Shown here: positions 1 through 64,000 of the stretch, piece by piece
How the letters are laid out: each line of letters opens with the position of its first letter
How positions within the stretch are numbered: position 1 is the stretch's first letter
Translations under genes and position numbers: made by a program
The notes under the pieces: model-generated
The model's input: only the letters and a program-made list of their open reading frames with translations
What the model was told of the DNA's origin: nothing
Database searches by the model: none
Assembly (NCBI GenBank): GCA_964454965.1
Contig: CAYVXY010000002.1
Coordinates: 49,426-113,425 of the forward strand
Direction: 5' to 3'
Length of the DNA stretch: 64,000 nt
Source of the DNA: an uncultured Polyangiaceae bacterium
Lineage (GTDB): Bacteria; Myxococcota_A; Polyangia; Polyangiales; Polyangiaceae

Positions 1-871
1 GGATCCAAGCCAGTCGCTCGGTGCTCGTGCCGGAATATTGGGCAATCGCGCGAGCCAATTCGCTGACCGACGTGAAGCGCTCAGCTGGGTCGCGCGCGAG
101 GCACTTGCGCACCGCCGCATCCACGGCATCAGGCAGCTCTGGGCGCTGGGATTTTGGAGATTTTGGTGCGGACTCTAGAATGCACGCGCAGATTTCGAGC
201 ATACTCGCGCCCTGGTGCGGCAGGTTTCCCGTGAGTAACTCGTACAATACCACCCCGAGCGACCAGATATCCGCGCGCGCGTCCACGTTGGCACCCGCGC
301 GCATCTGCTCGGGCGCCATGTAGCAGGGTGAGCCAATCATCGAGTGAGATTGTGTAAGCGCGGAGCTGACTACGGTGTCCTTGGAGATCCCAAAGTCGAT
401 GACTTTGAGCCCCTGGGTACCGTCCGGCATCGTCGTAACAAAGAGATTGCTCGGCTTGATATCACGATGCACGATCCCATAAGCATGTGCTTCGAGGAGG
501 CCTTCGCAGGCTTGCAGGACGTAACTCAAGGCCTGATTGACGGGCAGCAATCCCGAGCGATCGAGCAGCGCACTGAGATCCTCGCCCTCGAGATACTCGA
601 GAACTAGAAAACAGGGGCCATTGTCCGGCGCCTCGACATCGAGCACGCGTGCAATGTGATTGCCGCGCAGGCGTGCCAACGCGCGGCCCTCACGGAGTAA
701 TCGTTCGGTGGCACCTGGGTGTTCGGAGGAGTCCGCGCGCAGGAGTTTGAGCGCGACGGGCCGTTCGAGCAGCAAGTGCTGCGCCAGGAACACAGTTCCC
801 ATCCCGCCCTGTCCGAGGACGCGCTCTATTCGGTACTTGCCAACGATGGTGGCTCCAATAGAGAACGACAT
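1..871 (-). CDS. Ser/Thr protein kinase (Hanks type), N-terminal catalytic domain; 3' end runs off the window start
   Basis: Own reverse-complement translation from ATG at 871-869: MSFSIGATIVGKYRIERVLGQGGMGTVFLAQH..PVALKLL..IVHRDIKPSNLF..VIDFGISK..GSPCYMAPEQ..DIWSLGVVLYELLTG. Kinase subdomains occur in canonical order. The frame stays open to nt 1, which explains its absence from the ORF track. Confidence 0.9.
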   Translation of the reverse strand, partial: MSFSIGATIVGKYRIERVLGQGGMGTVFLAQHLLLERPVALKLLRADSSEHPGATERLLREGRALARLRGNHIARVLDVEAPDNGPCFLVLEYLEGEDLSALLDRSGLLPVNQALSYVLQACEGLLEAHAYGIVHRDIKPSNLFVTTMPDGTQGLKVIDFGISKDTVVSSALTQSHSMIGSPCYMAPEQMRAGANVDARADIWSLGVVLYELLTGNLPHQGASMLEICACILESAPKSPKSQRPELPDAVDAAVRKCLARDPAERFTSVSELARAIAQYSGTSTERLAWI

Positions 872-1089
872 GGGAAATCGACGAAGAGAGCGTACCGCTT
901 GCGGCAGGAAAGAACGAAGAAGCCGTTCGGCCCACCCACGAGCTCGATAGCCCAAATGAGCCCGCCAGGCCATAGGCTACCTGGCCAAGGCCCGTCCATG
1001 CCCTCAAAGCCTCCCCGTTGAATGCCGGCAACGCTACGCTGACGTCGAGGTTGCGTCTGAGCTCGAGTCAAAGATCGTCCAAGCCAAGT

Positions 1090-2745
1090 ATGATGCGTTC
1101 GAGGTTCTTCTTCCCACTCATTATCGTTGCCAGTGCGGGGCTCCTTTGGTTCGCGCATTGGTTCGACTTTCAGTGCGACGATGCCTTCATTGCCATGCGC
1201 TATGCCGAGAACTGGGTAGCCCATGGACAGATTGTGTATAACTTAGGTGAGCGGGTCGAGGGTTACACCAGCTTTTCCTGGGTAGCGCTACTCGCTCTGC
1301 TGCATTGGTTTGGGTTGTCACTACCGACGGCTGCAAAGCTGCTTGGGGTGACAAGTGCCGTGCTGCTTGTGGTTTGTACGGCGCAGTATGCGAAGCGGCT
1401 CATGCCCGAGCGGCCGTTGGGAAGCGTCGTGCTGCTGGCCATGGTCGCTAGCAATGCCTGTATTGCGGCTTGGTCACTGGGTGGGCTCGAGACTCCGCTA
1501 TTCGCCGCTCTCGTCGTCGCGAGCATCATTGCCGTTTGGGCTTGGCTCGATTGCTCGACATCCAGGCGCGCGTTGGCTGCAGCGGCGGTTCTGTTCGTTG
1601 CTACGCTTACGCGGCCCGAAGCGGGCCTGCTCGCCATCTGCGTCGGCTCGTCGTTGGGGATAATGGTGCTCCGAACACGCCAGCTGCCACGCGGTACCGC
1701 TGTGTTCGTGATTGGTTACGCGCTGCCCTGCAGCGGCTACCTGCTGTGGCGTCACGGCTACTATGGCGATTGGCTGCCCAATACCTTCTACGTCAAGACC
1801 AGCGGAGCCGCAGGTGAACTGCGCATGCGCGGGCTATCCTATCTTGGATTCTGTGCAGAGGAGCTCGGGCAAGCGTTTGTCTTGGCGTTCTTCGGCTTGG
1901 CATTTCTACCTGCGCGCAGTTCCGTCGAGCAGTCCATCGGTCAGCGTCTCGCGTGCTACACGGCGCGGCTTTTCACGCTGCTTACGCTAGCCTATGTTGC
2001 CATGATCGGCGGCGACTTCCTCGATCTCTATCGGTTCTTGGTCCCTACGTTTCCATTGGTGTTTGGCCTCGCGCTGCATCGGGCATACGCTTTGCTGGGT
2101 TGTGCCGACGGATTACCCCGCGCGACTGCTTCGCCTCAAGCTGCCGGCGGATTACTTGGGACGGGTTGGTTTCAGGCGACTGTCAGCGTCGCATTCTTGG
2201 TGTGGTATGGGCACAACCAAGTGGCGCTTGCCCAGCGTGCCACGCTCGTCAGCGAAGTTGGTCGAAAGGAACACGGGATTGAGCCACTTGGATGGACCGC
2301 AACCTATGCCAGGCGCTGGGCTGCCACAGGGCGGTGGCTTGCCGCGCATTCCAAAGCTGGCGATTGGCTGGCGGTGGGTGCTGCTGGGGCGATGCCCTTC
2401 TACTCCAGGCTGCCCAATATTGATACCTTTGGACTCTGTGATGGGTACGTTGCCCGTCACGGTACGGTCATCGGGGCGCGACCCGGGCATCAGCGTTTTG
2501 CACCAATCGACTATCTGCTGCGACGCGCACCGACGTTTCTGTTGATCAACGACTACACCACCTCTGACCCGGCTCGCTTCAGGCAAGATCCGGCATGGGA
2601 ACAGCGTGGGTACGTATGGATTGAGGCGCACATCACGCCAGCGGAACACGCGTCACCCAGTGCATTCTATCACTACTTCCTGGTGCGACAGGAGCGCGCA
2701 GCCACGATCGTTGGCGCTGGCATGACTAGAGTGGCGCCGCAGTAA
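1090..2745 (+). CDS. Polytopic membrane protein, possibly a GT-C-fold glycosyltransferase
   Basis: 575-aa ORF (TTG 1018); the first in-frame ATG at 1090 (MMRSRFFFPLIIVASAGLLWF) precedes TM1. It has at least 10 hydrophobic segments. The acidic motif DDAFIAMRYAENW lies just after TM1, as in the first loop of GT-C enzymes (inference). It is divergent from the kinase gene. Confidence 0.6.
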   Translation: MMRSRFFFPLIIVASAGLLWFAHWFDFQCDDAFIAMRYAENWVAHGQIVYNLGERVEGYTSFSWVALLALLHWFGLSLPTAAKLLGVTSAVLLVVCTAQYAKRLMPERPLGSVVLLAMVASNACIAAWSLGGLETPLFAALVVASIIAVWAWLDCSTSRRALAAAAVLFVATLTRPEAGLLAICVGSSLGIMVLRTRQLPRGTAVFVIGYALPCSGYLLWRHGYYGDWLPNTFYVKTSGAAGELRMRGLSYLGFCAEELGQAFVLAFFGLAFLPARSSVEQSIGQRLACYTARLFTLLTLAYVAMIGGDFLDLYRFLVPTFPLVFGLALHRAYALLGCADGLPRATASPQAAGGLLGTGWFQATVSVAFLVWYGHNQVALAQRATLVSEVGRKEHGIEPLGWTATYARRWAATGRWLAAHSKAGDWLAVGAAGAMPFYSRLPNIDTFGLCDGYVARHGTVIGARPGHQRFAPIDYLLRRAPTFLLINDYTTSDPARFRQDPAWEQRGYVWIEAHITPAEHASPSAFYHYFLVRQERAATIVGAGMTRVAPQ

Positions 2746-2785
2746 TGCGTCTGAACTGGTTCCAGGCAAAAATTCCGCGAGGACT

Positions 2786-3187
2786 TCAGGAAACACGTCG
2801 CCAATCTTGCTCGCAGCGTGGTCGAGCTGACCTGGTGCGGTGAAGGAGGTGCGGCGGCAATGCCTTCGCTGGGTGCGGCGCGCTGGACGCAGGTGGCGTA
2901 TGAGAACGAAAGCGTTCACCACGCTTCCTTTTGTTTGGCCTGTGCGGCACTACGAAGTATAGCTCGGCGTCGTTTCCGCCCGCGGCAATGCCCTTGTTGC
3001 CAATGAGTGCTTGGAAATGCGCGCGTTGGTGCATGGCAAAGCCGCCCTCGAAGGAGACGTTCTCGCCAAAATCGGTCGTTATCTTCTCCAGCCATTCTCC
3101 GTGAGCTGCGCTACCCTTCGGCACCGCGCTCGAGCACGCCGCGGTGAGCGCTGCACCGACAAGGACAGATAGAGCTCGGTCAAACAT
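2786..3187 (-). CDS. Putative small lipoprotein (3' end uncertain)
   Basis: N-terminus MFDRALSVLVGAALTAACSS is a signal peptide plus lipobox. The first ~85 codons look coding. The tail (HRPNKRKRGERFRSHTPP...) is Arg/Pro-rich with low GC3, so the true stop or frame is unclear. Confidence 0.35.
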   Translation of the reverse strand: MFDRALSVLVGAALTAACSSAVPKGSAAHGEWLEKITTDFGENVSFEGGFAMHQRAHFQALIGNKGIAAGGNDAELYFVVPHRPNKRKRGERFRSHTPPASSAPHPAKALPPHLLHRTRSARPRCEQDWRRVS

Positions 3188-3269
3188 CGGTTGAGCCTCC
3201 AGGGCCGGGCCAGCCTAGCCAATTGGAGGCTCCGCTCGCAACTGGATTGGGTGTAAAAGACTACCGACG

Positions 3270-3968
3270 ATGCATCCCCTGATGAAGGCCTTTGTTGATG
3301 GCTCCCGCTACGGCTGGCAGCGCCGCGGCTCGATTAGTGGGTTACTGCTGGTCCTGTGGCTGCCCGTCGAGTTGGTCATCGCCAGGCTTCCGACTGAGCG
3401 CCATGCCGTTGCTCAGATGTCCCTGGAGAGTCTGGTCGAACCGCTCTGGATCGGCGCGCTCCTTCACCTCTGTCGCGCCGATCGGAGGCAGAAACCAATC
3501 GGCATGTTCTGCGCATTGCGTCGCGCCAAGCAGAGCTACGCGCGGTTGTTCGGGATCCGTACCGTGCTCGAGGTGCGGATCTTGTTCGGGCTCGTCGCTG
3601 GAATCATGCCGGGCCTTGTCATGCTTGCGAACTATGCCCTTATGGATGTGCTGGCGATTTGTGAAGATGTCGGCCCCACCCAATGTCGCACTCGCAGCGC
3701 GACCCTCGTAAGAGGACACGTTGTCGCGGTACTCGTTCTATTGGTGTTGGCCAACCTGGTGCCGCTCGGACTGGATGAACTCGTTGAAATTGCCGCGGAA
3801 TCTGCGCAGAACGGCGTGATCACGGCGCTCTTGCGCTTGGCAACGTTCGTGGTAAGCGCGTTCTTGCCGCTGACCCTGTTCGAGTTCTACCGCAGGCGCA
3901 GCGGTGCACCCCAATCGGACCTCACTCCGAGTCCAACCGGCGCGACAATGCCAGCAACAACGGCGTGA
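3270..3968 (+). CDS. Hypothetical integral membrane protein
   Basis: 232-aa ORF with several hydrophobic helices (LLLVLWLPVELVIA, ILFGLVAGIMPGLVMLANYAL, VAVLVLLVLANLVPLGL, LATFVVSAFLPLTLF). No recognisable motif. Confidence 0.55.
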   Translation: MHPLMKAFVDGSRYGWQRRGSISGLLLVLWLPVELVIARLPTERHAVAQMSLESLVEPLWIGALLHLCRADRRQKPIGMFCALRRAKQSYARLFGIRTVLEVRILFGLVAGIMPGLVMLANYALMDVLAICEDVGPTQCRTRSATLVRGHVVAVLVLLVLANLVPLGLDELVEIAAESAQNGVITALLRLATFVVSAFLPLTLFEFYRRRSGAPQSDLTPSPTGATMPATTA

Positions 3969-4019
3969 TAGACGTTTTCGGCCCAATACCCCGCTCGGTT
4001 CGACTAGGATGACCGCACC

Positions 4020-4460
4020 ATGCCATCTGAACACGAGACGTTTTGGCTAGCGAATCGCTACGCCGTCATCGGCAACGGCAAGAGCGGTCATCCATTTCCG
4101 AAACTGACCTACGGCGCACTGAAGAAGAACGGTAAGGTCGTCTTCCCGATCGATCCGAGTGCCGAGACCGTCGAGGGGGATCGGGCGTATGCGAGTCTCT
4201 CGGCGCTTGCCGAACCCATCGATGCCGTCGTTATCGAGGTGCCAAAGGCGGAGACGATGCGCTGGTGCCAGCAGGCCGTCGACCGTGGCATCAAGGACAT
4301 TTGGCTGCACGCGAACACCGACAGTCCCGAGGTCATCGCCTTCGCCAAGGAGCACGGGGTGCGACTGCGCACGGGGACCTGCGCCGTAATGTATTTGCAC
4401 CGCGGCTTTTCAGCGCACGCGGTGCATCGTGTGATCAATCGACTGCTGGGTAAGTACTAA
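4020..4460 (+). CDS. CoA-binding domain protein (YccU/YneT-like)
   Basis: 146 aa: YAVIGNGKSGHPFPKLTYGALKKNGKVVFPIDPS..ETVEGDRAYASLSAL..IDAVVIEVPKAETMRWCQQAVDRGIKDIWLH. This is the typical small Rossmann-type CoA-binding pattern. Confidence 0.8.
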   Translation: MPSEHETFWLANRYAVIGNGKSGHPFPKLTYGALKKNGKVVFPIDPSAETVEGDRAYASLSALAEPIDAVVIEVPKAETMRWCQQAVDRGIKDIWLHANTDSPEVIAFAKEHGVRLRTGTCAVMYLHRGFSAHAVHRVINRLLGKY

Positions 4461-4828
4461 CCCCAACGGCTCCCCATGGCTCGTCAGCAATGGGGCGGGT
4501 TTCGGTTCAGTCTCGCTCGATAGTCAGGCCGATTGATATGCTCTTTTGTGGTCTGTTCGGCGTGATTGTTGCGGGGTTAGTCGTCAACTTGGGCTTATGC
4601 CCGTACCTCACGCGACAGTGCGAGCAAGTTGTCGCTGCAACAAGCTATTTTGCCAGCAATGGGCCAACGTGTGGTGCGTTCAAGCGTCGTGGTCACCCCG
4701 AACTGACCCAATGGCTGGGAGTTTGCGCCGGATGCCATGACATGGCTCGGTGAACACCGATCGCGACTGGGTGCCGGTGCGGGGCACCTTGTCACGTTCG
4801 GCAAACCCAAGTAGTGAGCCGAAAGTGC

Positions 4829-5314
4829 ATGCCTGAGCCCATCCAACTCGTTACCACGGCTTTGCTCAACGCCACCATCGAACGCGCCAAACAGAGTCCA
4901 AGGCTACGCATGAATCACAATTTTCATGCGAGCGACGATGCGAATATTCACCGGTTCCTTAATGCATTCGTTCGTGGCACTTACGTGGCGCCTCACCGTC
5001 ATATCAATCCGCCCAAACCCGAGGTATTCTTGGCACTGGCGGGCAGAATCGCGTTTTTCGTCTTCGACGACCAGGGCGCCATCACCTGTTGCTTTCGCTT
5101 AGGCGAAGGAGGTCTGATCGGCGTAGACGTCCAGGCCGGGGTCTGGCACGGCATGGTGGTGTTGGGTGAGTCGGCTGTCATCTACGAGGTGAAGCCGGGA
5201 CCCTTCGTCCCAACGTCGGACAAGGATTTTGCCCCCTTCGCCCCACGTGAAGGGGACAGCGCTGTCGCAGACTACCTCGCCATGCTCGTCGAACGCGCAG
5301 AACAGGCAAGCTAG
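4829..5314 (+). CDS. WbuC-family cupin-fold protein
   Basis: ORF 4814 (GTG)/4829 (ATG)-5314: SPRLRMNHNFH..IHRFLNAFVRGTYVAPHRH..PEVFLALAGRIAFFVFDDQGAI..GVWHGMVVL..IYEVKPGPF..FAPFAPREGD matches my memory of the WbuC cupin family. Confidence 0.7.
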   Translation: MPEPIQLVTTALLNATIERAKQSPRLRMNHNFHASDDANIHRFLNAFVRGTYVAPHRHINPPKPEVFLALAGRIAFFVFDDQGAITCCFRLGEGGLIGVDVQAGVWHGMVVLGESAVIYEVKPGPFVPTSDKDFAPFAPREGDSAVADYLAMLVERAEQAS

Positions 5315-5472
5315 GACGAACCTTCGCGCCACAGTTGCGCGTTGCTACGCCAGAATCGGCCGATATTGCCCGGAGCACGGGTTCTCTGCCCCCAAAAGTG
5401 CGACCACTTGCGATTTTGCCTTTACCGGCCCATCCTCGCCCGGCAGAGTCTTTCTCCCGACAAGGATAGCGA

Positions 5473-6489
5473 ATGACCAGGCATGATATCGAGTGGCCCA
5501 GCTTCGCGGGTGTCCCTGAGGACGACGCACTGACCATCTTCACGCGGCCCGAATCGCAGGAACTGGCGCGGTGGGTATGGCAAAATGGAGAGATCCGTGA
5601 AGCGGACCAGATCCGAGTTCACTACTACTCGAATGCGCTGCACTACGGCTCGGCAGTTTTCGAGGGGATCCGGGCCTATCCTACCTCAAAGGGGACCGCT
5701 CTATTCAGACTCGACGACCACATCGATCGGTTGCTCCATTCCGCCAGCTTGTACGGCATGAAGCTGGAGCATTCTGAGGAAGAGCTCACCAGGGGCGCCA
5801 TCGAGGTTACTGAGCGCAACGGCATTGACAACGGATACCTGCGTCCGATCGCGTTTTTTGGCAATGGGCCGATTGATCTCAAGCCAAAGGTGGCCTGTCC
5901 GGTGCAGGTGCTGATCGCGATTCGAAGCCTTGGCGCGTTTCTCGGAGCAGGCGCTTTGCGCAACGGGATCCGCCTGACCATCTCGAGTTGGCGCAAATTC
6001 CACCACTCGATGATGCCCACCATGGCCAAGGCCAGTGGTCACTACGCCAACAGTGTTCTTGCAGCACATGAGGCAGTCGACCGCGGCTTCGACGATGCCA
6101 TCTTGCTCAATTCGGACGGCACCGTCGCCAGTGCCACCGGCATGAACCTGTTCTTCGTCCACGGCGGACGCTTGTTCACCAACGACGAGCAATCCTCGAT
6201 TATCCCGGGCATTACGCGCGATTCCATCCTGGTTTTGGCCCAAGACAATGACATCCCGGTAGAAGTGCGGCCATTTATCCGCGAAGAACTCCTGCGCGCC
6301 GACGAGGTGTTCTTGACAGGGACTGCCGCAGAAGTAACTCCGGTGCGCGAGCTCGAGTCAACGACGTACAGAACCGGACGCCAGACGATGGGGGCGTTCC
6401 TTCAACGCGCCTACCTGCGCGCCGTTTTGGGCCAAGACGAGAAGCATCAGGATTGGCTCACGTACGTGAAGCCGACGCACGAACGCTAG
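5473..6489 (+). CDS. ilvE: Branched-chain amino acid aminotransferase (PLP fold type IV)
   Basis: 338 aa: WQNGEIREADQIRVHYYSNALHYGSAVFEGIRAY..ALFRLDDHIDRLLHSA..GYLRPIAFFG..TMAKASGHYANSVLA..EVFLTGTAAEVTPV. Confidence 0.9.
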   Translation: MTRHDIEWPSFAGVPEDDALTIFTRPESQELARWVWQNGEIREADQIRVHYYSNALHYGSAVFEGIRAYPTSKGTALFRLDDHIDRLLHSASLYGMKLEHSEEELTRGAIEVTERNGIDNGYLRPIAFFGNGPIDLKPKVACPVQVLIAIRSLGAFLGAGALRNGIRLTISSWRKFHHSMMPTMAKASGHYANSVLAAHEAVDRGFDDAILLNSDGTVASATGMNLFFVHGGRLFTNDEQSSIIPGITRDSILVLAQDNDIPVEVRPFIREELLRADEVFLTGTAAEVTPVRELESTTYRTGRQTMGAFLQRAYLRAVLGQDEKHQDWLTYVKPTHER

Positions 6490-6492
6490 AAC

Positions 6493-9400
6493 TTACGTCC
6501 ACTCGCCCGTCCGTTGCACCAGTTCGAGCAGGGCTTCGTTCTGGATCACGGACTGCATTGCTCGCACCGTAGGTGCTGGCGGCACCGAGGGAGGCATCGA
6601 CTTGGGCGGCTCGTGCAACACGGTGTCGATGGGCCGCAGTCGTTGTGCAACAACGGAAGTGACCTGCGGGAAGGAAACCGCCAAGCCCGTGGCGAGCACG
6701 CTCGAACCAAGCGCAATCCCCCAACCAATGGGCGACAACGGCTGGCAGCCAAAGAATTGGCTCACGCCTGGTGTTTGGACGATGGCGGCCAACAGCGCCG
6801 AGGAAAGCACGCTCGTGGTGATGACGGGTCGACTGTAACCCCCCGCAGTGATCGTCTGTCCAAGTTGCGTCCCGACCAAGGCAAGCAGGCCGACCGTACT
6901 CGCCCGTTCGAAGCTGCCAAGGACACGCGCCACGGTCCAAGCCATGCCCGCGCCACTGGCTGTGATGATGGCGCGCGCTGCAATGTCACGGTTCAATGGT
7001 TTGCCGAGCGACGCATCAGGCCCCTCATTCGCGAGCTGCTCAAGCTGTTCCACCGAGGGAGGCCGCAACGCGATGGCCATGGCCGGAGCCACGTCCGTGA
7101 GCAGATTCACCAGCAGTAGCTGCCGCGGATTCAACGGTGGCCGACCATCGACCAGGCCGGCGGCCAAGGTGAAGCCGATTTCGCCCAGGTTGCCACCAAC
7201 CAGAATCGATACTGCGTCACGGACACTTGCCCACATGGCGCGGCCTTCGATAATGGCCTCGACAACCGTCTCGATCCGCTCATCCGTCAAGACGATATCC
7301 GCTGCGCTGCGGGCGGCCCCAGTGCTCGTTTCGCCAACGGCAATCCCGACGTTGGCCAAGCGGATTGCCGGAGCGTCGTTGGCGCCGTCACCGACCATTG
7401 CTACGACTCGCCCCTTGCGCTGCAGGGCGCGTACGATGCGTGCCTTCTGTGAAGGGGTGACACGCGCGAAGATCTGAACATCGTCGAGGCAACGATCGAG
7501 CTCATCGTCCGTCATGCTCAGCAGCTGGGCCCCAGACAACTGCACGCGACGGTCGACGAATCTTAGTTCATCGGCAATCGCGGCCGCCGTGCGCGGGTGG
7601 TCGCCGGTGATCATGAGCGGACGCACGCCGGTGCGGCGCAGCCGCCGCAGCGCCTTGCTCGCGGTAGGCCGAACTGGATCGCGGAACGCCACCATACCCA
7701 ACAGGGTCAACCCGGAAAGATCGCGTAGCTGTTCGGGATCTGCCGACGGGACCTGCCTATCGGCGACTCCCAGCAACCGGTAGCCGCGCCGTGCGAGTTG
7801 GTCGGTAACTTGCTCGACGTCTCGGCGCGTGACGTCGTCGAGAGCAACACGTTGTCCATCGACGACAGCTTGGGTACAAGCCGCAAGAATGACCTCGGGC
7901 GCACCCTTGACGTCAAGCCAATCCGCTCCCTCCGCGCGACCAAGGACAGCATGGTAGGCACGCCCTGGTTCGAAAGGCAGTTCCGCGCCACGTTCCCAAT
8001 GGCTGCGACCTAGCGTCAACGACACAGAAAGCGACTCCGCAGAACGCAACAAGGCAGCGTCCGTTGGGTCATCGTGCGCCATCGCGTAGCGGGCATCTGG
8101 CGCCGCGCGCAGAGCTGCCGCCACCACCAGCCGCTCCATTTCGAGCAACTCATCACGTCCGACGAAACGCCGGCCCTGAGTGACACCCACGAACTCGAGC
8201 CGCCCCTCGGTAAGAGTCCCAGTCTTATCAAGACAAAGTACATCGACACGGCCGAGTGCTTCGATCGATCGAGTACTCCGCACGAGAGCACCGCGTGCCA
8301 TCAGGCGACGTGCCGCCGCGAGTTGTGCGGCGGTGGCCAAGAGCGGAAGACCCTCGGGAACACTTGCCACCGCGAGACTCACCCCGGCTGGCACCAGATG
8401 CTCGACGCGCCGCCCGCGCAACATGCCGGCCAGAACCAGACCGACGCCAGCTCCCAGGGCCACCGGAGCCGTCAAGTTGACCAACGAACGCAGACGTTGT
8501 TCGACGCCGCTGGCATGCGGAACGCGGCGCAACGCCACCATGCCGCGCTTGGCTTCGGTTTGATCCCCAACAGCAACGACGATGCCCGTAACGCGCCCCG
8601 CGGCGATGCTCGTACCGGAATACAGCATACTGCTGCGATCGGCCGCCGAACCCTCGTAGCTCGGGTCCGAAGAGCGGACCACCGGTAGTGATTCACCGGT
8701 CAGACTCGCGGTGTCCACCTCGAGTGATTCGGCGTGCAGGATTCGGCAATCCGCGGGAACCACTTCACCACTCGACAAGACGACGATATCTCCCGTCACC
8801 AGATCGTCGACATCGACGTCGACAATGTGCCCGTCGCGGTGGACCGTAACCGTGCGTCGAGCGACTTGCGTCAAATCACGAATACGTCGCTCGGTGCGGA
8901 ACTTCTGGTAGCCGCCGAATATGGCATTGACCACGACGACGCCACCCACCATCACCGCATCACCCATCGAACCGGCCACGGCGGACAGGCCTGCGCCCAC
9001 AGCCAGCAGCGGAGCCAAGGGGTTGAACAGTTCATCCGAAACGTCTTCGACGAACTCGACGAAAGCCGGCTTGACGCTGCTCTTCACCGGCCTGCGGCGA
9101 TGCACTTCGATTTCGGCAAGCCCTACCTCGGAGGTAGAAAGTCGCCGCATGACTCCACGCGCATCGAGCGCATGCCACGGGGTGCGATCGCGGAGCGGCA
9201 CGACAGGTTGACGCGCCAAGGCTCGCGACGCACGCACGCCATTGAGCATCGAGATGAGCGTCGCCGCATTGACGACGGTAATGACACGTCGACTCGTCAG
9301 CGGTAGCAGGCCACCTGCCGAAACGAGGGCTCCCATCGTGGCAGCGGCCAACGCGATATTGACACTCTGCTTGGCGATCTGGCGCGCCACCACGGTAGCC

Positions 9401-10983
9401 TCAATGAGGAAACGCACGTCCGACAGGTCGTCTCGACACAGAACATGCGCGCCCCAGGGCGTCTTTTCCCCCGTTCGCACCAGACCAATCCCGCAGTCAC
9501 TCGCCGCCAGCGCCTCGGAATTTCCGCGCGCCACAACAGCCACACCATGCCCTTGTATCTGCAAGTGGCGAATGACCTCGACTAGATCACGTTCCGCGTC
9601 GATGCGGTCGTCAACCGGAGCGCGCTCGAGCAGTTCCGAGTCGCCAGCCACGACGACATGCATGTCTGCACGTTGGGCAGCCGCAACCAGTTCTTCGAGA
9701 CCCGTCTGGGGTAAGAGGTCAATCGATGCAACCGCAATGCGCCGTGGTCCGTCGAACAACCCCAATACGAGGTGACCTGCAAGCGCCAAATCTTCCGCAA
9801 CGCGGATCAGCGCGTCGTCTTGGGGAGGCGCGAGCCCAAGTGGCAAGAGCACATGCTCTCCCTCGCTGTGCCGCTCGAGCGGATGATCGGCATCGAACAA
9901 GCGATCGATCAGCTGGCGCGCAAGAAGCGCGTCGATGCCCTCGACTGCGTGCAGATTGGTGATCGCAAACCGGTCCTTTTGTACGACGTCGGCAGCGAGT
10001 ACTAGACAATCCAATCGATCGAGGCGCCGCAACGCGTCGGAATCGAGAACCAAAACGCGCCGCTGCGCCAAGCAACGCCCGACCTCGGCCGAAAAGACGT
10101 CACGCCCGAGCCGAGCCGGCTTGGGAACACCGCCAAACAGCGCCGCCGTGGCGCGGTGAAAACTGCGTGTGGTCAGCAGGCTAAACAGGAACCCTGCCAA
10201 GGCCACCATCCAAGCCCGATTGGCGTATTCCTCGATCGGACCGAATGGCAGTTCGATCGGGCGCGTCTGGTTGCCCGCTCCAGGCAAGACACAGTCGGCA
10301 GGTCCGGCGCAAAGCTCTTCTTCGCGGTCGAGCCACACGCCATGCTGCGCCTTGGCCTCGCGTAACAAGGCGGTCCGATGAGCGACGTCGACAAGCGACG
10401 CAATGGGACGTTGTGCAAGTCCATTGCCAGCTGCAATGATCACGCTGAAGAAGAGATCGGTCCGCTCGGCACCCAATCGTTCATCGAATGGTCTTCTGAG
10501 CTTCGGTGCGCCCTTGGCAATGACCGAAACGGATGCCACGGTTCCGGCAATGCGCGACGCGGGGATCGGTGAAAGACGTAGGGCCGCTCCAACCAAAAGG
10601 CCGACTGCGTCTGCCGAGAGTTCCACTGCCAGCCGCAGGAGACGCTCCTCGTCAGCGGGATGCGGCGTGGTGTGGTGTGGGTACGCAGCCGCCGCGCAAC
10701 AGGCCTCGTGTTCCGCTCGCTCCAATGCCTCAAGAACGACCGCTTCGTCGACAGTGCCGGCGCCATAGGCGACAACCACACGACGCGTGTATGGATTGAC
10801 CTCAACCCATTTTACGCCCGAAAGTTCCGCTAGGCTCTTTTTGACGGCGACTTCGAGGAGCAGCATCTCATCGTCATCGAGCTCGCGCAATTCGAGCTGC
10901 GCCCGCGTCGGGCCAAACCAAGTCTTGCGACGGCGCCGCCCAAACAATTGCAGCGCACTGGCGAGCGTTTCACTGAAAGCCAT
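6493..10983 (-). CDS. Very large (1496 aa) P-type cation-transporting ATPase with a ~650-aa N-terminal extension that resembles a degenerate ATPase module
   Basis: The C-terminal part carries SLTGESLPV (TGES), CLDKTGTLTEG, ITGDHPRTAAAIA and VAMVGDGANDAPAI, followed by 6 C-terminal TM helices. See the finding for the N-terminal half. Confidence 0.9.
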   Translation of the reverse strand: MAFSETLASALQLFGRRRRKTWFGPTRAQLELRELDDDEMLLLEVAVKKSLAELSGVKWVEVNPYTRRVVVAYGAGTVDEAVVLEALERAEHEACCAAAAYPHHTTPHPADEERLLRLAVELSADAVGLLVGAALRLSPIPASRIAGTVASVSVIAKGAPKLRRPFDERLGAERTDLFFSVIIAAGNGLAQRPIASLVDVAHRTALLREAKAQHGVWLDREEELCAGPADCVLPGAGNQTRPIELPFGPIEEYANRAWMVALAGFLFSLLTTRSFHRATAALFGGVPKPARLGRDVFSAEVGRCLAQRRVLVLDSDALRRLDRLDCLVLAADVVQKDRFAITNLHAVEGIDALLARQLIDRLFDADHPLERHSEGEHVLLPLGLAPPQDDALIRVAEDLALAGHLVLGLFDGPRRIAVASIDLLPQTGLEELVAAAQRADMHVVVAGDSELLERAPVDDRIDAERDLVEVIRHLQIQGHGVAVVARGNSEALAASDCGIGLVRTGEKTPWGAHVLCRDDLSDVRFLIEATVVARQIAKQSVNIALAAATMGALVSAGGLLPLTSRRVITVVNAATLISMLNGVRASRALARQPVVPLRDRTPWHALDARGVMRRLSTSEVGLAEIEVHRRRPVKSSVKPAFVEFVEDVSDELFNPLAPLLAVGAGLSAVAGSMGDAVMVGGVVVVNAIFGGYQKFRTERRIRDLTQVARRTVTVHRDGHIVDVDVDDLVTGDIVVLSSGEVVPADCRILHAESLEVDTASLTGESLPVVRSSDPSYEGSAADRSSMLYSGTSIAAGRVTGIVVAVGDQTEAKRGMVALRRVPHASGVEQRLRSLVNLTAPVALGAGVGLVLAGMLRGRRVEHLVPAGVSLAVASVPEGLPLLATAAQLAAARRLMARGALVRSTRSIEALGRVDVLCLDKTGTLTEGRLEFVGVTQGRRFVGRDELLEMERLVVAAALRAAPDARYAMAHDDPTDAALLRSAESLSVSLTLGRSHWERGAELPFEPGRAYHAVLGRAEGADWLDVKGAPEVILAACTQAVVDGQRVALDDVTRRDVEQVTDQLARRGYRLLGVADRQVPSADPEQLRDLSGLTLLGMVAFRDPVRPTASKALRRLRRTGVRPLMITGDHPRTAAAIADELRFVDRRVQLSGAQLLSMTDDELDRCLDDVQIFARVTPSQKARIVRALQRKGRVVAMVGDGANDAPAIRLANVGIAVGETSTGAARSAADIVLTDERIETVVEAIIEGRAMWASVRDAVSILVGGNLGEIGFTLAAGLVDGRPPLNPRQLLLVNLLTDVAPAMAIALRPPSVEQLEQLANEGPDASLGKPLNRDIAARAIITASGAGMAWTVARVLGSFERASTVGLLALVGTQLGQTITAGGYSRPVITTSVLSSALLAAIVQTPGVSQFFGCQPLSPIGWGIALGSSVLATGLAVSFPQVTSVVAQRLRPIDTVLHEPPKSMPPSVPPAPTVRAMQSVIQNEALLELVQRTGEWT

Positions 10984-11161
10984 CGGTTACCGAGAAGAAG
11001 GGATCTGACACGAATTTCGGGAGCAAGGTAAGTCCGTCGCTGACAGGTCTCTGGGCCATTGGGCCGCGCGGCGAGAAGTACGCATTTTGACCACACTTGT
11101 CAGGGGTTGGGAACAGAAGAATTGACTCAAGTTTCCGGGTTCGTCGCCGTATCTTAGATTT

Positions 11162-12199
11162 GTGGTACTTCGCCGCGGAGCTCGTTTTGCACTTGCTACG
11201 GGACTGGCTTTGAGCTTGTGCTTAGCGATCACGGTACCTGCTCGCATCTCGTCGGCGACCAACGGCACAGGTGGTCTGAGCACTGGGGGCACTGGTACCT
11301 CACTCAACGCTGCAGGTGGATCAATCTTGCGGGGGTCATCTACCAGCAGTTCCGCCGGTCGCGCCTCCGCGGGCACCACCGCGATAGGCGGCACAACGCA
11401 GTCGACCGCGCAAACGCGTGCCGGCACCGGCGGCACTGCCGGCAGCCGAACCGCGACGAGTGTCGCCCCCCCTTCTGGGCTCGATGCAGGGGCAACTCGA
11501 CCAACCTGGCGTGAAGCCGAAGTCGTGCTGACGGTGGATCCTAGCTACATCGCCATGCCCTACGCCAGGCAGGCGCTCGAAGCAGCCCTGCTGGCTTGGA
11601 CTAGCAAGGCCGATCAACTGCCCAAGGTGACGCTACGCTACGCCGAAGATATGATGGGCAGCCAGAGCGCCGAGGAGAACCTGGCCGATCATCGCATCTT
11701 CTTTGCGCCATTAGGTGACAGACGTGCCAAGGGGGCACTTGCCATCACGCTAGTGACCGCAGACGAAAATAGCTCGTCCATCATGGACGCCGATATTCTG
11801 GTCAACGGCGGTCATCTGTTTACCGACGTGACCGCATCGCCCCAGGGACAGACTTTGGCTGTAGCCTACGACCTACAGGACGTCATTACCCACGAGCTCG
11901 GACATTGGTTCGGTCTGGACGAAGAATCCGCAAATGGCGAGTCAACGATGTACGCTTACGTCTACCCTGGCGAGACCAAGAAACGCGACCTTGACCAGAG
12001 TGACATTGCCGCAGTCCAGCTCGCCTACTGGCAAGCCGATAATCCGAGCGAGAATCGTGGTTGCAGCCTGAGGCGAACGCCTTCCAACGGCGTCCCCTGG
12101 GGCCTCGGTTGTCTGGCCGCCGCAGTTTGTCTGGTCCGACGAGGAAATCGACGCGGCAGAACTCATGTTTTGGTCCGCGTCAGCCGTCTTCAACCCTGA
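11162..12199 (+). CDS. Secreted metzincin-like zinc metalloprotease
   Basis: Signal peptide MVLRRGARFALATGLALSLCLAITVPA, then a Gly/Ser/Thr/Ala linker. The zinc motif is HELGHWFGLDE and a Met-turn-like ESTMYAY follows. The C-terminal tail is Cys + hydrophobic + Arg-rich. Confidence 0.8.
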   Translation: MVLRRGARFALATGLALSLCLAITVPARISSATNGTGGLSTGGTGTSLNAAGGSILRGSSTSSSAGRASAGTTAIGGTTQSTAQTRAGTGGTAGSRTATSVAPPSGLDAGATRPTWREAEVVLTVDPSYIAMPYARQALEAALLAWTSKADQLPKVTLRYAEDMMGSQSAEENLADHRIFFAPLGDRRAKGALAITLVTADENSSSIMDADILVNGGHLFTDVTASPQGQTLAVAYDLQDVITHELGHWFGLDEESANGESTMYAYVYPGETKKRDLDQSDIAAVQLAYWQADNPSENRGCSLRRTPSNGVPWGLGCLAAAVCLVRRGNRRGRTHVLVRVSRLQP

Positions 12200-12253
12200 G
12201 TATTCGACGTCGAGTAAAGCTCGCGCATTCCGTTAGGTCGACGGGGACTCGTT

Positions 12254-12748
12254 TTGGCGAAAGTGAAGGATGAACCGATGATGCAGGCGAAATTGGCAAA
12301 TCAAGCCGACGCAAAACGCGTGGAACGCGCCGAGGCCGAGTTCAGCAAAGTGCAGGATCCGCCTGCCAGCGTGGGCAGTCGCTCGCCCGCCAGCATCAGT
12401 AGTCAACGACGCATTGCGCCGCGTTACAAGGTCGAGCTAGACGTTAGCCTGGGCAGCGACCACAATTTCTACGTCGGGTTCGTCGAAAACATGTCTCAAG
12501 GCGGCGTGTTCATAGCGACGCACATGCTCAAGGCGGTGGGCGAGGTCTTCGAACTCACTGTGCACCTTCCCAACAGCGATGCTGTTGTCCAAGGTGTGGG
12601 TGAGGTGCGCTGGATCCGTGAGTATTCCGAGCGCAGCAACGTGCCCCCTGGCATGGGGATCCGTTTCATTTCCCTGCAGCCAGGATGTAGAGAAGCGATC
12701 GAGTCGTTCCTCGCCGATCGCGCACCGCTGTTCTTCGACGACGAATGA
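12254..12748 (+). CDS. PilZ-domain protein (myxobacterial TIGR02266-type)
   Basis: RRIAPRYKVELDVSL..FYVGFVENMSQGGVFIAT..VFELTVHLP..GVGEVRWIRE..PPGMGIRFISL. This is the PilZ RxxxR ... (D/N)xSxxG pattern. The ORF starts at TTG 12254; the first ATG is at 12278. Confidence 0.8.
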   Translation: MAKVKDEPMMQAKLANQADAKRVERAEAEFSKVQDPPASVGSRSPASISSQRRIAPRYKVELDVSLGSDHNFYVGFVENMSQGGVFIATHMLKAVGEVFELTVHLPNSDAVVQGVGEVRWIREYSERSNVPPGMGIRFISLQPGCREAIESFLADRAPLFFDDE

Positions 12749-12763
12749 TTCTCGGAGAGGCAC

Positions 12764-14644
12764 CTACAGCCACGGGTTCGGCAAGAGGTCGCTTCGGTTC
12801 GACCTTGCCAACCGTACAGCGCCGCTGACGACCCAACCCGCGGCAACGAGCGTGCTTGCCAGTAGCACCCACGCCGACACGTCTTCGAGCCAGACCAAAG
12901 CATAGCGACGCGTCAAGAGGGACCAGAGCGGCGCGGTTGCTGCCCCCATGACAACGAGCCCCATCCCGTACCTCATCAGGCTCGGCAGGGCCTGCTGCAT
13001 CGAGAGTTCACCGGCGATGTGGCGCAACGCGGCAACGCTTGCGACCAAACACCCAGCCTTCGCGAACCAGGCCACTACGCCGACTAGCTGCCAAACGTAG
13101 CTCGAGGACTGCAGCGTATCACTCACGAATGGTACCCGGTACCCACCAAAAGAAAGCAGGCTGATGAGCAGGGCTGCCGACCAAAGGTGCACCGTTCCAG
13201 ACAGCAGTCGTGAAATGCCACGAGTCAGCTCGAGCCAACGTACGGGTTTCGCCCCAGAAGGCTCGCTTGGCGACAGTTCTGGAACCAGTGCCAATAGCGC
13301 CAGGAACGTCAGCAGCAACAGCGGTGGACTCTTGAAGAAGTTTACGCCCAAGGGGGATGTCCCCTGAGCTCCCACGAGATCGACGAATCGGAGGCTTCGC
13401 GTCGCAACAACCACGGTCACGGTCAATGCCAAGAGAGGCACCTGATACAGCAACGCGCTGCCGGCTGCCTTGGCGGCGGCCCAAGTCGACCTCGACGAAA
13501 GTGCGATCCTCGTCAGTAGGGCAGCCCACCCCACCGCCACGGTTTGGGCGAGGACCCAAAGTGCGAGGTCTAGTTCGCTCGACACCAAATCGACACGCAG
13601 CCCAATCAGCGTTCCCAACGCAGTGATGGCAATCAAGGTCATGACGACGAGCAAGCCCCAACCCGCCTCGTCGGGTAGTCCAACCAGTCTTGACTGAAGC
13701 CAACTGCGACGGCGCCAATTGAGGCGCATTGCTGGAAAAGTGGTCGAATGCGTCTCGCGCAGCCTGACCGCCAGCCAACGCCTTGTCCACTCGAGAGGCC
13801 GCCCAAGTCGCGTGTGCGCGAGCAACAACCAAAGCCCAAAGAACCCGACGAAACCCATAGCTGGTCCCAGTTCACTCGGTGCCGCCGAGCGATAGCCCTG
13901 CACGTCGAGCTCACGAGTAATGAGCGGCCCAGTGCCACTACGCCGATAGGTGAGGCGCGCAACGCGGCTACGCCCGGAGGGGACCAGGTCCTCCTTGTCT
14001 TGGATCGTCACCCCATCTAGATCGACGAGCCTATCTCCAGCGCCCAACCCGGTCGCGTGGGCGCGACCTTCGGCGCTAGCGACCACGCAGCATTCGCCCA
14101 TTTCCGCGCCGCGGAGCGTGAGCCCGAGAAAGCCGAGCGCCGCCGCAGCATCCTCGTCGCGCTGCCGCTGCAGTGTTTCCGATACGAGCGGTGGCGCTAC
14201 GTCGAGTACGACGTCTGACAGCACGCCAACGACTGGAGCTGCCCCCGTCTTCTTCGGGGTGAAGGAGACCTCGATGTCACCGCGAAATGTCGTATGCTTG
14301 GCTGCGTCACTACTGCCGGTAAAGGCAGTCCGCAGGGCTTCGGTCATGGAAACGGAGAGTGAACGCGGAGAACTCGTGGTCGTGCGCGCCACGATTTCGA
14401 CGTCGCGTTCGACGGGACTAGCTGGACGATAGAGGTCACCACGAAACGCGACCCTTGCCGACTTTCCCTCGGGCAAGCCACTGCCTTGGATCTCGAGTTC
14501 ATCGCCAACGCCGAGATCCCTCGGACTGAGTCCGGTCAGGCTCAATAGGTTGGCCCCCTGGTGCGAACTCTGACAGGACAGCGTCAAGAGCGCGAGCAGC
14601 AGCAGAGTCGCAAGCAGGCCAATTCGTGAAGCCTTCGGGCGCAT
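12764..14644 (-). CDS. Lipoprotein-signal / PDZ-like / polytopic membrane protein
   Basis: 626 aa. N-terminus LLLALLTLSC is a lipobox. A PDZ-like stretch follows (ASAEGRAHATGLGAGDRLVDLDGVTIQDKEDLV). The C-terminal ~370 aa have at least 8 hydrophobic helices. Confidence 0.75.
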   Translation of the reverse strand: MRPKASRIGLLATLLLLALLTLSCQSSHQGANLLSLTGLSPRDLGVGDELEIQGSGLPEGKSARVAFRGDLYRPASPVERDVEIVARTTTSSPRSLSVSMTEALRTAFTGSSDAAKHTTFRGDIEVSFTPKKTGAAPVVGVLSDVVLDVAPPLVSETLQRQRDEDAAAALGFLGLTLRGAEMGECCVVASAEGRAHATGLGAGDRLVDLDGVTIQDKEDLVPSGRSRVARLTYRRSGTGPLITRELDVQGYRSAAPSELGPAMGFVGFFGLWLLLAHTRLGRPLEWTRRWLAVRLRETHSTTFPAMRLNWRRRSWLQSRLVGLPDEAGWGLLVVMTLIAITALGTLIGLRVDLVSSELDLALWVLAQTVAVGWAALLTRIALSSRSTWAAAKAAGSALLYQVPLLALTVTVVVATRSLRFVDLVGAQGTSPLGVNFFKSPPLLLLTFLALLALVPELSPSEPSGAKPVRWLELTRGISRLLSGTVHLWSAALLISLLSFGGYRVPFVSDTLQSSSYVWQLVGVVAWFAKAGCLVASVAALRHIAGELSMQQALPSLMRYGMGLVVMGAATAPLWSLLTRRYALVWLEDVSAWVLLASTLVAAGWVVSGAVRLARSNRSDLLPNPWL

Positions 14645-14693
14645 GTCCCCTCATACCCTTAGGCCACCTGGTCGGGCGAGTTCTCGGCAACCG

Positions 14694-17102
14694 TTAATGC
14701 GAAAGCGCCGCCCGAATCGCCAGAAGGTTCCGCTCCTCGGCGCCTTCCAGGGCGTTGCCCCGTGGCGTCGAATACTCGAGCACGACGCTGTTATCGGTCG
14801 AAAGCCGGCCCTTTTTGTGGGTACTCGCTGCGAGAACCGCAGCCATTTTCTCTTTCGGAACCAGACGATGCGTCAAGATGGCCTTCGGCTCTTCGAGCCC
14901 TGCGAGCGCGAGCAGTTCCTTGCCGTGTGCCGAAGCGATGCGTAGCGCCTCGGGGTCTGGGCTGGGCAGGTGCTTGCCTGCCACGAGGATCCCCTGGTGC
15001 CCACCGAGCCAAAGCTCGATCTCGGGAAACACCGTCTGCATCGTCGTGATGATCGTGGCGATGTCTTCGAGCTCGATGTGATGCAATTGCACCCATTGCT
15101 GCAGCACGCCATCGTTTGTCATACGCCGTCGGCACAGTTCGTAGAATTCGCGACTGTATAGATTGCCCGCAGACGCGAACCAAATGCTCGTAAGCTCAAT
15201 CGAGATAAGATCGTACTTCTCTTGGCTGAGCAGCAGATGGTTTCGCCCGTCGCGGATCCGGACATGTACGTTATTCTCGTCGAACACGCCGTTGTGGACG
15301 TCCTTGAACCAGCGGCGCGAAGTCTCGACGATGTTCGGACTGATATCGACGGCGTCGAGGTCACGGTAGCCAAACGCGTGCAGCACCGAAGCCGTCTGCC
15401 CCGTGCCAATCCCGATATTCAGTGCGCGCACGCGTGAGCGTACGTACAGGTTCGGGATCGCGGCAATGAGGATCTGATCCAAGCGTTCAGGGCCGTTGTT
15501 GCCCTCGAACTTGCCGTTGGTCATCAAGGTGTTCTCAGCCCTGTCGCTTACGACGGTAGTCATACCCCCGTGCACGTCCTCGACGAAATGTACGAGTTTG
15601 TGTCGATTGCGATCGAACCCAGGAGCAAAGTAGATATTCGAACCCGACGTCATTCGCGCGATATCCCAAGGCTCGTGCCAGACGAGGCTCACACAACACC
15701 AAAGCCCAACACCGACTGCGGAAAAGCGCAGCACCCGTCGCTCGATGAGCAACAACACCGGCAGCGCCAGCAGCGTGACCAAGCCGGCCAAGAGGCGCAT
15801 CGTGCCCTGGGAACCAAACCGTTCGATCAGCCAGAACCCAGTGATGGTACTGCCAACGATGGTCCCCGCCGTGTTCACGGCGTACGTGATACCAACGCGT
15901 CGACTCGAACCCTCGAGCCCTGAACGTTGCAGGCAAAGCGCGGTGGGGAACAGGATCCCCATGGCCAGTGCAGACGGGAAGATTAGCCACCCGACGACGA
16001 CGGCGCGTGTCAGTTCGCGCCCGAAGAAGCCCGGCTTGAAGTAACCGACGAGTTCGAAAATGGCGCCGGCGCGTTCCCAGTTGGCCATCGAATAGGCAAC
16101 GGTCGCACCCGTCGCGAGCAAACCAAAACCCAGCACCGCGGCCACGCTCCGCGACGGCAAGCGTCCGACGAACTTCGATACCATGGCGCCGGAAGCGGCC
16201 AACGCGACGAGGAAGATGGCAAGCACCAGTCCAAAGGCGTAGGTCGAGGTGCCAACCACCGTCGCCAAGAGATGCGACCACAACACCTCGAAGGCAAGCG
16301 TGACGAAACCGCTGACGGCGGCAAAGCAGTAGAGCACCGATGGCGAGAGCCAACGCGCAGCAAATGGATCCGCAGTGGCCGCGGCAGGGTCGGAATGCAG
16401 AGCCCCCGAGCCAACGCCTGGCTCGGTACTCGACGTCTTGATCTCGAGAACGAGGTCCGACCGCACGCCATTGGGGTCACGATCCAAAAACCAACAACCC
16501 AGAAAGACGAGTGAGTTTAGCCCAAGAACGAGCAGCAGCGTACCGAAGAGTCCAAACGCGGCGATGACGACGTAGGTGCATAGCATCGTACCGATGGCAG
16601 CGCCCAGCGTGTTGATGGTGTAGAGGCGCCCAATGTTGCCTTCGAGATCGGGCAAATCGCGAATGAAACGCACGAGCAGGGGAAAGCTTATCCCCATGGC
16701 CACGGTCGGCGGCAAGACGACGAGCGAGGCCAATAGGAAGCGCAACAGCGTGAGCCAGGCGATCCCGTGCTGGCCGTCCACAAGACCACTGCCTAGGTAG
16801 CCAACGAATTCACCCAGCCCCCGAAACAACAACGGCGCGACCAACGCGAAGAGACCAACGCCAAGCTCGAGGCTGCCATACCAACGCAGGCGGCGCGTGA
16901 GTCGCTCGCTGTATTTTCCGCCAATCACGTTGCCGAGCGACAGGCCCAACATGAACGCCGCGAGCACCGTGCTGACCGCGTGAGCCGTGGTGCCAAAGAC
17001 ATAGCCAAGGTATTTTACGAAGACGAGTTCAACCGTGAGCGCTGAGAATCCAGATAGAAAAAACAGCAGCGAAAGGCTCGCTAGACGCGTCGCTGGCTTC
17101 AT
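14694..17102 (-). CDS. Fused membrane (MFS-like) / spermidine synthase-like protein
   Basis: 802 aa. The N-terminal ~480 aa form a multi-TM domain. The C-terminal part has LNIGIGTGQTASVL..DAVDISPNIVE..VHVRIRDGRNHL..YDLISIELTSIWFASAGNLYSREFY, a class I SAM/aminopropyl-transferase fold. Confidence 0.85.
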   Translation of the reverse strand: MKPATRLASLSLLFFLSGFSALTVELVFVKYLGYVFGTTAHAVSTVLAAFMLGLSLGNVIGGKYSERLTRRLRWYGSLELGVGLFALVAPLLFRGLGEFVGYLGSGLVDGQHGIAWLTLLRFLLASLVVLPPTVAMGISFPLLVRFIRDLPDLEGNIGRLYTINTLGAAIGTMLCTYVVIAAFGLFGTLLLVLGLNSLVFLGCWFLDRDPNGVRSDLVLEIKTSSTEPGVGSGALHSDPAAATADPFAARWLSPSVLYCFAAVSGFVTLAFEVLWSHLLATVVGTSTYAFGLVLAIFLVALAASGAMVSKFVGRLPSRSVAAVLGFGLLATGATVAYSMANWERAGAIFELVGYFKPGFFGRELTRAVVVGWLIFPSALAMGILFPTALCLQRSGLEGSSRRVGITYAVNTAGTIVGSTITGFWLIERFGSQGTMRLLAGLVTLLALPVLLLIERRVLRFSAVGVGLWCCVSLVWHEPWDIARMTSGSNIYFAPGFDRNRHKLVHFVEDVHGGMTTVVSDRAENTLMTNGKFEGNNGPERLDQILIAAIPNLYVRSRVRALNIGIGTGQTASVLHAFGYRDLDAVDISPNIVETSRRWFKDVHNGVFDENNVHVRIRDGRNHLLLSQEKYDLISIELTSIWFASAGNLYSREFYELCRRRMTNDGVLQQWVQLHHIELEDIATIITTMQTVFPEIELWLGGHQGILVAGKHLPSPDPEALRIASAHGKELLALAGLEEPKAILTHRLVPKEKMAAVLAASTHKKGRLSTDNSVVLEYSTPRGNALEGAEERNLLAIRAALSH

Positions 17103-17550
17103 GAGGCACGCGGGTGGGCAACGGGAGCGAACAACATGCCCGAAGATAGCCCCAGGCGATGCCTGTGCTGCTGCACAAGCACCGAAATAGGCGGCACGAC
17201 GGGAACGTTGATAAGGGATCCGAAGACCCCTGCTGGCTAACCGACCTGAAGCCTTAGGCCATGTTGCTGCAACGTCCCGTCGACCGACAGCTCAGTGTTA
17301 TCTGGGTCAGCGACTGGCTCACCGAGAGCCATATCATTTTTGTTTCGCGACGTCGCAGCCACGGATCGCGGCATTCCACCGCGGAATCTGCCCAGTATTT
17401 CGTGCTGTCGAATTCTGAAAAGCAGGGGACCAGCTTCACCGTAGCGAGATATTTCCGTCCTGTGCTGACCGAACTGCCCAACGGATCATCCGCGCGCCTG
17501 CCCGACCGGCGGACTCTCGGAACGCGGATTGTCAAGTGGATGCGAAGAGC

Positions 17551-18429
17551 CTAGCCGTCCAGCACTCCGCCACAAGTTGCGGTGGTTGCCATAGACCAGG
17601 TGCGGCAAAGCCCGTCACTGCCGCACTGGCCACCGACACATTCGCCAGAAGACAAGCACGCAGACCCGTTGGCTTTCTTGGACATGCAGGTTTGTGAATC
17701 GCAGTAGGCGCCAGACGCGCAGACGTAGCTGCTCGCACAGCTTTGCCCGACTGTGGGGATGGCAGTGCAGATCCCCTCGGTGCACACGAGCCCGTCGGAA
17801 GCGTAGCAGGCAGCGGGCTCAGTCGAGGTACCCGCGGCTCCACCGCTGCATGCCATCGAACCATTGTCGGGTAGGTCGCAGGAGGTGGAGCAGAGCTCAC
17901 CTAGACCCGCTCGCGGGATCTGGTAGGTTGGAATCAGGGACGCGTAGTTGGTGCAGTGCCCACTCTCACACCCGACATCTTGGCCAGGGTTGTCGATGCA
18001 TTCCTCTTTGACAGTACAGACCTCGCCGATTGCGACTGTTCCGACGAGCATCAGTTGGCAAGGTTCATTGGCTTTGGAAGCAAGAGTTTGGTCCGTACAG
18101 GCGGTGACTGCATTGCGGTACGCGTCAATGCAACGACCTGCAGCATTCAGGTCGAACCCAATGGCTGGGTTCGCGAGCTCTTCGGCCCACTCATTGTTGA
18201 GCTGAGCCTGCAAGACTACCTTGCAGGCCGCCGTGTCGTGCGGGATGGCGTACTGCGTACAGCAGTTGGCTATGCCTTCGCAGAACGCAGTGGCAAGTTG
18301 CGAAATGAAATTGGTGCGACCAATCGCAGTTGACCCCGGACCTTCCGACGACGTCGCGCCGCCACAACCGAAGGCCGCGAGCCCAAAGGCCAATATCACA
18401 AAGCAACAACTGCTTACTCTACCTTGCAT
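17551..18429 (-). CDS. Cysteine-rich secreted lipoprotein
   Basis: The in-frame ATG at 18429 gives MQGRVSSCCFVILAFGLAAFGCGG (signal + lipobox). The mature part has about 27 Cys, with a Dickkopf-N-like spacing near the C-terminus (SCASSYVCASGAYCDSQTCMSKKANGSACLSSGECVGGQCGSDGLC). Confidence 0.7.
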   Translation of the reverse strand: MQGRVSSCCFVILAFGLAAFGCGGATSSEGPGSTAIGRTNFISQLATAFCEGIANCCTQYAIPHDTAACKVVLQAQLNNEWAEELANPAIGFDLNAAGRCIDAYRNAVTACTDQTLASKANEPCQLMLVGTVAIGEVCTVKEECIDNPGQDVGCESGHCTNYASLIPTYQIPRAGLGELCSTSCDLPDNGSMACSGGAAGTSTEPAACYASDGLVCTEGICTAIPTVGQSCASSYVCASGAYCDSQTCMSKKANGSACLSSGECVGGQCGSDGLCRTWSMATTATCGGVLDG

Positions 18430-18681
18430 GATTCGCGGATCATGCCGGCAATTCCACGTTGATGCAAGCAAGAGTCCGTTCAGACCGGCGGCGGCAGTTG
18501 TCATGACCAATGAGCGAATCACCCATGTCCGAACCGTATCCGCCGATGCAAGTCATTGCATCGAGGTCCCCAGGCGAGCGATTTCCATGTCTCTTGAAGG
18601 CGCAGCTTTCGTCGCCGGAGTCGGCTCATCACCAAAATGGTCTACTTGTCGAGCTTCAGCCAACGGCTGCCGGATCCCCCG

Positions 18682-19473
18682 TCAATACGGATTGTCGTTC
18701 TCCATCAGCTTTGGGCGACGAACACGGGCTACTCGCCGCGTCGATGGAGACACTGCGGTTCGGGCCTGCTTCAAGGCGCTGGCACTTGGCTTTGAGTTGG
18801 GCAAATCTGGTGGCACGTTCAATTTTCGGGACGAGCCTTGCTGCACCAAACTGCCGCCGCTAGTCGAACCGTTCAACGCCTGAGTCTCGACGGATTCAGG
18901 TGAACTTGCTGGGACGCTCGGTGCCGTGGACGCGGGGTGACCTGGCATTGGGGCGGTCCTGGTCGCACGCTCACTTTCCTGCAGCTGCGGTAGCGCGCTG
19001 TGCCACGACATCACGGCATTCCCTAGGGACTTGTCCTGCTGCAATCGATATCCACCGTTGATGACGCTTGACAGGCCCACCGTGATACCGATCCCCGCGA
19101 CGAGACCCGCGATGAAGGAAGGTAAACTTCCAGGCATACTTCGCTTTCGGTCCTGCTGCTGACGCGGTTCTGCAACGGATCCGCGTCCGCCATTGGGCAC
19201 AGCTGCGGCAACGCTCAATGGCGCCATGCCAGTGGTGGTGGTTGAGCACGCCGGATTCGAGATCTTTCTCACCGTGGACGGAATTGGCTCCTCCACAATG
19301 GCACCTATCGTATCCCAATCGGTGTCAATCAAGGTCGTCCGGGGAGCGTGCACGCTGATCTGTCGTGTCCGTCCATTGGTGGCACATCCCAGCTTGGCGA
19401 ATCGCTCGTCAGCGCGCGCTAACGCGCCGTTGAGCGTGGTCAAGTGCTGATCCATAGGGGCCAACTTCGACAT
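18682..19473 (-). CDS. Hypothetical single-pass membrane protein
   Basis: ATG at 19473 has a GAGGAA Shine-Dalgarno (SD) sequence about 6 nt upstream. There is one TM segment (LPSFIAGLVAGIGITVGLSSVI). No recognisable domain. Confidence 0.5.
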   Translation of the reverse strand: MSKLAPMDQHLTTLNGALARADERFAKLGCATNGRTRQISVHAPRTTLIDTDWDTIGAIVEEPIPSTVRKISNPACSTTTTGMAPLSVAAAVPNGGRGSVAEPRQQQDRKRSMPGSLPSFIAGLVAGIGITVGLSSVINGGYRLQQDKSLGNAVMSWHSALPQLQESERATRTAPMPGHPASTAPSVPASSPESVETQALNGSTSGGSLVQQGSSRKLNVPPDLPNSKPSASALKQARTAVSPSTRRVARVRRPKLMENDNPY

Positions 19474-19543
19474 GGTAGTTCCTCGCGACGTGAGTTTTGG
19501 GGGCAAGGCCTGAGGGCTCGTGTGCACGTTTCGCGCTGCCAAA

Positions 19544-19960
19544 TCAATGCTTTGACTCGATCGCGCTATGCAGCACCTCGGCCTTGGCTCCGCTGACCGA
19601 GGCGCTGCGACTGGTCTGAATCCCTTGACAGCTCACTAGCTTGTCCTGGGCGCCCGGCTCCTTTATCCACTCGAACTCGCCGCTCGTCAATTCTATGATC
19701 TGTGTCCGTAAAGTTGGGGTAATTCCGAAGCGCCGCTCATGCATGGACTTGGCCAGACGTTTCGGCAAGGGCGGTGGCTGCGCTTTCGTGGTTCCCTTCA
19801 AGGGAAGTGCTCGCTCCATGAGTACCTGGTCCGGGCAACTCGAGTCGATCCGTCGACCAGGTGTGGCCAGAGCGCTCGTCGCTACCCGATGGACGCGTTG
19901 TGGAGCTGAGCTCGGGGGAGCAGGTCGCGGGGGAAGCAATTTGTTGGTGGGCTTCGCCAT
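19544..19960 (-). CDS. Hypothetical protein (Pro/basic-rich N-terminus)
   Basis: ORF 19544-20059; the internal ATG at 19960 (MAKPTNK...) is more plausible. It ends 1 nt before the next gene on the same strand. No motif recognised. Confidence 0.35.
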   Translation of the reverse strand: MAKPTNKLLPPRPAPPSSAPQRVHRVATSALATPGRRIDSSCPDQVLMERALPLKGTTKAQPPPLPKRLAKSMHERRFGITPTLRTQIIELTSGEFEWIKEPGAQDKLVSCQGIQTSRSASVSGAKAEVLHSAIESKH

Positions 19961-20460
19961 GGCTCTTACTCGTTCCTTACGGGGTTGAATCCACTGCAGG
20001 ACTGAAAGCAACATCCAACGCGTATTCAAGAGTAGTGCCAACGAGCTCGTCGAGGTCATGGCTGGACTTTCGAGCCATTTACGAGGTATTGGCCAAGTCG
20101 CCGTCGCCGACGCTTGCGGAGTGGAGACATCAACTGCAGTCAGTAGTCAGCAGCAGAGCCAACGGCCGGTGCAGCGTCACTTCGCCTCAACTGGTGGCCC
20201 AACTAGAGTTTTGCCAGAAGCTTCGAGGGAGCCGCCACCATGTCCTGCCGAGCCTGTTGCTCAAGCTAACCGCCGAGGCGTAGCCTTACTTGCGCTAGAA
20301 GCTGGTTGTCCCTATGTCTCGGATAAGACGCTGGTTCACCGAATGCCCAGCGACTACTTCGAACTTCGAGTAGACTGCGATGCCGCCCAATGCCCCCAGA
20401 ACCGCCATGGAACCGATACGCTATGGGATCCTGCCGTATCCAAAGGTCCAACGACATTGC

Positions 20461-20937
20461 ATGAAGTACCTACTTGGGATCATCTTGTCGCTTGCAACTT
20501 TCTTCTCGCTCCGCGGTGTTGCGTGCGCGCAAGACGCCAGCGCAACCCCGATCGGGTACTGGAAGACCATCGACGACAAGACCGGCAAAGCCCGAGGAAT
20601 GGTCCGAATATTCGAGGTCAAGGGCGAGCTACGCGGGCGAATCGAGAAACTTCTGGCGCCACCCAAGGACGATCCCAACCCGATTTGCAGAAAATGTACG
20701 GGTGACAAGAAGAACAAGCCTGTGCGCGGCATGGAATTCCTTTGGGGATTCAAGCGCGAGGCAAAGGGTTGGAGCGACGGCTACGTACTTGATCCTGAAG
20801 ATGGCCAAATCTACCACGGCAGCATGGAGGTTATCGATAGCGGTAGGCGTCTAAAGCTGTTCGGCTATGTTCGCATCATCTTCAAGATTGGACGCAGTCA
20901 GGTTTGGGAGCGCGCCTCGCCCGGTGAGCTGCAATGA
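20461..20937 (+). CDS. DUF2147-family secreted protein
   Basis: MKYLLGIILSLATFFSLRGVACA signal peptide; GYWKTIDDKTGKARGMVRIFE..GELRGRIEKLL..C.KC..PVRGMEFLWGF....WSDGYVLDPEDGQIYHGSMEV...LKLFGY. Confidence 0.8.
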   Translation: MKYLLGIILSLATFFSLRGVACAQDASATPIGYWKTIDDKTGKARGMVRIFEVKGELRGRIEKLLAPPKDDPNPICRKCTGDKKNKPVRGMEFLWGFKREAKGWSDGYVLDPEDGQIYHGSMEVIDSGRRLKLFGYVRIIFKIGRSQVWERASPGELQ

Positions 20938-20959
20938 CGGGAACGTTTGACATCGCTCA

Positions 20960-22186
20960 TTGACCATCGCGTCGATCCCCATGCCAAGCGCAGTTTACGG
21001 AGCACCAATGCCCGCCCAAACGTTCATCACTCAATTCCGCGCGCTGAACCCGACGTACACCATGACTCAGCCACAAACGCTGGCCTGGCTCGTCGAAGCG
21101 CACACGCGAGCAGAAGCCACGCTGGCCGCGCGCCAGGCGACCCACTTCGATGAGGCCAAATTTCGAGTGCGGATCGCGCATGCCTTAGCGCGTTTCGGCT
21201 GTAGCGCGGACAAGATTGGGACACGTGGCGTAGAGTTCATCGACGGCACGCACACGGTCTGGTCTAACATGCAGATATTTCGTCTCGATGAGCGACCAGA
21301 GGGCGAGGGTATGCTGACTCGCATGCGACTCTTTTCCGACGTTGCGGCGCGGGCCTTCGAACGTCTCTACGCAGAACAAGAGCGACCACCCGCGGACCTA
21401 TTGCATGTCACTTGTACCGGCTACGCCTCGCCGAGCGCTGCACAACGGCTGGTATCGAAGCGCGGTTGGGGAAGCCACACCCGCGTCACCCACGCCTATC
21501 ACATGGGTTGCTACGCCTCGCTACCGGCGCTGCGCATCGCCGGAGGATTCGTCTCTGCCCCGAGCGCGCTGCGCCCCGACGGCCCGCGTCGAGTCGACGT
21601 GGTCCACACCGAGCTCTGTACCCTGCACTTGAATCCGCTCATTCACACACCGGAACAGCTCGTCGTTCAGACCCTGTTTGCCGACGGCATCATCGCCTAC
21701 TCAGTCTGCGACGCACCCGCCCGCAATGGCGCTCCTGCCCTAGAGCTCCTCGCACTGGCGGAAGATGTCGTCCCCGACTCGACCGATTCAATGCAATGGA
21801 TCTGCTCGGACTCAGGCATGCAAATGACGTTGGCACGCGACGTTCCAGCGCGCCTGAACGCGGTGCTCGTCCACTTCATGGACCAACTGTGCGAACGAGC
21901 GAAGCTCACGAAAGCGGAACGCGCCCAAGCTTGGTTCGCCGTCCACCCGGGGGGACCGAAGATTGTCGACGGCGTACAGACGTTGCTCGACCTAAGTGAC
22001 GAGCAAGTCCAGCACAGTCGCGATGTGCTCTTCTCCCGCGGCAATATGTCTTCGGCCACGTTGCCTCACGTGTGGATGAGTATGCTGGCAGACCAGAGGG
22101 TGGCCGACGGCCACATTGTCGTAAGTGCCGCGTTCGGACCAGGGCTTACCCTGTGCGGCGCCGTGATGCGCAAGGCCGTAGCATGA
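20960..22186 (+). CDS. Type III polyketide synthase (chalcone/stilbene synthase superfamily)
   Basis: The catalytic triad contexts are present: LHVTCTGYASPS (Cys), WFAVHPGGPKIVD (His), FSRGNMSSATLPHV (Asn). TTG start at 20960; ATG alternatives at 20981 and 21008. Confidence 0.9.
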   Translation: MTIASIPMPSAVYGAPMPAQTFITQFRALNPTYTMTQPQTLAWLVEAHTRAEATLAARQATHFDEAKFRVRIAHALARFGCSADKIGTRGVEFIDGTHTVWSNMQIFRLDERPEGEGMLTRMRLFSDVAARAFERLYAEQERPPADLLHVTCTGYASPSAAQRLVSKRGWGSHTRVTHAYHMGCYASLPALRIAGGFVSAPSALRPDGPRRVDVVHTELCTLHLNPLIHTPEQLVVQTLFADGIIAYSVCDAPARNGAPALELLALAEDVVPDSTDSMQWICSDSGMQMTLARDVPARLNAVLVHFMDQLCERAKLTKAERAQAWFAVHPGGPKIVDGVQTLLDLSDEQVQHSRDVLFSRGNMSSATLPHVWMSMLADQRVADGHIVVSAAFGPGLTLCGAVMRKAVA

Positions 22187-22635
22187 CCGTGCTGTTGGCT
22201 GCAGTTCCAGTCGCCATACAAGGCTTGGCCATGGCGTTCGACGAACTCCATTTTCATAGGCGGCGCGGGCTTCCGCGGTGGGAACGCATCGGTCACCCTC
22301 TCGACACGCTTACGGTGCTAGCCTGCTACGCTGTCGCCATTACATTCCCGCTCACGGCTTCGTCGGGGTGGACCTACCTGGTGTTGGCCGCGTTCTCATG
22401 CCTCTTCGTGACGAAAGACGAGCTCGTGCATGCGAAGCATTGTGAGCCGGTCGAGCATTGGCTGCATGCACTGCTCTTCGTTCTGCACCCGATAGTCCTT
22501 GCTAGCGTAGGCTTCATGTGGCTGAAAGACGCTCGGACGCTGGTTCTCGTCTCGGCGGCGCTCACGCTGTCTTTCGGCATCTACCAAGCGCTTTATTGGA
22601 ATACGCCATGGTCAAGGATGCGTCGCACCCCATAA
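22183..22635 (+). CDS. Small (150 aa) His-rich integral membrane protein of unknown function
   Basis: ATG 22183 overlaps the PKS stop (ATGA). It has 4-5 TM segments. His clusters are DELHFHRRR, DELVHAKH and EHWLHALLFVLH. Confidence 0.7.
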   Translation: MTVLLAAVPVAIQGLAMAFDELHFHRRRGLPRWERIGHPLDTLTVLACYAVAITFPLTASSGWTYLVLAAFSCLFVTKDELVHAKHCEPVEHWLHALLFVLHPIVLASVGFMWLKDARTLVLVSAALTLSFGIYQALYWNTPWSRMRRTP

Positions 22636-23357
22636 ACAACCAGCTCTATGACCAGCTCGGCGAGCGCTGGTACGAAGCGGACGATGATCCCGTAGCGTTG
22701 CTGCGCGCTGAATCCAGGCTCCGAAATCCCTGGATATCGTCGCGATTGCGCGAACGTCACGGCAGCCACGCAAGCCTGCTCGACGTCGGCTGCGGCGCGG
22801 GGTTTCTATCCAATGCGCTTGCTCGCGAAGGCTTCGACGTGGTCGGTCTCGACGCATCCGCGGCAAGCCTAGCCGTGGCACGCCGTCACGATGAGACCAG
22901 CAGCGTGCGCTACGACACTGGCGATGCCCTGGCATTGCCGTATCCTGCGGCATCCTTCGACGCAGTATCAGCGATGGACTTCTTGGAACACGTCGAAGAT
23001 CCTGCGGCGGTCGTGGCGGAAGCTGCGCGCGTACTTCGACCTCGGGGCTTGTTCTTCTTTCACACTTTCAATCGCAATCCGTTAGCGTGGCTCATCGTGA
23101 TCAAAGGCGTCGAGTGGTTCGTGAAGAATACGCCTCCCAACATGCACTTGCTCCGGCTCTTCGTAAAACCCGCGGAGCTTAGCAAGATGTGCATAGACAA
23201 TGGACTCCTTTTGACCGAGGTTCGCGGATCGGCGCCGGTGGTACGCTCCAAAGCGTTCTTCCGCATGCTTGCCACCGGAGTCGTTCCGCAAGATTTCTGC
23301 TTCAAGTTCACGAATTCGACTCGGTTAGGGTATACCGGCTTCGCAGTGCGAAACTGA
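22608..23357 (+). CDS. Class I SAM-dependent O-methyltransferase, UbiG-like
   Basis: MVKDASHPINNQLYD...; motif I LLDVGCGAGFLSNAL; FDAVSAMDFLEHVEDP; LRPRGLFFFHTFNRN. Its 5' end overlaps the preceding gene by 28 nt. Confidence 0.85.
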   Translation: MVKDASHPINNQLYDQLGERWYEADDDPVALLRAESRLRNPWISSRLRERHGSHASLLDVGCGAGFLSNALAREGFDVVGLDASAASLAVARRHDETSSVRYDTGDALALPYPAASFDAVSAMDFLEHVEDPAAVVAEAARVLRPRGLFFFHTFNRNPLAWLIVIKGVEWFVKNTPPNMHLLRLFVKPAELSKMCIDNGLLLTEVRGSAPVVRSKAFFRMLATGVVPQDFCFKFTNSTRLGYTGFAVRN

Positions 23358-23469
23358 CCCTACGAATTCCTCGACCGAGCTCGGCGCGTGTCGAAACGAT
23401 CCGAGGCGTCGCCGTCATGGCCATGTCCGATCAAGGGGGTTGCTAGAAAGTATGGCGGGCGCGTGCTTC

Positions 23470-24354
23470 CTACGCGGCTTGTTCGGTCGCAATTCGGCCG
23501 AAACGGCTATTGCCTGACAATTCAACGACACGCTGGGTAAGCTTGCGTTTGGCACGCGTTTCGAGTTGTCGAGCACGCTCCCGAGATACCCCCAGGAAGC
23601 GACCGAGTTCGGCAAGTGACTGGCACTCTTCCTCGTCAGCCATCAGGCGGTGTTCGACGATATGGCGTTCACGTCGATCGAGTATGTCGAGCGCAGCATG
23701 AACCAGTTGATTTGCCCGCCGACTGCGCTGAGAACGCGCGTAGGCCTCTTCTTGACTGACGTCGACCGAAACAAGAGTGTCCATGAGCGTCATTGTGCCG
23801 TCATCGAAGACTCTGGAACTGAGTGAAACGTCTCGGGTTTCCAGACGCGTTATCATCTCCGCCATTTGAACTGGCGAGGCGCCGAATCTTTCAGCGAGCA
23901 CTTCCATGGCCCGGTCACCCTCGCCCAAGAGGTTGGTGACGCGTACCCTCTCGCGACGCAGCTTGAAGAAGGTTCTCGTGCGAAGCACGCCTGACCCAGC
24001 GCCGACCAGACTCCACGAACCAACAATGTAGTTCAGAATGAACGCGCGGACCCAATAGGCAGCGTAGGTCACGAATCGGTTGCCACGTTCAGGTTCGAAC
24101 TTCGCTAGCGCGTGCATGATCCCGAGGTTGCCTTCGGCCACCAGGTCCGCAATCGGCAAGCCGTAGCGTCGATATTTCCATGCGATCGCAATGACATAGC
24201 GCAAGTTGGCCCGAATCAATGCCTCACTCGCTCGGTTGTCCAGATCCTCGTGCCGCCGCCGCCAGAGTTCCGTCTCTTCTTCGCGAGTAAGCTTCGGATG
24301 CTTTTGAACCGCTGCCGTGTAGCGGGACAGAGCTGAGTCCAGTTCAGTCTTCAT
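23470..24354 (-). CDS. Sigma-70 family sigma factor, RpoH-like (copy 1)
   Basis: ATG at 24354 (AGGAAAG SD): MKTELDSALSRYTAAV..LIRANLRYVIAIAWKYRRYG..DLVAEGNLGIMHALAKFEPERGNRFVTYAAYWVRAFI..RTFFKLRRE (RpoH-box-like)..SLAELGRFLGVSRERARQLETRA. Confidence 0.9.
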   Translation of the reverse strand: MKTELDSALSRYTAAVQKHPKLTREEETELWRRRHEDLDNRASEALIRANLRYVIAIAWKYRRYGLPIADLVAEGNLGIMHALAKFEPERGNRFVTYAAYWVRAFILNYIVGSWSLVGAGSGVLRTRTFFKLRRERVRVTNLLGEGDRAMEVLAERFGASPVQMAEMITRLETRDVSLSSRVFDDGTMTLMDTLVSVDVSQEEAYARSQRSRRANQLVHAALDILDRRERHIVEHRLMADEEECQSLAELGRFLGVSRERARQLETRAKRKLTQRVVELSGNSRFGRIATEQAA

Positions 24355-24890
24355 TGCTTTCCTATTCCACGCTGACGCTCGGTGACCTCGCGGGCCCGAA
24401 CGGCCCCAAGTACGACGCAGTGCTTGCAGCTGCGCGCACAAGCCGGTTTTGCACGACGCATGCCAGGCACTTGCGCGTAGAATGCGGAACCACTTGGCCC
24501 GCTCGACCCGGGTTCCGTACACCCACGGCGCGCAGGCGAGTCTGTTGCGGCCTGCCTCTACGGTCAACGAGCAGTGGGCCGCCATCGAGCAAACCAGCGA
24601 TTGGAGATTTCGCAAAATGCCACTGCGATTCGCAGAAGGCGAGAATTGCTGCCCATGGTTACAGACTGCGGTGTGGGGCAAAGTCCATCCCGTCTCGGTT
24701 GTTTGCGAGAGTCTTGATGAATCGTTTGGATCTCCGCGACTTGAACGGTCGCATCGAGGTCGATCAAGAGGTTAGTTCGGGTGCAGCCGCCCCCTGAATT
24801 GACTGTCGACAGGATGCAGCCAAACGCGTAGCCTACCGATCTCCGGTCGGGGCCTTGTCGCCTCGTGAGGCCGCGAGATTTGCATTCCAT

Positions 24891-24906
24891 TGGAATGGCC
24901 GTTGCA
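24891..24906 (+). promoter_or_regulatory. Candidate sigma-54 (-24/-12) promoter upstream of the NO reductase gene
   Basis: TGGAATGGCCGTTGCA keeps the GG-N10-GC spacing of TGGCAC-N5-TTGCW. It lies 36 nt upstream of ATG 24942 (GAGGG SD 7 nt before the ATG). It overlaps the palindrome ATTCCA-T-TGGAAT (24884-24896). Confidence 0.3.
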
Positions 24907-24941
24907 GCGCAGGTGACGTTCCATTTGCCGAGGGTACACGC

Positions 24942-27236
24942 ATGAACTCCCCGTCAGTCGACAACACGCCGCTTTCTCCCTGGTGGCAAAAGGCGGTGAT
25001 CCTGGTTTTGGCCTTTGGCTTCACGTTGCTCACCATAGTTACGGTGAAGACCTATAGCGGCGCCCCACCTATCCCTTCGCGCGTGGTGAATCGGATGGGT
25101 CAGACGCTGTTTACGGCGAATGACGTGAACAAGGGGCAGGAGGTCTTCTTCAAGTACGGCCTCATGGAGCATGGCACGCTGTGGGGACACGGTGCCTATT
25201 TGGGACCGGACTACACCGCGGAATACTTGCACCGACTGACAGAAATCGCACGCGATGCGGAGGCACTGGGTCGCTACGGCAAGCCCTACGGTGAGCTCCC
25301 TCAGGAACAAGCCCATGTTGCAGGCGAATTGGTCAAGCAGTCGTTGAAGCAGAACCGCTACGACGAAGTCAACCATACGTTGGTGTTCACCCCAGGAGAG
25401 CAGGCCTCGTTCGTTACGCAGCAACGAGAATGGATGGACTACTTCGCTGGGGCAAAACCCGCACCGGGACTTCCGGTTGGTTTCATCCGCGATGCAGACG
25501 AACTGCGGTCTTTGAATGCCTATTTCGCCTGGGCGACCTGGGCCACCGTGGCGCCGCGCCCTGGCACGCAGGACTCGTACACGAACAACTGGCCATTCGA
25601 ACCTCAAGCAGGAAACACGCCAACTGCATCCACCTATCTGTGGAGCGCGCTGAGTCTCGTCTGTCTATTCGGCGGCCTCGGAGTAGTACTGTTCATCTTC
25701 GGCAAGTTCGACTACCTCGGTTGGGGTGCGGTTGCCGGAGCCACTCATGTGCACGAAGGGCCACTTCACCATTGGAAGGTAACACCGAGTCAGAAAGCGC
25801 TTGGGCTATTTTTCGCGGTCGTCGCACTACTCTTTCTGCTGCAAACCACGATGGGTGGCGTACTGGCCCACTACCGCGTAGAGCCTGAGGCTTTCTACGG
25901 GTTCGACCTTGCCAAGTTCTTGCCCTACAATTTGGCTCGGACGTGGCACCTGCAACTGGCCATCTTCTGGATAGCCACCGCTTGGGTCGCCGGAGGCCTC
26001 TTTCTGGCTCCGCTCGTTGGTGGGGCAGAGCCGAAAGGGCAAAGGGTAGGGGTATTCGTTCTTCTGGGCGCCCTTATAGTCGTCGTGTTTGGCAGCCTCT
26101 TTGGCGAAGCTTTGGGCATCAACAACAAGTTGGGAACGCTGTGGTTCTGGCTAGGCCATCAGGGGAGCGAGTATCTGGACCTCGGTCGCTTCTGGCAGCT
26201 GCTTCTGGCAGTGGGCTTGGCGTTTTGGCTATTTCTTATGTTCCGTGCCCTTCGGCCCGCAATGAAATCTGGCGCACAGGGGGAGTTGCCCTCTTTGTTC
26301 CTTTACGCGGCAGTTGCCATTCCTTTGTTCTATTTGCCTGCGTTGTTCTATGGACCCCATACCAACTTCGCGATCATAGACAATTGGCGTTTTTGGATCA
26401 TACATCTCTGGGTGGAAGGCTTCTTCGAACTATTTGCCACCGTGCTGGTGGCCGTCATGTTCGTTCAGATGGGACTCGTCAGTACCAAGACTGCCACGCG
26501 TCTGGTCTACCTCGATGCGATTCTCTACCTTACGGGCGGCATCGTTGGTACAGGTCACCACTGGTACTTCACCGGCCAGGGTACGTTGAATATGGGATTG
26601 GCATCATGCTTCAGCGCACTCGAGGTAGTGCCGTTGACACTCTTGACGCTGGACGCGTGGGACTTCATCCGCCTCAAGGATCAGAGTTGCGCGGATTGCC
26701 ACAGGCCATTGGCCGCGCACCAGAAGTGGCCGATCTACTTTCTCATTGCCGTCGGCGTTTGGAATTTCGTAGGCGCTGGAGTCTTCGGGTTTCTCATCAA
26801 CCTACCCATCGTTTCCTACTTCGAGATTGGCACGGGACTTACAGCCAATCATGGCCACGCTGCCATGTTTGGTGTGTTTGGCATGCTGGCCCTGGGGGTC
26901 GTACTCTTCTGCCTCCGAGCCATCCGCAGCGACGCCATCTGGAATCGTGTCGAGAAATTCGTCCGAGTCGGATTTTGGGGACTCAATATCGGGCTCGGGT
27001 TGATGATTGTCATCGATCTGTTCCCGGGAGGCGTACTGCAACTCTGGGATGCCATTCAACATGGCTACTGGCACGCACGCCGATTGAGCTTCCTCATGCA
27101 CGGCCTCTACCATACGTTGGAGTGGATACGCATCGGAGCGGATCTAACCTTCTTGGTCGCCGGTGCACTTCCGCTTTCGTTGGCAGTATTGCTGCTCGTT
27201 TTTGCCAAGGATGCTCCGCAAGAAGCTCAGCTGTGA
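24942..27236 (+). CDS. norB: Quinol-dependent nitric oxide reductase, single-subunit (qNOR, NorB/NorZ type)
   Basis: About 764 aa from ATG 24942: LSPWWQKAVILVL, GQEVFFKYGLMEHGTLWGHGAYLGPDYTAEYLH, WIIHLWVEGFFE, GTGHHWYFTG, HGHAAMFGVFGM. These are heme-copper oxidase-type His ligands preceded by the qNOR N-terminal extension. Confidence 0.9.
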   Translation: MNSPSVDNTPLSPWWQKAVILVLAFGFTLLTIVTVKTYSGAPPIPSRVVNRMGQTLFTANDVNKGQEVFFKYGLMEHGTLWGHGAYLGPDYTAEYLHRLTEIARDAEALGRYGKPYGELPQEQAHVAGELVKQSLKQNRYDEVNHTLVFTPGEQASFVTQQREWMDYFAGAKPAPGLPVGFIRDADELRSLNAYFAWATWATVAPRPGTQDSYTNNWPFEPQAGNTPTASTYLWSALSLVCLFGGLGVVLFIFGKFDYLGWGAVAGATHVHEGPLHHWKVTPSQKALGLFFAVVALLFLLQTTMGGVLAHYRVEPEAFYGFDLAKFLPYNLARTWHLQLAIFWIATAWVAGGLFLAPLVGGAEPKGQRVGVFVLLGALIVVVFGSLFGEALGINNKLGTLWFWLGHQGSEYLDLGRFWQLLLAVGLAFWLFLMFRALRPAMKSGAQGELPSLFLYAAVAIPLFYLPALFYGPHTNFAIIDNWRFWIIHLWVEGFFELFATVLVAVMFVQMGLVSTKTATRLVYLDAILYLTGGIVGTGHHWYFTGQGTLNMGLASCFSALEVVPLTLLTLDAWDFIRLKDQSCADCHRPLAAHQKWPIYFLIAVGVWNFVGAGVFGFLINLPIVSYFEIGTGLTANHGHAAMFGVFGMLALGVVLFCLRAIRSDAIWNRVEKFVRVGFWGLNIGLGLMIVIDLFPGGVLQLWDAIQHGYWHARRLSFLMHGLYHTLEWIRIGADLTFLVAGALPLSLAVLLLVFAKDAPQEAQL

Positions 27237-27322
27237 TGGCGGGCTCACCTCGCGTCCAGCGTTCTGGAGACGCTGTCGCAGTCCCTGCTGTGCCTACACC
27301 CAATCTGAGGCTGAGTCACCCG

Positions 27323-29989
27323 TTAAGCGCTGCCAACGTTCATCGGCGGTTTGATGCTGGGACGTGCGCCCGGATATCGGGAATCTACTGGAGCCGTGTC
27401 GTTGCCGAGAACTGGGAAGGTAAATATGAAGTTCGTGCCTTTCCCCTGTTCGGAGCGCACGTCGATGCGACCGAAACGCTCTCGGACCGCTTCCCATACG
27501 GCTGCCATGCCCACCCCTCGACCAGAATGTTCGCTAGCAACATCCCGCGAGCTTACGCCATCTGCAAAGAGCGCACGCACGAGCTCTGCTTGGGTCGTCG
27601 CTGGCAGACCTTTTGCGATGGCTCGCTCGCGAATGCGTTGCCAGTCCACACCGCGGCCGTTGTCTTCGATTTCAATAATGTAGTTGCCCCCGGTGACCCG
27701 AGAGCGAAACGCTATCGTCCCAGAACTGACTCGACCAGCGGCTTTGTTCTGCTCCTCACTGGGAAGCCCGTGGTCGACGGCATTGCGGATGACGTGGGAT
27801 AAGACCTGGAAAAACCCGCTCCAGCGCTCGCGCGGAAGGCGCACGTCGCCGTCGTCGATGATGCAAGTGATCGCGCCTTTTCCGAGTCGAAGCGCCAAAG
27901 CTTTGGCTTGCTCCGCAGCGCGCTGGAACCGAATCGTCGTCGGCTCGTGCTTGAGTCGTGTCAACTGATCGGCAATCGTTGCCGCGGCGGGTACTCGACG
28001 CGCTGCGGTGATGATTTCCTGCAATTCGTCGTGGTGCACTTCGATCACGTCGTCGAGCTTGCCGCCGATCAGTGGGACAATGCGCCGGGCGAACTCGAGC
28101 CACTTTTCTGTGGCTAGCGGCAATTGTTCACGCATCTTGTCGGTGCCCTCGTCTGCGGCGCACGTTTCGAGCCGGTGACACGCTTCTGCGACACTTTGAA
28201 TACCGAACAGACTACAGTTGCCCTTCAGGGTGTGCAGCATTCTGAGCAAGGTGGTGTCATCGATATCGCGCTTGCAATTCAGCTCGTCCACCAGAGTAGA
28301 CGCTTCATTGAAGAACTCAACGAACCCATTCTTGTCCTTCATTACTCGCTCGAACACGCTGATGAATTCGCGCTGCTGCGCCTCGTTCCTCATTCGTTCA
28401 ACATCGGCAGAAATATCGGACACTATTAGCAACACCCCAAGCAACTGCTCGCCGTCCATCACCGGTCGATACGCTAATGCGTAATGTCGCCCCTGAATCG
28501 TGACAGATTTCGTCATCTGCTCCAGACATAGGTCAAGTGGCAGCATCGCCTCCACGACAGACTCCCAGCCCAATCGCATCATCGCCCGAGAGCGGTCATC
28601 CGGACCGAGCACATCGAAGAAGGGGCGTCCTTTGCCGTTGGGGAACCAGCCAGCAAAAGCGCTCGATTGTTCGTTTGCCAAAGTTCCGTCGGGCATGATG
28701 GTGACCAGCCCTTGCTCGACCGTGTCGAGAACGATGCGCATGGCATGATTCCGCTGCGCTAGTTCTGCTGTTCGCGCCGCCACCATCGCTTCCAGATTCT
28801 GGCGGTGGGCCGCCAATTCTAGATCACGAGCTGATATGTCCGCGAGCATCTCGTTGAACGCGTCTGTCAAAAGGCCGAGTTCGTCATTGCTGCAGCGACG
28901 CGCACGTACTGAATAGTCCTTGTTCGCCCGCACTTCGCGGGCTGCCATGGCAAGAGCCCCAATCGAGCGATTGATCCCTCGACCAATCCACGCAGTCATG
29001 ACCGTCGAGATGAGCAGCACCAATGCCGAGAGACCAAGACTCATACGCAATGATGCTCGTGTGCTTTCGATCTTCTGCGCAGCAACCCTGCGGACCTTGA
29101 CCGCCAACTCGCCTTCGAGGCGTCGCATGGATGAAAGCAGCTTGCTTTCGGCCGCAAACCAGTCTTCGGCGCGCGTCCCGAGCTCTTCGTCTTCGCCGGC
29201 CTCCTGAGCGCGCTTGCGCATATCTGCAATTGAAGTGACCACTGGTTCGGAAAGCACGCGCTCGATCTCGCGGATTTGTTGATCCGTCGCACTCGATCTC
29301 AGTGCATCGAGATACACCTGTTGTTCGGAGACGAGGGTTACGAGTTGGCGAAAGCTACCTGGAGGGAATTTCCCCACAGCAAGCACGTTGGCGAGCAGCG
29401 CCTGCTCTCGGCTCATGCGTTCGCTCACCTCGAGCGTACCAACGAGCATGGTGATGTTGCGCAGCAATTCTCCGTCATTCGATAGCTGAGTGAGTGCCGC
29501 CGTGGCGTTGATGAGCGCCGTGGTGGCCTTGCCTTGGCGCTCAAGAAGTTGGGCCAGACTCAGTTGGCCCTCATCGGCTTGCTTGCGCGTGGCTTCGAGG
29601 AGTTTGAGCGACTCAAGCGCTGCGCCAAGGTCGCGGGCCAAGCGGGCAGGCAGAGATCGCACGTCACGTCCTGCCAAGAAAGCCTGTAGTGCACCGAGCC
29701 GCTGGTCACTCTCTGCTCGAACACGGCGCAACTGCGGACTTTCCTTGGTCGCTTTCGGCAGATCCAGAGCCGTCTGGGCGCGCTCGTCTTGAAGCCCATG
29801 AATCGTATCACTCATCGCAGCAGAGAGCCGAGCCAAGTCTTCTATCGTTCCCAAGGCCTCGGCGCTCCGCGCCTGTTGTTGCGCATCGCGAGCCAATAGA
29901 ATCCCGAGAACGAGTGCACCTGCCACCGGGATCCCAGCGAGAAGCAGCAGCTTGAGGTGGATTGGTATAGTGACACGCTGAGCCATCAT
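27323..29989 (-). CDS. Membrane-bound sensor kinase: NIT (nitrate/nitrite-sensing) - HAMP - PAS-like - HPt - CheA-type P3/P4 catalytic core, with no P5/CheW-like domain and no receiver
   Basis: TM1 aa ~12-32. NIT-like helical domain (GLQDERAQTA ... EVSERMSREQALLANVLAVG..FRQLVTLVSEQQVYLDAL). TM2 ~aa 318-338. HAMP (NDELGLLTDAFNEML). HPt (LLRMLHTLKGNCSLFGI). CheA-like N/G boxes (LSHVIRNAVDHG, IEDNGRGVD, SGRGVGM, GKGTNF). Confidence 0.85.
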   Translation of the reverse strand: MMAQRVTIPIHLKLLLLAGIPVAGALVLGILLARDAQQQARSAEALGTIEDLARLSAAMSDTIHGLQDERAQTALDLPKATKESPQLRRVRAESDQRLGALQAFLAGRDVRSLPARLARDLGAALESLKLLEATRKQADEGQLSLAQLLERQGKATTALINATAALTQLSNDGELLRNITMLVGTLEVSERMSREQALLANVLAVGKFPPGSFRQLVTLVSEQQVYLDALRSSATDQQIREIERVLSEPVVTSIADMRKRAQEAGEDEELGTRAEDWFAAESKLLSSMRRLEGELAVKVRRVAAQKIESTRASLRMSLGLSALVLLISTVMTAWIGRGINRSIGALAMAAREVRANKDYSVRARRCSNDELGLLTDAFNEMLADISARDLELAAHRQNLEAMVAARTAELAQRNHAMRIVLDTVEQGLVTIMPDGTLANEQSSAFAGWFPNGKGRPFFDVLGPDDRSRAMMRLGWESVVEAMLPLDLCLEQMTKSVTIQGRHYALAYRPVMDGEQLLGVLLIVSDISADVERMRNEAQQREFISVFERVMKDKNGFVEFFNEASTLVDELNCKRDIDDTTLLRMLHTLKGNCSLFGIQSVAEACHRLETCAADEGTDKMREQLPLATEKWLEFARRIVPLIGGKLDDVIEVHHDELQEIITAARRVPAAATIADQLTRLKHEPTTIRFQRAAEQAKALALRLGKGAITCIIDDGDVRLPRERWSGFFQVLSHVIRNAVDHGLPSEEQNKAAGRVSSGTIAFRSRVTGGNYIIEIEDNGRGVDWQRIRERAIAKGLPATTQAELVRALFADGVSSRDVASEHSGRGVGMAAVWEAVRERFGRIDVRSEQGKGTNFIFTFPVLGNDTAPVDSRYPGARPSIKPPMNVGSA

Positions 29990-30560
29990 TGCCTCGCAGC
30001 CGTCGCGCTAGGGCGGAGCTTCAGTCGAGACAACGGCGGACTCAGAAAAACGATAAGTCGGAATAGTGCCGCGATTGGTTGTGTACGCCTGCTGTACCGG
30101 TCCCACGGACAATCGCGACCTTGCTCCCGTAGGGAGTAGGAAAACAGCCTACCGTCATAGCAAACGCGTCCGTCTGCTTCTACTCCAACTGTGGTCGCTT
30201 GAGTTGGCTTCAAGTGCCTGGTGAGCGTCGATCGTTTTCAGCTGCGTCTGCTTCTCCAGAGCAGACTTCTCGGCAGCTGCTGCGTGCAGTTCAGCCGCAG
30301 CCAAGCCGCGTTCGAGCTGAGCCGCGCGCTCGTTCTTGGTCTCGCTCAATGAACACCCGCCGGGCATGGGCCGACAAACGTCCCCTGCTGCGTCAGATTA
30401 ATCCCCCGACATTGCTGTACTACCTGCGACACCAGCAGCATCGGGGTAACCACCCGAATTTACGGCCAACTCGCACTGGCGATTTCCCTATCTTGGGATC
30501 GGCCAAGTACCGGGCCGTAGTCACGCCTAACCAACATCATGGAGCTCGAACTGACCGAAG

Positions 30561-31046
30561 CTACCTTCTCTTCGGCGCTGTCGTCGGCTGAGTCAGCCCG
30601 TCACCGGATAGTCCGCGGTCAAAGAAGGCCACTGCCTCGTCACCAACTTGCCGCTGGACAAGTGCGCGATCGACGGCCGGGTCGGGATCGTTGCACACCG
30701 CCGAGGCCACCCGTCGACCAAGATCGTTGCACAGCGCCATGAAGACGAAGTGACCACCATGCACGAGCTCGGTGAGCTGTGCGCCAATCGCAGCGCGTCC
30801 CAGGAAGATCCTTTCCAAGACGAAGTCCCGCCCCACTGCTTCCGCAGTGGCCGGATACCAGAGCCGCGTGGGAAGCGGCCGCTGACGCGTGGCATCAAAG
30901 AAGGCGAAGGTCGTCTGTCCGACGTGGAAGGCCGAACGCTGTGCGGCGAGCACTTGCGGCGCTTTGATCGCGGGCGAGGCCCTACCGCAACCCAGCAAAG
31001 CTAAGGCACAACTCAGAATCGCTTCCCGATGAGAAGGCATCGACAC
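30561..31046 (-). CDS. Lipoprotein that looks like an internally deleted alpha/beta-hydrolase (PAF-acetylhydrolase/dienelactone-hydrolase-like) remnant
   Basis: Lipobox ALALLGC. The N-terminal block is FHVGQTTFAFFDATRQRPLPTRLWYPA. The C-terminal block is LVHGGHFVFMALC....C..DP...... AVAFFDRGL. No nucleophile-elbow (G/H-S-x-G-G) segment lies between them in 161 aa. Confidence 0.55.
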   Translation of the reverse strand: MSMPSHREAILSCALALLGCGRASPAIKAPQVLAAQRSAFHVGQTTFAFFDATRQRPLPTRLWYPATAEAVGRDFVLERIFLGRAAIGAQLTELVHGGHFVFMALCNDLGRRVASAVCNDPDPAVDRALVQRQVGDEAVAFFDRGLSGDGLTQPTTAPKRR

Positions 31047-31321
31047 CGAGCTCGCAGGCTACCGGCCGGTATCGGCCCAAGTCAACGTCGGCCCTGACGT
31101 TGATGCCGGCCAATGCGGCAAAACGGCAGTCCTAACTGCCCGCGAAACCTATTGGCCACGCCCCCCGTAGAGGGAGATAGAATGATTGTCGAAGCAGTTT
31201 CCGGCCGCGGCTCCAACGATTTCGGTGTTGGGCAAGGGGCGGAGCAGACTTCATTGTCCCAAGGCCCATCGAAACTCGATTGCCAGGCATACCCTTCTGG
31301 CGCGTACGAAGGCACGTAAAA

Positions 31322-32206
31322 ATGACCGTCTATTCGGACACTGCGGTATCTCGCTACATGTCGCGTGCAAATCAGTTTCCAAAGCTCTCGCGCGAAAAGG
31401 AGCTAGAACTCTTCGACCATTGGCAGAGCCGAGGCGATTTGACTGCCAAGGAAGAATTGGTCAGCGCCAATTTGCGCTACGTCATAACGATTGCCTTGAA
31501 GTATCGCCACTATGGGCTGCCGCTAGCCGACCTGATTTCGGAAGGTAACGTCGGAATCGTTCATGCCCTGGGCAAATTCGATCCCGAGCGCAAATTCCGC
31601 TTCGTCACCTATTCAGCGTACTGGATCCGAGCGTTCATTCTGGATTATGTGATTCGGTCTTGGAGTCTCGTGGGTGCTGGGTCAGGTGCCTTGCGGTCCA
31701 AGATGTTTTTCAAGCTGCGCCGCGAAAGAGTTCGAGTCACCAATCTCGTTGGCGATGGTGAGCGAGCCAACGAGCTCCTGGCAGAACGGCTCAACCTGTC
31801 GCGCGACCAAGTTGTCGAGATGGTCGGTAGGGTGACGGTAAGAGATGTCTCCTTGGACACCAAGGTATTCGACGACAGTGGAACTGCACTGGTAGACACC
31901 TTGGTTTCGCCCAGCACGAATCAAGAAGAGGCCTATTCGAGTTCGCAGGGCCAGCAACACATGCGTGACGTCGTGAATGCCGCGCTAAACGTTTTGGATC
32001 GACGCGAACGATTCATCGTAGAGCAACGAGCCATGGCTGACTCGGACCAAGAGAAGTCATTGGCCGAACTTGGCCGACATCTGGGAGTGTCGCGGGAACG
32101 CGCTCGCCAGTTGGAGGTGCGCGCCATGCGCAAATTGAGGTCGAGCATCGCTGAGATGGCCGGTGGCGACAGCGTGGCTAGTCTGGCGTTCGGCCGCGCC
32201 GCTTGA
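31322..32206 (+). CDS. Sigma-70 family sigma factor, RpoH-like (copy 2, paralogue of 23470-24354)
   Basis: MTVYSDTAVSRYMSRA..LVSANLRYVITIALKYRHYG..DLISEGNVGIVHALGKFDPERKFRFVTYSAYWIRAFI..KMFFKLRRE..SLAELGRHLGVSRERARQLEVRA. It is collinear with copy 1 over its whole length. Confidence 0.9.
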   Translation: MTVYSDTAVSRYMSRANQFPKLSREKELELFDHWQSRGDLTAKEELVSANLRYVITIALKYRHYGLPLADLISEGNVGIVHALGKFDPERKFRFVTYSAYWIRAFILDYVIRSWSLVGAGSGALRSKMFFKLRRERVRVTNLVGDGERANELLAERLNLSRDQVVEMVGRVTVRDVSLDTKVFDDSGTALVDTLVSPSTNQEEAYSSSQGQQHMRDVVNAALNVLDRRERFIVEQRAMADSDQEKSLAELGRHLGVSRERARQLEVRAMRKLRSSIAEMAGGDSVASLAFGRAA

Positions 32207-32399
32207 GCCGCGCGCGGGATGATTCAGCGCCCGGCGCACGCAGCCAATCCAGTCGCAGCAGATCGTTTTTCTCACGCTGCCACGGTGATTCTCAGTGGGA
32301 ACAGTGATCTGCACAGTTACCAAGGGTGCCTTGGATAGGTACCGGAATGGCTCAAAGTCTCGTTGACTCCGGGACTCTTTTTCGTTTGAGTCAGGCATC

Positions 32400-34784
32400 A
32401 TGCCCAAGGGGAACACCTGGAGATTTGCGCGAGGATTCAGTGCTCTAGGACTCGCTTTAGTGTTGCTATTGCCCGGTCTGGCAGAATCCGCCGAAGCGCC
32501 GTCCGGTGATCCACATTGGTTCCGCTTGGGCAATGTAGTGGGCGCGGTATGGGAAGAGGGCAAAGGTCAGCTGCATATCGTAGGCGATCGTGACGCCAAA
32601 GCGGCGGGGTTTTCGGCTCAGGATCTCGCGGTGGCGCTCGAGTGGGGTAGTGGCCGCGCCGACAACCCAGGCTACGTGTCGATTGATCCAAAGCCTGCGG
32701 ATCCGAAGGGCCCCTTCATGGATGTCGTCGTCAACGATGAAGCGCTCAATACATCGTTTGGCTGGACGATGTTCGAGGCAGACCGCGTGATGAAGTCCAT
32801 GGCTCTTGGCGCGGACAGCCTCACGCGCGCTATGGTTGACATCCCGGTGCCGGGTTTCAAAACCATAACCAAGATCAGCGATTCCCGTTCGGACGCCTCA
32901 ACGGACATTTGGTCACGGTTCTGGTTTCGTCCGGGACCGCACCAGGAGCAAGCCGACCGGCACGCCTTCAGAATCTCGAATGCAACCGTCAGGATTGACA
33001 CTGAAGTTCTGCTGCGAAAGGGCAACGCGCTGGTAAGCTCTGGTGGCAAGCGGGATCCCGTTGCCGATGAGTTTGCGAATTTCTTCAACTCAAACTATGA
33101 CAAACTAGCCCGCGAAGAGCCCGTTTTGCAGCGTTTGCAGCAGTTGTTCAGGCTACTGCTCGTAGCTGAGTGGGTTCGCTCGCAACGATTCCCCATAGAT
33201 TCTGCCTATCTGCGTCATGCAGCGGAACCCCAATTCCCCATGCCGATGGAAACACCATCGATAGGCGTGGAGTCGATATCGACGCATGGAGCTGCTGTTC
33301 GTCATGCGCAGGTGTTTGGTGGCGTTAGTTTTGCGGGACTGGAATTGGCAGTAGCGCGCGCCAATCTCGAGCGATTCGCGACCGACGCACTCGATGCTGC
33401 CCGCAAACCACATTCAGTGGCCACCGCCCAAACTGGCGCCGGGGTTGCAGTGGCCTCCATCCCTCCGGATGCCACCCGCAGGCCGCGCTATACGAAGCAC
33501 CTCCTCGCCAAAATCCCACTACTTGAAGGAAGATTCCTCGAACTTTGGGGGCGTCCACCGGTGGGCGGCGAACTGTCAGAATACGATGCGGAAGATACCG
33601 TCTTGGCTCAGCCGGAACTATTTGGGGTCAATCCGAATCCAGTCACCTTCGAGCGTGGTGTATTGGGGCCATCTGGAAGTTCTCGTCGGACTGAGAAGCG
33701 CGGAGTGCAAGGGCAGGAGCCATTCCCTTTGCGTGCTTACCAATTGTTCGATGTAGAAGGCCAACTGTGCGGAAACTTCACCAAGCATCGTCTTGACCAG
33801 CAGATGGCACGTTTCGTGGTCGAACCACTGGACGCATCTGATCCCTGGGTACTGCTCCCTGACGGAGAATCGCTGGTTTGGGCTCAGCAAAGTCCCGAAC
33901 ACTTGTTGCATTTCGAACCGAGGAGTGGCCTCCTGCTTGCAGAGCAATTTGGGCGCCAGTTGGTCATATATCAGCGCAACCGACATCAGACGCTGGAACG
34001 CATTACTCTAGCGGACCAGAGCGGAAAGGAGCAGCCACTCTTCCAAGGTACGCTCGGCAACAATGGTCGGCGTCTCCTGTCGCTGCGTCCAGTATCCGGT
34101 GGTACATCTATCGAGCTGACCCATGCCAGCAAGAGGCTTTGGCCAGCCTCCGAACGAAAGCAGCAACTGAAGGTTCGATCCCCCTATCAGAAGCCAGGTG
34201 AGTGGCGCACGCTCTCGATTGACATGGACACTGGAACCTTGGAGGGAACTGGCACCGACGCACGGCTCGCGGAATACCTCGGCATTCAGGGTCATCGGAT
34301 TGCGCGAGCGCTACTGCAAGCGCGAGATACACCAACGGTTCTCGGCCTGGGTGCGCGCACCCTGGTTATCTCCGGAAAGACTCGTGAGCTCTGGTTGTTG
34401 GACACCTCGGTGGAGAATCGAACTCGATTGGTCAGTCTATTCCGACGCGCAACAGACACGGCACCCGAAGATGCACTCGAGGCCGAAGACGGTTTTACCG
34501 CGTTCATCTTCAAGTCAGCCAAAGAGTACCAAGTAGAATTGACGGCAGGTGACGGTCGACATGTATCCCTCTCCGGTGCAGAGGCGCAGGCATTTGTCCG
34601 AAGCCGTCGAAATGCGACCAGGCCCACGCCAGGGCCAGCGGATGACCTGATTCAACACGGGTTACCAGAGAAGCAGAACCGCGAGCAACGCGAGAAGCTG
34701 TATCAACTGATGCTCCCCAGAGCATCTTTCGACCCACTCGATAGCCGGGTTCACGCTGCCCGCCACGCACGGCTCGCAGGCTAA
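32400..34784 (+). CDS. Large (794 aa) secreted hypothetical protein
   Basis: Signal peptide MPKGNTWRFARGFSALGLALVLLLPGLAESAEA. It is a long, uninterrupted ORF with coding-like composition. No domain recognised by eye. Confidence 0.75.
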   Translation: MPKGNTWRFARGFSALGLALVLLLPGLAESAEAPSGDPHWFRLGNVVGAVWEEGKGQLHIVGDRDAKAAGFSAQDLAVALEWGSGRADNPGYVSIDPKPADPKGPFMDVVVNDEALNTSFGWTMFEADRVMKSMALGADSLTRAMVDIPVPGFKTITKISDSRSDASTDIWSRFWFRPGPHQEQADRHAFRISNATVRIDTEVLLRKGNALVSSGGKRDPVADEFANFFNSNYDKLAREEPVLQRLQQLFRLLLVAEWVRSQRFPIDSAYLRHAAEPQFPMPMETPSIGVESISTHGAAVRHAQVFGGVSFAGLELAVARANLERFATDALDAARKPHSVATAQTGAGVAVASIPPDATRRPRYTKHLLAKIPLLEGRFLELWGRPPVGGELSEYDAEDTVLAQPELFGVNPNPVTFERGVLGPSGSSRRTEKRGVQGQEPFPLRAYQLFDVEGQLCGNFTKHRLDQQMARFVVEPLDASDPWVLLPDGESLVWAQQSPEHLLHFEPRSGLLLAEQFGRQLVIYQRNRHQTLERITLADQSGKEQPLFQGTLGNNGRRLLSLRPVSGGTSIELTHASKRLWPASERKQQLKVRSPYQKPGEWRTLSIDMDTGTLEGTGTDARLAEYLGIQGHRIARALLQARDTPTVLGLGARTLVISGKTRELWLLDTSVENRTRLVSLFRRATDTAPEDALEAEDGFTAFIFKSAKEYQVELTAGDGRHVSLSGAEAQAFVRSRRNATRPTPGPADDLIQHGLPEKQNREQREKLYQLMLPRASFDPLDSRVHAARHARLAG

Positions 34785-34795
34785 GTCCAGGGCCA

Positions 34796-36379
34796 CTAAC
34801 CTTTGGCACAGTTGGGCGCAGACGCTTCGTGAAGCTCAAAATCCGCCACTTCGCGCTTGGTTGCGCCGAAAACCACATACACATCGGACCCAATACGCGT
34901 GACGTGATCGCCGTACTTGGAAGCTGCCTTCGAATACCCGTCGCTTCGATAATCAGCGAGTAGAGCAGTCAGGAGTTCAGCGGGGTCTGCGCCGCTAACA
35001 CGACTCATGGCGGTTTCCGCGCGTGCTCTGCCGTAGATCGTCCGGCTAACACCAGGCGCATCTTCGATTCGAAGGCCAAGGACCAGATCACTTCCATCGA
35101 CTTCAAGGGATGACAAGCGCTTTCCAAGCTCCGGCTGCAGCCCCGCACGAACTGCGTTCAAGTCAGTGCGATCACGATGTGCTCGGGCAAAAATGCCAGA
35201 GAGTTCCATGAGAGCAACGGCGGTCTCGCCCTCTGCATCCTGTAGAATGGGACCCGGTTTACGACACCCGTTCAACTGGCGTCCTAGGCTTGAGGATGAA
35301 CGAGCAGCCCATTTGCCTGTCATTTTGCTCTTGAATTGTTGGGTAGTGAGTTGGTGCTTTGACGAGTCGATGCTCGTGGGTTGGATTGCCAACCACCCAT
35401 AGTCCGCTTGCGCAAGAGTGCTCTGAACCCCATTCCCATGTGCCGAACCAACCAGCATGACGGCAAGTTGCTGCGGCGCGGCTCTGGAGATTGACAGCAT
35501 GTTCAGCGTCATCACACGGCTGCGTTGGTTCGTCACTTCGAAGAATTCCAGGACTCGCTCGAAGTCGTTCTCAATCTCCGGCTCGATGTAGACTTGACGC
35601 GAGCGAGCTCGCTCACGAATTCGATGCATCTGCTCTAGGACTTGCTCGGTGGATCTGTCTAGACGTTCCGTGGTCCGCCATTCCTGAGTGACCCAAGGAT
35701 CGGCCGCCAAAATGCGTTGCCAGGTGCGATCGCGGTCACCTACTTTGGCGAGTTGTGTGGCCTCCTCCCGACTGAGCGCTGCCGCGCCGATTCGGATTAG
35801 GTACTCGGCCTCTGGGTTACCGGTAACGGTCAATTCCTTGGCGTAGAGATCGGGCTGCTCCAGGCCATGTACCGGTGTGGGGCTTAGCACTGCGACATAT
35901 TCGGCTGCACTGATTTCCCCCTGAGCCAGTAGCGCTGTGAGCGAGTCAAAGGCAAGACTCTTGTCCTTCTCGAGTTCGAACAATCGACGCACGCGCGGCG
36001 TGTTCAACTGCGTGCCAGTCGCTGCACCCTCCACGCCAACGACAATGCTGGCCTGTTGGTGCAACCGGAGCAGCATGATGGCGATTTCGATCTGGCTCAG
36101 GATTGAGGAATGATTCTCCTGAATCACGATCACGAAACCTCGGGATCCTCGTGTCGGATTTGCATTCAACGTACCAACACCGTTGGCACACCGTCGTGCG
36201 AGTTGAACCAGCTTCTCGGGGGCGCCACTCATCCCAGCACTTGATTGCGTGGCACGTGCAGGCGTCTGACGAGTGCCACCACAGCCAAGCACGAACGCAA
36301 ACAGCAGCATGGTCGTGAGCCAAGCTTGGGTCTTGAGTGCACTCCGCGCTACTAGCCTATGGGTAGATGGGTGAGACAC
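34796..36379 (-). CDS. Lipoprotein, possibly ChaN/erythromycin-esterase/TraB/Tiki-superfamily-like
   Basis: 527 aa. Lipobox LLFAFVLGCGG. The blocks are GFVIVIQENHSS..(about 30 aa)..IVVGVEGAATG and AVMLVGSAHGNG (the E.H / G..H two-block pattern). The start overlaps the upstream TIR gene by 28 nt. Confidence 0.65.
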   Translation of the reverse strand: MSHPSTHRLVARSALKTQAWLTTMLLFAFVLGCGGTRQTPARATQSSAGMSGAPEKLVQLARRCANGVGTLNANPTRGSRGFVIVIQENHSSILSQIEIAIMLLRLHQQASIVVGVEGAATGTQLNTPRVRRLFELEKDKSLAFDSLTALLAQGEISAAEYVAVLSPTPVHGLEQPDLYAKELTVTGNPEAEYLIRIGAAALSREEATQLAKVGDRDRTWQRILAADPWVTQEWRTTERLDRSTEQVLEQMHRIRERARSRQVYIEPEIENDFERVLEFFEVTNQRSRVMTLNMLSISRAAPQQLAVMLVGSAHGNGVQSTLAQADYGWLAIQPTSIDSSKHQLTTQQFKSKMTGKWAARSSSSLGRQLNGCRKPGPILQDAEGETAVALMELSGIFARAHRDRTDLNAVRAGLQPELGKRLSSLEVDGSDLVLGLRIEDAPGVSRTIYGRARAETAMSRVSGADPAELLTALLADYRSDGYSKAASKYGDHVTRIGSDVYVVFGATKREVADFELHEASAPNCAKG

Positions 36380-37059
36380 TGTTCAATTACCGTGCTAAGG
36401 GTTGAGGTTTCAACGGGCAACCAATGCAGAAGTAGCTCTCTGGCGCGGGGATCACGCGTTGCGCTGATGGCGCGCACGATGCCAAGCCGCGCCAGTTCAT
36501 CGAGCTCAGTCGTGTACACCTTTTTGACGTATGAAAATTGCTCGGCAAGCGCGACTTTGTCGGCGACATCTTCGAGGACTTGTGCAGCAACGCGGACAAC
36601 GTCGCGCTCAGGCGCGGCTTCGATCAGCCGGAGCGCACCCCAGACTTCTGCGCGCTTTCGCATCTCGCTGGCGAGGCGCATGAGGTCTTGCTGGGCGCTT
36701 GCCAGGCCATTGGAAGCTCGAACACACAAGCGGTCTGTCATGCTGGCCGGCAGCTGCACATCATCGAGTACCAATACGAAACGCGGTGCCCACCGTCGGC
36801 CGGCAATGGCCCATTCCTCTTGGCACCAAGAGGACGCAACGCTCTCTCGCGTCGCCACGAATAGGAGGCATTCGAATGCAACGTTTCGCAAGCGCGATGC
36901 CAATGCCACGCCTGGCTCAAACGGGTCGACACACAGGGTGATGTCCACAGCTGCAAATGTCGTTGTCACCAACTGACCGATGGGCATTTGACGCCAGGTG
37001 CAGTCCCCCGAGCGAGCACCTTTGACGCACTTGTGCGAAACGAAACACGTGTAGGGCAC
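36352..37059 (-). CDS. TIR-domain protein with C-terminal HEAT-like repeats
   Basis: GTG 37059 with a GAGGGA SD 7 nt upstream. The TIR-like blocks are YTCFVSH, VDPFEPG and LLFVATRESVASSWCQEEW (the S.WC..E motif). The C-terminal HEAT-like stretch includes RLGIVRAISATRDPRARELLLHWL. Confidence 0.7.
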   Translation of the reverse strand: MPYTCFVSHKCVKGARSGDCTWRQMPIGQLVTTTFAAVDITLCVDPFEPGVALASRLRNVAFECLLFVATRESVASSWCQEEWAIAGRRWAPRFVLVLDDVQLPASMTDRLCVRASNGLASAQQDLMRLASEMRKRAEVWGALRLIEAAPERDVVRVAAQVLEDVADKVALAEQFSYVKKVYTTELDELARLGIVRAISATRDPRARELLLHWLPVETSTLSTVIEQCLTHLPIG

Positions 37060-37217
37060 AGCCGAATTCCCTCACTACCGCGCCGGAGGATAATCGCGTA
37101 ATGGGCTCGATATCAACACATCTTCGGTCGGACACGGCCGCCAGTCCGATGACGGTTGATCAAACACGGTGACTTGAATGCTCGCAGCCCTTGGCGCCGC
37201 GACTATCAATTAAGGTG

Positions 37218-38756
37218 CTACTCGGGTGGACGCAATTTCGCACTGTCGCTGTAACTCACTATTCGAAGTGACGACTCACCCAAGTGCTTATGCGTAGCTC
37301 CTGTCGGATCACATCCTGCTTTGGGGTGTTCCACCAGATGGCGACGGAAGTCATCCCACAGCGCTGATAGGAATCGACTAGCCATCAAGTGCGCTCCGCG
37401 TTCGTTGAGATGGTGATCGTCAATGGCAAGACCTTTGGAACGGAACCGTCCCATTGAGTCTTGACCACCCATGGCTTGATACAGGTTGTAGAACGCGACT
37501 CCGTTCTGCAACGCGACCCTACGGAGGGACTCAACCACACGCGCGATGGCAGGATCCGAGTGGGGAGCGTCAAATTTACGCTGGATGTCTGGTGGAGCGA
37601 TCATGATCAGAGCCTGGCCAGGGTGCACCTGCCGACGCCGCGTCATGATGAGCCCCACGTCTTGGCCGTAGGTATCGCTAAAGTGAGTGTTGGCTCCGAA
37701 CCAGTAAGCGAGAAGCGCGTGGGGACGCAGTACGCCCGTTTCCCGCGCAGTCTCTGGATCTTCTTGGGTGAGCGCGCGGTAGTAAGCGCCGCCAATGCCG
37801 AAGCTATCTACGACGAAGCCTTTTGTGTTGCGTTCGAGCGCCGCTCCAAGCAGTCGAGTTGGACGGTTGGAAGTCGTGACGATTTCGAGGCGATGCGGCC
37901 CCTCGGCGAAGGAGAATTCGCGTGCCGCGACGTGGCGCTCAGCAGCATCAGTGTTCACCGGGCCAATAGGAGCGCCGTCCAGCAAGACATCGAAGGCGCC
38001 ACCGCCAGGTTGAGTCAGAAAGTAGATCGTTGCCCGATCCACAGTTGTCCCAATTGGCGACCCAGCAGGCGCGGTTGCCAAGAGAATGCGCGCGTTGGCA
38101 AGATATCCTTCGGCAGTGATCCCCGAAAGCCCGTACCGCTTATCAGGCGCTTGGGGACTGGACATGGCCCACACATGCCAGCCAAAGGCGGGCAGCTCCT
38201 GCACCACGTCGATATGCCGATACCATGGCCACGGGCGACCAACTGCGAGGAACCCATGTCCTGCGTCGCCGTAGCGCAGCTGCAGGGAGCGTCTCAGACT
38301 TGAGGTAAAGAAGTCACGCGTCAAGTTGGAGTCACCGTAGACACCGATCCGCAGCGGTTCGGGTCTACCACGACGCAGCATCCGCGCTGCCTGCTCATAG
38401 AAGTCCGCCAGCGCCGATCCGTTTTCGATCGGCGGTGCTAAAAATGTTGGTTGTGCAACAGGCTCAACTGGGAATGGCTCCAATGAAAGCGCAGGACAAT
38501 TCTCGTGGAGCTGAGGCGCCAGCGGCGCAACAGCGGGGGCACTGCCAATCGGAGTCGTGTTTGGCAGAACCGGCGTATTGGGCAAAGCCGCCGCCGTGTT
38601 TGGCGAAGGCGCCGTCTCAGTGGTAAGCGCACGGACATTCAGTGCATTGGTGTTGTGCAGAGCCACTGGAGGCGCTGCGCAGGTGGTGCCCACGGCGGCC
38701 AGCGCCACGGTCCATAGCTTTGGACCGATGGTGAACTGGGGCGACTCGAACCGCAT
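37218..38756 (-). CDS. SGNH/GDSL-family hydrolase, secreted
   Basis: ATG 38756 (the ORF extends to TTG 38786). Signal-like MRFESPQFTIGPKLWTVALAAVGTTCAAPP, then a Pro/Ala/Asn/Thr linker. Block I is RIGVYGDSNL; block V is IDDHHLNERGAHL. Confidence 0.8.
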   Translation of the reverse strand: MRFESPQFTIGPKLWTVALAAVGTTCAAPPVALHNTNALNVRALTTETAPSPNTAAALPNTPVLPNTTPIGSAPAVAPLAPQLHENCPALSLEPFPVEPVAQPTFLAPPIENGSALADFYEQAARMLRRGRPEPLRIGVYGDSNLTRDFFTSSLRRSLQLRYGDAGHGFLAVGRPWPWYRHIDVVQELPAFGWHVWAMSSPQAPDKRYGLSGITAEGYLANARILLATAPAGSPIGTTVDRATIYFLTQPGGGAFDVLLDGAPIGPVNTDAAERHVAAREFSFAEGPHRLEIVTTSNRPTRLLGAALERNTKGFVVDSFGIGGAYYRALTQEDPETARETGVLRPHALLAYWFGANTHFSDTYGQDVGLIMTRRRQVHPGQALIMIAPPDIQRKFDAPHSDPAIARVVESLRRVALQNGVAFYNLYQAMGGQDSMGRFRSKGLAIDDHHLNERGAHLMASRFLSALWDDFRRHLVEHPKAGCDPTGATHKHLGESSLRIVSYSDSAKLRPPE

Positions 38757-38784
38757 GCGGGAACTTGACACGACCCGCGCAGGC

Positions 38785-39038
38785 AAGCTTGCTCCTGACG
38801 CGGGAAGCTTGATCTCCGGGTTTGGAAGCTTTCCCCACAGCCTATTTGGGCTGGATCCGCAAATTCACCGTTTGGCCGCCGTCCAGACCATCCAGGATCC
38901 AGCAGAAAATAGGCACCGTCCCCGGGGGGAAGCTTCAGAGTTCAGAAACCAAGCTTCCAAACTCGCGAACCAAGCTTGCGGAACCGGGCGCAAGCTTCGC
39001 GACCGGTGCACCAGGCTTCAAAATCAGGCGCGAAGCTT
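38785..39038. repeat. Phased array of nine AAGCTT-centred sites (8 exact, 1 AGGCTT) with 20/21-bp spacing
   Basis: Sites start at 38785, 38805, 38826, then 38930, 38951, 38972, 38992, 39013 (AGGCTT) and 39033. Spacings are 20, 21, 104 (about 5 x 21), 21, 21, 20, 21, 20. Confidence 0.9.
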
Positions 39039-39342
39039 CAAAAACCGGATCCTTGAGATTGGGTAGTGCCATCGTGTCCATGCTCTGGCTTAGCGTGCTT
39101 AACGGAGGCGGCTTGCCATCGCGTCCATGGGACTTGTGCGGCGCGCACAGTGGGTAAGGGGCGGAAATCGTTGGTACTGGACCTGAGTCTGTTCAACGCG
39201 ATGGCCGCTCGGTAACCCATTTCGCGAAACCACGCCGCATGCGCCGACAGGCTGCTCAACTTGGTCGGCATCGACCGGGCGGTCGAGAACAAGGCTTGGC
39301 TTGGGTAAGACTCATCGACCGACACGCTCGCTCACCGGCATG

Positions 39343-39420
39343 GGGCGGAGAGAGCGCTTCCATTGGGCGGAGAGAGCGCTTCCATTGGGCGGAGAGAGCG
39401 CTTCCATTGGGCGGAGTGAG
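39343..39420. repeat. 22-bp tandem repeat, 3 perfect copies plus a degenerate partial copy
   Basis: GGGCGGAGAGAGCGCTTCCATT at 39343-39364, 39365-39386 and 39387-39408, then GGGCGGAGTGAGTGG. Confidence 0.95.
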
Positions 39421-39445
39421 TGGTTGTTGGATTTTTGGTTGGGGA

Positions 39446-39535
39446 GGCGTGGTGACAGCCCTGCGCGCTGGTGGCGGCGTGGTTACAGCTCTGCGCGCTG
39501 GTGGCGGCGTGGTTACAGCCCTGCGCGCTGGTGAC
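39446..39535. repeat. 30-bp tandem repeat, 3 near-identical copies
   Basis: GGCGTGGT(G/T)ACAGC(C/T)CTGCGCGCTGGTG(G/A)C at 39446-39475, 39476-39505 and 39506-39535. Confidence 0.95.
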
Positions 39536-39986
39536 GGAGGATGCGGCGCGGAGGAATTGGTGCGGTAAAGTCGCGGGGAGTCACGATGGACGGTCGCGGG
39601 TAGAGCGCGCGTTTCCGCGATGACCAGAACCAAATCGCCACTGGTGAGCTTGCCACTCCCAGCCTACTGAATGCATGGTCGCGCTGCCCATGAACTATTC
39701 GGCGATCCCGAAGAGTTGGCGCTGGCTCCCTCTGCCGATACGAAACAGGGTGGCGGCCGCGAATAGCTGGCGTTCGCAACGGACAACCTTGCGCCGCGGT
39801 GTTGCAAGCGCCCATCGAAGCGTCGCAAGGCACGTGGACCGCAATGGGGAGCCATTGGCACGGGTTCCAAGCTGGCCGAACGACGCCTGCCAGCCTAACC
39901 GGGTGCCTGCTTCCCAAGGATTACGGCGGGACCTGTGCAATGCGACCGCGCGTCGTTCGTCACCAGCCGTGGTAGACTCGACGTTC

Positions 39987-40886
39987 ATGTCGACCGAGTA
40001 CGCAATCGAGACCTCCAAACCGTCGTTGTCACAATGCGAGTGCTGTGGCGGTCTCACCACTCGACTTACTCGGTTTGTGTACCGCGGGGGCGACGCATTC
40101 GCTGTCTACTACGCAATCTACTCGAACAGCCACCGCGAAAATGAAGTTGACATGTTAGTTTCGCTCGGCGAATGGGGCGAAGGTAGTGACCCGTCGCAAC
40201 GTGCCGCCTTCTATTGCCGAGTCCGCCCAAGCGAAAACTCCTACGACGTCAAGCTTGTCGACGCGGCGGAGTCACCTTGGAGCACAGTTGCTATCATGGG
40301 CCAAGAGCTTTCGCGCGCGGAAGCCCTCAGTCATCCGTGGAAGCAGACGGCGTTCGAAATACTCGACGAAGCGTTTCTACGTGACTGCTCCCTCCGCGGC
40401 TTCCTTCATCGCGTGGCGTGCGGAGATCCCGCTGTTCCACTGGAGCATAGCTTTGGCATGCCGGATGACGTCTTCGCCCTTGGTGACGAACGAAGTGAAC
40501 GGGCTGAGGTGCGTCGCAACTTCGCTTCACTCGATGGAAAGCGGTTCTTCGTTCGCTGTTTGCTACCCGTCCCCGTGGAAGATTATGGGACTTGGTCCAT
40601 TGGACTCTGGGTCGAGGTTTCGAAGGACAACTATGACCGAGTCTGGAGCGCCTGGGACACGCCAGAAGACTGGGTGCGCCTCCAATTTTCTGGATCCGTC
40701 GCTAACGATGGGGCGGAACTTGGCCTTCCCATCATATCTGGAACTACCGTACACGTGCACGCGCCAGACCCGAGCACGCCACTACATGTCGAGTCAGTGT
40801 CGAGCAGCGAACTGAGCACGTTTCTCTCCAAGACGTGGACCAAGGCGTCTTTCGAGAGTTACGCAGTCATTCGTGGTTTCTTGTGA
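39987..40886 (+). CDS. Hypothetical protein with a DUF2199-like C-terminal half
   Basis: ATG 39987 (MSTEYAIETSKPSLSQCECCGG...). The C-terminal half has DGKRFFVRCLLPVPVEDYGTWSIGLWVEVSKDNYDRVWSAWD...LQFSGSVAND, which resembles the DUF2199 pattern as I remember it. The upstream part of ORF 39675-40886 is probably not coding. Confidence 0.6.
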   Translation: MSTEYAIETSKPSLSQCECCGGLTTRLTRFVYRGGDAFAVYYAIYSNSHRENEVDMLVSLGEWGEGSDPSQRAAFYCRVRPSENSYDVKLVDAAESPWSTVAIMGQELSRAEALSHPWKQTAFEILDEAFLRDCSLRGFLHRVACGDPAVPLEHSFGMPDDVFALGDERSERAEVRRNFASLDGKRFFVRCLLPVPVEDYGTWSIGLWVEVSKDNYDRVWSAWDTPEDWVRLQFSGSVANDGAELGLPIISGTTVHVHAPDPSTPLHVESVSSSELSTFLSKTWTKASFESYAVIRGFL

Positions 40887-41316
40887 AGCTACGACCTGCG
40901 TACTCTCGAACTAGAAGCCGCCGCCCAGTTCACAACTGAACTTGACGGGCGCAGCGCCCGCAACTTAGGATGACTGAACTCGCTCGACAGTGTGTTGTGC
41001 TCACGCTTGACAGTGACTTTCGAACTTGTCGACGCAATCGTCGACGGGTCGTGCCCGCCACCTCTCCGGGTAAGGGCGGTGGCCAACTCCTGCTGAATTG
41101 TCGAACCCGCCGCGAGCGGCTGTCTTCCCACCTGACGGGTTCCGGTGATACTGTGCGGGCTGCGGGTTATTGCCGAACGTTGAGACTCGACGAACACACG
41201 AGCGGCTCGCTACGACGCAGCCGACGCCCGGAAGCGAAAGGATATGCGCAGCTGCTGGCCCCGCACACGCTCCGCAGCAGAGCGGCACCAAGAAGCGCCT
41301 CGACGCGTCTCTCCTT

Positions 41317-42945
41317 TCAGGGCAAAAGGTTCGAGTCAATCTCGAGATAGGTCAGCGTGGGGATGATGTCGCCGTTGAGGTACGCTGCCACGACTAATGT
41401 ATCACCGCGAGCCGCCATGACGACGTAACGGGACAGAGGAGACGACACTGCCCCGCCCAAGTCAAAACGGAAGTGAGTGAGTATGGGATCCGCCTCGGTG
41501 AGGCGGGCCACCACGAGCTCTGCCGTCCCGCTTCCGCTTGTCTCAGTCTGACTGCAGGTGTACGACGGCATCTCGCCAGAGCCAGTGGCTGTCTCCTGGA
41601 GCGCATAGGTACCCTCGGACGAGTACCGGACCCATGCAGCGAAAACCGTACCCGACTGAGTACGGGCCAGATCGAACCCAGAGACCGCTCCGGTCCGCTG
41701 CATGTTGCAGGTGACCATACCGGAACAGTGACCGCCATGCTCAGACGAGATTGGCACTGATGGACAGTCACTAGTGCCCGGGAAGTAGGCCGACTCAGGA
41801 AGCACGAGCGAAAGCCAACCGGAATCGGTTGTGGAGTTCCTCGAGAGCACGCGTATGCCATCACGGAACTTCGCTGCGACCGCTGGAAACGCCGCCGTAC
41901 CGTGAAGACCACCGGGGAGGAGCCGCAGAGGCGCTTCGCTTAAGGGCGCGTCACCCGTGACGTTCGCGAGCAGGTTCTGCGTGTCCCCGCTGGGGCTGCG
42001 GAGATAGAGCGGGCTGTCGCCAGAGCTTGTCGAGGAATTCCAAGCTACCCAAGGCCGCCTCTCGGCATCGGTCCCGACGACTGTTGACCACGCCTTTGTC
42101 GATGCGAAGGCCTGATCCGTCCAGCACGAACCGTCCCAGGTAGCCAGGTGCTGCTCAGTGTCAAACCAAGTGGAATACGTGAGATAGCCCAGCCCGTCGT
42201 CAACCATGCTGACATCGGTCAGGACCACGCCATAGTTGGGATCGTGCGAAGATACGACGGTGGCTCTCGCCCACCCAGCATCGGTCCCGCGAAGCGCGTC
42301 GATTCCAGGCGCTTGCCCAGCAAACAGCCATTTTGCTCCGCTCGAATTGCTCGAGAAAGCGCTATTCCGAATCGAGTAAATGGAGTCCCATCTGGTCGGA
42401 TTTGCCAAGGCCGGCACGTCCTGCACCCGACTGCCGGCCGCCTCTACCACCATGAGTCGAGCCAAGACTTTGAGTTCGCTATCGTCGGTCGTGACCATCA
42501 CTACGGCGCCGTCAGCAGTAGCAGATAGCCATGGCTTATCCGGGAGGTCCGCACAGGTGAGATCAAGCGCTTTGGTGATGGCACAATCCGTACCTCCGCA
42601 GGTGAGAGCAGGATCGATAGGCCTAGCCGCGATTTGGCAGTCCTTGGAAAGGGTGGGCGCTCCGACCTTCTGCTCGACGGGGCAGACCAAAGAAATCCCC
42701 GCGGTTCCCGCGACGCCGGCGCCTGCCACGCCGCCAGTGCCTGCCACGGCGCCGGCGCCTGCCGCACCGCCAGCGCCCGAGGGAACCTGGCCGCCCGCGC
42801 TGCCCTGATGCGCCGGCGAGCCCCCGGTGCCGCCTCCTGTTGAGCTTTGCCTCTCAGGGGATGCTTGCCCGCCGCAAGCAGACAGACTGAAGAGACTGAA
42901 GAGAGTCAAGACAAGCGGAGGAGAAGCGAGTTGATTGGTTCCCAT
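41317..42945 (-). CDS. Secreted lipoprotein, hypothetical
   Basis: ATG 42945 gives MGTNQLASPPLVLTLFSLFSLSACGG (lipobox), then a Gly/Ala/Ser linker and a ~470-aa globular region. No motif recognised. Confidence 0.7.
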   Translation of the reverse strand: MGTNQLASPPLVLTLFSLFSLSACGGQASPERQSSTGGGTGGSPAHQGSAGGQVPSGAGGAAGAGAVAGTGGVAGAGVAGTAGISLVCPVEQKVGAPTLSKDCQIAARPIDPALTCGGTDCAITKALDLTCADLPDKPWLSATADGAVVMVTTDDSELKVLARLMVVEAAGSRVQDVPALANPTRWDSIYSIRNSAFSSNSSGAKWLFAGQAPGIDALRGTDAGWARATVVSSHDPNYGVVLTDVSMVDDGLGYLTYSTWFDTEQHLATWDGSCWTDQAFASTKAWSTVVGTDAERRPWVAWNSSTSSGDSPLYLRSPSGDTQNLLANVTGDAPLSEAPLRLLPGGLHGTAAFPAVAAKFRDGIRVLSRNSTTDSGWLSLVLPESAYFPGTSDCPSVPISSEHGGHCSGMVTCNMQRTGAVSGFDLARTQSGTVFAAWVRYSSEGTYALQETATGSGEMPSYTCSQTETSGSGTAELVVARLTEADPILTHFRFDLGGAVSSPLSRYVVMAARGDTLVVAAYLNGDIIPTLTYLEIDSNLLP

Positions 42946-43237
42946 CGGCGGCAGCGAACCCGTACCACTCTTGCACGGGCCACGCTCGCGCATCAAGGTC
43001 CGTCGGAGGCACATTACTCACGCGAGAGCGACTGCCGCGTCCTCGGCGGAGTGGGGAAGGACGCAATCTAGCGATCGTGAGTCCAATCCGCAACAACCGA
43101 TACTCGTTCAGTCTAACTCAGCAAAGGTCCTGCCAGCCTGGTGGAGTGTCGGCGAGTGTCTTCCCACCGGACTCATTCCGGTGATACCTTGTGGACTTCA
43201 GGTTATAGCGTCATCCTTGGGCAGAGCAGGTTGCGAA

Positions 43238-44662
43238 GTGGCAAGCGCAGTGGACAACGAGCAAGAGTCAGGCGGGTCTAAACTGTGGCAGCTCAATGCA
43301 TGCCAGCAGGTCTCACTTGTCTCGTCTGGTCAAGTCACCTGCCGCGAGTTGATCGAAGCCCACCTGGCCCGGATTGCTGAGGTCAACCCTGTGATTGGCG
43401 CGATCACCTTCGCGTTGAATGAGTCAGCGCTTGCTGCCGCGGACCAAGCTGATCGCGCCGACAGTCGCGGACCATTGCTCGGGTTGCCTTTTACCATCAA
43501 GGAGGATATCGACTGCTTTGGTTCACCAACCACCCACGGAGTCCCCGCATTGCGCAACGCATTGCCCTACGTGGATGCTCCGATCGTCGCTCGAATGAAG
43601 GCCGCAGGGGCTATTCCGATCGGTCGCTCGAATCTTTCGGAGATGGGATTGCGCCTTTGCACCAGCAATCCCCTGCATGGGCGAACGCTCAACCCCTACG
43701 ATCGTCGGCTCACCGTTGGCGGTTCCAGTGGTGGCGATGCGGCTGCCGTTGCGACGGGCATGACTCCCGTTGGAATCGGAGGTGATCTTGGAGGATCCCT
43801 TCGGGTTCCCGCGGCCTGTTGCGGTTGCGTGGCAATCAAACCCACCACCGGCCGCGTCGCTTATGCATCGTCACTCGTACCGAGAGATCATGGACTTGCC
43901 ATGCAGCTCATGTTTTCAGCGGGTCCAATCGTCCGATCCGTCAGAGACCTACGTCTTTTGCTCCCGATTGTCTCAGGACGAGACATCCGGGACCCTCGGT
44001 CCGTGGACGTTCCGCTCGAATTTCCACTGCCAGAGGAGCCGGTCGCGGCCATCATTACCTCGATTCCGGGACTGACTCTCGATGCCTCGCTCGTTGAGGC
44101 GGTTCGACAAGCTGGTAAGCTTCTCGAAGCTGCCGGTTGGCAAGTCGAGGAGGCCGCACCGCCTGAAATCAACCGTGTAAATGAAGTATTCGGTAATCTT
44201 CTTGCATCAGACTTCGAAGTGCTTGCGCACCAAATTCATCCGATCATATCTGACGCGCTCTTTGAACATTTGATGCGGCTGTGTCGCGCAAGCTCGGCGC
44301 GCGGTCTTTCCCACGCCAAGCTACATTCCGAACGGGTGCGGTTGATTCGAGAGTGGTCAGGATTCTTTGCAGCCTATCCAATCATCGTAGGCCCGAACTT
44401 GACTCACCCCATCTGGCCAATTGATGCGGACTTGAATCCCGATACCGGTATCACCCTCATCGAGCAGGCGACGCAGTTCATAACCATTGGCAACGCGCTT
44501 GGTATTCCGTCGCTGGCGTTGCCAATGGGTGTTGCCGAGAGCCGCCCGCGAAGCGTCCTCATCTACGCAGACCTATGGCGCGAAGATCTTTGTATGCACG
44601 CCGCCGAAGCCATCGAAAGCGGCATGACCGGTACCCAGCCAATCGACCCGTACTGGCAATAG
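43238..44662 (+). CDS. Amidase (amidase-signature family)
   Basis: GGSSGGDAAAVATGMTPVGIGGDLGGSLRVPAACCGCVAIKPTTGRV, plus the upstream FTIKEDIDCFGSPTTHG. The start is uncertain: GTG 43238 is in frame, and the ATG-like start at 42935 would overlap the divergent gene. Confidence 0.8.
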   Translation: MASAVDNEQESGGSKLWQLNACQQVSLVSSGQVTCRELIEAHLARIAEVNPVIGAITFALNESALAAADQADRADSRGPLLGLPFTIKEDIDCFGSPTTHGVPALRNALPYVDAPIVARMKAAGAIPIGRSNLSEMGLRLCTSNPLHGRTLNPYDRRLTVGGSSGGDAAAVATGMTPVGIGGDLGGSLRVPAACCGCVAIKPTTGRVAYASSLVPRDHGLAMQLMFSAGPIVRSVRDLRLLLPIVSGRDIRDPRSVDVPLEFPLPEEPVAAIITSIPGLTLDASLVEAVRQAGKLLEAAGWQVEEAAPPEINRVNEVFGNLLASDFEVLAHQIHPIISDALFEHLMRLCRASSARGLSHAKLHSERVRLIREWSGFFAAYPIIVGPNLTHPIWPIDADLNPDTGITLIEQATQFITIGNALGIPSLALPMGVAESRPRSVLIYADLWREDLCMHAAEAIESGMTGTQPIDPYWQ

Positions 44663-44784
44663 CAGGCCCCAACTGCGCGGTTCGAACTCGGCCATGTCAC
44701 GCTCGCACTGTCAAGCGCCTGTCCACTCTTGCAGCCCGGTGCTGGTGACGAAAGCACCGAGCACCGGGAGGCGAATGCCAGAGT

Positions 44785-45870
44785 CTAGTACCGAGGACCG
44801 TCCTTCTGCGGCACGAACGGGGAAATCGGGCCAGAGCGACCATTGATGGTAGTGCCAGCGTAGGCGAAGCTCGGGGTGATACTGAGGAAGTCAGCGGGAA
44901 AGTTCAGGGTCGGCTTGGAGAGCTCGTCGAGCTTGGCGACGTGAGCTGTGGCGAGCGCGAGATTGGCTGCAGCCAGGTTGTCTTCGAGCTGCTTTTGGCT
45001 GCGAGCACCGAGGATGATCGAGGAGACTCCTGGCTTCTGCGCGAGCCAAGCGAGGGCTACGCGCGCGGGCGTCGAGTCGACCTCTCTGGCGATGGCGATC
45101 AGCGTATCGATGATGTCGTAGGTCTTGTCGGTGAGATTGCCTTCGGCCCAAGCACCACGGTCGGCCCTTTGGTTACCATGATTCTGACGCGTGTATTTGC
45201 CGGACAAGACGCCACTCTTGAGTGGTGACCAGGGAGTGATGCCGAGGCCGAGCTCGAGTGCCATGGGAACGAGCTCGCCTTCGATGGTGCGCTCCAGCAG
45301 CGAATACTCGACTTGCAGGGCCACAAGCGGCGCCCAGCCGCGAAAGCGCGCCAGCGTTTGCGCTTCTGCGCACTTCCAAGCAGGGGTGTCGGAGAAGCCG
45401 ATATAGCGTACTTTACCGCTCGTTACGAGGTCATCCAGCGTTCGCATGGTTTCCTCGATCGGAGTCGTCGCGTCCCAGGCGTGCATCCAATATAGATCGA
45501 TGTAGTCGGACTGCAGCCGTCGCAGTGAATTCTCCAAAGAGCCAATGATCGCCTTGCGATTGGCGCCTCCACTGTTCGGATCACCGGGGAACATGCCGCC
45601 AAAGAACTTGGTGGCGAGCACTACACGATCTCGTCGCGAACGGTGCTTGGAAAGGTGGTCACCGATGATTTTCTCGGAATGGCCGTACGTGTAAATATTG
45701 GCTGTATCGATGAAATTGCCGCCGCGCTCGAGGTAGTCGTCGATGATGGCGGTCGAAGTCTCGACGCTGGTGCCCCACCCGAGATCCTCGCCAAAGGTCA
45801 TGGCGCCCAGGCACAGGGGCGAAACCCGGAGCCCGGAGCGGCCCAGTGTAACGTAGTGATCTAACGGCAT
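44785..45870 (-). CDS. Aldo/keto reductase
   Basis: ATG 45870 preceded by GAGGAGG: MPLDHYVTLGRSGLRVSPLCLGAMTFG..GGNFIDTANIYT.GHSE..LATK..IDLYWMHAWD..RYIGFSD. Confidence 0.9.
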   Translation of the reverse strand: MPLDHYVTLGRSGLRVSPLCLGAMTFGEDLGWGTSVETSTAIIDDYLERGGNFIDTANIYTYGHSEKIIGDHLSKHRSRRDRVVLATKFFGGMFPGDPNSGGANRKAIIGSLENSLRRLQSDYIDLYWMHAWDATTPIEETMRTLDDLVTSGKVRYIGFSDTPAWKCAEAQTLARFRGWAPLVALQVEYSLLERTIEGELVPMALELGLGITPWSPLKSGVLSGKYTRQNHGNQRADRGAWAEGNLTDKTYDIIDTLIAIAREVDSTPARVALAWLAQKPGVSSIILGARSQKQLEDNLAAANLALATAHVAKLDELSKPTLNFPADFLSITPSFAYAGTTINGRSGPISPFVPQKDGPRY

Positions 45871-46139
45871 TTTCTGTCCTCCTCGTTGAAACGCGACGTC
45901 AGTCGCGAACGTCGCCGGGCGCAAACCCGAGCGGCAAGCAACATGGGGCTGCCCGAGCGCCATGTCCAGCTGGCGCCCCTGCGGCTCCGTCGGTTCTGGA
46001 TTTGGGGCAAATCCTTGGGAAGTGAGTGTGACGCTTTCGTCCTTCCGCGGTACCCGACCGTCTGGCGGCACAAATGTCTGTTGCAGACGGCGCAACGACC
46101 ACTTGCTGAGCGCGCATCACCCTGGAAAGCTTCAGCTGC

Positions 46140-46763
46140 ATGACCGACGCAAATTCGAAACATTGGAATGCGGTGTACTCCACCAAACAGTCAGACCAGG
46201 TAAGTTGGTTTAGGCCGCACCTAGAGCACTCGCTTTCGTTCGTCGACCGCTGCAATCTCGCGCCCGACGCGGGCATCATCGATGTCGGTGGAGGAGCCTC
46301 ATCCTTCGTCGACGATCTTCTTCATCGTGGGTACTCCAACCTGACCGTATTGGACATTTCCGTTGCCGCTCTGGAAGTCACCAGAAAGCGTCTTGGGGAA
46401 CTTTCGTCCGCAGTGTATTGGGTCCAGGCTGATGTCACGGAGGTCAGCCTGCCCAGCCAAAGCTACGCCTTTTGGCACGACCGAGCTGTGTTCCATTTTC
46501 TGACGCAGGCTGCTCAGCGCGAGAAGTACGTGACTGCCCTTCGTCGTGCCATAAAGCCCGGTGGGCAAGTCGTGATCGCAACATTTGGTCCCAATGGGCC
46601 CAAACAGTGCAGCGGACTCGACGTCCTGCGCATGAGCGCTGACGACATTCACACGGAACTCGGTGCAGCCTTTGCCTTGGTCGGCAGCGAGACAGAGATT
46701 CACTCCACGCCTTGGGGCTCAACTCAGGAGTTCACCTATTGCCACTGCCGATTTCTAGAGTAG
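46140..46763 (+). CDS. Class I SAM-dependent methyltransferase
   Basis: HWNAVY..; motif I GIIDVGGGASSFVDDLL; LTVLDISVAAL; FWHDRAVFHFL. Confidence 0.85.
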   Translation: MTDANSKHWNAVYSTKQSDQVSWFRPHLEHSLSFVDRCNLAPDAGIIDVGGGASSFVDDLLHRGYSNLTVLDISVAALEVTRKRLGELSSAVYWVQADVTEVSLPSQSYAFWHDRAVFHFLTQAAQREKYVTALRRAIKPGGQVVIATFGPNGPKQCSGLDVLRMSADDIHTELGAAFALVGSETEIHSTPWGSTQEFTYCHCRFLE

Positions 46764-46917
46764 CGTCTTCGACAAACGCTGCCCTGCAAGACGCGAGCCG
46801 CCAAGCTGCAAAGGCTGACGAATGCGCTCCGACGTATCGAGGTCACAACTCGACGACAAAACGCCCCTACGCCGCAGTCACGTCTGACTGGCACTAAGAA
46901 GCGTGAACAGTTCGAAT

Positions 46918-47904
46918 CTACTTCTTGGCGGGTGCGGCTGCCTTGGGTGCGGCAGGCTTGCCAGGCTCGGATTTGCCAGAGTCGGCATTCTTGACGACTT
47001 CAGTGACCTCCCAATCCGGCTGGGTGCGCGGTACGGACTTTACAGCCTCGACGACGGCCGCAAAGGTCTCCTTCTTGCCAAGGGTACCCGCCTGTGCTGC
47101 TTCCGCCAATTTGTCGTGAGCCACACAGAAGCGAGCAACGCTGTCTTTGGCGTCGAAGGTGCTGTTCTCGATGGCCACGACCCGAGCGAACACCTCGGAG
47201 TACACCATGCGGTCGACCACGGTGTCCGCCACGCAGATATTGTGGGTTTCGTAGGTGCCACAACGTCGAATCGCACGCGACATGCTCTTCTTGTCAACGT
47301 CTTTGCGGATCGTCGAAAGCTCGCGAAGTTGTGCGTCGAAATGGCTTCCTAGACTCGTGCACAAGGTCTTGATCGGTGGCGCCGCGTCTTGCACAACCTT
47401 CGCCAGATCGGGCTTGGTCGCCCCCGAAGCAGGAGCGGTACTCATCTGCCCGACCAGCTGCACGACAGCATCGCGTGCAGCCTGATCTTCGGCGTCGGAC
47501 CAGTTCGGATCATTGATGCCCGACAACGCCGCCTCGAGCTTGCCCGAAGTCTCAGCGTCCTCACCGGATGCCGCGCCAGAGAGCCGCTCACCGTATAGGG
47601 AAAGGGTCAGCAGGGCACGACGCCAGAGCAGGTCGTTCTTCTGCGCCTTGACACAGGTTTCGGCCAACGACTTGTCGACCCCACCCGCCTGAGATGCCAT
47701 CGCGTCCTTGAGCAAGCACACTTCAGCGTTGCGTGCCGCACCGTCGGAATGGATGCGGAGCCCTTGGGCCACGGTGCCAACTCCCACCCCAGACTTGACG
47801 GCGGATCCGCCGCAAGCAGTCAACGCGACGGACAGTGCGGCAGCACCGAACGAGGCAGTCCAGTCGTGATGGGAGATGAGACGGCATGGGTTGGAGCGAG
47901 TCAT
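46918..47904 (-). CDS. Hypothetical lipoprotein with Lys/Pro/Ala-rich C-terminus
   Basis: ATG 47904: MTRSNPCRLISHHDWTASFGAAALSVALTACGG. The C-terminal tail is KSEPGKPAAPKAAAPAKK. Confidence 0.6.
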   Translation of the reverse strand: MTRSNPCRLISHHDWTASFGAAALSVALTACGGSAVKSGVGVGTVAQGLRIHSDGAARNAEVCLLKDAMASQAGGVDKSLAETCVKAQKNDLLWRRALLTLSLYGERLSGAASGEDAETSGKLEAALSGINDPNWSDAEDQAARDAVVQLVGQMSTAPASGATKPDLAKVVQDAAPPIKTLCTSLGSHFDAQLRELSTIRKDVDKKSMSRAIRRCGTYETHNICVADTVVDRMVYSEVFARVVAIENSTFDAKDSVARFCVAHDKLAEAAQAGTLGKKETFAAVVEAVKSVPRTQPDWEVTEVVKNADSGKSEPGKPAAPKAAAPAKK

Positions 47905-47984
47905 GGTGCCGTCATACACCATTTGGTTTTTACCCGCAGCAATATGGATCAAATGCCGGGGTTTCCGGCAGCTTCTTTGGGCTT

Positions 47985-48602
47985 TCAGAAGCAGGTCCAT
48001 TGATTGGACTGCCTGCTGCAGAAACACAGAGTGCCACCACTGGGCGCACACGTGGTAGCGGCCGCACTGTCACAGGCGGTGCCATCCGCAGTTCCAACTG
48101 GGCAGGCACCACCGACGACCGCTGCCACACACTCAGCCAGATCGCAGCTCAGTTGACCGTTGGTACAGTTGCAGCTGTAGTTCGCCGTTGCGACCCCAGG
48201 ACAGACCGCGCTGCAATCCGCGGTACAAGTGCCACCGTCCATGCAGGTCGGATCGATGGTAGCAAAACCTGCCGTCGCTGCTCCGCCAATGCCCAGGGCG
48301 CGGCCACCAACACCGCTTGCGCGGCCACCAACACCGCTCGCGCGGCCACCAACACCGCTCGCGCGACCGCCTGTTGCAGTCGACGAAGAACCACCGCGGG
48401 TTGCATTGGCCCCTCCGCTGCCTGTACTCGCACCACCACGCGTCACCGTGCCCGTGGTAGCTCCTCCAACGGTGGCGTTCGTCGCGCCTCCGGTACCGCT
48501 AGCGTCAACGGCGCCGTCCTCTTCGCTGCCACAAGCAACGAAGCTTACTGCGGCAAGACCTATGACAATGAGAAGAGCGGCGCTCGCATTCGATGAATTC
48601 AT
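47985..48602 (-). CDS. Lipoprotein with a Gly-rich repeat linker and a Cys-rich C-terminal domain
   Basis: MNSSNASAALLIVIGLAAVSFVACGS; (GGRASGV)x3; the C-terminal ~90 aa contain about 14 Cys. Confidence 0.7.
   Translation of the reverse strand: MNSSNASAALLIVIGLAAVSFVACGSEEDGAVDASGTGGATNATVGGATTGTVTRGGASTGSGGANATRGGSSSTATGGRASGVGGRASGVGGRASGVGGRALGIGGAATAGFATIDPTCMDGGTCTADCSAVCPGVATANYSCNCTNGQLSCDLAECVAAVVGGACPVGTADGTACDSAAATTCAPSGGTLCFCSRQSNQWTCF
48299..48361. repeat. 21-bp in-frame tandem repeat x3 inside CDS 47985-48602
   Basis: GCGCGGCCACCAACACCGCT(T/C) at 48299-48319, 48320-48340 and 48341-48361. It encodes GGRASGV x3 on the minus strand. Confidence 0.9.
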
Positions 48603-48751
48603 TCAGTCCTCCGGCTCCGATGTGCTGCGATTGCTGGAATAGATGGACAAACTCCCACTACCGACGCGTGACGGCGCGAAGTTGAAAGAGAGCCTGTTGG
48701 TCTACGGTGCCCTAGCGATCACCAAACGGCTCACGGCGTGGACGCAATCCC

Positions 48752-49915
48752 TTACCAGCCAATTGGGCGGGCTTCCATGCCCAGGGCGAGCATTGTGTAC
48801 GGTTGGCCCCAGGTTCTAACTACGCGGTCGGCAAACGCGATGCTCACCTCGGGATAGGACAGCCCGCCGAGCAACGCTCCAAAGGCGTTCCAGTTGGGGC
48901 CCAGCCGCACCCCAATACGCAAGTACGAGTGAACTGCCACAGTGCTCACCGTGTCGCTTGCCTTGCCGTACCCGGGCTGCGCCTGCCGTCCTTGCGTCAT
49001 GGTGAAAAGCTCAGCGCACCCGAGACCGGCCGCAACCGATCCGAGAGGCCGCTGCAGCAACGATGCCTCGACAGCGACCCCAATCGCGCTCGAAGAAACA
49101 CGCGCGCTGCCCTGAACCTCGACTACGGAGTATGAGGTGATGGGAAGCAGACCCATTGCGGCGATGGACCACCGCGGCGAAAGCTCGAGCCTTGCCCCAG
49201 CCCAACCCGCCAGCCCAATCCCCAATCCCCCCGGACTTCCCACGACTGTTGGTGCCAGCTGCAACCACAAGCCCTGAGTTGACGGCGGCAACGCTCCATT
49301 GGCTCGCTGTTTCGAAGTAGGAATGGTAGCAACGCGAGCCGCGCGATGTTCGACGCCTGGCTCTTGCGGTTTCGATACGCGAAGCGCAAGGCCGGTCGTC
49401 GCGCTGCTGCTCACGTTTGGTGGTGCTGGTGCTGCCGTTGGGCCGAGCTCCAAGCCATGCGCACGCAAGGCTTCAGTCGTGCGCAACGCCAAAATCCGAC
49501 CGTCAAGTTGACCGTCCTCGCTGCGCAGAATTTCATCAACGTTGCCCCAGGTTCGACCAATGTGGATCTCGATCTGACCCACTTGGGGCTCGACGCGCAA
49601 CGCCGCCATTGCCGCGTGATCGGACGAAAGCGTTGCCAACGACTCACGCGGACCAGTTCCATCCTGCCAACCTACTTCGATGATTCGCCAACCGTAGGCA
49701 TGCAGCTCCGCGCGAACATGGTTCATGACCGCGTCGTCGCCGGCCGTACGCACGAGTAGAATCGTCTTGGCCGCGAGTTCGTCTCGGTTGCTTTGGCGCT
49801 GAACCGAAGGCTCGCTAGTCCGTGCCTCGCCATCGGTCGCGGGCGCAGTCGCTCCGTGTCTTGAGGTAAGCAACAGAGTCGCGGCGAACGAAAGGCAGAC
49901 GGCTCTTCGGACCAC
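48752..49915 (-). CDS. Secreted protein with a beta-barrel-like C-terminal half
   Basis: ORF 48752-50056. GTG 49915 gives a clean signal peptide (VRRAVCLSFAATLLLTS) and avoids overlapping the upstream gene. The C-terminal half has alternating hydrophobic strands and ends ...MEARPIGW (aromatic terminus). Confidence 0.55.
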   Translation of the reverse strand: MVRRAVCLSFAATLLLTSRHGATAPATDGEARTSEPSVQRQSNRDELAAKTILLVRTAGDDAVMNHVRAELHAYGWRIIEVGWQDGTGPRESLATLSSDHAAMAALRVEPQVGQIEIHIGRTWGNVDEILRSEDGQLDGRILALRTTEALRAHGLELGPTAAPAPPNVSSSATTGLALRVSKPQEPGVEHRAARVATIPTSKQRANGALPPSTQGLWLQLAPTVVGSPGGLGIGLAGWAGARLELSPRWSIAAMGLLPITSYSVVEVQGSARVSSSAIGVAVEASLLQRPLGSVAAGLGCAELFTMTQGRQAQPGYGKASDTVSTVAVHSYLRIGVRLGPNWNAFGALLGGLSYPEVSIAFADRVVRTWGQPYTMLALGMEARPIGW

Positions 49916-49961
49916 AGCGCAGATCCCTTGCCGTGGGTAACCTCTCGGTGCAGGGCGCCGA

Positions 49962-51236
49962 TCAGCGTGCCTGGACGATGCGCTGCGCGAGCTCGGCATG
50001 CGGCCCCGCAGGATAGTCGCGTAGATAGCTCGTGGCGAGACTTCTTGCTTCGTCACTGCCGGAGCGCTGCAACGCCTCCATCAGCCGACCGCGGGCCTCG
50101 CGGATCAGTGGCCCTTTGGGATTCTCCTTGACGTAGGTCCGGAACCAATCTGCCGCCTTCGCGAAATCACCCCAATGGTCAAATTCGAGAACACCCAGGG
50201 AAAAGGCCGCCACCCCCGCATGACTTGTGCCGAAGAAACGCTGGCGCACCAGCGAAAATGCCTGCCGGGCCTTGTTGGGCTCACGAGCATGACGCGCCGT
50301 GTCGCCAAGCAGCACGAGTTCGTCGGCCCGCGCCCGAGCGCATTCTGCCATGAATCCCAAACGATCGACCGCCACAAGGGCGTCTTTGTACCTACCTTGC
50401 TCGGCCAACGACTTCCATTCGACTTCTACGGGGACCGCGCTCGAGGCACCGGTGAATGCCGCCGCTGCCTTGGGCATCGCCACCGACGTCTGTGCCCGAG
50501 CGTCGCTCGTTACTTCGGGAACAGGGGGAACCGGGACGGGGCTTGGTGGTGCGTTGGTCCCACCTGCCACCGCAACCCCAGAGCTGAATGAAACTTCCAC
50601 TGCACCATCGCGACAGGACGCGCGAACCGTCTGCCCAGCCACGAGCTTGCGCCCGTCACCAAAGCCACAACCAGCAAGTTCTACTTGCCCCTCGTTGAGG
50701 ACCAACTCGAATTGATCCTCATTCGGCCGCCAGCTGAGGTCGAACCGCGTCCCAGTCACGCGCACGATGAATGGTCCAGCGCGCAACTCCCAACGCCGAT
50801 TTTCGCCATGCGCCACTTCGACGCCAGCGCCCCCGGATTCGAGCGCCAACAGTGCCCCTCGATTGCCGAGCTCGAGCAAGCGCAATCTTGCACGCGGAGC
50901 TACCTCCACGCGCGTTCCGTCGGAGAACCGCAGCGGCAGTGACGCGGTCTCTGGCGCATCGAGCCAAGCGCCACTCGACACCGGAATGCTCGATACGCCT
51001 GCGGTGGCCGTCAACCGAGGAGGCTGACGGGACACCCAGGAGAATGCAACTGCGGCACTTGCTGCGGCGCAGCAACCGGCCAAGGCGAGTGCCGTCCAGG
51101 GTGACCAATGCCGCGTTTGACGCTGGCTCTTCACCGTCTCCAAGCGTCGGCGCACCAACGCACGCCGATGGCCAGCAACGAGAAGGGCATCTTCTTCGCG
51201 GGCAACCTGACTGAGAAGTTGGTCGAGATTCGTCAT
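49962..51236 (-). CDS. FecR-domain anti-sigma-like protein with a TPR-like C-terminus
   Basis: One TM segment (WTALALAGCCAAASAAVAF). The FecR-like stretch is LRFSDGTRVEVAPRARLRLL..GAGVEVAH..ELRAGPFIVRVTGTRFDLSW. The start overlaps the ECF sigma stop (ATGA at 51233-51236). Confidence 0.8.
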   Translation of the reverse strand: MTNLDQLLSQVAREEDALLVAGHRRALVRRRLETVKSQRQTRHWSPWTALALAGCCAAASAAVAFSWVSRQPPRLTATAGVSSIPVSSGAWLDAPETASLPLRFSDGTRVEVAPRARLRLLELGNRGALLALESGGAGVEVAHGENRRWELRAGPFIVRVTGTRFDLSWRPNEDQFELVLNEGQVELAGCGFGDGRKLVAGQTVRASCRDGAVEVSFSSGVAVAGGTNAPPSPVPVPPVPEVTSDARAQTSVAMPKAAAAFTGASSAVPVEVEWKSLAEQGRYKDALVAVDRLGFMAECARARADELVLLGDTARHAREPNKARQAFSLVRQRFFGTSHAGVAAFSLGVLEFDHWGDFAKAADWFRTYVKENPKGPLIREARGRLMEALQRSGSDEARSLATSYLRDYPAGPHAELAQRIVQAR

Positions 51237-51886
51237 CGTTGCAGCGTCCCTCGCTCAAGCCATTCGGCTAGGGTTTCGTCCTTCTGCGCCAATTCCACGA
51301 ACGTACGCTGCCCGCGGGACAGCCGTCGTTTCACCGTAGCTAGGGACACGCCGGTTGCCTGCGCTATTGCCAGAAGCTCCATCCCGTCGATTTGCCGCAG
51401 CGTAAATACGATGCGTTCCTCCGTTGGCAAGCGCCAGAGCAACAGATACGTCTGGCGCAGAGCGTCACTGACCTCGTGGTTCGGTGTCGTCGCCATGCGA
51501 TCGGGTAGGTCCAAAGGAGCCACGAACTGCACGAGCCGCCGAATCTTGCGCCGTCGGATCAACCGGCGCGCCTTGTGCACCGCAATCCCAGTGATCCAGC
51601 TTCTCAGTGCGTTGTCGTCGCGCAATGAACCGATGGAAGTCATGGCAGCGATGAAGACATCGTGCAGAACGTCCGTCATCTCTGGATCTGGACCCAGAAT
51701 GCGGCAAAGAATTCGCTCGACGTCGGCCGAATAGCGATCGAACAAGACCGTTTGACCGCGTTCGGGCTCACTACGCAAGCAGGCAACGAGAGCCGCTTCC
51801 GTTTCGGGAACGGGTAACCGAACGACGTTGCCAAACACCTCGCCTGGTTGACGTTCAGGCTTGTGGACCGGGGTGCGCGACGACAT
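51233..51886 (-). CDS. ECF-type sigma-70 family sigma factor
   Basis: Region 2: VLFDRYSADVERILCRILG..DVLHDVFIAAM..LRSWITGIAVHKARRLIRRR. Region 4: ERIVFTLRQIDGMELLAIAQATGVSLATVKRRLSRG. Confidence 0.9.
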   Translation of the reverse strand: MSSRTPVHKPERQPGEVFGNVVRLPVPETEAALVACLRSEPERGQTVLFDRYSADVERILCRILGPDPEMTDVLHDVFIAAMTSIGSLRDDNALRSWITGIAVHKARRLIRRRKIRRLVQFVAPLDLPDRMATTPNHEVSDALRQTYLLLWRLPTEERIVFTLRQIDGMELLAIAQATGVSLATVKRRLSRGQRTFVELAQKDETLAEWLERGTLQR

Positions 51887-52070
51887 GAGATAGAACCCGT
51901 ACGGGTTAGAGTGCCGCGGCCCTGTCCACGTGGCTCACTTGGCGAATCTCCGCAGGAACACGGCTTGGCCCTTTACCCGTTTCCGTTGGGCCAATTGCAG
52001 GGCAGCCACAGGTTTCCACGATCAACTGGCTCCGCATCGTGCGCGCATTGCCACAAACGCGACGCGGTGA

Positions 52071-52778
52071 TCAGCTAACGAGGTAGATCGTCCAATAGCC
52101 CTGGGTCAAGTCGCCGGATTCGGCAAAGCCAATTCCAACAACGGAAAAATGAGGCCCCAGCAGATTCTGGCAGTTGACCCCGCCGCTTTGCACGATTTGC
52201 TCTAAGAAGGCGGGGACATCAAGCGTTGCCAAGGGCTCGGACACGAGTGTGATTTCGGTGAGCGGCTCCGAGGGCAAGTCCCAAGTGCCCTCGGACATGG
52301 CCTGAGAACGCAATCGCGCCAGACAATGCAGCGATCCCGACATGGCCAGCCGCTGCGCCCAAACCCCCGAACTGCCCGCGCAAGCGGTGCCGCTCAGACG
52401 CAAGGCATTTAATACAGTCAGCAGGTCTTGTTCGACTTCCGCAACAGCGCTGCAATTCAGAACGGCGTCTTCGAGCCGACCCCGCGTAACGCCGGGGTCA
52501 TCGAGCCCAACGTTTCCCCCGGGCCCGACGTTTCCCTCGGGCCCGCCGAGGCCAGCGCCGCCATTGCTACCTACCGAAGTCGAGCCCGCGCTGCCCTGAG
52601 CTGGACTGCCGGTGCTCGAACCGTTGGCGCGGATGGGCCGCGCTATGCCGTCTCCACAACCCGCTGCAAGAACGCTGCAGAAGAGCCAACTCGCGATCGA
52701 ATTGCCAGCAACGAGACCCCCGAACGCGCGCGACCCTCGATTCGACGTCGATTCCGCAGTGGTGTTTCGCAACGACAT
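52071..52778 (-). CDS. Lipoprotein, possibly CAP/SCP-like domain
   Basis: Lipobox SVLAAGCG, then a Gly/Ser/Asn linker. The C-terminal part has LLTVLNALRLSG...NLLGPHFSVVGIGFAESGDLTQGYWTIYLVS, which is reminiscent of bacterial CAP domains (weak). Confidence 0.55.
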   Translation of the reverse strand: MSLRNTTAESTSNRGSRAFGGLVAGNSIASWLFCSVLAAGCGDGIARPIRANGSSTGSPAQGSAGSTSVGSNGGAGLGGPEGNVGPGGNVGLDDPGVTRGRLEDAVLNCSAVAEVEQDLLTVLNALRLSGTACAGSSGVWAQRLAMSGSLHCLARLRSQAMSEGTWDLPSEPLTEITLVSEPLATLDVPAFLEQIVQSGGVNCQNLLGPHFSVVGIGFAESGDLTQGYWTIYLVS

Positions 52779-52998
52779 GCAGCGTCCCAGTGTAGCGCAG
52801 GTGTACGAAATGAAAACCTAAGCCAAATACCCTCCAATTTGCCGGCCTAGCGCGATTCTTTGGTCTTTTGTGGCGCGGTAACGGCGAGCCCCGCTTCGAG
52901 CCTGGGAACCATCTTCAAGTCGACAACCTCGTGATGGTTGGGCCCCCGTCACCAACTTGCGGAGGAAGCCATGAGCTTTCGACGCTGTGGACGATCCT

Positions 52999-54246
52999 CT
53001 ACAACTTGGACTGGACGACGAACTGGGAGATGGGGATCTTGAGCTCTACTACCCCTTCAGCCACCAAGCGGGCCATCTGGTAGGCGCCTTCCGTCGAGAA
53101 GTGCAGCGGATCGGTCCCGTTCAATATGATGGTCGACATGACGGCGGCGTCGCCGATGCTTGTGTAGTAGGCAAGGCCCTTGCTTTGCACATCGATGAGC
53201 AGGGTGTTAGTTTCCGCGGCAACGGCCTTGATGGCATCGCAGTATGCAGCAAAACCGTTCTGGAAGACACCGTTGACGTATTGATGGCGCGGCGTCGGCG
53301 TGAGCAAAACTGGTATGGCGTTCTTGCTGCGCGCGCCGTCAATGTACTGCTTCAAGTAGGTTCTGAATGTGGTGGCAGGGTCAGTGGCCCGACCCTCACC
53401 GGCCACGGCTCGGTCGTTGATGCCCCATTGGGCAAACAGGTAATCGCCGGGCTTTATCACCGCCAAGATCTCATCCAACCGTCCTTCAGTAATGAATGAC
53501 AGGGAGCTTCTGCCGCCCATGGCCTTGTTCACGATGAGCACGTCACTGGTGCTGGTAAAGAATTCTTGAAACCGCTGCCCCCACCCCTGCTGAGGAGCTT
53601 GGCTAGCGGCATAGGTTTGGCAGGTCGAGTCTCCCGCCAAATACACCTTGGGCGTGCCCGTCGCTATGGGGTACGTGCTGGCGCCCGCAGCGCCGCCGGC
53701 AGCCTTGCCACCCGTTGCGACCGTGCCACCTGCTTGTGTGCCGCCGGCAGCTTTGCCGCCTGATGCGACGGTACCGCCCGATTGCGTGCCGCCAACCGCT
53801 TTGCCACCCGTTGCGACGGTACCGCCCGATTGCGTGCCGCCAACCGCTTTGCCACCCGTTGCGACGGTACCGCCCGATTGCGTGCCGCCAACCGCTTTGC
53901 CGCCCGTTGCGACGGTACCTCCTGTAGCGATTGATCCGCCCGACGCTGCAGTGGCGCCTCCCTCGGATCCCCCACCATTGCCGACCGTACCACTGCTGCT
54001 TGACGATGAGCCAGCGGCAGACAGACTTCCACCGGTGTATAGGCCACTGTTCGATGCTCCACCCGTGACTGGCGAATGGCCACCGACTCCGATCATGCTA
54101 CCGCTGTCGGTAGGACTCGTTCCACCCGAGGCTCCGCCATTGGCGGTCTGAAGTGCCTCATTGCCGGCGCCACTGCAAGCAGTGCCGCCAAGCAGACTAG
54201 CGGTGAGTAGAGCTAGAACAGAAATCCTTCGCTTTGCCGATTTCAT
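52999..54246 (-). CDS. SGNH-hydrolase lipoprotein (rhamnogalacturonan-acetylesterase-like) with a tandem-repeat linker
   Basis: ATG 54246: MKSAKRRISVLALLTASLLGGTACSG. Repeats GGTQSGGTVATGGKAV follow. SGNH blocks: VYLAGDSTCQTY, NKAMGGRSS, FAQWGINDR, DPLHFSTEGA. Confidence 0.85.
   Translation of the reverse strand: MKSAKRRISVLALLTASLLGGTACSGAGNEALQTANGGASGGTSPTDSGSMIGVGGHSPVTGGASNSGLYTGGSLSAAGSSSSSSGTVGNGGGSEGGATAASGGSIATGGTVATGGKAVGGTQSGGTVATGGKAVGGTQSGGTVATGGKAVGGTQSGGTVASGGKAAGGTQAGGTVATGGKAAGGAAGASTYPIATGTPKVYLAGDSTCQTYAASQAPQQGWGQRFQEFFTSTSDVLIVNKAMGGRSSLSFITEGRLDEILAVIKPGDYLFAQWGINDRAVAGEGRATDPATTFRTYLKQYIDGARSKNAIPVLLTPTPRHQYVNGVFQNGFAAYCDAIKAVAAETNTLLIDVQSKGLAYYTSIGDAAVMSTIILNGTDPLHFSTEGAYQMARLVAEGVVELKIPISQFVVQSKL
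53674..53930. repeat. 48-bp in-frame tandem repeat (about 5 copies) inside CDS 52999-54246
   Basis: GGTACCGCCCGATTGCGTGCCGCCAACCGCTTTGCCACCCGTTGCGAC is identical at 53770-53817 and 53818-53865. There is one mismatch at 53866-53913. Two diverged copies lie upstream (53674-53769). Confidence 0.9.
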
Positions 54247-54737
54247 TTTTGGTCCCTCGCGAGCACGAGATCCACACGAGTCCGGGTGAACTGACCCGTC
54301 AGACTCAGCTGCCGGTCGTGATAACAAGATTGTCTGATGAGCAATCGCGATCCGCCAGAGCACGCACACTCATGATTCAATTTGCCATAGCTAGATAGCG
54401 GACTTCAGTTCTACTCGCGCAGTCAATGCATAGTAGTCTCTCGCGACCACAATCAGTCAGCGATGCGTGTGGATTTTTCCTTCAGCGGAGTCTGCCACCG
54501 GGCCGCTACGTCACGCAGGGGGTCCAGGGCCGGCCCCGGTCCATCTTCTTGGGCTCTCCGGGCGCAATCGCCGCTCCTGTCGCGGCCCCCGTGGCCAAGA
54601 CGCGGGTAATTTCCCGGAAAAGGCAAAGACGGAGGGGTGACCTTGCGGTCCTGTCGCGTGGAAGTCTGCTTTCGTCGGCTCAATGGGACCGAGTCTCGCT
54701 ACTGGTTGGAACGGGCGTCTGCTTATGCAAGCCTTTC

Positions 54738-55464
54738 CTAGTCCAAGCTTTTCCTGGTCCAAGCGCCTTCGTCGACCGAGAGCTTGCCGATGCGTCGCCG
54801 ATAGCCCAAAGCCAATAGCCAGGTCCGTGCCGCCGCAACCGGCGGCGGCACGCTCGGCGGCAATAGCGTCTCGACGAAGCCGTCGAACCAGGCGGCAGAA
54901 CTGCAGGGATCGATGCACCCAAGGGGATAGCGCTCGCCCCCATTGGTGGCGCCAATTGCCCAATACATAGACAAGCACCGCGCGGACCTCGCGCGGTGTG
55001 CGCAGGATGCGTTCGTGATACCTATCCGCCCAAACCGCCCCGCGAAGAGCGTGCACGCGATTGAACCCGCGCGCCATTCGAATCACGAGGCCGCGCAGAC
55101 CACGCGAAAGGGACACCTGGTCGTTTGCTTCGCAGATGAGATGCACGTGGTTGCTTTGGATACTGTAGTGCACGATTCTGCAGCCAAATCGATCGCGGGC
55201 AGCCGCGATAGCGGCGACGAAGACGCGCCGTGACTCAGGGAGTCGCAAGGAGGGTAGGCCCGCTCTGACGCGCAACGTCACATGGACAGGAAATACTGCG
55301 GCAAGCACGGGACGCTTGCGATGCGGAATTCCTGAACGCCCGCTTCGCGGACGCCCCGAACCTGGACGATACCCACCACGACCTCGACAAGGGAGGGCTA
55401 GTTGGAAGTACCTGGCGGTCGCTTGGCTCGACCGCGACCGCCGCTGATTCAATAACTTCGCCAT
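54738..55464 (-). pseudogene. IS200/IS605-family-like HUH/Y1 transposase (REP-associated tyrosine transposase-like), apparently frameshifted
   Basis: Frame A (ATG 55464): VHVTLRV..IVHYSIQSNHVHLICEA (HUH)..WADRYHERIL (Tyr)..VYVLGNWRHQWG. The sensible continuation (ERYPLGCIDPCSSAAWFDGF...ARTWLLALGYRRRIGKLSVDE) is in another frame (ORF 54738-54974). The switch is at the C5/G5 run 54937-54941. Confidence 0.75.
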
Positions 55465-55512
55465 AGACGAGGGCCTGAACTCATTGTGCGAGCTGTAAGG
55501 CGAAGGATTATT

Positions 55513-55538
55513 GCGTGAAATCGCGCCCGATTTCACGC
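55513..55538. repeat. Perfect 11-bp inverted repeat (hairpin, 4-nt loop) just upstream of the transposase gene
   Basis: GCGTGAAATCG-cgcc-CGATTTCACGC. It lies 49-75 nt upstream of ATG 55464 on the minus strand. Confidence 0.9.
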
Positions 55539-55859
55539 CACTGATTACCGCCTTAATCTGTCACAACACCAGCTCCACACCAGTTCAAACTGCATGAAAA
55601 CGCCTCGCGTATCAGCGCGAATACGGGCATGACACCGCCGCTGAATTGACACCACGTGCAGCAAGTGTGCGTCACTCGGCAATGGCTCGTGACGACACAA
55701 GTGCACAAGTACATGGCGAACGCACCTGCGCTGGCCGTCAACAGCGGTCTTTGGGACTAAGCACTGGTAGTGCCTCGGCTCGCATTGCGCTCGCCACGCA
55801 CGACACCAATTGCTCGCTTCGTCCGAAGGCGCGCCAGGGCTACAACGACGCGCACACAT

Positions 55860-56020
55860 GGTTTCACGCCCACAGGTTCTCGCGCAGAACCTGCCCGTCT
55901 GGACGATGGCGGCCCATGCTTGGATTCACGCCCGCAGGTGCTCGCGCAGAACCCGCCCGTCAGGACGACGGCGACCTATGTTCGGGTTTGCCCCCGCAAG
56001 TGCACATCGTGGGTGGGTCA
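55860..56020. repeat. 62-bp tandem repeat, about 2.6 copies (about 84% identity between the two full copies)
   Basis: Copy A is 55860-55921, copy B is 55922-55983, and a partial copy C starts at 55984. Copy A contains the palindrome AGGTTCT-cgcgc-AGAACCT (55874-55892). Copies start GG(T/A)TTCACGCC. Confidence 0.85.
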
Positions 56021-56469
56021 TTCTTGGAGAGCACTTGTGCCATCGGGATCGGATCCTTTGTTGCCCAATGCGAGCACCCGCAGCCAACGCTGCTCACCCG
56101 ATCGTATCTGCCGACCCCGCAGTTCCGAAAACTGCGCCGTCTTCGTGAAAGCTTCATCGAAAGCCCATTCGATGTCGTCCACCTAAGCGACGAGTTGCCG
56201 TTTGCAGTTCAAGCATCGCGCTAGTTGATCGCAACTGAGCCAGCTCAGGCGCGGGTGGTCGTGAGTCTTTCGCGTCTTCACGACTTGCAACGGCCTGTCC
56301 CAGCGGTTGGCCATGGGTCATTGGCTTCCTCACTTGCAACGGCCTGTCCCCAGCCGCCGGCGCGAGTCTAGCGAATCTTGGTTGGTACTCCCAACGAGAC
56401 TTTCGCCGTCAGCGTCGCCGCTTGGCCTAGGGATCCATGAAAGTCCTGCAGGCGCGACAACATCCACCG

Positions 56470-56509
56470 ATTTGCATTCTGCCAATGTCATTTGCATTCT
56501 GCCAATGAC
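56470..56509. repeat. 20-bp tandem duplication (19/20 identical)
   Basis: ATTTGCATTCTGCCAATG(TC/AC) at 56470-56489 and 56490-56509. Confidence 0.95.
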
Positions 56510-56896
56510 TCATAGGCCAACCCGGGAACGGGTTATCGAGCCAACAATCGCTGCGCCCTGGTCGGTAACACCATCGACATCCAGAAAGCAATCGCCGACG
56601 CAAAACAACCTTCGCTTCAACAACCTTCGCGTAACGTTTCGCGCGTTTAGCACTTCGATTGCATGGGAAGTCGCTTTGTGTAGTGGCGTGACCCCGCGGC
56701 TCGAGAGTCCCAGAGGGCCGCGACAGCCGTTGCCGCAAAGACAACAAGCGTTGCTGCGCATCGTGCATCGACGCATTATGCTTCAGATCTGCTCCACGGG
56801 TTTCCCCCGATCGCGCCGGTCGAAGGGTACCGGTTGGGACGTTGATATTGAGCCAATTTCGTGCGACCATGGGCAGAGCGACTCGGGGGACATTCC

Positions 56897-59299
56897 ATGG
56901 CTAAGTCAGTGAAGCAAGAAGCAGACACGGGAACGACGGTGTCTGGCTTTGCCGAGTGTGCTGGCGCGCGCCTTTGGGCGGAACGCTTGTCCGCCCTCGA
57001 AGCGTCTGAGAGCCGGTACCGCCGACTCTTTGAGACCGCCAAGGATGGGATCCTGATCCTCGAAGGAGACAGCGGCCGAATCATCGATGTCAATCCGCAT
57101 TTGACGGATTTGGTGGGCTATTCACATTCGTATTTCCTGGGTAAGTACCTGTGGGAGATTGGCGCGTTCAAGGATATCGCCGCCTCCAAGGAGGCATTCG
57201 CCGAGCTGCAAGCTCTGGCGTACGTTCGCTACGAGGACCTCCCGCTGGAGTCCCACGACGGCAGACGGCTTGAGGTCGAATTCGTCAGCAATGTCTACCG
57301 CGTCGGCAACGACACCACAATTCAATGCAATATCCGCGATGTTGCGGCACGCCGGCGTGCTGAGCGGCAAACGCTGGAGGAGCGGGCTTGCCTGAACGCG
57401 ATCCTGGAAAGCTCATTGCACCCCATCTTTGCAGTCGACAGCGAGTACAACTACACCGCGTTCAACCAGACCTACGCCTTAGAGACGAAATCGAAATCCG
57501 GGGTCGATGTCCAGATTGGCGGCATGCTTGCCGTGTCCCACAGCACGCAGGACGCTTGGCGAGCAGCCAAAGCGACTTTGGATCGAGCCCTACAGGGAGA
57601 GACGGTAACGGAATGTGTCACCTCGGGTGACAAGAGCCGTTCCCCTCGCCATCTCGAGACCGCCTACTATCCCATCCGTTCGATTGTCGGGGAGATCATT
57701 GGCGTTGCCGTTTTTGCGCGTGACGTGACCGCGCGCACCCAAGCAGAAGACGAGCTGAGGTTCAGGAATCTCGTTCTGTCGACCCAACTGGATACATCCA
57801 TTGATGGAATCTGGGTGTTGGATAGCCTCGGCAGAACGGTATCGGCGAATCGACGCTTCGCTGAGATCTGGGGTATTCCTCTCGAGGTCATCGAGTCCGA
57901 GTCTGAGCAGCATCTCACGCAGGTGATGCTTGAAAGACTCGTAGACCCTGAGGATTTCGGGCTACGGCTGGAGCAGCTTCTGACGACCCCTAACGAAGAA
58001 ACAAGAACCGATATTTGCCTAATGGACGGCAGAACGTTCGACTGCTACTCGGCACCGATGCTCAGTGCGGAAGGGGAGCTCTTTGGTCGTGTGTGGCAGT
58101 TCAGGGACATCACCCCCCGAAAACTGGCCGAGAAGGAGCACGAACATCTCGAAGAGCAACTGCGGATATCGCAGAAGTTGGAGGCAGTCGGCAGCCTAGC
58201 GGGTGGCGTTGCGCACGACTTCAACAACATGCTCTCTGTCATCCTGAGCTACACCGCGTTCGCGAAAGAGGGTCTGCCGGAAGGCCATCCAGTATTGAAT
58301 GACCTCTTGGAGGTGAAGAAAGCTGCCGAGCGCGCGTCGGCACTGACCCGGTCGCTCCTCGCCTTTGGTCGCAAGCAGGTGATGCAGCCCGTGACGCTCA
58401 GCCTAAACTCGATCGTCTCGGGCATGGAGACGATGCTTCGGTCCCTCCTGGGCGAAAACATCGAGATTTGCTTGGCACTGGCTCCCAATCTCGGCCTGAC
58501 GCGAGCCGATCCAACGCAGATGGAGCAGGTGTTGATGAACTTGGTCATCAATGCCCGCGACGCCATGCGTTCAGGTGGAAAACTCACGCTCGAGACCTCC
58601 AACGTGGAGATCAGTGAGCAGACCGCGGCGTGCCATTTGCACATGGAGTCCGGAGCCTACGTCGTGCTCACGGTGACCGACACAGGCTGTGGCATGGACG
58701 AACCAACCAAGAACAGGATCTTCGAGCCGTTCTTCACCACCAAGGAGCCAGGCAAGGGAACGGGTCTGGGGCTCTCCACAGTCTTAGGTATCGTCGAGCA
58801 GAGCGGCGGCAACATCTGGGTCAGAAGTGAACCCGGGCAAGGAACGACGTTCAAGATCCACTTGCCGCTGAGTACATCTGGCTCCATCCCGGCGCCCTCC
58901 AATCCTCCGTCGGTCCCTACTCGGTCCACCGGAGCCGAGACCATCCTCGTGGTCGAGGACGAAGAGGCGCTGCTAAAGGTCGCAACCAGGACCCTTGAAG
59001 GGGCCGGTTACCAGGTGATCGCTGCGGCCAACGCGGAAGAAGCGCTGCTGACCGCCGCGCAGCATGGGGGCGACATTCATCTCCTTTTGACCGATGTGGT
59101 TATGCCGGGGATGAACGGTAAGTTGCTCGCTCAAGAGCTCAAGAAGACTCGACCAACTCTCGCTGTCCTATACATGTCGGGCTACGCCGATAGCGCGCTT
59201 GGGCAACGCGGCGTGCTCGACCGAGGGATGCATTTTCTCGCCAAACCGTTCATCGCGGTCGAGCTGGCGCGCAAGGTCAGGACGGTGCTTAACGGGTGA
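56897..59299 (+). CDS. Hybrid sensor histidine kinase (multiple PAS domains, HisKA, HATPase, C-terminal receiver)
   Basis: PAS-like YRRLFETAKDGILILEGDSGRIIDVNPH and further PAS repeats. H-box LAGGVAHDFNNMLSVI. N/G boxes NLVINARDAM, DTGCGMD, GTGLGLS. Receiver ILVVEDEEAL..LLLTDVVMPGMNG..FLAKPF. Confidence 0.9.
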   Translation: MAKSVKQEADTGTTVSGFAECAGARLWAERLSALEASESRYRRLFETAKDGILILEGDSGRIIDVNPHLTDLVGYSHSYFLGKYLWEIGAFKDIAASKEAFAELQALAYVRYEDLPLESHDGRRLEVEFVSNVYRVGNDTTIQCNIRDVAARRRAERQTLEERACLNAILESSLHPIFAVDSEYNYTAFNQTYALETKSKSGVDVQIGGMLAVSHSTQDAWRAAKATLDRALQGETVTECVTSGDKSRSPRHLETAYYPIRSIVGEIIGVAVFARDVTARTQAEDELRFRNLVLSTQLDTSIDGIWVLDSLGRTVSANRRFAEIWGIPLEVIESESEQHLTQVMLERLVDPEDFGLRLEQLLTTPNEETRTDICLMDGRTFDCYSAPMLSAEGELFGRVWQFRDITPRKLAEKEHEHLEEQLRISQKLEAVGSLAGGVAHDFNNMLSVILSYTAFAKEGLPEGHPVLNDLLEVKKAAERASALTRSLLAFGRKQVMQPVTLSLNSIVSGMETMLRSLLGENIEICLALAPNLGLTRADPTQMEQVLMNLVINARDAMRSGGKLTLETSNVEISEQTAACHLHMESGAYVVLTVTDTGCGMDEPTKNRIFEPFFTTKEPGKGTGLGLSTVLGIVEQSGGNIWVRSEPGQGTTFKIHLPLSTSGSIPAPSNPPSVPTRSTGAETILVVEDEEALLKVATRTLEGAGYQVIAAANAEEALLTAAQHGGDIHLLLTDVVMPGMNGKLLAQELKKTRPTLAVLYMSGYADSALGQRGVLDRGMHFLAKPFIAVELARKVRTVLNG

Positions 59300-59326
59300 C
59301 GCAAATCCATTCCGCAAAAGCAGCTG

Positions 59327-59821
59327 TCACTCGTGCCGCATGGCGATCTGAAGGGCACGTTCGATGACGGCATCGGATATCCACATTCCGTGCGCTCTTA
59401 ACTCAAGCATGGTGGCACGCGGGTCAGACAAGTGACCCAAACGATAGGACTCGACAACTACTCCCAAAGTCCCGTGGACTTGGAGGCCCATCGCGAGTGC
59501 GCAGCGCCGACCCGCCAGATCATCAATCACCACCGCTGCTCCCGGTGTTCTAAGCGCCAGCGCGATTACTGAAGCCTCGCCACCACCAAGGTCCCATTCG
59601 AGCACTCGAGTTGGAACGTCAATATCCGGTACTCGCTCGATCCAAGTTGCTGCCGAAAGGGCCGCAACGGCCGCATCGAAGTGGCCACCGCTGCTGACTT
59701 CCGCGTGGACGACTTCAGGCACAAGAATGCGTGTCCCCTGCAGGTTGCGGAGCAGTTCGATGTGACCCGCGTTACCCAAGAAGATGAGTGGCGACGCGTT
59801 AACAACGATGGGTCTACCCAT
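59327..59821 (-). CDS. DUF3368-family PIN-like protein (putative toxin)
   Basis: IVVNASPLIFLGNAGHIELLRNL..ILVPEVVHAEV ... GGGEASVIALAL....VVIDDLAGRRCALAMGLQVHGTLGVV. Confidence 0.8.
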   Translation of the reverse strand: MGRPIVVNASPLIFLGNAGHIELLRNLQGTRILVPEVVHAEVSSGGHFDAAVAALSAATWIERVPDIDVPTRVLEWDLGGGEASVIALALRTPGAAVVIDDLAGRRCALAMGLQVHGTLGVVVESYRLGHLSDPRATMLELRAHGMWISDAVIERALQIAMRHE

Positions 59822-60065
59822 GAGCTAGCTCTCGTGCCAAATCTTCATCATCTACGACAAACACGTCGACGCGCCTTCGGCCAAGCTCCAACAGGAACTC
59901 CTTTCGATTCATTTGCGCGGCTTCCGCGGCGCGCTCCATCGAAAGCATTCCCTGTTGGTACCAGTGAATGGCCGCTGCCACGGACAGCTCCCGAACCATT
60001 TCGTGAGGCGCTCTGCGCAACGCAGCGAACACGCTGTCGGGTAACGGGATTTGGACGGTAGACAC
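59814..60065 (-). CDS. UPF0175-family protein (putative antitoxin)
   Basis: 83 aa from a GTG start: VQIPLPDSVFAALRR...LSVAAAIHWYQQGMLSMERAAEAAQMNRKEFLLELGRRRV. Its stop overlaps the downstream DUF3368 gene start by 8 nt. Confidence 0.8.
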   Translation of the reverse strand: MSTVQIPLPDSVFAALRRAPHEMVRELSVAAAIHWYQQGMLSMERAAEAAQMNRKEFLLELGRRRVDVFVVDDEDLARELAHG

Positions 60066-60334
60066 AGCCAGAATCTACCACGAAAGGCCAAACCCGCCCT
60101 GGTGCCCAATTCGGACCGTACCGGCCCAAGTCGCGGCCTCTCGGAGCCGCTCGATCGCAAATGCAGTCGCATGCCGCCAGTCGGCGTGGCCGCGACGCAC
60201 CGGCCAATAATCCAGGGTAGCGAGCTACATGGTAATGGGGGCTATCACCACGGAAAGGGGCAATGAGTTGGCAGAGCCTCTGGACGAGTGCAACGCTAGC
60301 CTTGCTCGCCAGAACCTAACGGACGAGAGTGACT

Positions 60335-61027
60335 ATGAGCGAATCCAGCGATAGAGAACAACCGACGACTTTAGAGCGCCGGGTAATCAAACGCTATTCG
60401 AATCGAAAGCTCTACGATACTCGCGACAGTCGCTACGTCACTTTGCTCGAGATCGCCGAGTTGGTGCGCGCCGGCGAAGACGTTCAGGTCATCGACAATT
60501 CGACCAAGGAAGACAAGACCGACGTCACCTTGGCACTCATTATTTCCGAGGAACTCAAGACTCGACCCAAGGGGATCCCGCTAAATACGTTGCGTTCGCT
60601 GATTTTCGAACATGGCGAGCGCCTCCTTAATCAGCTGCGTGACGTTCCCATCAAGAAGCTCGTTCCCTGGGAAAGTGACGCAACGCCGAGTCAGGGCGAC
60701 GCGAGCAACTTGGCGGCGGAGATCGACAGCGATGCGGCGCGCTCCGAGCCACCGGCCAGCGAGGCTGCGAGAAGAAGCAGCCCGAGTAGCGCCATCCCCT
60801 CAACATCGACCACGGCCCGCAGCATTCGCGCCACGTTGGAGCAATGGCAGCAGGCCATCGACGAGCGGATCCGCGCGGTCGTGCCGAATTTCTCGGCCGT
60901 GTCGGACTTGGAGCGCGAGGTCAAGCAACTCAAGGAGCGTATCGCTGCTCTGGAAGCGCGCGTTGGCCCAGTGGCCGCCTCGGCGGACGGTGGTCCCCGT
61001 GGAGCACTGTCGGATTCTCAGGAATAG
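60335..61027 (+). CDS. phaR: Polyhydroxyalkanoate synthesis regulator PhaR-like protein
   Basis: VIKRYSNRKLYDTRDSRYVTLLEIAELVRAGEDVQVIDNSTKEDKTDVTLALIISEE (PHB/PHA accumulation regulator DNA-binding domain). A C-terminal coiled coil follows. Confidence 0.85.
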   Translation: MSESSDREQPTTLERRVIKRYSNRKLYDTRDSRYVTLLEIAELVRAGEDVQVIDNSTKEDKTDVTLALIISEELKTRPKGIPLNTLRSLIFEHGERLLNQLRDVPIKKLVPWESDATPSQGDASNLAAEIDSDAARSEPPASEAARRSSPSSAIPSTSTTARSIRATLEQWQQAIDERIRAVVPNFSAVSDLEREVKQLKERIAALEARVGPVAASADGGPRGALSDSQE

Positions 61028-61084
61028 GTTCCTGGTTGCATGGGTTGACAGACCGAAACGCGTTCCCATGGTGCAAACGTCCCG

Positions 61085-61750
61085 ATGGAAACGCCGAAAG
61101 CTGAAATGGACCCGCTTGCCCCTCTAGATTTCGAGTCAGATGCGATAGCGCAATTGCCCAGTCTCATGGCTGTGGCGGTCAGATTGACTCGCAACAATGC
61201 CGAAGGTGAGGATCTCGTCCAGGACACCTTCGTTAAGGCGATGCGAGCCAGGGGTCAGTTCGAAGCCGGGACGAATATCCGCGCCTGGCTACTGAAGATC
61301 CTCACCAATACCTTCATCAACCGCTATCGCCGGGGAACCCTCGAGCGCAGCATCGTCGACGGTGCGGACGCCGAACCGCTCTCTGAAGCCTGGATGGGCA
61401 GCGCATCGATGAATGCCATGCGTGATCCGGAATCGGCCGCGCTGCGTCCCATGCTCGAAGCGGAGATCCAAGCCGCACTCAATGAGCTGCCAGAGGAGTT
61501 CAGGCTTGCAGTCGTCCTAGCGGACGTCGAGGAACTCTCGTACAAGGAAATCTCCGATATCATGGGTTGCCCGATCGGAACCGTAATGTCTCGCCTTCAT
61601 CGCGGCAGAAGAATGCTAAAGCATCGCCTCTACGACCACGCCGTGGACTTTGGCATCATCTCAGCCAGTCCCGCAGGTACATCCAACATGCCTTCGGACG
61701 AACCCGTCGACATCAACCACTACCGCGCAAAAAGGGCGCGCTCCGCATGA
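61085..61750 (+). CDS. ECF-type sigma-70 family sigma factor
   Basis: EDLVQDTFVKAMRARGQFEAGTNIRAWLLKILTNTFINRYRR; ELSYKEISDIMGCPIGTVMSRLHRGRRMLK. Confidence 0.9.
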   Translation: METPKAEMDPLAPLDFESDAIAQLPSLMAVAVRLTRNNAEGEDLVQDTFVKAMRARGQFEAGTNIRAWLLKILTNTFINRYRRGTLERSIVDGADAEPLSEAWMGSASMNAMRDPESAALRPMLEAEIQAALNELPEEFRLAVVLADVEELSYKEISDIMGCPIGTVMSRLHRGRRMLKHRLYDHAVDFGIISASPAGTSNMPSDEPVDINHYRAKRARSA

Positions 61751-62673
61751 CCGACGCTTGTCGCCTCTCCCGATGGACCGAGACATACCTCGATGGTGAG
61801 CTGTCTCCGGAACACACTGTCGATTTCGAAGATCATCTGTCTGGTTGCTGCATCTGCCAAGGCAGGATGAAGTTCGAGCAAGCGCTGCGCTTCAGCATGC
61901 GACGAACCGTGCGCGTCGCCACCTATCCGAGCCCCGACTTCGAAAGCCGGATGCGAGCAATGATGGCTGCGGCACGTGATACCGAAGAGGTACCGCCGGA
62001 GACCTCACGCCAACCAAAGAAACCCGCCTCCGTTCCGGCGCCATTGCACGCAAAGCCGCTGACGTGGCGCTCGATTGCGCCATTGTCCGCCGCTGCAGCT
62101 GCTGCACTGATGTTCGCTGCCTTGCGCAATGAACCAACGGATCTGATTGCCGGAAGCACTGTTGCGGCCAGCACGACCGGCACTACCGTAGCCTCCAAAG
62201 ACACCATGCAGACCGTGCGTGAATTCTTGGACCAGCTGGCAGCCGACAGCGAGCATCACCCAGAACTTGCAGCTTCTGTCGACGTGGATGGCGAGCCCGC
62301 GTTTTTGGCCTCTCGTCCTCCGTCGATCATCAACGTAAGCGACAAGCGGCGTTGGCCCCTACCAAAGCTCGACGGTTTGGGTGGGATCTGGGAAGGCCTA
62401 CATTACCGTAATCTGGCCGTTCATGGCCGAGTGCCAAGCCTACACTATCGCATCGGTGGCCACCGAGTGTTACTGTGGGCCTACGATTCAGAGCGCGTGC
62501 CTCTGCGTGCCGTCCTACAGGCCCAGGTAGCGCGCAGCCAGCCCGTCTTTGTCGGAACCCGCCATGGGCTGGCCATAGCCGCGGTGGAAAACGGCAATCA
62601 CGGTCTCGCAATAACGACTGATCTGTCTACCTCGGAAGCGGCTGAACTCGCCGTTGCGGCTGTAGTCCACTGA
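61747..62673 (+). CDS. Anti-sigma factor (zf-HC2 N-terminus, single TM)
   Basis: ATG 61747 overlaps the sigma stop (ATGA). The zf-HC2 motif is in LDGELSPEHTVDFEDHLSGCCICQ (H-x3-C-x2-C). TM segment: IAPLSAAAAAALMFAAL. Confidence 0.8.
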   Translation: MTDACRLSRWTETYLDGELSPEHTVDFEDHLSGCCICQGRMKFEQALRFSMRRTVRVATYPSPDFESRMRAMMAAARDTEEVPPETSRQPKKPASVPAPLHAKPLTWRSIAPLSAAAAAALMFAALRNEPTDLIAGSTVAASTTGTTVASKDTMQTVREFLDQLAADSEHHPELAASVDVDGEPAFLASRPPSIINVSDKRRWPLPKLDGLGGIWEGLHYRNLAVHGRVPSLHYRIGGHRVLLWAYDSERVPLRAVLQAQVARSQPVFVGTRHGLAIAAVENGNHGLAITTDLSTSEAAELAVAAVVH

Positions 62674-62797
62674 ACTCGGATTCGAGAAAAGTCTCAATCG
62701 CTGGAGACTATTCTTCGACACGAGCAGGTGCGGCCCGAAAAGACTTCGGGATTTCTGCCACATAACACCTGGCACGACTCCTGCTGGTACGGGCCGC

Positions 62798-63145
62798 ATG
62801 AGAAATACGACGATGTTCGTCATGGTACTGGCCCTATCGGGCTGTTCCAAGGTCCCCGCTGTGGCCGAAGGCGCACCTGCCGGCGAGTCCGCCATCATCG
62901 TGGCAGATGGACGGGGTTTTACCCCCTCACAAGTCACGCTCAAGAAAGGAAGCAGCGGTACGCTGCGTTTCGAACGCAAGTCAGACGATACCTGTGCCAC
63001 TGAGGTACTGTTCCCCGATTTGAATATCAAACGGCCGCTGCCGCTCAATCAAGTCGTGGAGATTTCCGTGCCTACCACGGAATCGAAGACCTATGCGTTT
63101 ACTTGCGGCATGGGTATGTTCAAGAGTTCGATCGTGGTGCAATAG
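62798..63145 (+). CDS. Cupredoxin-like (cupredoxin_1-type) lipoprotein
   Basis: MRNTTMFVMVLALSGCS lipobox; IIVADGRGFTPSQVTLKKGSSGTLRFERKSDDTCATEVLFPDLNI...YAFTCGMGMFKSSIVV. Confidence 0.7.
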   Translation: MRNTTMFVMVLALSGCSKVPAVAEGAPAGESAIIVADGRGFTPSQVTLKKGSSGTLRFERKSDDTCATEVLFPDLNIKRPLPLNQVVEISVPTTESKTYAFTCGMGMFKSSIVVQ

Positions 63146-63166
63146 CTACCTAGTAGCATCAGTGCA

Positions 63167-64000
63167 TCAGAATCGATGCGTCAACTGCACGCTGGCGGGG
63201 CTCACCTGCAACGCGGTCGTGGGAGCAGATTTTGACCCCCCACTCAGGATGAGCCAGGTGCCCATACCGAGACCGACAATGCCGACTCCCAATCCCGCAT
63301 AACCAATCCCCCTCAGCGTTGCTTTCGGCGTTTCGTTGTCTATCCCGCTCTCGGGGCAACCCTGGGCCGTGCAACCTGCCTTAGAATTCCCGTAGCTTGG
63401 TGCCACAACGAGGCCAAGGCCAACGAAGGCTCCGACCCCAATGATTCCAACCGCACCAACGACGTAGCCGACTGTCCTGCGGTTCAAGTCTGATGTGTCG
63501 TGTGGATGGGTGGCAACCGCCTGCGCTCCCGGGCTATTGGTTACGGTTTTTTGCGCCGCATCCGCCTCGGCAGGTGGCGGATCCATGGTCAACTCCGAAC
63601 GCTCTCCGGCCTTGAGCGTGAGCTGCCTTGTGAGTTTGCGTCCATTAGCGAAAGTGACCTCGACCGCCACCGTTCCTGGTATCACCGGCTGCGGTTCCAA
63701 CCAGTTCGATGGCGCGATGGTCTCGCCCTGCAACTGCAACTGCATACCCTGACGAACGGTCACGTAGGCGAGCTTGTCCTTTATTTCGTCGATCTCCTTC
63801 TGAACCGTCTCGACCGTCTTCTTGTATTTCTTCTGGCTCGCCGCAAGCTCCGAGGCTTGTTTCAATGTGAGTGAGAGTTCTCGATAGGCTTCAGGAAGCC
63901 TTCCAAGCTTGATCAGCGCACGCCCCACCATCATGCGTGAGTTGGGGCTGGCAACGGTATCGTAGGACCGCCGGAAATGGGCGAGAGCGTCAGTAAGCTT
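63167..64000 (-). CDS. TPR-containing membrane protein, C-terminal part (5' end beyond the window)
   Basis: The frame stays open to nt 64000 (upstream ...KLTDALAHFRRSYDTVASPNSRMMVGRALIKLGRLPEAY is TPR-like). There is a coiled-coil stretch, a TM segment (VGYVVGAVGIIGVGAFVGLGLVV) and a second hydrophobic segment. It ends ...VQLTHRF. Confidence 0.7.
   Translation of the reverse strand, partial: KLTDALAHFRRSYDTVASPNSRMMVGRALIKLGRLPEAYRELSLTLKQASELAASQKKYKKTVETVQKEIDEIKDKLAYVTVRQGMQLQLQGETIAPSNWLEPQPVIPGTVAVEVTFANGRKLTRQLTLKAGERSELTMDPPPAEADAAQKTVTNSPGAQAVATHPHDTSDLNRRTVGYVVGAVGIIGVGAFVGLGLVVAPSYGNSKAGCTAQGCPESGIDNETPKATLRGIGYAGLGVGIVGLGMGTWLILSGGSKSAPTTALQVSPASVQLTHRF

Follow-up and report, generated by a model that had tools for sequence, protein, structure and literature searches.

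The window, meaning the whole 64,000-nucleotide stretch of DNA that was analysed, carries on its reverse strand a two-gene module of about 2.3 kb. The upstream gene encodes a 235-aa protein with a predicted TIR domain and a HEAT-repeat tail, and the downstream gene encodes a 527-aa exported protein of lipoprotein type, assigned here to the TIKI/erythromycin-esterase superfamily. Both open reading frames and their 28-nt overlap, reported in a first-pass annotation of this DNA, are present in the sequence. That annotation missed a third, convergent gene (32400-34784). The features are as follows, with boundaries marked ~ being approximate.

32400-34784, forward strand: gene of a 794-aa secreted protein, convergent with the pair; third cassette member in the clade of the window
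32496-33485, forward strand: N-terminal domain of the 794-aa protein (aa 33-362), common to RHS-repeat proteins that flank the module elsewhere
34796-36379, reverse strand: open reading frame of the exported, lipoprotein-type TIKI/erythromycin-esterase-superfamily protein (527 aa; GTG start)
34835-35242, reverse strand: C-terminal α/β domain of the exported protein (~aa 380-515; from AF2 secondary structure and pLDDT)
35375-36223, reverse strand: TIKI-like catalytic domain (~aa 53-335; from conservation and model secondary structure)
36281-36379, reverse strand: signal peptide and lipobox (aa 1-33), MSHPSTHRLVARSALKTQAWLTTMLLFAFVLG followed by C; Cys33 codon at 36281-36283 (read from sequence)
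36352-37059, reverse strand: open reading frame of the TIR-HEAT protein (235 aa; GTG start; TAG stop at 36352-36354)
36352-36379, reverse strand: 28-nt overlap of the end of the TIR-HEAT gene with the start of the TIKI-like gene
36355-36684, reverse strand: helical linker and two HEAT repeats of αRep/PBS-lyase type (~aa 126-235; from profile matches)
36685-37059, reverse strand: TIR domain (~aa 1-125), with βA CFVSH, BB-loop-like VDPFEPG and αC SSWCQEEW in the aligned columns
36814-36816, reverse strand: codon of Glu82, the predicted catalytic (NADase) Glu of the TIR domain (from alignment invariance)
37068-37073, reverse strand: Shine-Dalgarno-like GAGGGA, 8 nt upstream of the GTG at 37059 (read from sequence)

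The GTG start of the TIR-HEAT gene and its GAGGGA element had been proposed earlier, and the element was found at that 8-nt spacing. In the closest relative (L001), the 28-nt overlap is identical and the start codon lies at the matching aligned position. The aligned long start of the lipoprotein gene reads caGTGtc in the window and caATGcc in L001, a start-codon difference that is synonymous in the TIR frame. Among the other loci, the two genes overlap or are separated by short gaps in most. The overlap suggests that translation of the TIKI-like gene may be coupled to that of the TIR-HEAT gene. A public gene call of the lipoprotein gene begins at an internal ATG, giving 504 aa without the overlap, which makes the start ambiguous; an n-region carrying positive charge precedes the hydrophobic core and LGC lipobox only in the long form. 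The locus had also been described as less GC3-biased than its flanks, and this difference is in the expected direction, though slight: GC3 is 0.588 for the lipoprotein gene, 0.638 for the TIR gene and 0.594 for the 794-aa gene, against a window median of 0.658 (range 0.48-0.74). The 0.588-0.638 of the pair makes codon usage a weak argument for an accessory locus.

The TIR-HEAT and exported proteins

Judged from its sequence, the product of 36352-37059 is a divergent TIR domain of the NAD-cleaving type followed by two HEAT repeats, and it is predicted to be cytoplasmic, with no signal peptide, hydrophobic segment or TM segment visible in it. Taken alone, the protein matches Pfam TIR_2 (PF13676) at a sub-threshold level (E 3.5e-4; 21.5 bits, cutoff 28; aa 48-125), and its L001 orthologue scores 23.3 bits. 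The TIR-like reading, made earlier from motifs that were all found again (YTCFVSH, VDPFEPG and SSWCQEEW, and VIQENHSS, VGVEGA and MLVGSAHGNG in the partner), was borne out by profile comparison: in hhalign, the clade of the window (A1) aligned with 26 bona fide TIR-HEAT partners (A10) at 99.6% probability (E 8e-24) over 214 columns, the full length. The joint family profile (A12, an alignment of 23 sequences) matches solved TIR structures, including Cat1 (1.6e-22), PdTIR (4e-21) and the AbTIR NADase (7e-21), as well as TIR-STING, Roq1 and the TIR domains of TLR1, 2, 6, 10 and 15. E82, the second Glu of WCQEEW, is invariant in A12, is kept in the window, L001 and L002, and lines up with the Glu in S.W..El, the consensus of the family, as would be expected of the counterpart of the NADase-TIR catalytic Glu that had been proposed for this motif. 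In the tail, the window protein alone gives a sub-threshold HEAT_2 match at aa 146-215 (E 0.011; 16.5 bits, cutoff 27.7) and an NblB-like match (E 3.8e-4), while profile positions 172-234 match αRep structures down to E 8e-48. The HEAT/PBS-lyase tail noted in the first-pass annotation thus takes the form of two repeats of αRep/PBS type.

The module resembles the Thoeris, CBASS, Pycsar, SPARTA, TIR-STING, TIR-NLR, Avs and Cat1 systems in having a TIR with a conserved αC Glu within a small, patchily distributed cassette, and in its profile matches to the Cat1, AbTIR, PdTIR and TIR-STING structures. It differs in lacking a ThsA, cyclase, Argonaute, STING or STAND NTPase partner; its constant partner is instead the exported TIKI-like hydrolase, and its TIR bears a two-repeat HEAT tail. 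Thoeris was considered and rejected, given an insignificant match of the window TIR protein to the PADLOC ThsB model (E 0.028) and the lack of ThsA. No ThsA-type effector (SIR2 or TM/Macro with SLOG) was found among the cassette genes of the window or the scanned flanks, and PADLOC models marked as ThsA-like only 2 of 150 neighbouring ORFs at 36 loci. A STAND protein of TIR-NLR/Avs type was likewise rejected, as the 235-aa protein has no NACHT/NB-ARC domain and no NTPase domain was found in it by Pfam. The pair had been put forward as an undescribed system, and no description of it was found in PADLOC-DB, Pfam, NCBIfam or the literature searched.

Conservation and structural modelling support the assignment of the exported protein to the TIKI/erythromycin-esterase/ChaN superfamily, with an intact predicted hydrolase site of 2His/2Glu+Arg, in keeping with the ChaN/Ere/Tiki affinity suggested earlier. 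The superfamily as compared here takes in Tiki, TraB/PrgY, EreA-D/Bcr135-136, ChaN, RRSP, HopBA1 and PMT C1-C2. The predicted active-site residues of the TIKI-like domain are E88 (121/121), H90 (121/121), E117 (121/122), R286 (108/122) and H314 (122/122). In RRSP the catalytic residues are E3900, H3902, E3930, R4001 and H4030, and in Bcr135 they are H85 and E113 (PMC6254334). The E-x-H...E...R...H arrangement of the module family keeps this spacing within one residue, the H-to-E distance being 27 against 28 in RRSP and Bcr135 and the R-to-H distance 28 against 29 in RRSP. An AF2 model from a deep MSA (pLDDT 87.8, pTM 0.86) predicts an α/β fold whose parallel-β-sheet core may correspond to that of the superfamily, and its three best Foldseek matches in the PDB all belong to the Ere family, namely EreC 6xcq (prob 0.95, E 3.8e-3), EreC 6xcs and 2qgm, at TM-scores of 0.17-0.23 and with no match at E<=1e-3. 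The low TM-scores are attributable to a large helical insert of ~170 aa (aa ~125-300) inside the TIKI-like domain, which has an invariant GEIS.AE motif of its own. A shallower model retrieved EreC, HopBA1 and RRSP.

Beyond this core, the family differs from other superfamily members in being covered by no Pfam model, in its ~170-aa insert with GEIS.AE, in a linker with a near-invariant K352 and RKPPP (K374, P375, P377), and in an extra C-terminal domain, for which Foldseek found no significant structural match. It is also paired with an effector-HEAT gene in nearly all informative loci. PF04187 (ChaN/Tiki) is the commonest Pfam family among members, yet the matches are weak and few (13/88, best E 7.7e-5); the window protein itself has no match in Pfam, NCBIfam or PADLOC, and sequence profiles run against PDB sequences did not reach the solved Ere, ChaN or TIKI structures. 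The family is large and unnamed, with 1,336 representatives at 50% identity, and no relatives were found in phage, plasmid or viral-contig collections.

The lipoprotein assignment of the earlier reading agrees, at pattern level, with a signal peptide that ends at lipobox Cys33 (MSHPSTHRLVARSALKTQ-AWLTTMLLFAFVLG-C33-GGT). In the window, L001 and L002, the hydrophobic core ends in Cys and is followed by a small/polar linker. Nearly all family members have a signal peptide, lipobox or membrane anchor at the N-terminus; among 196 members scanned with a relaxed pattern, a lipobox-like Cys was picked out in 73 and a hydrophobic N-terminus lacking one in 97, and the N-terminal tails themselves are not conserved. 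ChaN, PrgY and Tiki are extracytoplasmic, and the module family shares this predicted location with them.

Conservation of the pair and exchange of its N-terminal domains

Counted from the exported-protein side, the adjacency of the two families is tight and near-universal: in ~42 of 45 informative loci the gene immediately upstream, in the same orientation, encodes an effector-HEAT protein. Across 47 loci, a HEAT-partner cluster occurs in 41, always directly upstream and on the same strand, with two further loci recovered by HMM. No other recurrent neighbour was found across the 47, and no conserved membrane-spanning component was found at the loci. Co-conservation of the pair and its overlap, which the first-pass annotation had left to be examined, therefore holds far more widely than expected, with the 28-nt overlap kept in L001. 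TIR_2 is matched by 27 of the 41 upstream proteins (best 3e-29), HEAT_2 by 21 and HEAT_PBS by six, and in an Azoarcus MAG a bona fide TIR_2+HEAT_2 gene lies 12 nt upstream of an exported-family member with 24% identity.

These counts bear on the reading of the exported protein as a ChaN-like haem/iron-uptake lipoprotein whose TIR-HEAT neighbour is unrelated or only loosely related in function. ChaN-type proteins carry a lipoprotein signal, which that of the window protein resembles, and PF04187 (ChaN, haem-binding uptake) is the sole recurrent Pfam family among members. The full 2His/2Glu+Arg site in essentially all members and the lack of a recurrent TonB-dependent receptor or transporter nearby argue against such a role, and a HEAT partner kept at this frequency in loci of 34-71% GC is too constant for an unrelated neighbour, making the uptake reading highly improbable.

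The HEAT tail of the upstream protein is constant, and its N-terminal domain varies, being mostly TIR and otherwise SEFIR, CHAT, trypsin-like, NACHT (in a single variant, L048) or of no recognised type. By analogy, such a swap on a constant tail is what interchangeable death or effector domains typically show, and TIR, as one of several interchangeable heads, looks like an effector rather than a sensor. Modular conflict systems with interchangeable N-terminal effector domains, including TIR, CHAT, trypsin and caspase, have been catalogued (Kaur et al., 2020; PMC7159879), and a Tiki, TraB or erythromycin esterase component is not mentioned there. The module shares with NLR-like/STAND conflict systems its swappable heads (TIR, SEFIR, CHAT, trypsin-like) before a repeat module, along with the NACHT of L048, whereas most of its members have no NTPase switch, just two HEAT repeats and an exported hydrolase as partner.

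One metagenomic protein of 731 aa (L053:5779-7974) joins the two halves in a single chain, with a SEFIR/TIR domain (aa 16-153), an S/T-rich linker, a TM helix and a TIKI-like domain, and from this order it is predicted to have a Toll-like-receptor topology. It is the single fusion among ~196 members examined. Like Toll-like receptors and SEFIR receptors of the IL-17-receptor type, it is predicted to place one domain outside the cytoplasm and a TIR/SEFIR domain inside, with a single TM helix between them, and the module profile matches the TIR domains of TLRs. It differs in its inverted order, with the TIR N-terminal, and in an ectodomain of TIKI-type hydrolase fold rather than LRR/FnIII. In a survey of E. 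coli TIR proteins, TLR-like membrane features were seemingly absent from known bacterial TIR systems (PMC11350192). For the window, a single-chain receptor was rejected: its halves are separate proteins without a membrane-spanning link, the TIR-HEAT protein having no TM segment, and the single-chain form was seen solely in L053. Since the exported protein looks like a cleaved lipoprotein and its partner has no membrane segment, trans-membrane coupling of the fusion type is not simply transferable to the split form.

Candidate function of the module

From the sequence relationships above, we infer a conflict or immunity function and a coupling of the pair across the envelope. The locus may be a self-contained cassette built around a widespread two-gene conflict module, probably immune or abortive, that would follow the logic of a Toll-like receptor split across the membrane; we hold this reading with about even confidence. 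In such a scheme, an event at the envelope, possibly one involving a phage, toxin or peptide, would be sensed by the TIKI-like enzyme or sensor outside the cytoplasm or would modify it, perhaps with the secreted 794-aa protein as a helper. From there a signal would pass to the cytoplasmic effector, and assembly of its TIR domains would lead to NAD+ consumption or to production of a nucleotide signal, ending in growth arrest or cell death, with the two-repeat HEAT module as the constant, adaptor-like part.

Three features of the loci favour a conflict system: heads exchanged over an unchanging HEAT tail, a GC range of 34-71%, and heterogeneous neighbours that include PIN and HigAB-like TA genes, integrases, a caspase, and TPR-CHAT, SIR2/ThsA-like and PD-T4-6-like genes. 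Counting against the reading are the mixed nature of these neighbourhoods, the sub-threshold Pfam scores of the window proteins, the marginal Foldseek E-values, the absence of a PADLOC match for the exported protein and of relatives in phage, plasmid and viral-contig collections, the unconserved N-terminal tails and the single fusion.

Histidine kinases, solute-binding proteins and other ordinary genes also lie nearby, and together with a large, chromosomal family not found in phage and plasmid collections they would suit a non-immune role in envelope signalling or maintenance. Here, a peptide, pheromone or envelope component would be the substrate of the TIKI-like enzyme, and TIR-HEAT would be a cytoplasmic regulator or scaffold rather than a suicide effector. 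PrgY/TraB-type proteins have a role in pheromone control. They also fall within the TIKI superfamily (PMC6254334). Such a role is nevertheless unlikely, since a dedicated regulator would not be expected to exchange its TIR for a CHAT, trypsin-like, SEFIR or NACHT domain while keeping its HEAT tail, the NADase-TIR catalytic Glu is invariant, and the cassette context differs even among close relatives.

A more far-reaching version of the split-receptor reading would make the module a bacterial counterpart of Toll-like receptors, in which the TIKI fold senses an invader or envelope damage and triggers a TIR, CHAT, trypsin-like or SEFIR death effector, the HEAT tail replaces the TM link, and a secreted protein with the RHS-associated domain helps in some lineages. 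This is put forward tentatively, as possible though somewhat unlikely; if true, it would mean outside-in innate immune signalling in bacteria. TIR domains are an immunity currency common to animals, plants and bacteria, and in the bacterial TIR systems described so far, to our knowledge, infection is sensed inside the cell. The pair appears to couple TIR and other death-type domains to an exported TIKI-fold enzyme with an intact catalytic site. If it is an immune module, it would show that bacteria can connect what happens at the envelope with a TIR response in the cytoplasm; it would also provide a bacterial TIR protein of receptor-like topology, of relevance to the origin of such receptors, and give a role to a family that is large (>1,300 clusters at 50% identity) and unnamed. 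The small size of the module and the obvious point mutants (E82 in the TIR; H90, E117 and H314 in the hydrolase) make the proposal directly testable.

The convergent 794-aa gene

The 794-aa protein could not be assigned by Pfam or PDB comparison. Its N-terminal domain recurs in RHS-repeat proteins encoded beside the module in L034 (aa 758-1088; 30% identity, E 1e-38) and L045 (aa 623-874; E 4e-20). This link to RHS proteins is consistent with a different reading, which casts the TIKI-like protein as a toxin or exo-enzyme that is secreted in conflict with other bacteria or with a host, like RRSP, HopBA1 and PMT, and the HEAT protein as a cytoplasmic chaperone or immunity factor that binds it before export; contact at that stage would remove the difficulty of topology. 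Solved TIKI-fold proteins include several toxins or effectors (PMC6254334), and in the module family one member has a C-terminal CdiA_C toxin domain and another DUF6883. Set against this, the RHS proteins of L034 and L045 end in repeats without a recognisable toxin tip, no dedicated secretion system is encoded alongside, and the export signals of most members are of the plain Sec or lipoprotein kind. Enzymatic TIR, CHAT and trypsin-like heads are not needed by immunity or chaperone proteins, and the TIR-TM-TIKI fusion, which fixes its domains on opposite sides of the membrane, is unlike a chaperone-cargo relation. The toxin reading is thus quite unlikely.

Among the close loci, the pair is kept together with a convergent gene of ~800 aa in all three (the window, L001 and L002). 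The L001 copy of this gene has 60% identity to that of the window, and the genes flanking the cassette differ between the two.

The overlapping gene pair and its cassette

The first-pass annotation had proposed that a TIR-domain/HEAT-repeat gene overlaps a gene for a ChaN/erythromycin-esterase/Tiki-like lipoprotein. Both ORFs and their 28-nt overlap are present in the window sequence, GAGGGA lies 8 nt 5′ of the TIR-HEAT start codon, and every quoted motif was found. The pair and its convergent neighbor are arranged as follows:

36352-37059, minus strand: TIR-HEAT ORF, 235 aa, GTG start
34796-36379, minus strand: TIKI-like ORF, 527 aa, GTG start
32400-34784, plus strand: convergent gene for a 794-aa secreted protein, kept beside the pair throughout the window clade

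In the public gene call, the TIKI-like gene starts at an internal ATG, which yields 504 aa and loses the overlap. The long start occupies the same aligned position in the closest relative (locus L001), where it is ATG instead of GTG. In the TIR frame this difference is synonymous; L001 likewise has a 28-nt overlap, conserved along with the genes. The charged n-region ahead of the hydrophobic core and LGC lipobox exists only in the long form.

Relatives of both proteins are located on the same two contigs (L001 and L002), which together with the window form the window clade. The order TIR-HEAT, TIKI-like, and convergent ~800-aa gene occurs in 3/3 of these loci, and the window flanks (sigma-70, SGNH hydrolase, and DUF2199) are not common to L001; therefore, the three genes constitute a cassette. 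The SGNH, sigma-70, and DUF2199 neighbors were rejected as parts of the system since they are absent beside the L001 cassette. The less GC3-biased codon usage previously suspected at this locus holds in direction, with GC3 of 0.59-0.64 lying slightly under the window median of 0.66, but the shift is small, and strong compositional evidence for recent transfer was thus rejected.

The 794-aa protein received no assignment from Pfam, PADLOC, NCBIfam, or a profile search of PDB sequences. Its N-terminal domain (aa 33-362), with the motifs PG..IDP.P..P.GP.MDV, GW.MFEADR.MK, and IWSRFW, recurs in two distant loci, between the YD/RHS repeat arrays of large RHS-repeat proteins whose genes immediately precede the module (L034:2-5182, E 1e-38; L045:2078-6004, E 4e-20). 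A role as an extracytoplasmic accessory to the module is plausible for the 794-aa protein. The window also encodes two sigma-70-family paralogues that share 58% aa identity, at 31280-32206 (plus strand) and 23473-24354 (minus strand); one is immediately upstream of the 794-aa gene and has no counterpart beside the L001 cassette. The stretch upstream of the DUF2199 gene (39675-40886) is poor in ORFs and contains two tandem-repeat arrays, at 39339-39420 (22 nt × 3.7, 96% match) and, adjacent to it, at 39446-39537 (30 nt × 3.1, 93% match).

Domain identity of the two proteins

Searched alone, the 235-aa protein gives sub-threshold matches to Pfam TIR_2 (E 3.5e-4, 21.5 bits vs a cutoff of 28), Pfam HEAT_2 (E 0.011), NCBIfam NblB-like (E 3.8e-4), and PADLOC ThsB (E 0.028). 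At the profile level, the three-member window clade aligns with 26 partner proteins of other loci, many of which are clear TIR_2 plus HEAT_2 proteins (hhalign 99.6%, E 8e-24, 214 columns). This alignment succeeded only against the 26 sequences; hhalign of the three-sequence clade against the single TIR protein of an Azoarcus MAG (L004) was unsuccessful. The joint profile matches the solved TIR structures Cat1 (1.6e-22), PdTIR (4e-21), and the AbTIR NADase (7e-21), as well as TLRs, Roq1, and TIR-STING, and its last ~60 positions match alphaRep/PBS-type HEAT repeats down to 8e-48. Both the TIR assignment and the HEAT tail read by eye in the first-pass annotation are thereby borne out, and the Glu singled out in SSWCQEEW corresponds to Glu82 (the second E), which is invariant in the joint alignment. 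Judged from these profiles, the 235-aa protein is a divergent TIR-HEAT protein; it contains no signal peptide or hydrophobic segment.

The 527-aa protein belongs to a large family. At E<=1e-3, an exhaustive HMMER search returned 1,336 representatives, of which 143 remained at E<=1e-30; most are 500-560 aa long, and nearly all members start with a signal peptide, lipobox, or membrane anchor. In a set of 5.8 billion proteins, single-sequence searches gave just two or three relatives per protein, and an 88-sequence profile recovered the same three relatives again. PF04187 (ChaN, Tiki superfamily) is the commonest Pfam match in the family (13/88 members, best E 7.7e-5). The AlphaFold2 model built on the 88-sequence alignment (pLDDT 87.8, pTM 0.86) has as its best three PDB matches the erythromycin-esterase-family structures EreC 6xcq (prob 0.95, E 3.8e-3), EreC 6xcs, and 2qgm, with E-values and TM-scores that are weak because a ~170-aa helical insert splits the core. 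HopBA1 and RRSP were further matches of an earlier, shallow model. The family profile matched no PDB sequence, and no significant hit came from Foldseek run against viral structures.

A 2His/2Glu set together with a basic residue defines the TIKI superfamily; it is represented by E3900, H3902, E3930, R4001, and H4030 in RRSP and by H85/E113 in Bcr135 (PMC6254334). The corresponding site is conserved in the TIKI-like family at E88 (121/121), H90 (121/121), E117 (121/122), R286 (108/122), and H314 (122/122), with H-to-E and R-to-H spacings of 27 and 28 vs 28 and 29 in RRSP. This active site is a stronger argument for superfamily membership than the fold matches, and together they support the earlier ChaN/Ere/Tiki assignment. 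Given the conserved residues and their spacing, the 527-aa protein is read as a predicted catalytically competent TIKI/Ere-type hydrolase. Its other features are a linker with conserved K352 and RKPPP and an additional domain at the C-terminus.

Near-invariant residues beyond the catalytic site are GEIS.AE (aa 154-160, within the helical insert), K352, and RKPPP (374-377), the last lying in the linker ahead of the C-terminal domain. Some long family members, which include P0035 and P0047, are multidomain. One joins a signal peptide, TPR repeats, the TIKI-like domain, and a CdiA_C toxin domain; another consists of TPR, the TIKI-like domain, and DUF6883; and further members have C-terminal Tcp10_C-like repeats or LysM.

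Conserved pairing and exchange of partner heads

In the Azoarcus MAG (JAISPJ010000027.1), a TIKI-like member 24% identical to that of the window (hhalign 99.1%) is preceded by 12 nt by a gene for a bona fide TIR_2 (5e-15) plus HEAT_2 protein. This module is flanked, at 8475-8870 and 11744-12365, by a gene for a PIN-domain protein and by a toxin-antitoxin pair of the Gp49/HTH_37 (HigB/HigA-like) type. A metagenome scan with a 14-sequence alignment yielded 48 more loci of 34-71% GC; a three-sequence alignment had yielded nothing. Neither a scan of viral contigs nor tblastn of phage and plasmid collections gave relatives.

When all ORFs within 5 kb were clustered across 47 loci, only one neighbor was recurrent, the HEAT-partner cluster (41/47). 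Its gene is in every case the immediate upstream neighbor, in the same orientation, and in nearly all loci it overlaps the TIKI-like gene or lies within ~160 nt. Two further partners were added by HMM, placing an upstream HEAT partner in about 42/45 loci with informative upstream sequence and confirming co-conservation of the pair. A ChaN-like haem protein beside an unrelated neighbor, a reading to which the PF04187 matches relate, is the least plausible of three rival explanations.

Pfam matches of the 41 upstream proteins were to TIR_2 (27/41), HEAT_2 (21/41), and SEFIR (3/41). The C-terminal motif DPTERYW.Y.ALG.IGG is retained, and the N-terminal domain varies, with two partner heads (L028, L046) lacking a domain assignment and others assigned as follows:

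L016: CHAT
L018 and L051: trypsin-like
L048: NACHT-containing
L043: SEFIR/TIR

A constant adaptor fitted with exchangeable death-type heads is a hallmark of conflict systems. The neighborhoods are otherwise heterogeneous, with scattered conflict or mobile genes (TPR-CHAT, SIR2/ThsA-like, PD-T4-6-like, and integrase). At L052:7386-8378, a caspase-family gene (Peptidase_C14, E 3.5e-18) follows the TIKI-like gene at a distance of 18 nt. A convergent gene for a TPR-CHAT protein adjoins the module in L038.

Membrane topology and proposed role

The predicted topology places the HEAT partner in the cytoplasm and exports the TIKI-like protein, and no conserved membrane-spanning component was found among ORFs within 5 kb at 47 loci. 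Second in plausibility among the rivals is a TIKI toxin that is secreted, with the cytoplasmic HEAT protein as its chaperone or immunity factor. Binding of HEAT to a conserved cytoplasmic N-tail of the TIKI-like partner was rejected because these tails are short and unconserved; ~72% of N-terminal hydrophobic cores in the family are of signal-peptide length. Twin-arginine "hitchhiker" export of TIR-HEAT was rejected because the signal peptides have no consistent RR motif.

Both domains are joined in one 731-aa protein encoded at L053:5779-7974 (JGI 3300055389, Ga0566199_00001805), in the order SEFIR/TIR domain (aa 16-153; SEFIR 7.6e-15, TIR_2 5e-14), S/T-rich linker, single TM helix preceded by RRK, and TIKI-like domain. 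This architecture indicates that the effector domain can act on one side of a membrane and the TIKI-like domain on the other, an arrangement resembling that of Toll-like receptors. According to a survey covering the TIR systems of E. coli, TLR-like membrane features seem absent from known bacterial TIR systems (PMC11350192). The fusion lacks the HEAT tail, which suggests that the tail substitutes for the covalent link.

Beyond the observed domain identities, conserved pairing, head swapping, and fusion topology, we infer function and mechanism: the pair would serve in conflict or immunity by linking, in function, a TIKI-type enzyme or sensor on the envelope side with a TIR NADase-type effector in the cytoplasm. 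A non-immune envelope signaling module is the most plausible of the three rivals. The interpretation in the first-pass annotation is, overall, supported. The pair would belong with TIR-effector conflict modules, its unusual elements being a cytoplasmic effector with a putatively exported hydrolase and the predicted TLR-like fusion. The system also has no description in the sources searched: the 527-aa protein is matched by none of PADLOC-DB v2, Pfam, and NCBIfam, and the literature searched contained no mention of TIR-HEAT/TIKI-like pairing and no prior description of the module. Interest lies in the large family, the unusual architecture, and directly testable hypotheses. The L053 fusion gene adjoins an imuA-imuB-dnaE2-like cassette, with SRAP, TacA-like, and TrbC genes nearby.

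Follow-up and report, generated by a model that had tools for sequence, protein, structure and literature searches.

A helically phased array of AAGCTT palindromes at the start of a hydrolase gene in a Polyangiaceae bacterium: a putative protein-binding element with relatives in other genomes

The 64,000-nt stretch of DNA analysed here (the window), which comes from an uncultured Polyangiaceae bacterium, contains nine short palindromes that lie on one face of the DNA at intervals of two helical turns, in non-coding sequence. The hexamers are selectively retained in a close relative, and arrays with the same core and period recur in other bacterial genomes. Judged from sequence comparisons, a phased DNA-level signal bound by a protein is the best-supported reading of this array. 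In its specific form, which we hold with moderate confidence, the array would act in cis as a series of dimer-binding (G)AAGCTT(C) sites, arranged on one DNA face in two opposed blocks, and would gate the adjoining hydrolase gene.

The array consists of eight exact AAGCTT hexamers and a ninth site with the variant AGGCTT. The start-to-start spacings are 20 and 21 bp in the left trio, 104 bp across the core and 21, 21, 20, 21 and 20 bp in the right six. The sites, coordinates and spacings given in an earlier sequence-only reading of this DNA were reproduced by direct count. The elements of the locus are as follows:

37218-38786, minus strand: SGNH/GDSL hydrolase gene (Pfam Lipase_GDSL_2, score under the family cut-off)
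38785-38831: left array, three AAGCTT starting at 38785, 38805 and 38826, inverted relative to the right array
38792-38796, minus strand: Shine-Dalgarno sequence AGGAG, 5 nt before the TTG and between sites 1 and 2, as read from the sequence
38832-38929: core, 98 bp without hexamers, corresponding to a hexamer-to-hexamer gap of 104 bp (5 x 20.8)
38841-38858 and 38895-38913: core dyad, CCTATTTGGGCTGGATCC and GGATCCAGCAGAAAATAGG, found by inverted-repeat search
38930-39038: right array, sites starting at 38930, 38951, 38972, 38992, 39013 (AGGCTT) and 39033
39033-39049: outer right arm AAGCTTCAAAAACCGGA, 88% complementary to 38815-38831

The enrichment and the phasing of AAGCTT are far above chance. 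The hexamer occurs 24 times in the 64-kb window, as compared with 12.5 +/- 3.9 copies in dinucleotide shuffles. Only 16 copies are found in the other 63.7 kb, so that 0.064 copies would be expected per 254 bp at the background rate; the Poisson probability of at least eight copies in 254 bp is then ~7e-15. The local enrichment, which had been put forward as a check, was thus found within the window. Eight copies within 260 bp are attained by no other hexamer in the 64 kb, and no second chain of at least three AAGCTT-like sites (one mismatch allowed) with 19- to 22-bp spacing was detected in the window. The earlier reading had taken the DNA to be GC-rich; its GC content of 59.9% is only moderate.

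With a helical repeat of 10.35 bp/turn, all nine sites fall inside +/-24 degrees of one face (R = 0.97), as was expected from the two-turn spacing. The left trio is inverted with respect to the right six (TCCGGGTTTGGAAGCTT / AAGCTTCAAAAACCGGA, 88% complementary), which is a correction to the earlier description. Longer inverted arms of 47 nt are 74% complementary, and the outer right arm marks the right boundary of the dyad-symmetric element. The 8-bp palindromes reported previously are present (sites 1 and 6 read CAAGCTTG, sites 4 and 9 GAAGCTTC), and in most right-array sites the hexamer is followed by a C and then by an A-rich run. The ACC prefix, which had been ascribed to the right-hand units in general, precedes three of the sites (5, 6 and 8) and is not kept in the close relative. 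Within the array, pairwise identity is 0.96 in the hexamer columns and 0.34 in the remaining ones. The conserved unit thus makes up 6-8 bp of each 20.7-bp repeat, and the spacers are 14-15 bp long.

The footprinting comparison rests on one close relative, the 1,988-bp Logan contig L001, which carries a hydrolase homologue (P0001) with 90% protein identity. It is the sole close relative, since no further ones turned up when metagenome contigs were searched with the hydrolase protein or with a conserved 32-nt piece of the array. The first coding bases of the L001 gene and the 309 bp upstream of it can be aligned with window positions 38676-39095 without any indel, so that the spacing of the sites is kept. 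Changes were found at 1 of 54 hexamer positions versus 24 of 102 positions in the array spacers (Fisher p = 1.7e-4), and at 12 of the 98 positions of the core. The only changed hexamer is that of site 2, which reads GAGCTT in L001; sites 1 and 3 are intact, and the 36 hexamer positions of the right array are all the same, the AGGCTT variant included. In the most diverged stretch (38936-38985, comprising three spacers) 18 of 44 spacer positions are changed, and the two hexamers embedded in it are untouched. The alignment of the orthologous region, which had been suggested as a check, is in agreement with the proposed DNA-level signal, and the hexamers are kept by selection.

The hydrolase gene starts with TTG at 38784-38786 in both gene calls, P0274 (source genome, 522 aa, on a 522,818-bp NCBI contig) and P0001 (L001), and both proteins have the N-terminus MPARVV... 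The sequence-only reading had placed the start at an ATG (38756); an exact database look-up with this start gave no match because the databases carry the TTG start. The minus strand reads AGGAG-caagc-TTG at this place. With the start at 38786, site 1 and the start codon overlap, and the following 45 bp upstream contain sites 2 and 3. The left trio, which the sequence-only reading had placed over the promoter, in fact extends over the start codon, the ribosome-binding site and these 45 bp. A scan of the 98-bp core detected no sigma-70-type promoter consensus, and manual inspection no sigma-54 or ECF-type promoter. The gene is regarded as one for a secreted hydrolase. The array is conserved together with the hydrolase at 90% protein identity (L001) and is absent upstream of the orthologues with 40-46% identity from the Polyangiaceae contigs L002, L122 and L123, the loci of which contain zero AAGCTT. 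As far as these loci indicate, the array would be neither an ancient feature of the hydrolase gene nor tied to that gene.

In the mechanism that we favour, the nine dyad-symmetric (G)AAGCTT(C) sites, one per two helical turns in blocks of three and six around the 98-bp core, would each be bound by a dimer of a putative sequence-specific protein. Dimers on the same DNA face would bind cooperatively, and a bridge across the core may link the two inverted blocks. The left block extends from the start codon over the ribosome-binding site to the 45 bp upstream, and its occupancy would therefore occlude the initiation of hydrolase synthesis and would most likely repress or gate the gene; the array probably controls this gene. 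Cooperative dimer binding would best explain the dyad core, the retention of core and phase in contrast to the spacers, the one-faced geometry and the lack of any coding or RNA signal. The cooperative operator for a dimeric protein, one of the possibilities raised earlier, is plausible. Several points count against this reading: the 6-8 bp conserved per 20.7-bp unit are short for a classical operator, no AAGCTT occurs upstream of the hydrolase orthologues with 40-46% identity, and the core has no promoter consensus.

Similar arrays were sought with the pattern AAGCTT-N14-15-AAGCTT-N14-15-AAGCTT in one genome per species, and at least 119 loci were found. The scan was fixed on AAGCTT, and array classes with other hexamer cores are outside its reach. 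Among the matches listed, the low-GC loci contain strict-21 arrays, which presumably encode heptads, and a distinct set from high-GC genomes has mixed 20/21 spacing and far more than the three required sites. The triple-site matches in viral contigs are likewise almost all low-GC, strict-21 coding repeats, and no long non-coding AAGCTT array was found in the plasmid, phage and viral collections. The main loci of the high-GC set are:

L105: 22 sites
L043: 20 sites, Holophagales
L025 and L040: 19 and 13 sites, one Thermoanaerobaculia MAG
L056: 18 sites
L087 and L094: 12 sites each
L044: 10 sites
L029: recent near-perfect tandem, Deltaproteobacteria MAG
L093: Polyangiaceae MAG, GC 0.59 as in the window
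L117: chromosome of Sorangium sp. So ce1335, array at ~10,433,440-10,433,680 of NZ_CP150363.1

Long non-coding arrays with the 20/21-bp period and up to 22 sites thus also occur in Acidobacteriota. Most of the high-GC arrays have stops in all six frames. In 10 of 11 further non-coding arrays, the hexamer columns are 0.83-1.0 identical as opposed to 0.34-0.64 elsewhere, even with the degenerate units included; the exception is L029, in which all columns are alike. The degenerate units mostly differ by one mismatch (GAGCTT, AAGCTC, AAGGTT, AGGCTT). The flank preferences vary by array, so that the common features are AAGCTT and the period. The best-fit helical repeat is 10.30-10.40 bp/turn in six of the seven elements measured.

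A gene common to the surroundings of the arrays was not found by all-against-all BLASTP (23 arrays) or by Pfam searches (10 nearest neighbours). The neighbours include genes for an FkbM methyltransferase, PilZ, a BlaI-type repressor, RecT and DUF1203. No DNA-binding gene consistently adjoins the arrays, which counts against the cis-acting reading. The arrays of L117 and L043 lie between convergent genes, and promoter control is therefore not a general or sole role.

A subclass of the Polyangia arrays is associated with one gene. L093 and L117 share a homologous gene, here called X, the 3' end of which abuts the array. Its product is an all-helical protein of ~250 aa with >220 homologues in Polyangiaceae, Minicystis, Byssovorax, Sorangium and Labilithrix. 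X had no match in Pfam (searched with the single sequence and with 49 members), NCBIfam, PADLOC, PHROGs or a PDB sequence search, and Foldseek on its AlphaFold model (pLDDT 88.5) gave no fold relative. No DNA-binding domain is recognisable in X, which likewise speaks against the cis-acting reading. A bipartite build following the X stop codon was found in seven of the eight Polyangia loci checked, L252 being weak. In six X loci (L093, L244/245, L246/247, L248/249, L250 and L117), the build begins 8-110 bp past the stop and comprises a proximal block AAGCTTCCCGG, the core and a distal block CCGGGAAGCTT. L244/245 is a paralogue of L093 from the same MAG. The gaps between the inner hexamers of L093, L244, L246, L248, L250 and L117 are 125, 125, 125, 149, 146 and 126 bp, i.e. 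6-7 x ~20.9 bp; the build is inverted and phase-keeping. The Labilithrix locus L252 has a weaker build (GAGCTTCCGAC ... GTCGGAAGC), and none was found in the Sorangium paralogue L251. In very GC-rich X loci, the hexamer drifts (AAGGTT, AGCCTT, GACCTT), but the TTCCCGG flank is still present and the phase is kept. Degenerate hexamers stand in phase in the cores of L093, L244 and L246, which suggests that the bipartite appearance goes back to a continuous array in which the central units relaxed.

With its 3 + 6 sites and a gap of 104 bp (5 x 20.8), the array of the window fits the build of the bipartite group. The X-type motif AAGCTTCCCGG pointing to the core is found only at the two innermost sites (AAGCTTTCCCC and GGGGGGAAGCTT); the outer ones face outwards, unlike in the X-type grammar. 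The core of the window, that of L093 and that of L117 are no more similar to one another than shuffles are, and only the cores of the L093/L244 paralogues were aligned by MAFFT. A profile HMM built from 120 X homologues detected nothing in the 64-kb window (best E = 1.4), so that the array of the window is an orphan copy. It is a member of a recurrent class of AAGCTT-core arrays with a period of 20.5-21 bp in Polyangia, which are usually located right behind the X stop codon. The sequence-only reading had named, as a finding that would speak against it, a common dispersed satellite without positional conservation; similar arrays are indeed dispersed in other genomes, but a subclass is positionally conserved behind X in Polyangia.

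The surroundings of the array were searched with Pfam (larger ORFs from ~18 kb to the left to ~20 kb to the right) and with NCBIfam (seven nearby ORFs). The products include NorB, sigma-70-family factors, a FecR-like anti-sigma factor, histidine kinases, an amidase, an aldo-keto reductase, methyltransferases, a TIR-like protein and DUF2199, and several scanned ORFs have no family assignment. A regulator gene adjoining the array was not found. This is an ordinary chromosomal neighbourhood of housekeeping and signalling genes. A CRISPR array, defined by repeats of at least 23 nt, unique spacers and cas genes nearby, was also considered and rejected: the conserved unit is 6-8 bp, the spacers are 14-15 bp and no cas families were found in the scanned window ORFs.

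Several other explanations of the array were weighed. A protein repeat encoded by the plus-strand ORF 38557-39066 or by another frame is practically refuted. In the window as well as in L001 this frame runs through the array without a stop, but the alternation of 20 and 21 bp shifts the hexamer between reading frames, the ORF is antisense to the N-terminus of the hydrolase and has no match to a Pfam family, and its differences from L001 are mostly non-synonymous and in many cases radical (e.g. EFRNQASKLANQACGTG vs KVSREASKTARQALVTG); the stops in all six frames of related arrays point in the same direction. The array is non-coding, as had been argued earlier from the frame shift. An element acting at the RNA level, i.e. 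a transcribed array (5' leader of the hydrolase gene or 3' UTR of X) forming a long hairpin or presenting AAGCUU motifs that bind or titrate a protein, is unlikely. It would agree with the location of the left trio in or adjoining the translation initiation region and with the start of related arrays 0-70 bp past stop codons. Both strands of the array also fold better than shuffles (z = -4.1 and -3.7), the left trio pairing with sites 4-7, but strong folding follows from the blocks being inverted and palindromic. No compensatory change between the arms was found on comparison with L001, the right arm having 18 changes and the left arm 4. Complementarity centred on sites or spacers did not exceed the within-array controls in any of 12 arrays; that of the flanks in the window (1.0-1.2 of 6) is under these controls, and the units have no hairpin. 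Rfam gave no match at the gathering score in the whole window and none at E <= 1 in 38600-40000, and no tRNAs were found in the window. Moreover, the strict 20/21 spacing, with its best fit at 10.35 bp, is a property of the DNA helix for which an RNA has no requirement.

The remaining explanations take the array as a piece of DNA with another function or with none. That the array serves an integrated plasmid or prophage, either as replication iterons or as a partition centromere, or is the pac site of a phage, is very improbable. A two-turn period is typical of plasmid iterons, and the two blocks around a core recall R1 parC and P1 pac. Iterons such as those of R6K, RK2 and pPS10 have a ~22-bp period and conserved units of 17-22 bp and lie beside rep, an AT-rich region and DnaA boxes. 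The array resembles them in its direct repeats at two-turn spacing, which in iterons are bound by a dedicated protein, and its 20/21-bp period is close to theirs; only 6-8 bp per unit are conserved. No Rep, ParA, ParB, ParM, terminase or integrase-like genes were found among the scanned ORFs, several of which are familyless. There is no AT-rich unwinding segment near the array (GC >=0.57 across 38.5-39.7 kb) and no DnaA box, the closest DnaA-box-like 9-mer being >6 kb away and the number of such 9-mers that expected by chance. No match to the array was found by blastn in 72,556 plasmids or 50,697 phages. The iteron-like and centromere-like readings proposed earlier, as well as the pac reading, thus have none of their contextual hallmarks. 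A miniature mobile or REPIN-like element that was inserted upstream of the hydrolase gene, with the blocks as transposase or recombinase sites, is quite unlikely. The inverted doublet with a short core, its absence upstream of the deeper hydrolase orthologues and the occurrence of related arrays at unrelated loci, with two copies per MAG (L093 and L244) or common unit types (L025 and L040), would fit such an element, and a gene for a RAYT-like Y1 transposase is located 15.5 kb away (54511-55536). REPs are 20- to 35-nt hairpins present in many near-identical copies and are associated with RAYT transposases; like REP, BIME and REPIN sequences, the arrays are extragenic and dispersed, contain inverted doublets and often lie past stop codons. 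In contrast to these, the AAGCTT units form no hairpin and have only AAGCTT in common, and the array occurs once in 64 kb. Terminal inverted repeats and target duplications were not recognised, and the 62-nt palindromic repeats adjoining the RAYT-like gene are unrelated to AAGCTT. L093 and L244 are explained by a segmental duplication that includes X, and the position behind X, kept across families, points to vertical descent. A decaying minisatellite, i.e. an old 20- to 21-bp tandem repeat without function, the hexamers of which persist by chance, gene conversion or ascertainment, is improbable. The genome is rich in short tandem repeats with 16- to 62-bp units, including 22-nt and 30-nt arrays 300-500 bp from the AAGCTT array, and the arrays L025, L029, L040 and L105 have grown by block duplication. 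The in-phase degenerate hexamers in the cores of L093, L244 and L246 and the gaps of integer multiples of ~20.8 bp also fit descent from a continuous array, and arrays with other cores would have escaped the AAGCTT-based scan. However, neutral decay is expected to be equal across the unit, whereas identity was 0.96 in the hexamer and 0.34 in the rest, the hexamers were spared between species (p = 1.7e-4) and are also differentially conserved across phyla, and the phase is unbroken by indels in the array, in L001 and across the core in seven elements at seven loci.

Beyond the hydrolase gene, it is possible, though doubtful, that the two-turn AAGCTT arrays constitute an undescribed class of cis-elements of Polyangia and perhaps Acidobacteriota, in which a putative dedicated reader would form a one-faced filament or loop controlling the neighbouring genes or the local chromosome. 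A candidate for the reader is the all-helical X family, which adjoins most of the Polyangia copies; an alternative candidate is a protein sensing HindIII-type adenine methylation of the AAGCTT palindrome. A literature search for such arrays returned only primer sequences or irrelevant papers, and to our knowledge this array family, which is akin to phased palindromic binding-site arrays, has not been described before. The array provides direct comparative evidence of selection on both the hexamer and the phase, and its recurrence spans a bacterial class with large and poorly understood regulatory genomes. A ~260-bp probe together with X as the candidate partner family offers a route by which myxobacteria may yield a new DNA-binding protein or a new principle of regulation. 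If the array were only a constrained minisatellite, it would be a warning that tandem repeats in such genomes can mimic operators.

Where short palindromes recur in helical phase, the DNA is usually the seat of a cooperative nucleoprotein machine, for example an origin, a centromere, a repressosome or a packaging site. The plasmid R1 centromere parC, bound by ParR, consists of ten iterons with an 11-bp period (one turn) directly upstream of parMR. Both parC and the array of the window have two phased blocks of short repeats flanking a core, and parC is bound cooperatively on one face and doubles as a gene-control region; the array differs in its 20.7-bp period, in the 6-8 bp conserved per unit, and in being chromosomal with no par genes among the scanned ORFs. 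In the pac site of phage P1, which lies inside the terminase gene and is regulated by Dam, 4 + 3 TGATCA/G hexamers flank the cleavage region. This resembles the array in having two clusters of a methylatable palindromic hexamer around a ~100-bp core, but the period is different and the window array has no phage genes among the scanned ORFs and no viral matches. Operators of the DeoR/GlpR and ArgR types have 2-5 sites with ~18-20 bp conserved and belong to known regulons with an identified repressor, and they are bound by oligomeric repressors on one face. Like the AAGCTT sites, their palindromes are placed ~20-21 bp centre to centre over promoter or initiation regions, whereas the AAGCTT arrays reach nine sites here (22 in Acidobacteriota) and have only the hexamer in common.

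Substitutions in the array between the window and the 1,988-bp contig of a close relative (L001) are grouped: each block spans 3-5 nt and directly precedes site 5 or site 6 on the 5' side, while the hexamers of both sites and their 3' C/A-rich flanks are identical.

Substitution blocks (window to L001)
window 38946-38950, 5' of site 5, AAACC to TCGTG
window 38968-38970, 5' of site 6, AAC to CGG

In other Polyangia, a bipartite AAGCTT-type phased array lies directly after gene X in most of the loci checked. The X product (about 250 aa) is predicted to be all-helical, and Polyangia genomes encode more than 220 homologues. No relatives of X were found in Pfam, NCBIfam, PADLOC, PHROGs or PDB. Variable islands may be the home of X.

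Gene X in loci of other genomes
L093 (Polyangiaceae MAG), 3005-3766, minus strand
L244, 4001-4774
L246, 4001-4849
L248, 4001-4753
L250, 4001-4729
L117 (Sorangium sp. So ce1335 chromosome), about 1029-1400

The gene is adjoined in L246 by a two-gene candidate defence system (2001-3802), whose PADLOC matches are HEC-01A (E = 1.6e-129) and HEC-01B (E = 1.9e-69), and its neighbours in L248 are an AAA-ATPase/methyltransferase fusion and an IS21-type transposase. The core of the L117 element contains a perfect 16-bp palindrome, AATTTCCCGGGAAATT, at about 1596-1611; its centre matches the core of the Noc-binding site of Firmicutes. This palindrome is probably either a second protein site or a coincidence.

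Long non-coding AAGCTT arrays of 12-22 sites each, with mixed 20/21-bp spacing, were also found in Acidobacteriota genomes. Their spacers vary, higher-order block duplication is seen, and they often start 0-70 bp past a stop codon. The L025 and L040 arrays, which belong to the same MAG, have unit types in common.

AAGCTT arrays of Acidobacteriota
L105, 4086-4646
L043, 3219-3689
L025, 5769-6154
L040, 519-929
L056, 7393-7871
L087, 5691-6162
L094, 2201-2561

The gene-free region of roughly 1.2 kb which carries the AAGCTT array in the window also holds two more tandem arrays.

Further tandem arrays
window 39339-39420, 22 nt x 3.7, unit CATTGGGCGGAGAGAGCGCTTC
window 39446-39537, 30 nt x 3.1

Within the 22-nt unit, GCTTCCATTGGGCG bears a loose resemblance to the unit of L093, AAGCTTCCCAGATGGGCG; the 30-nt unit includes GCTGGTGG, the E. 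coli Chi octamer.

Elsewhere in the window, a RAYT-like gene scored above the cut-off for Pfam Y1_Tnp and below it for NCBIfam REP_Tyr_transpos. The palindrome GGTTCTCGCGCAGAACC upstream of it has no further copy within the 64-kb window.

RAYT-like locus
window 54511-55536, minus strand, RAYT-like Y1 (IS200-type) transposase gene
window 55850-55973, 62-nt tandem duplication with the palindrome, about 300 bp upstream of the gene

Just downstream of the SGNH/GDSL hydrolase gene, window 36352-37059 (minus strand) encodes a weakly assigned TIR-domain protein. A second GDSL-lipase gene (52999-54369) contains an internal tandem repeat of 48 nt x 4.5 at 53705-53919.
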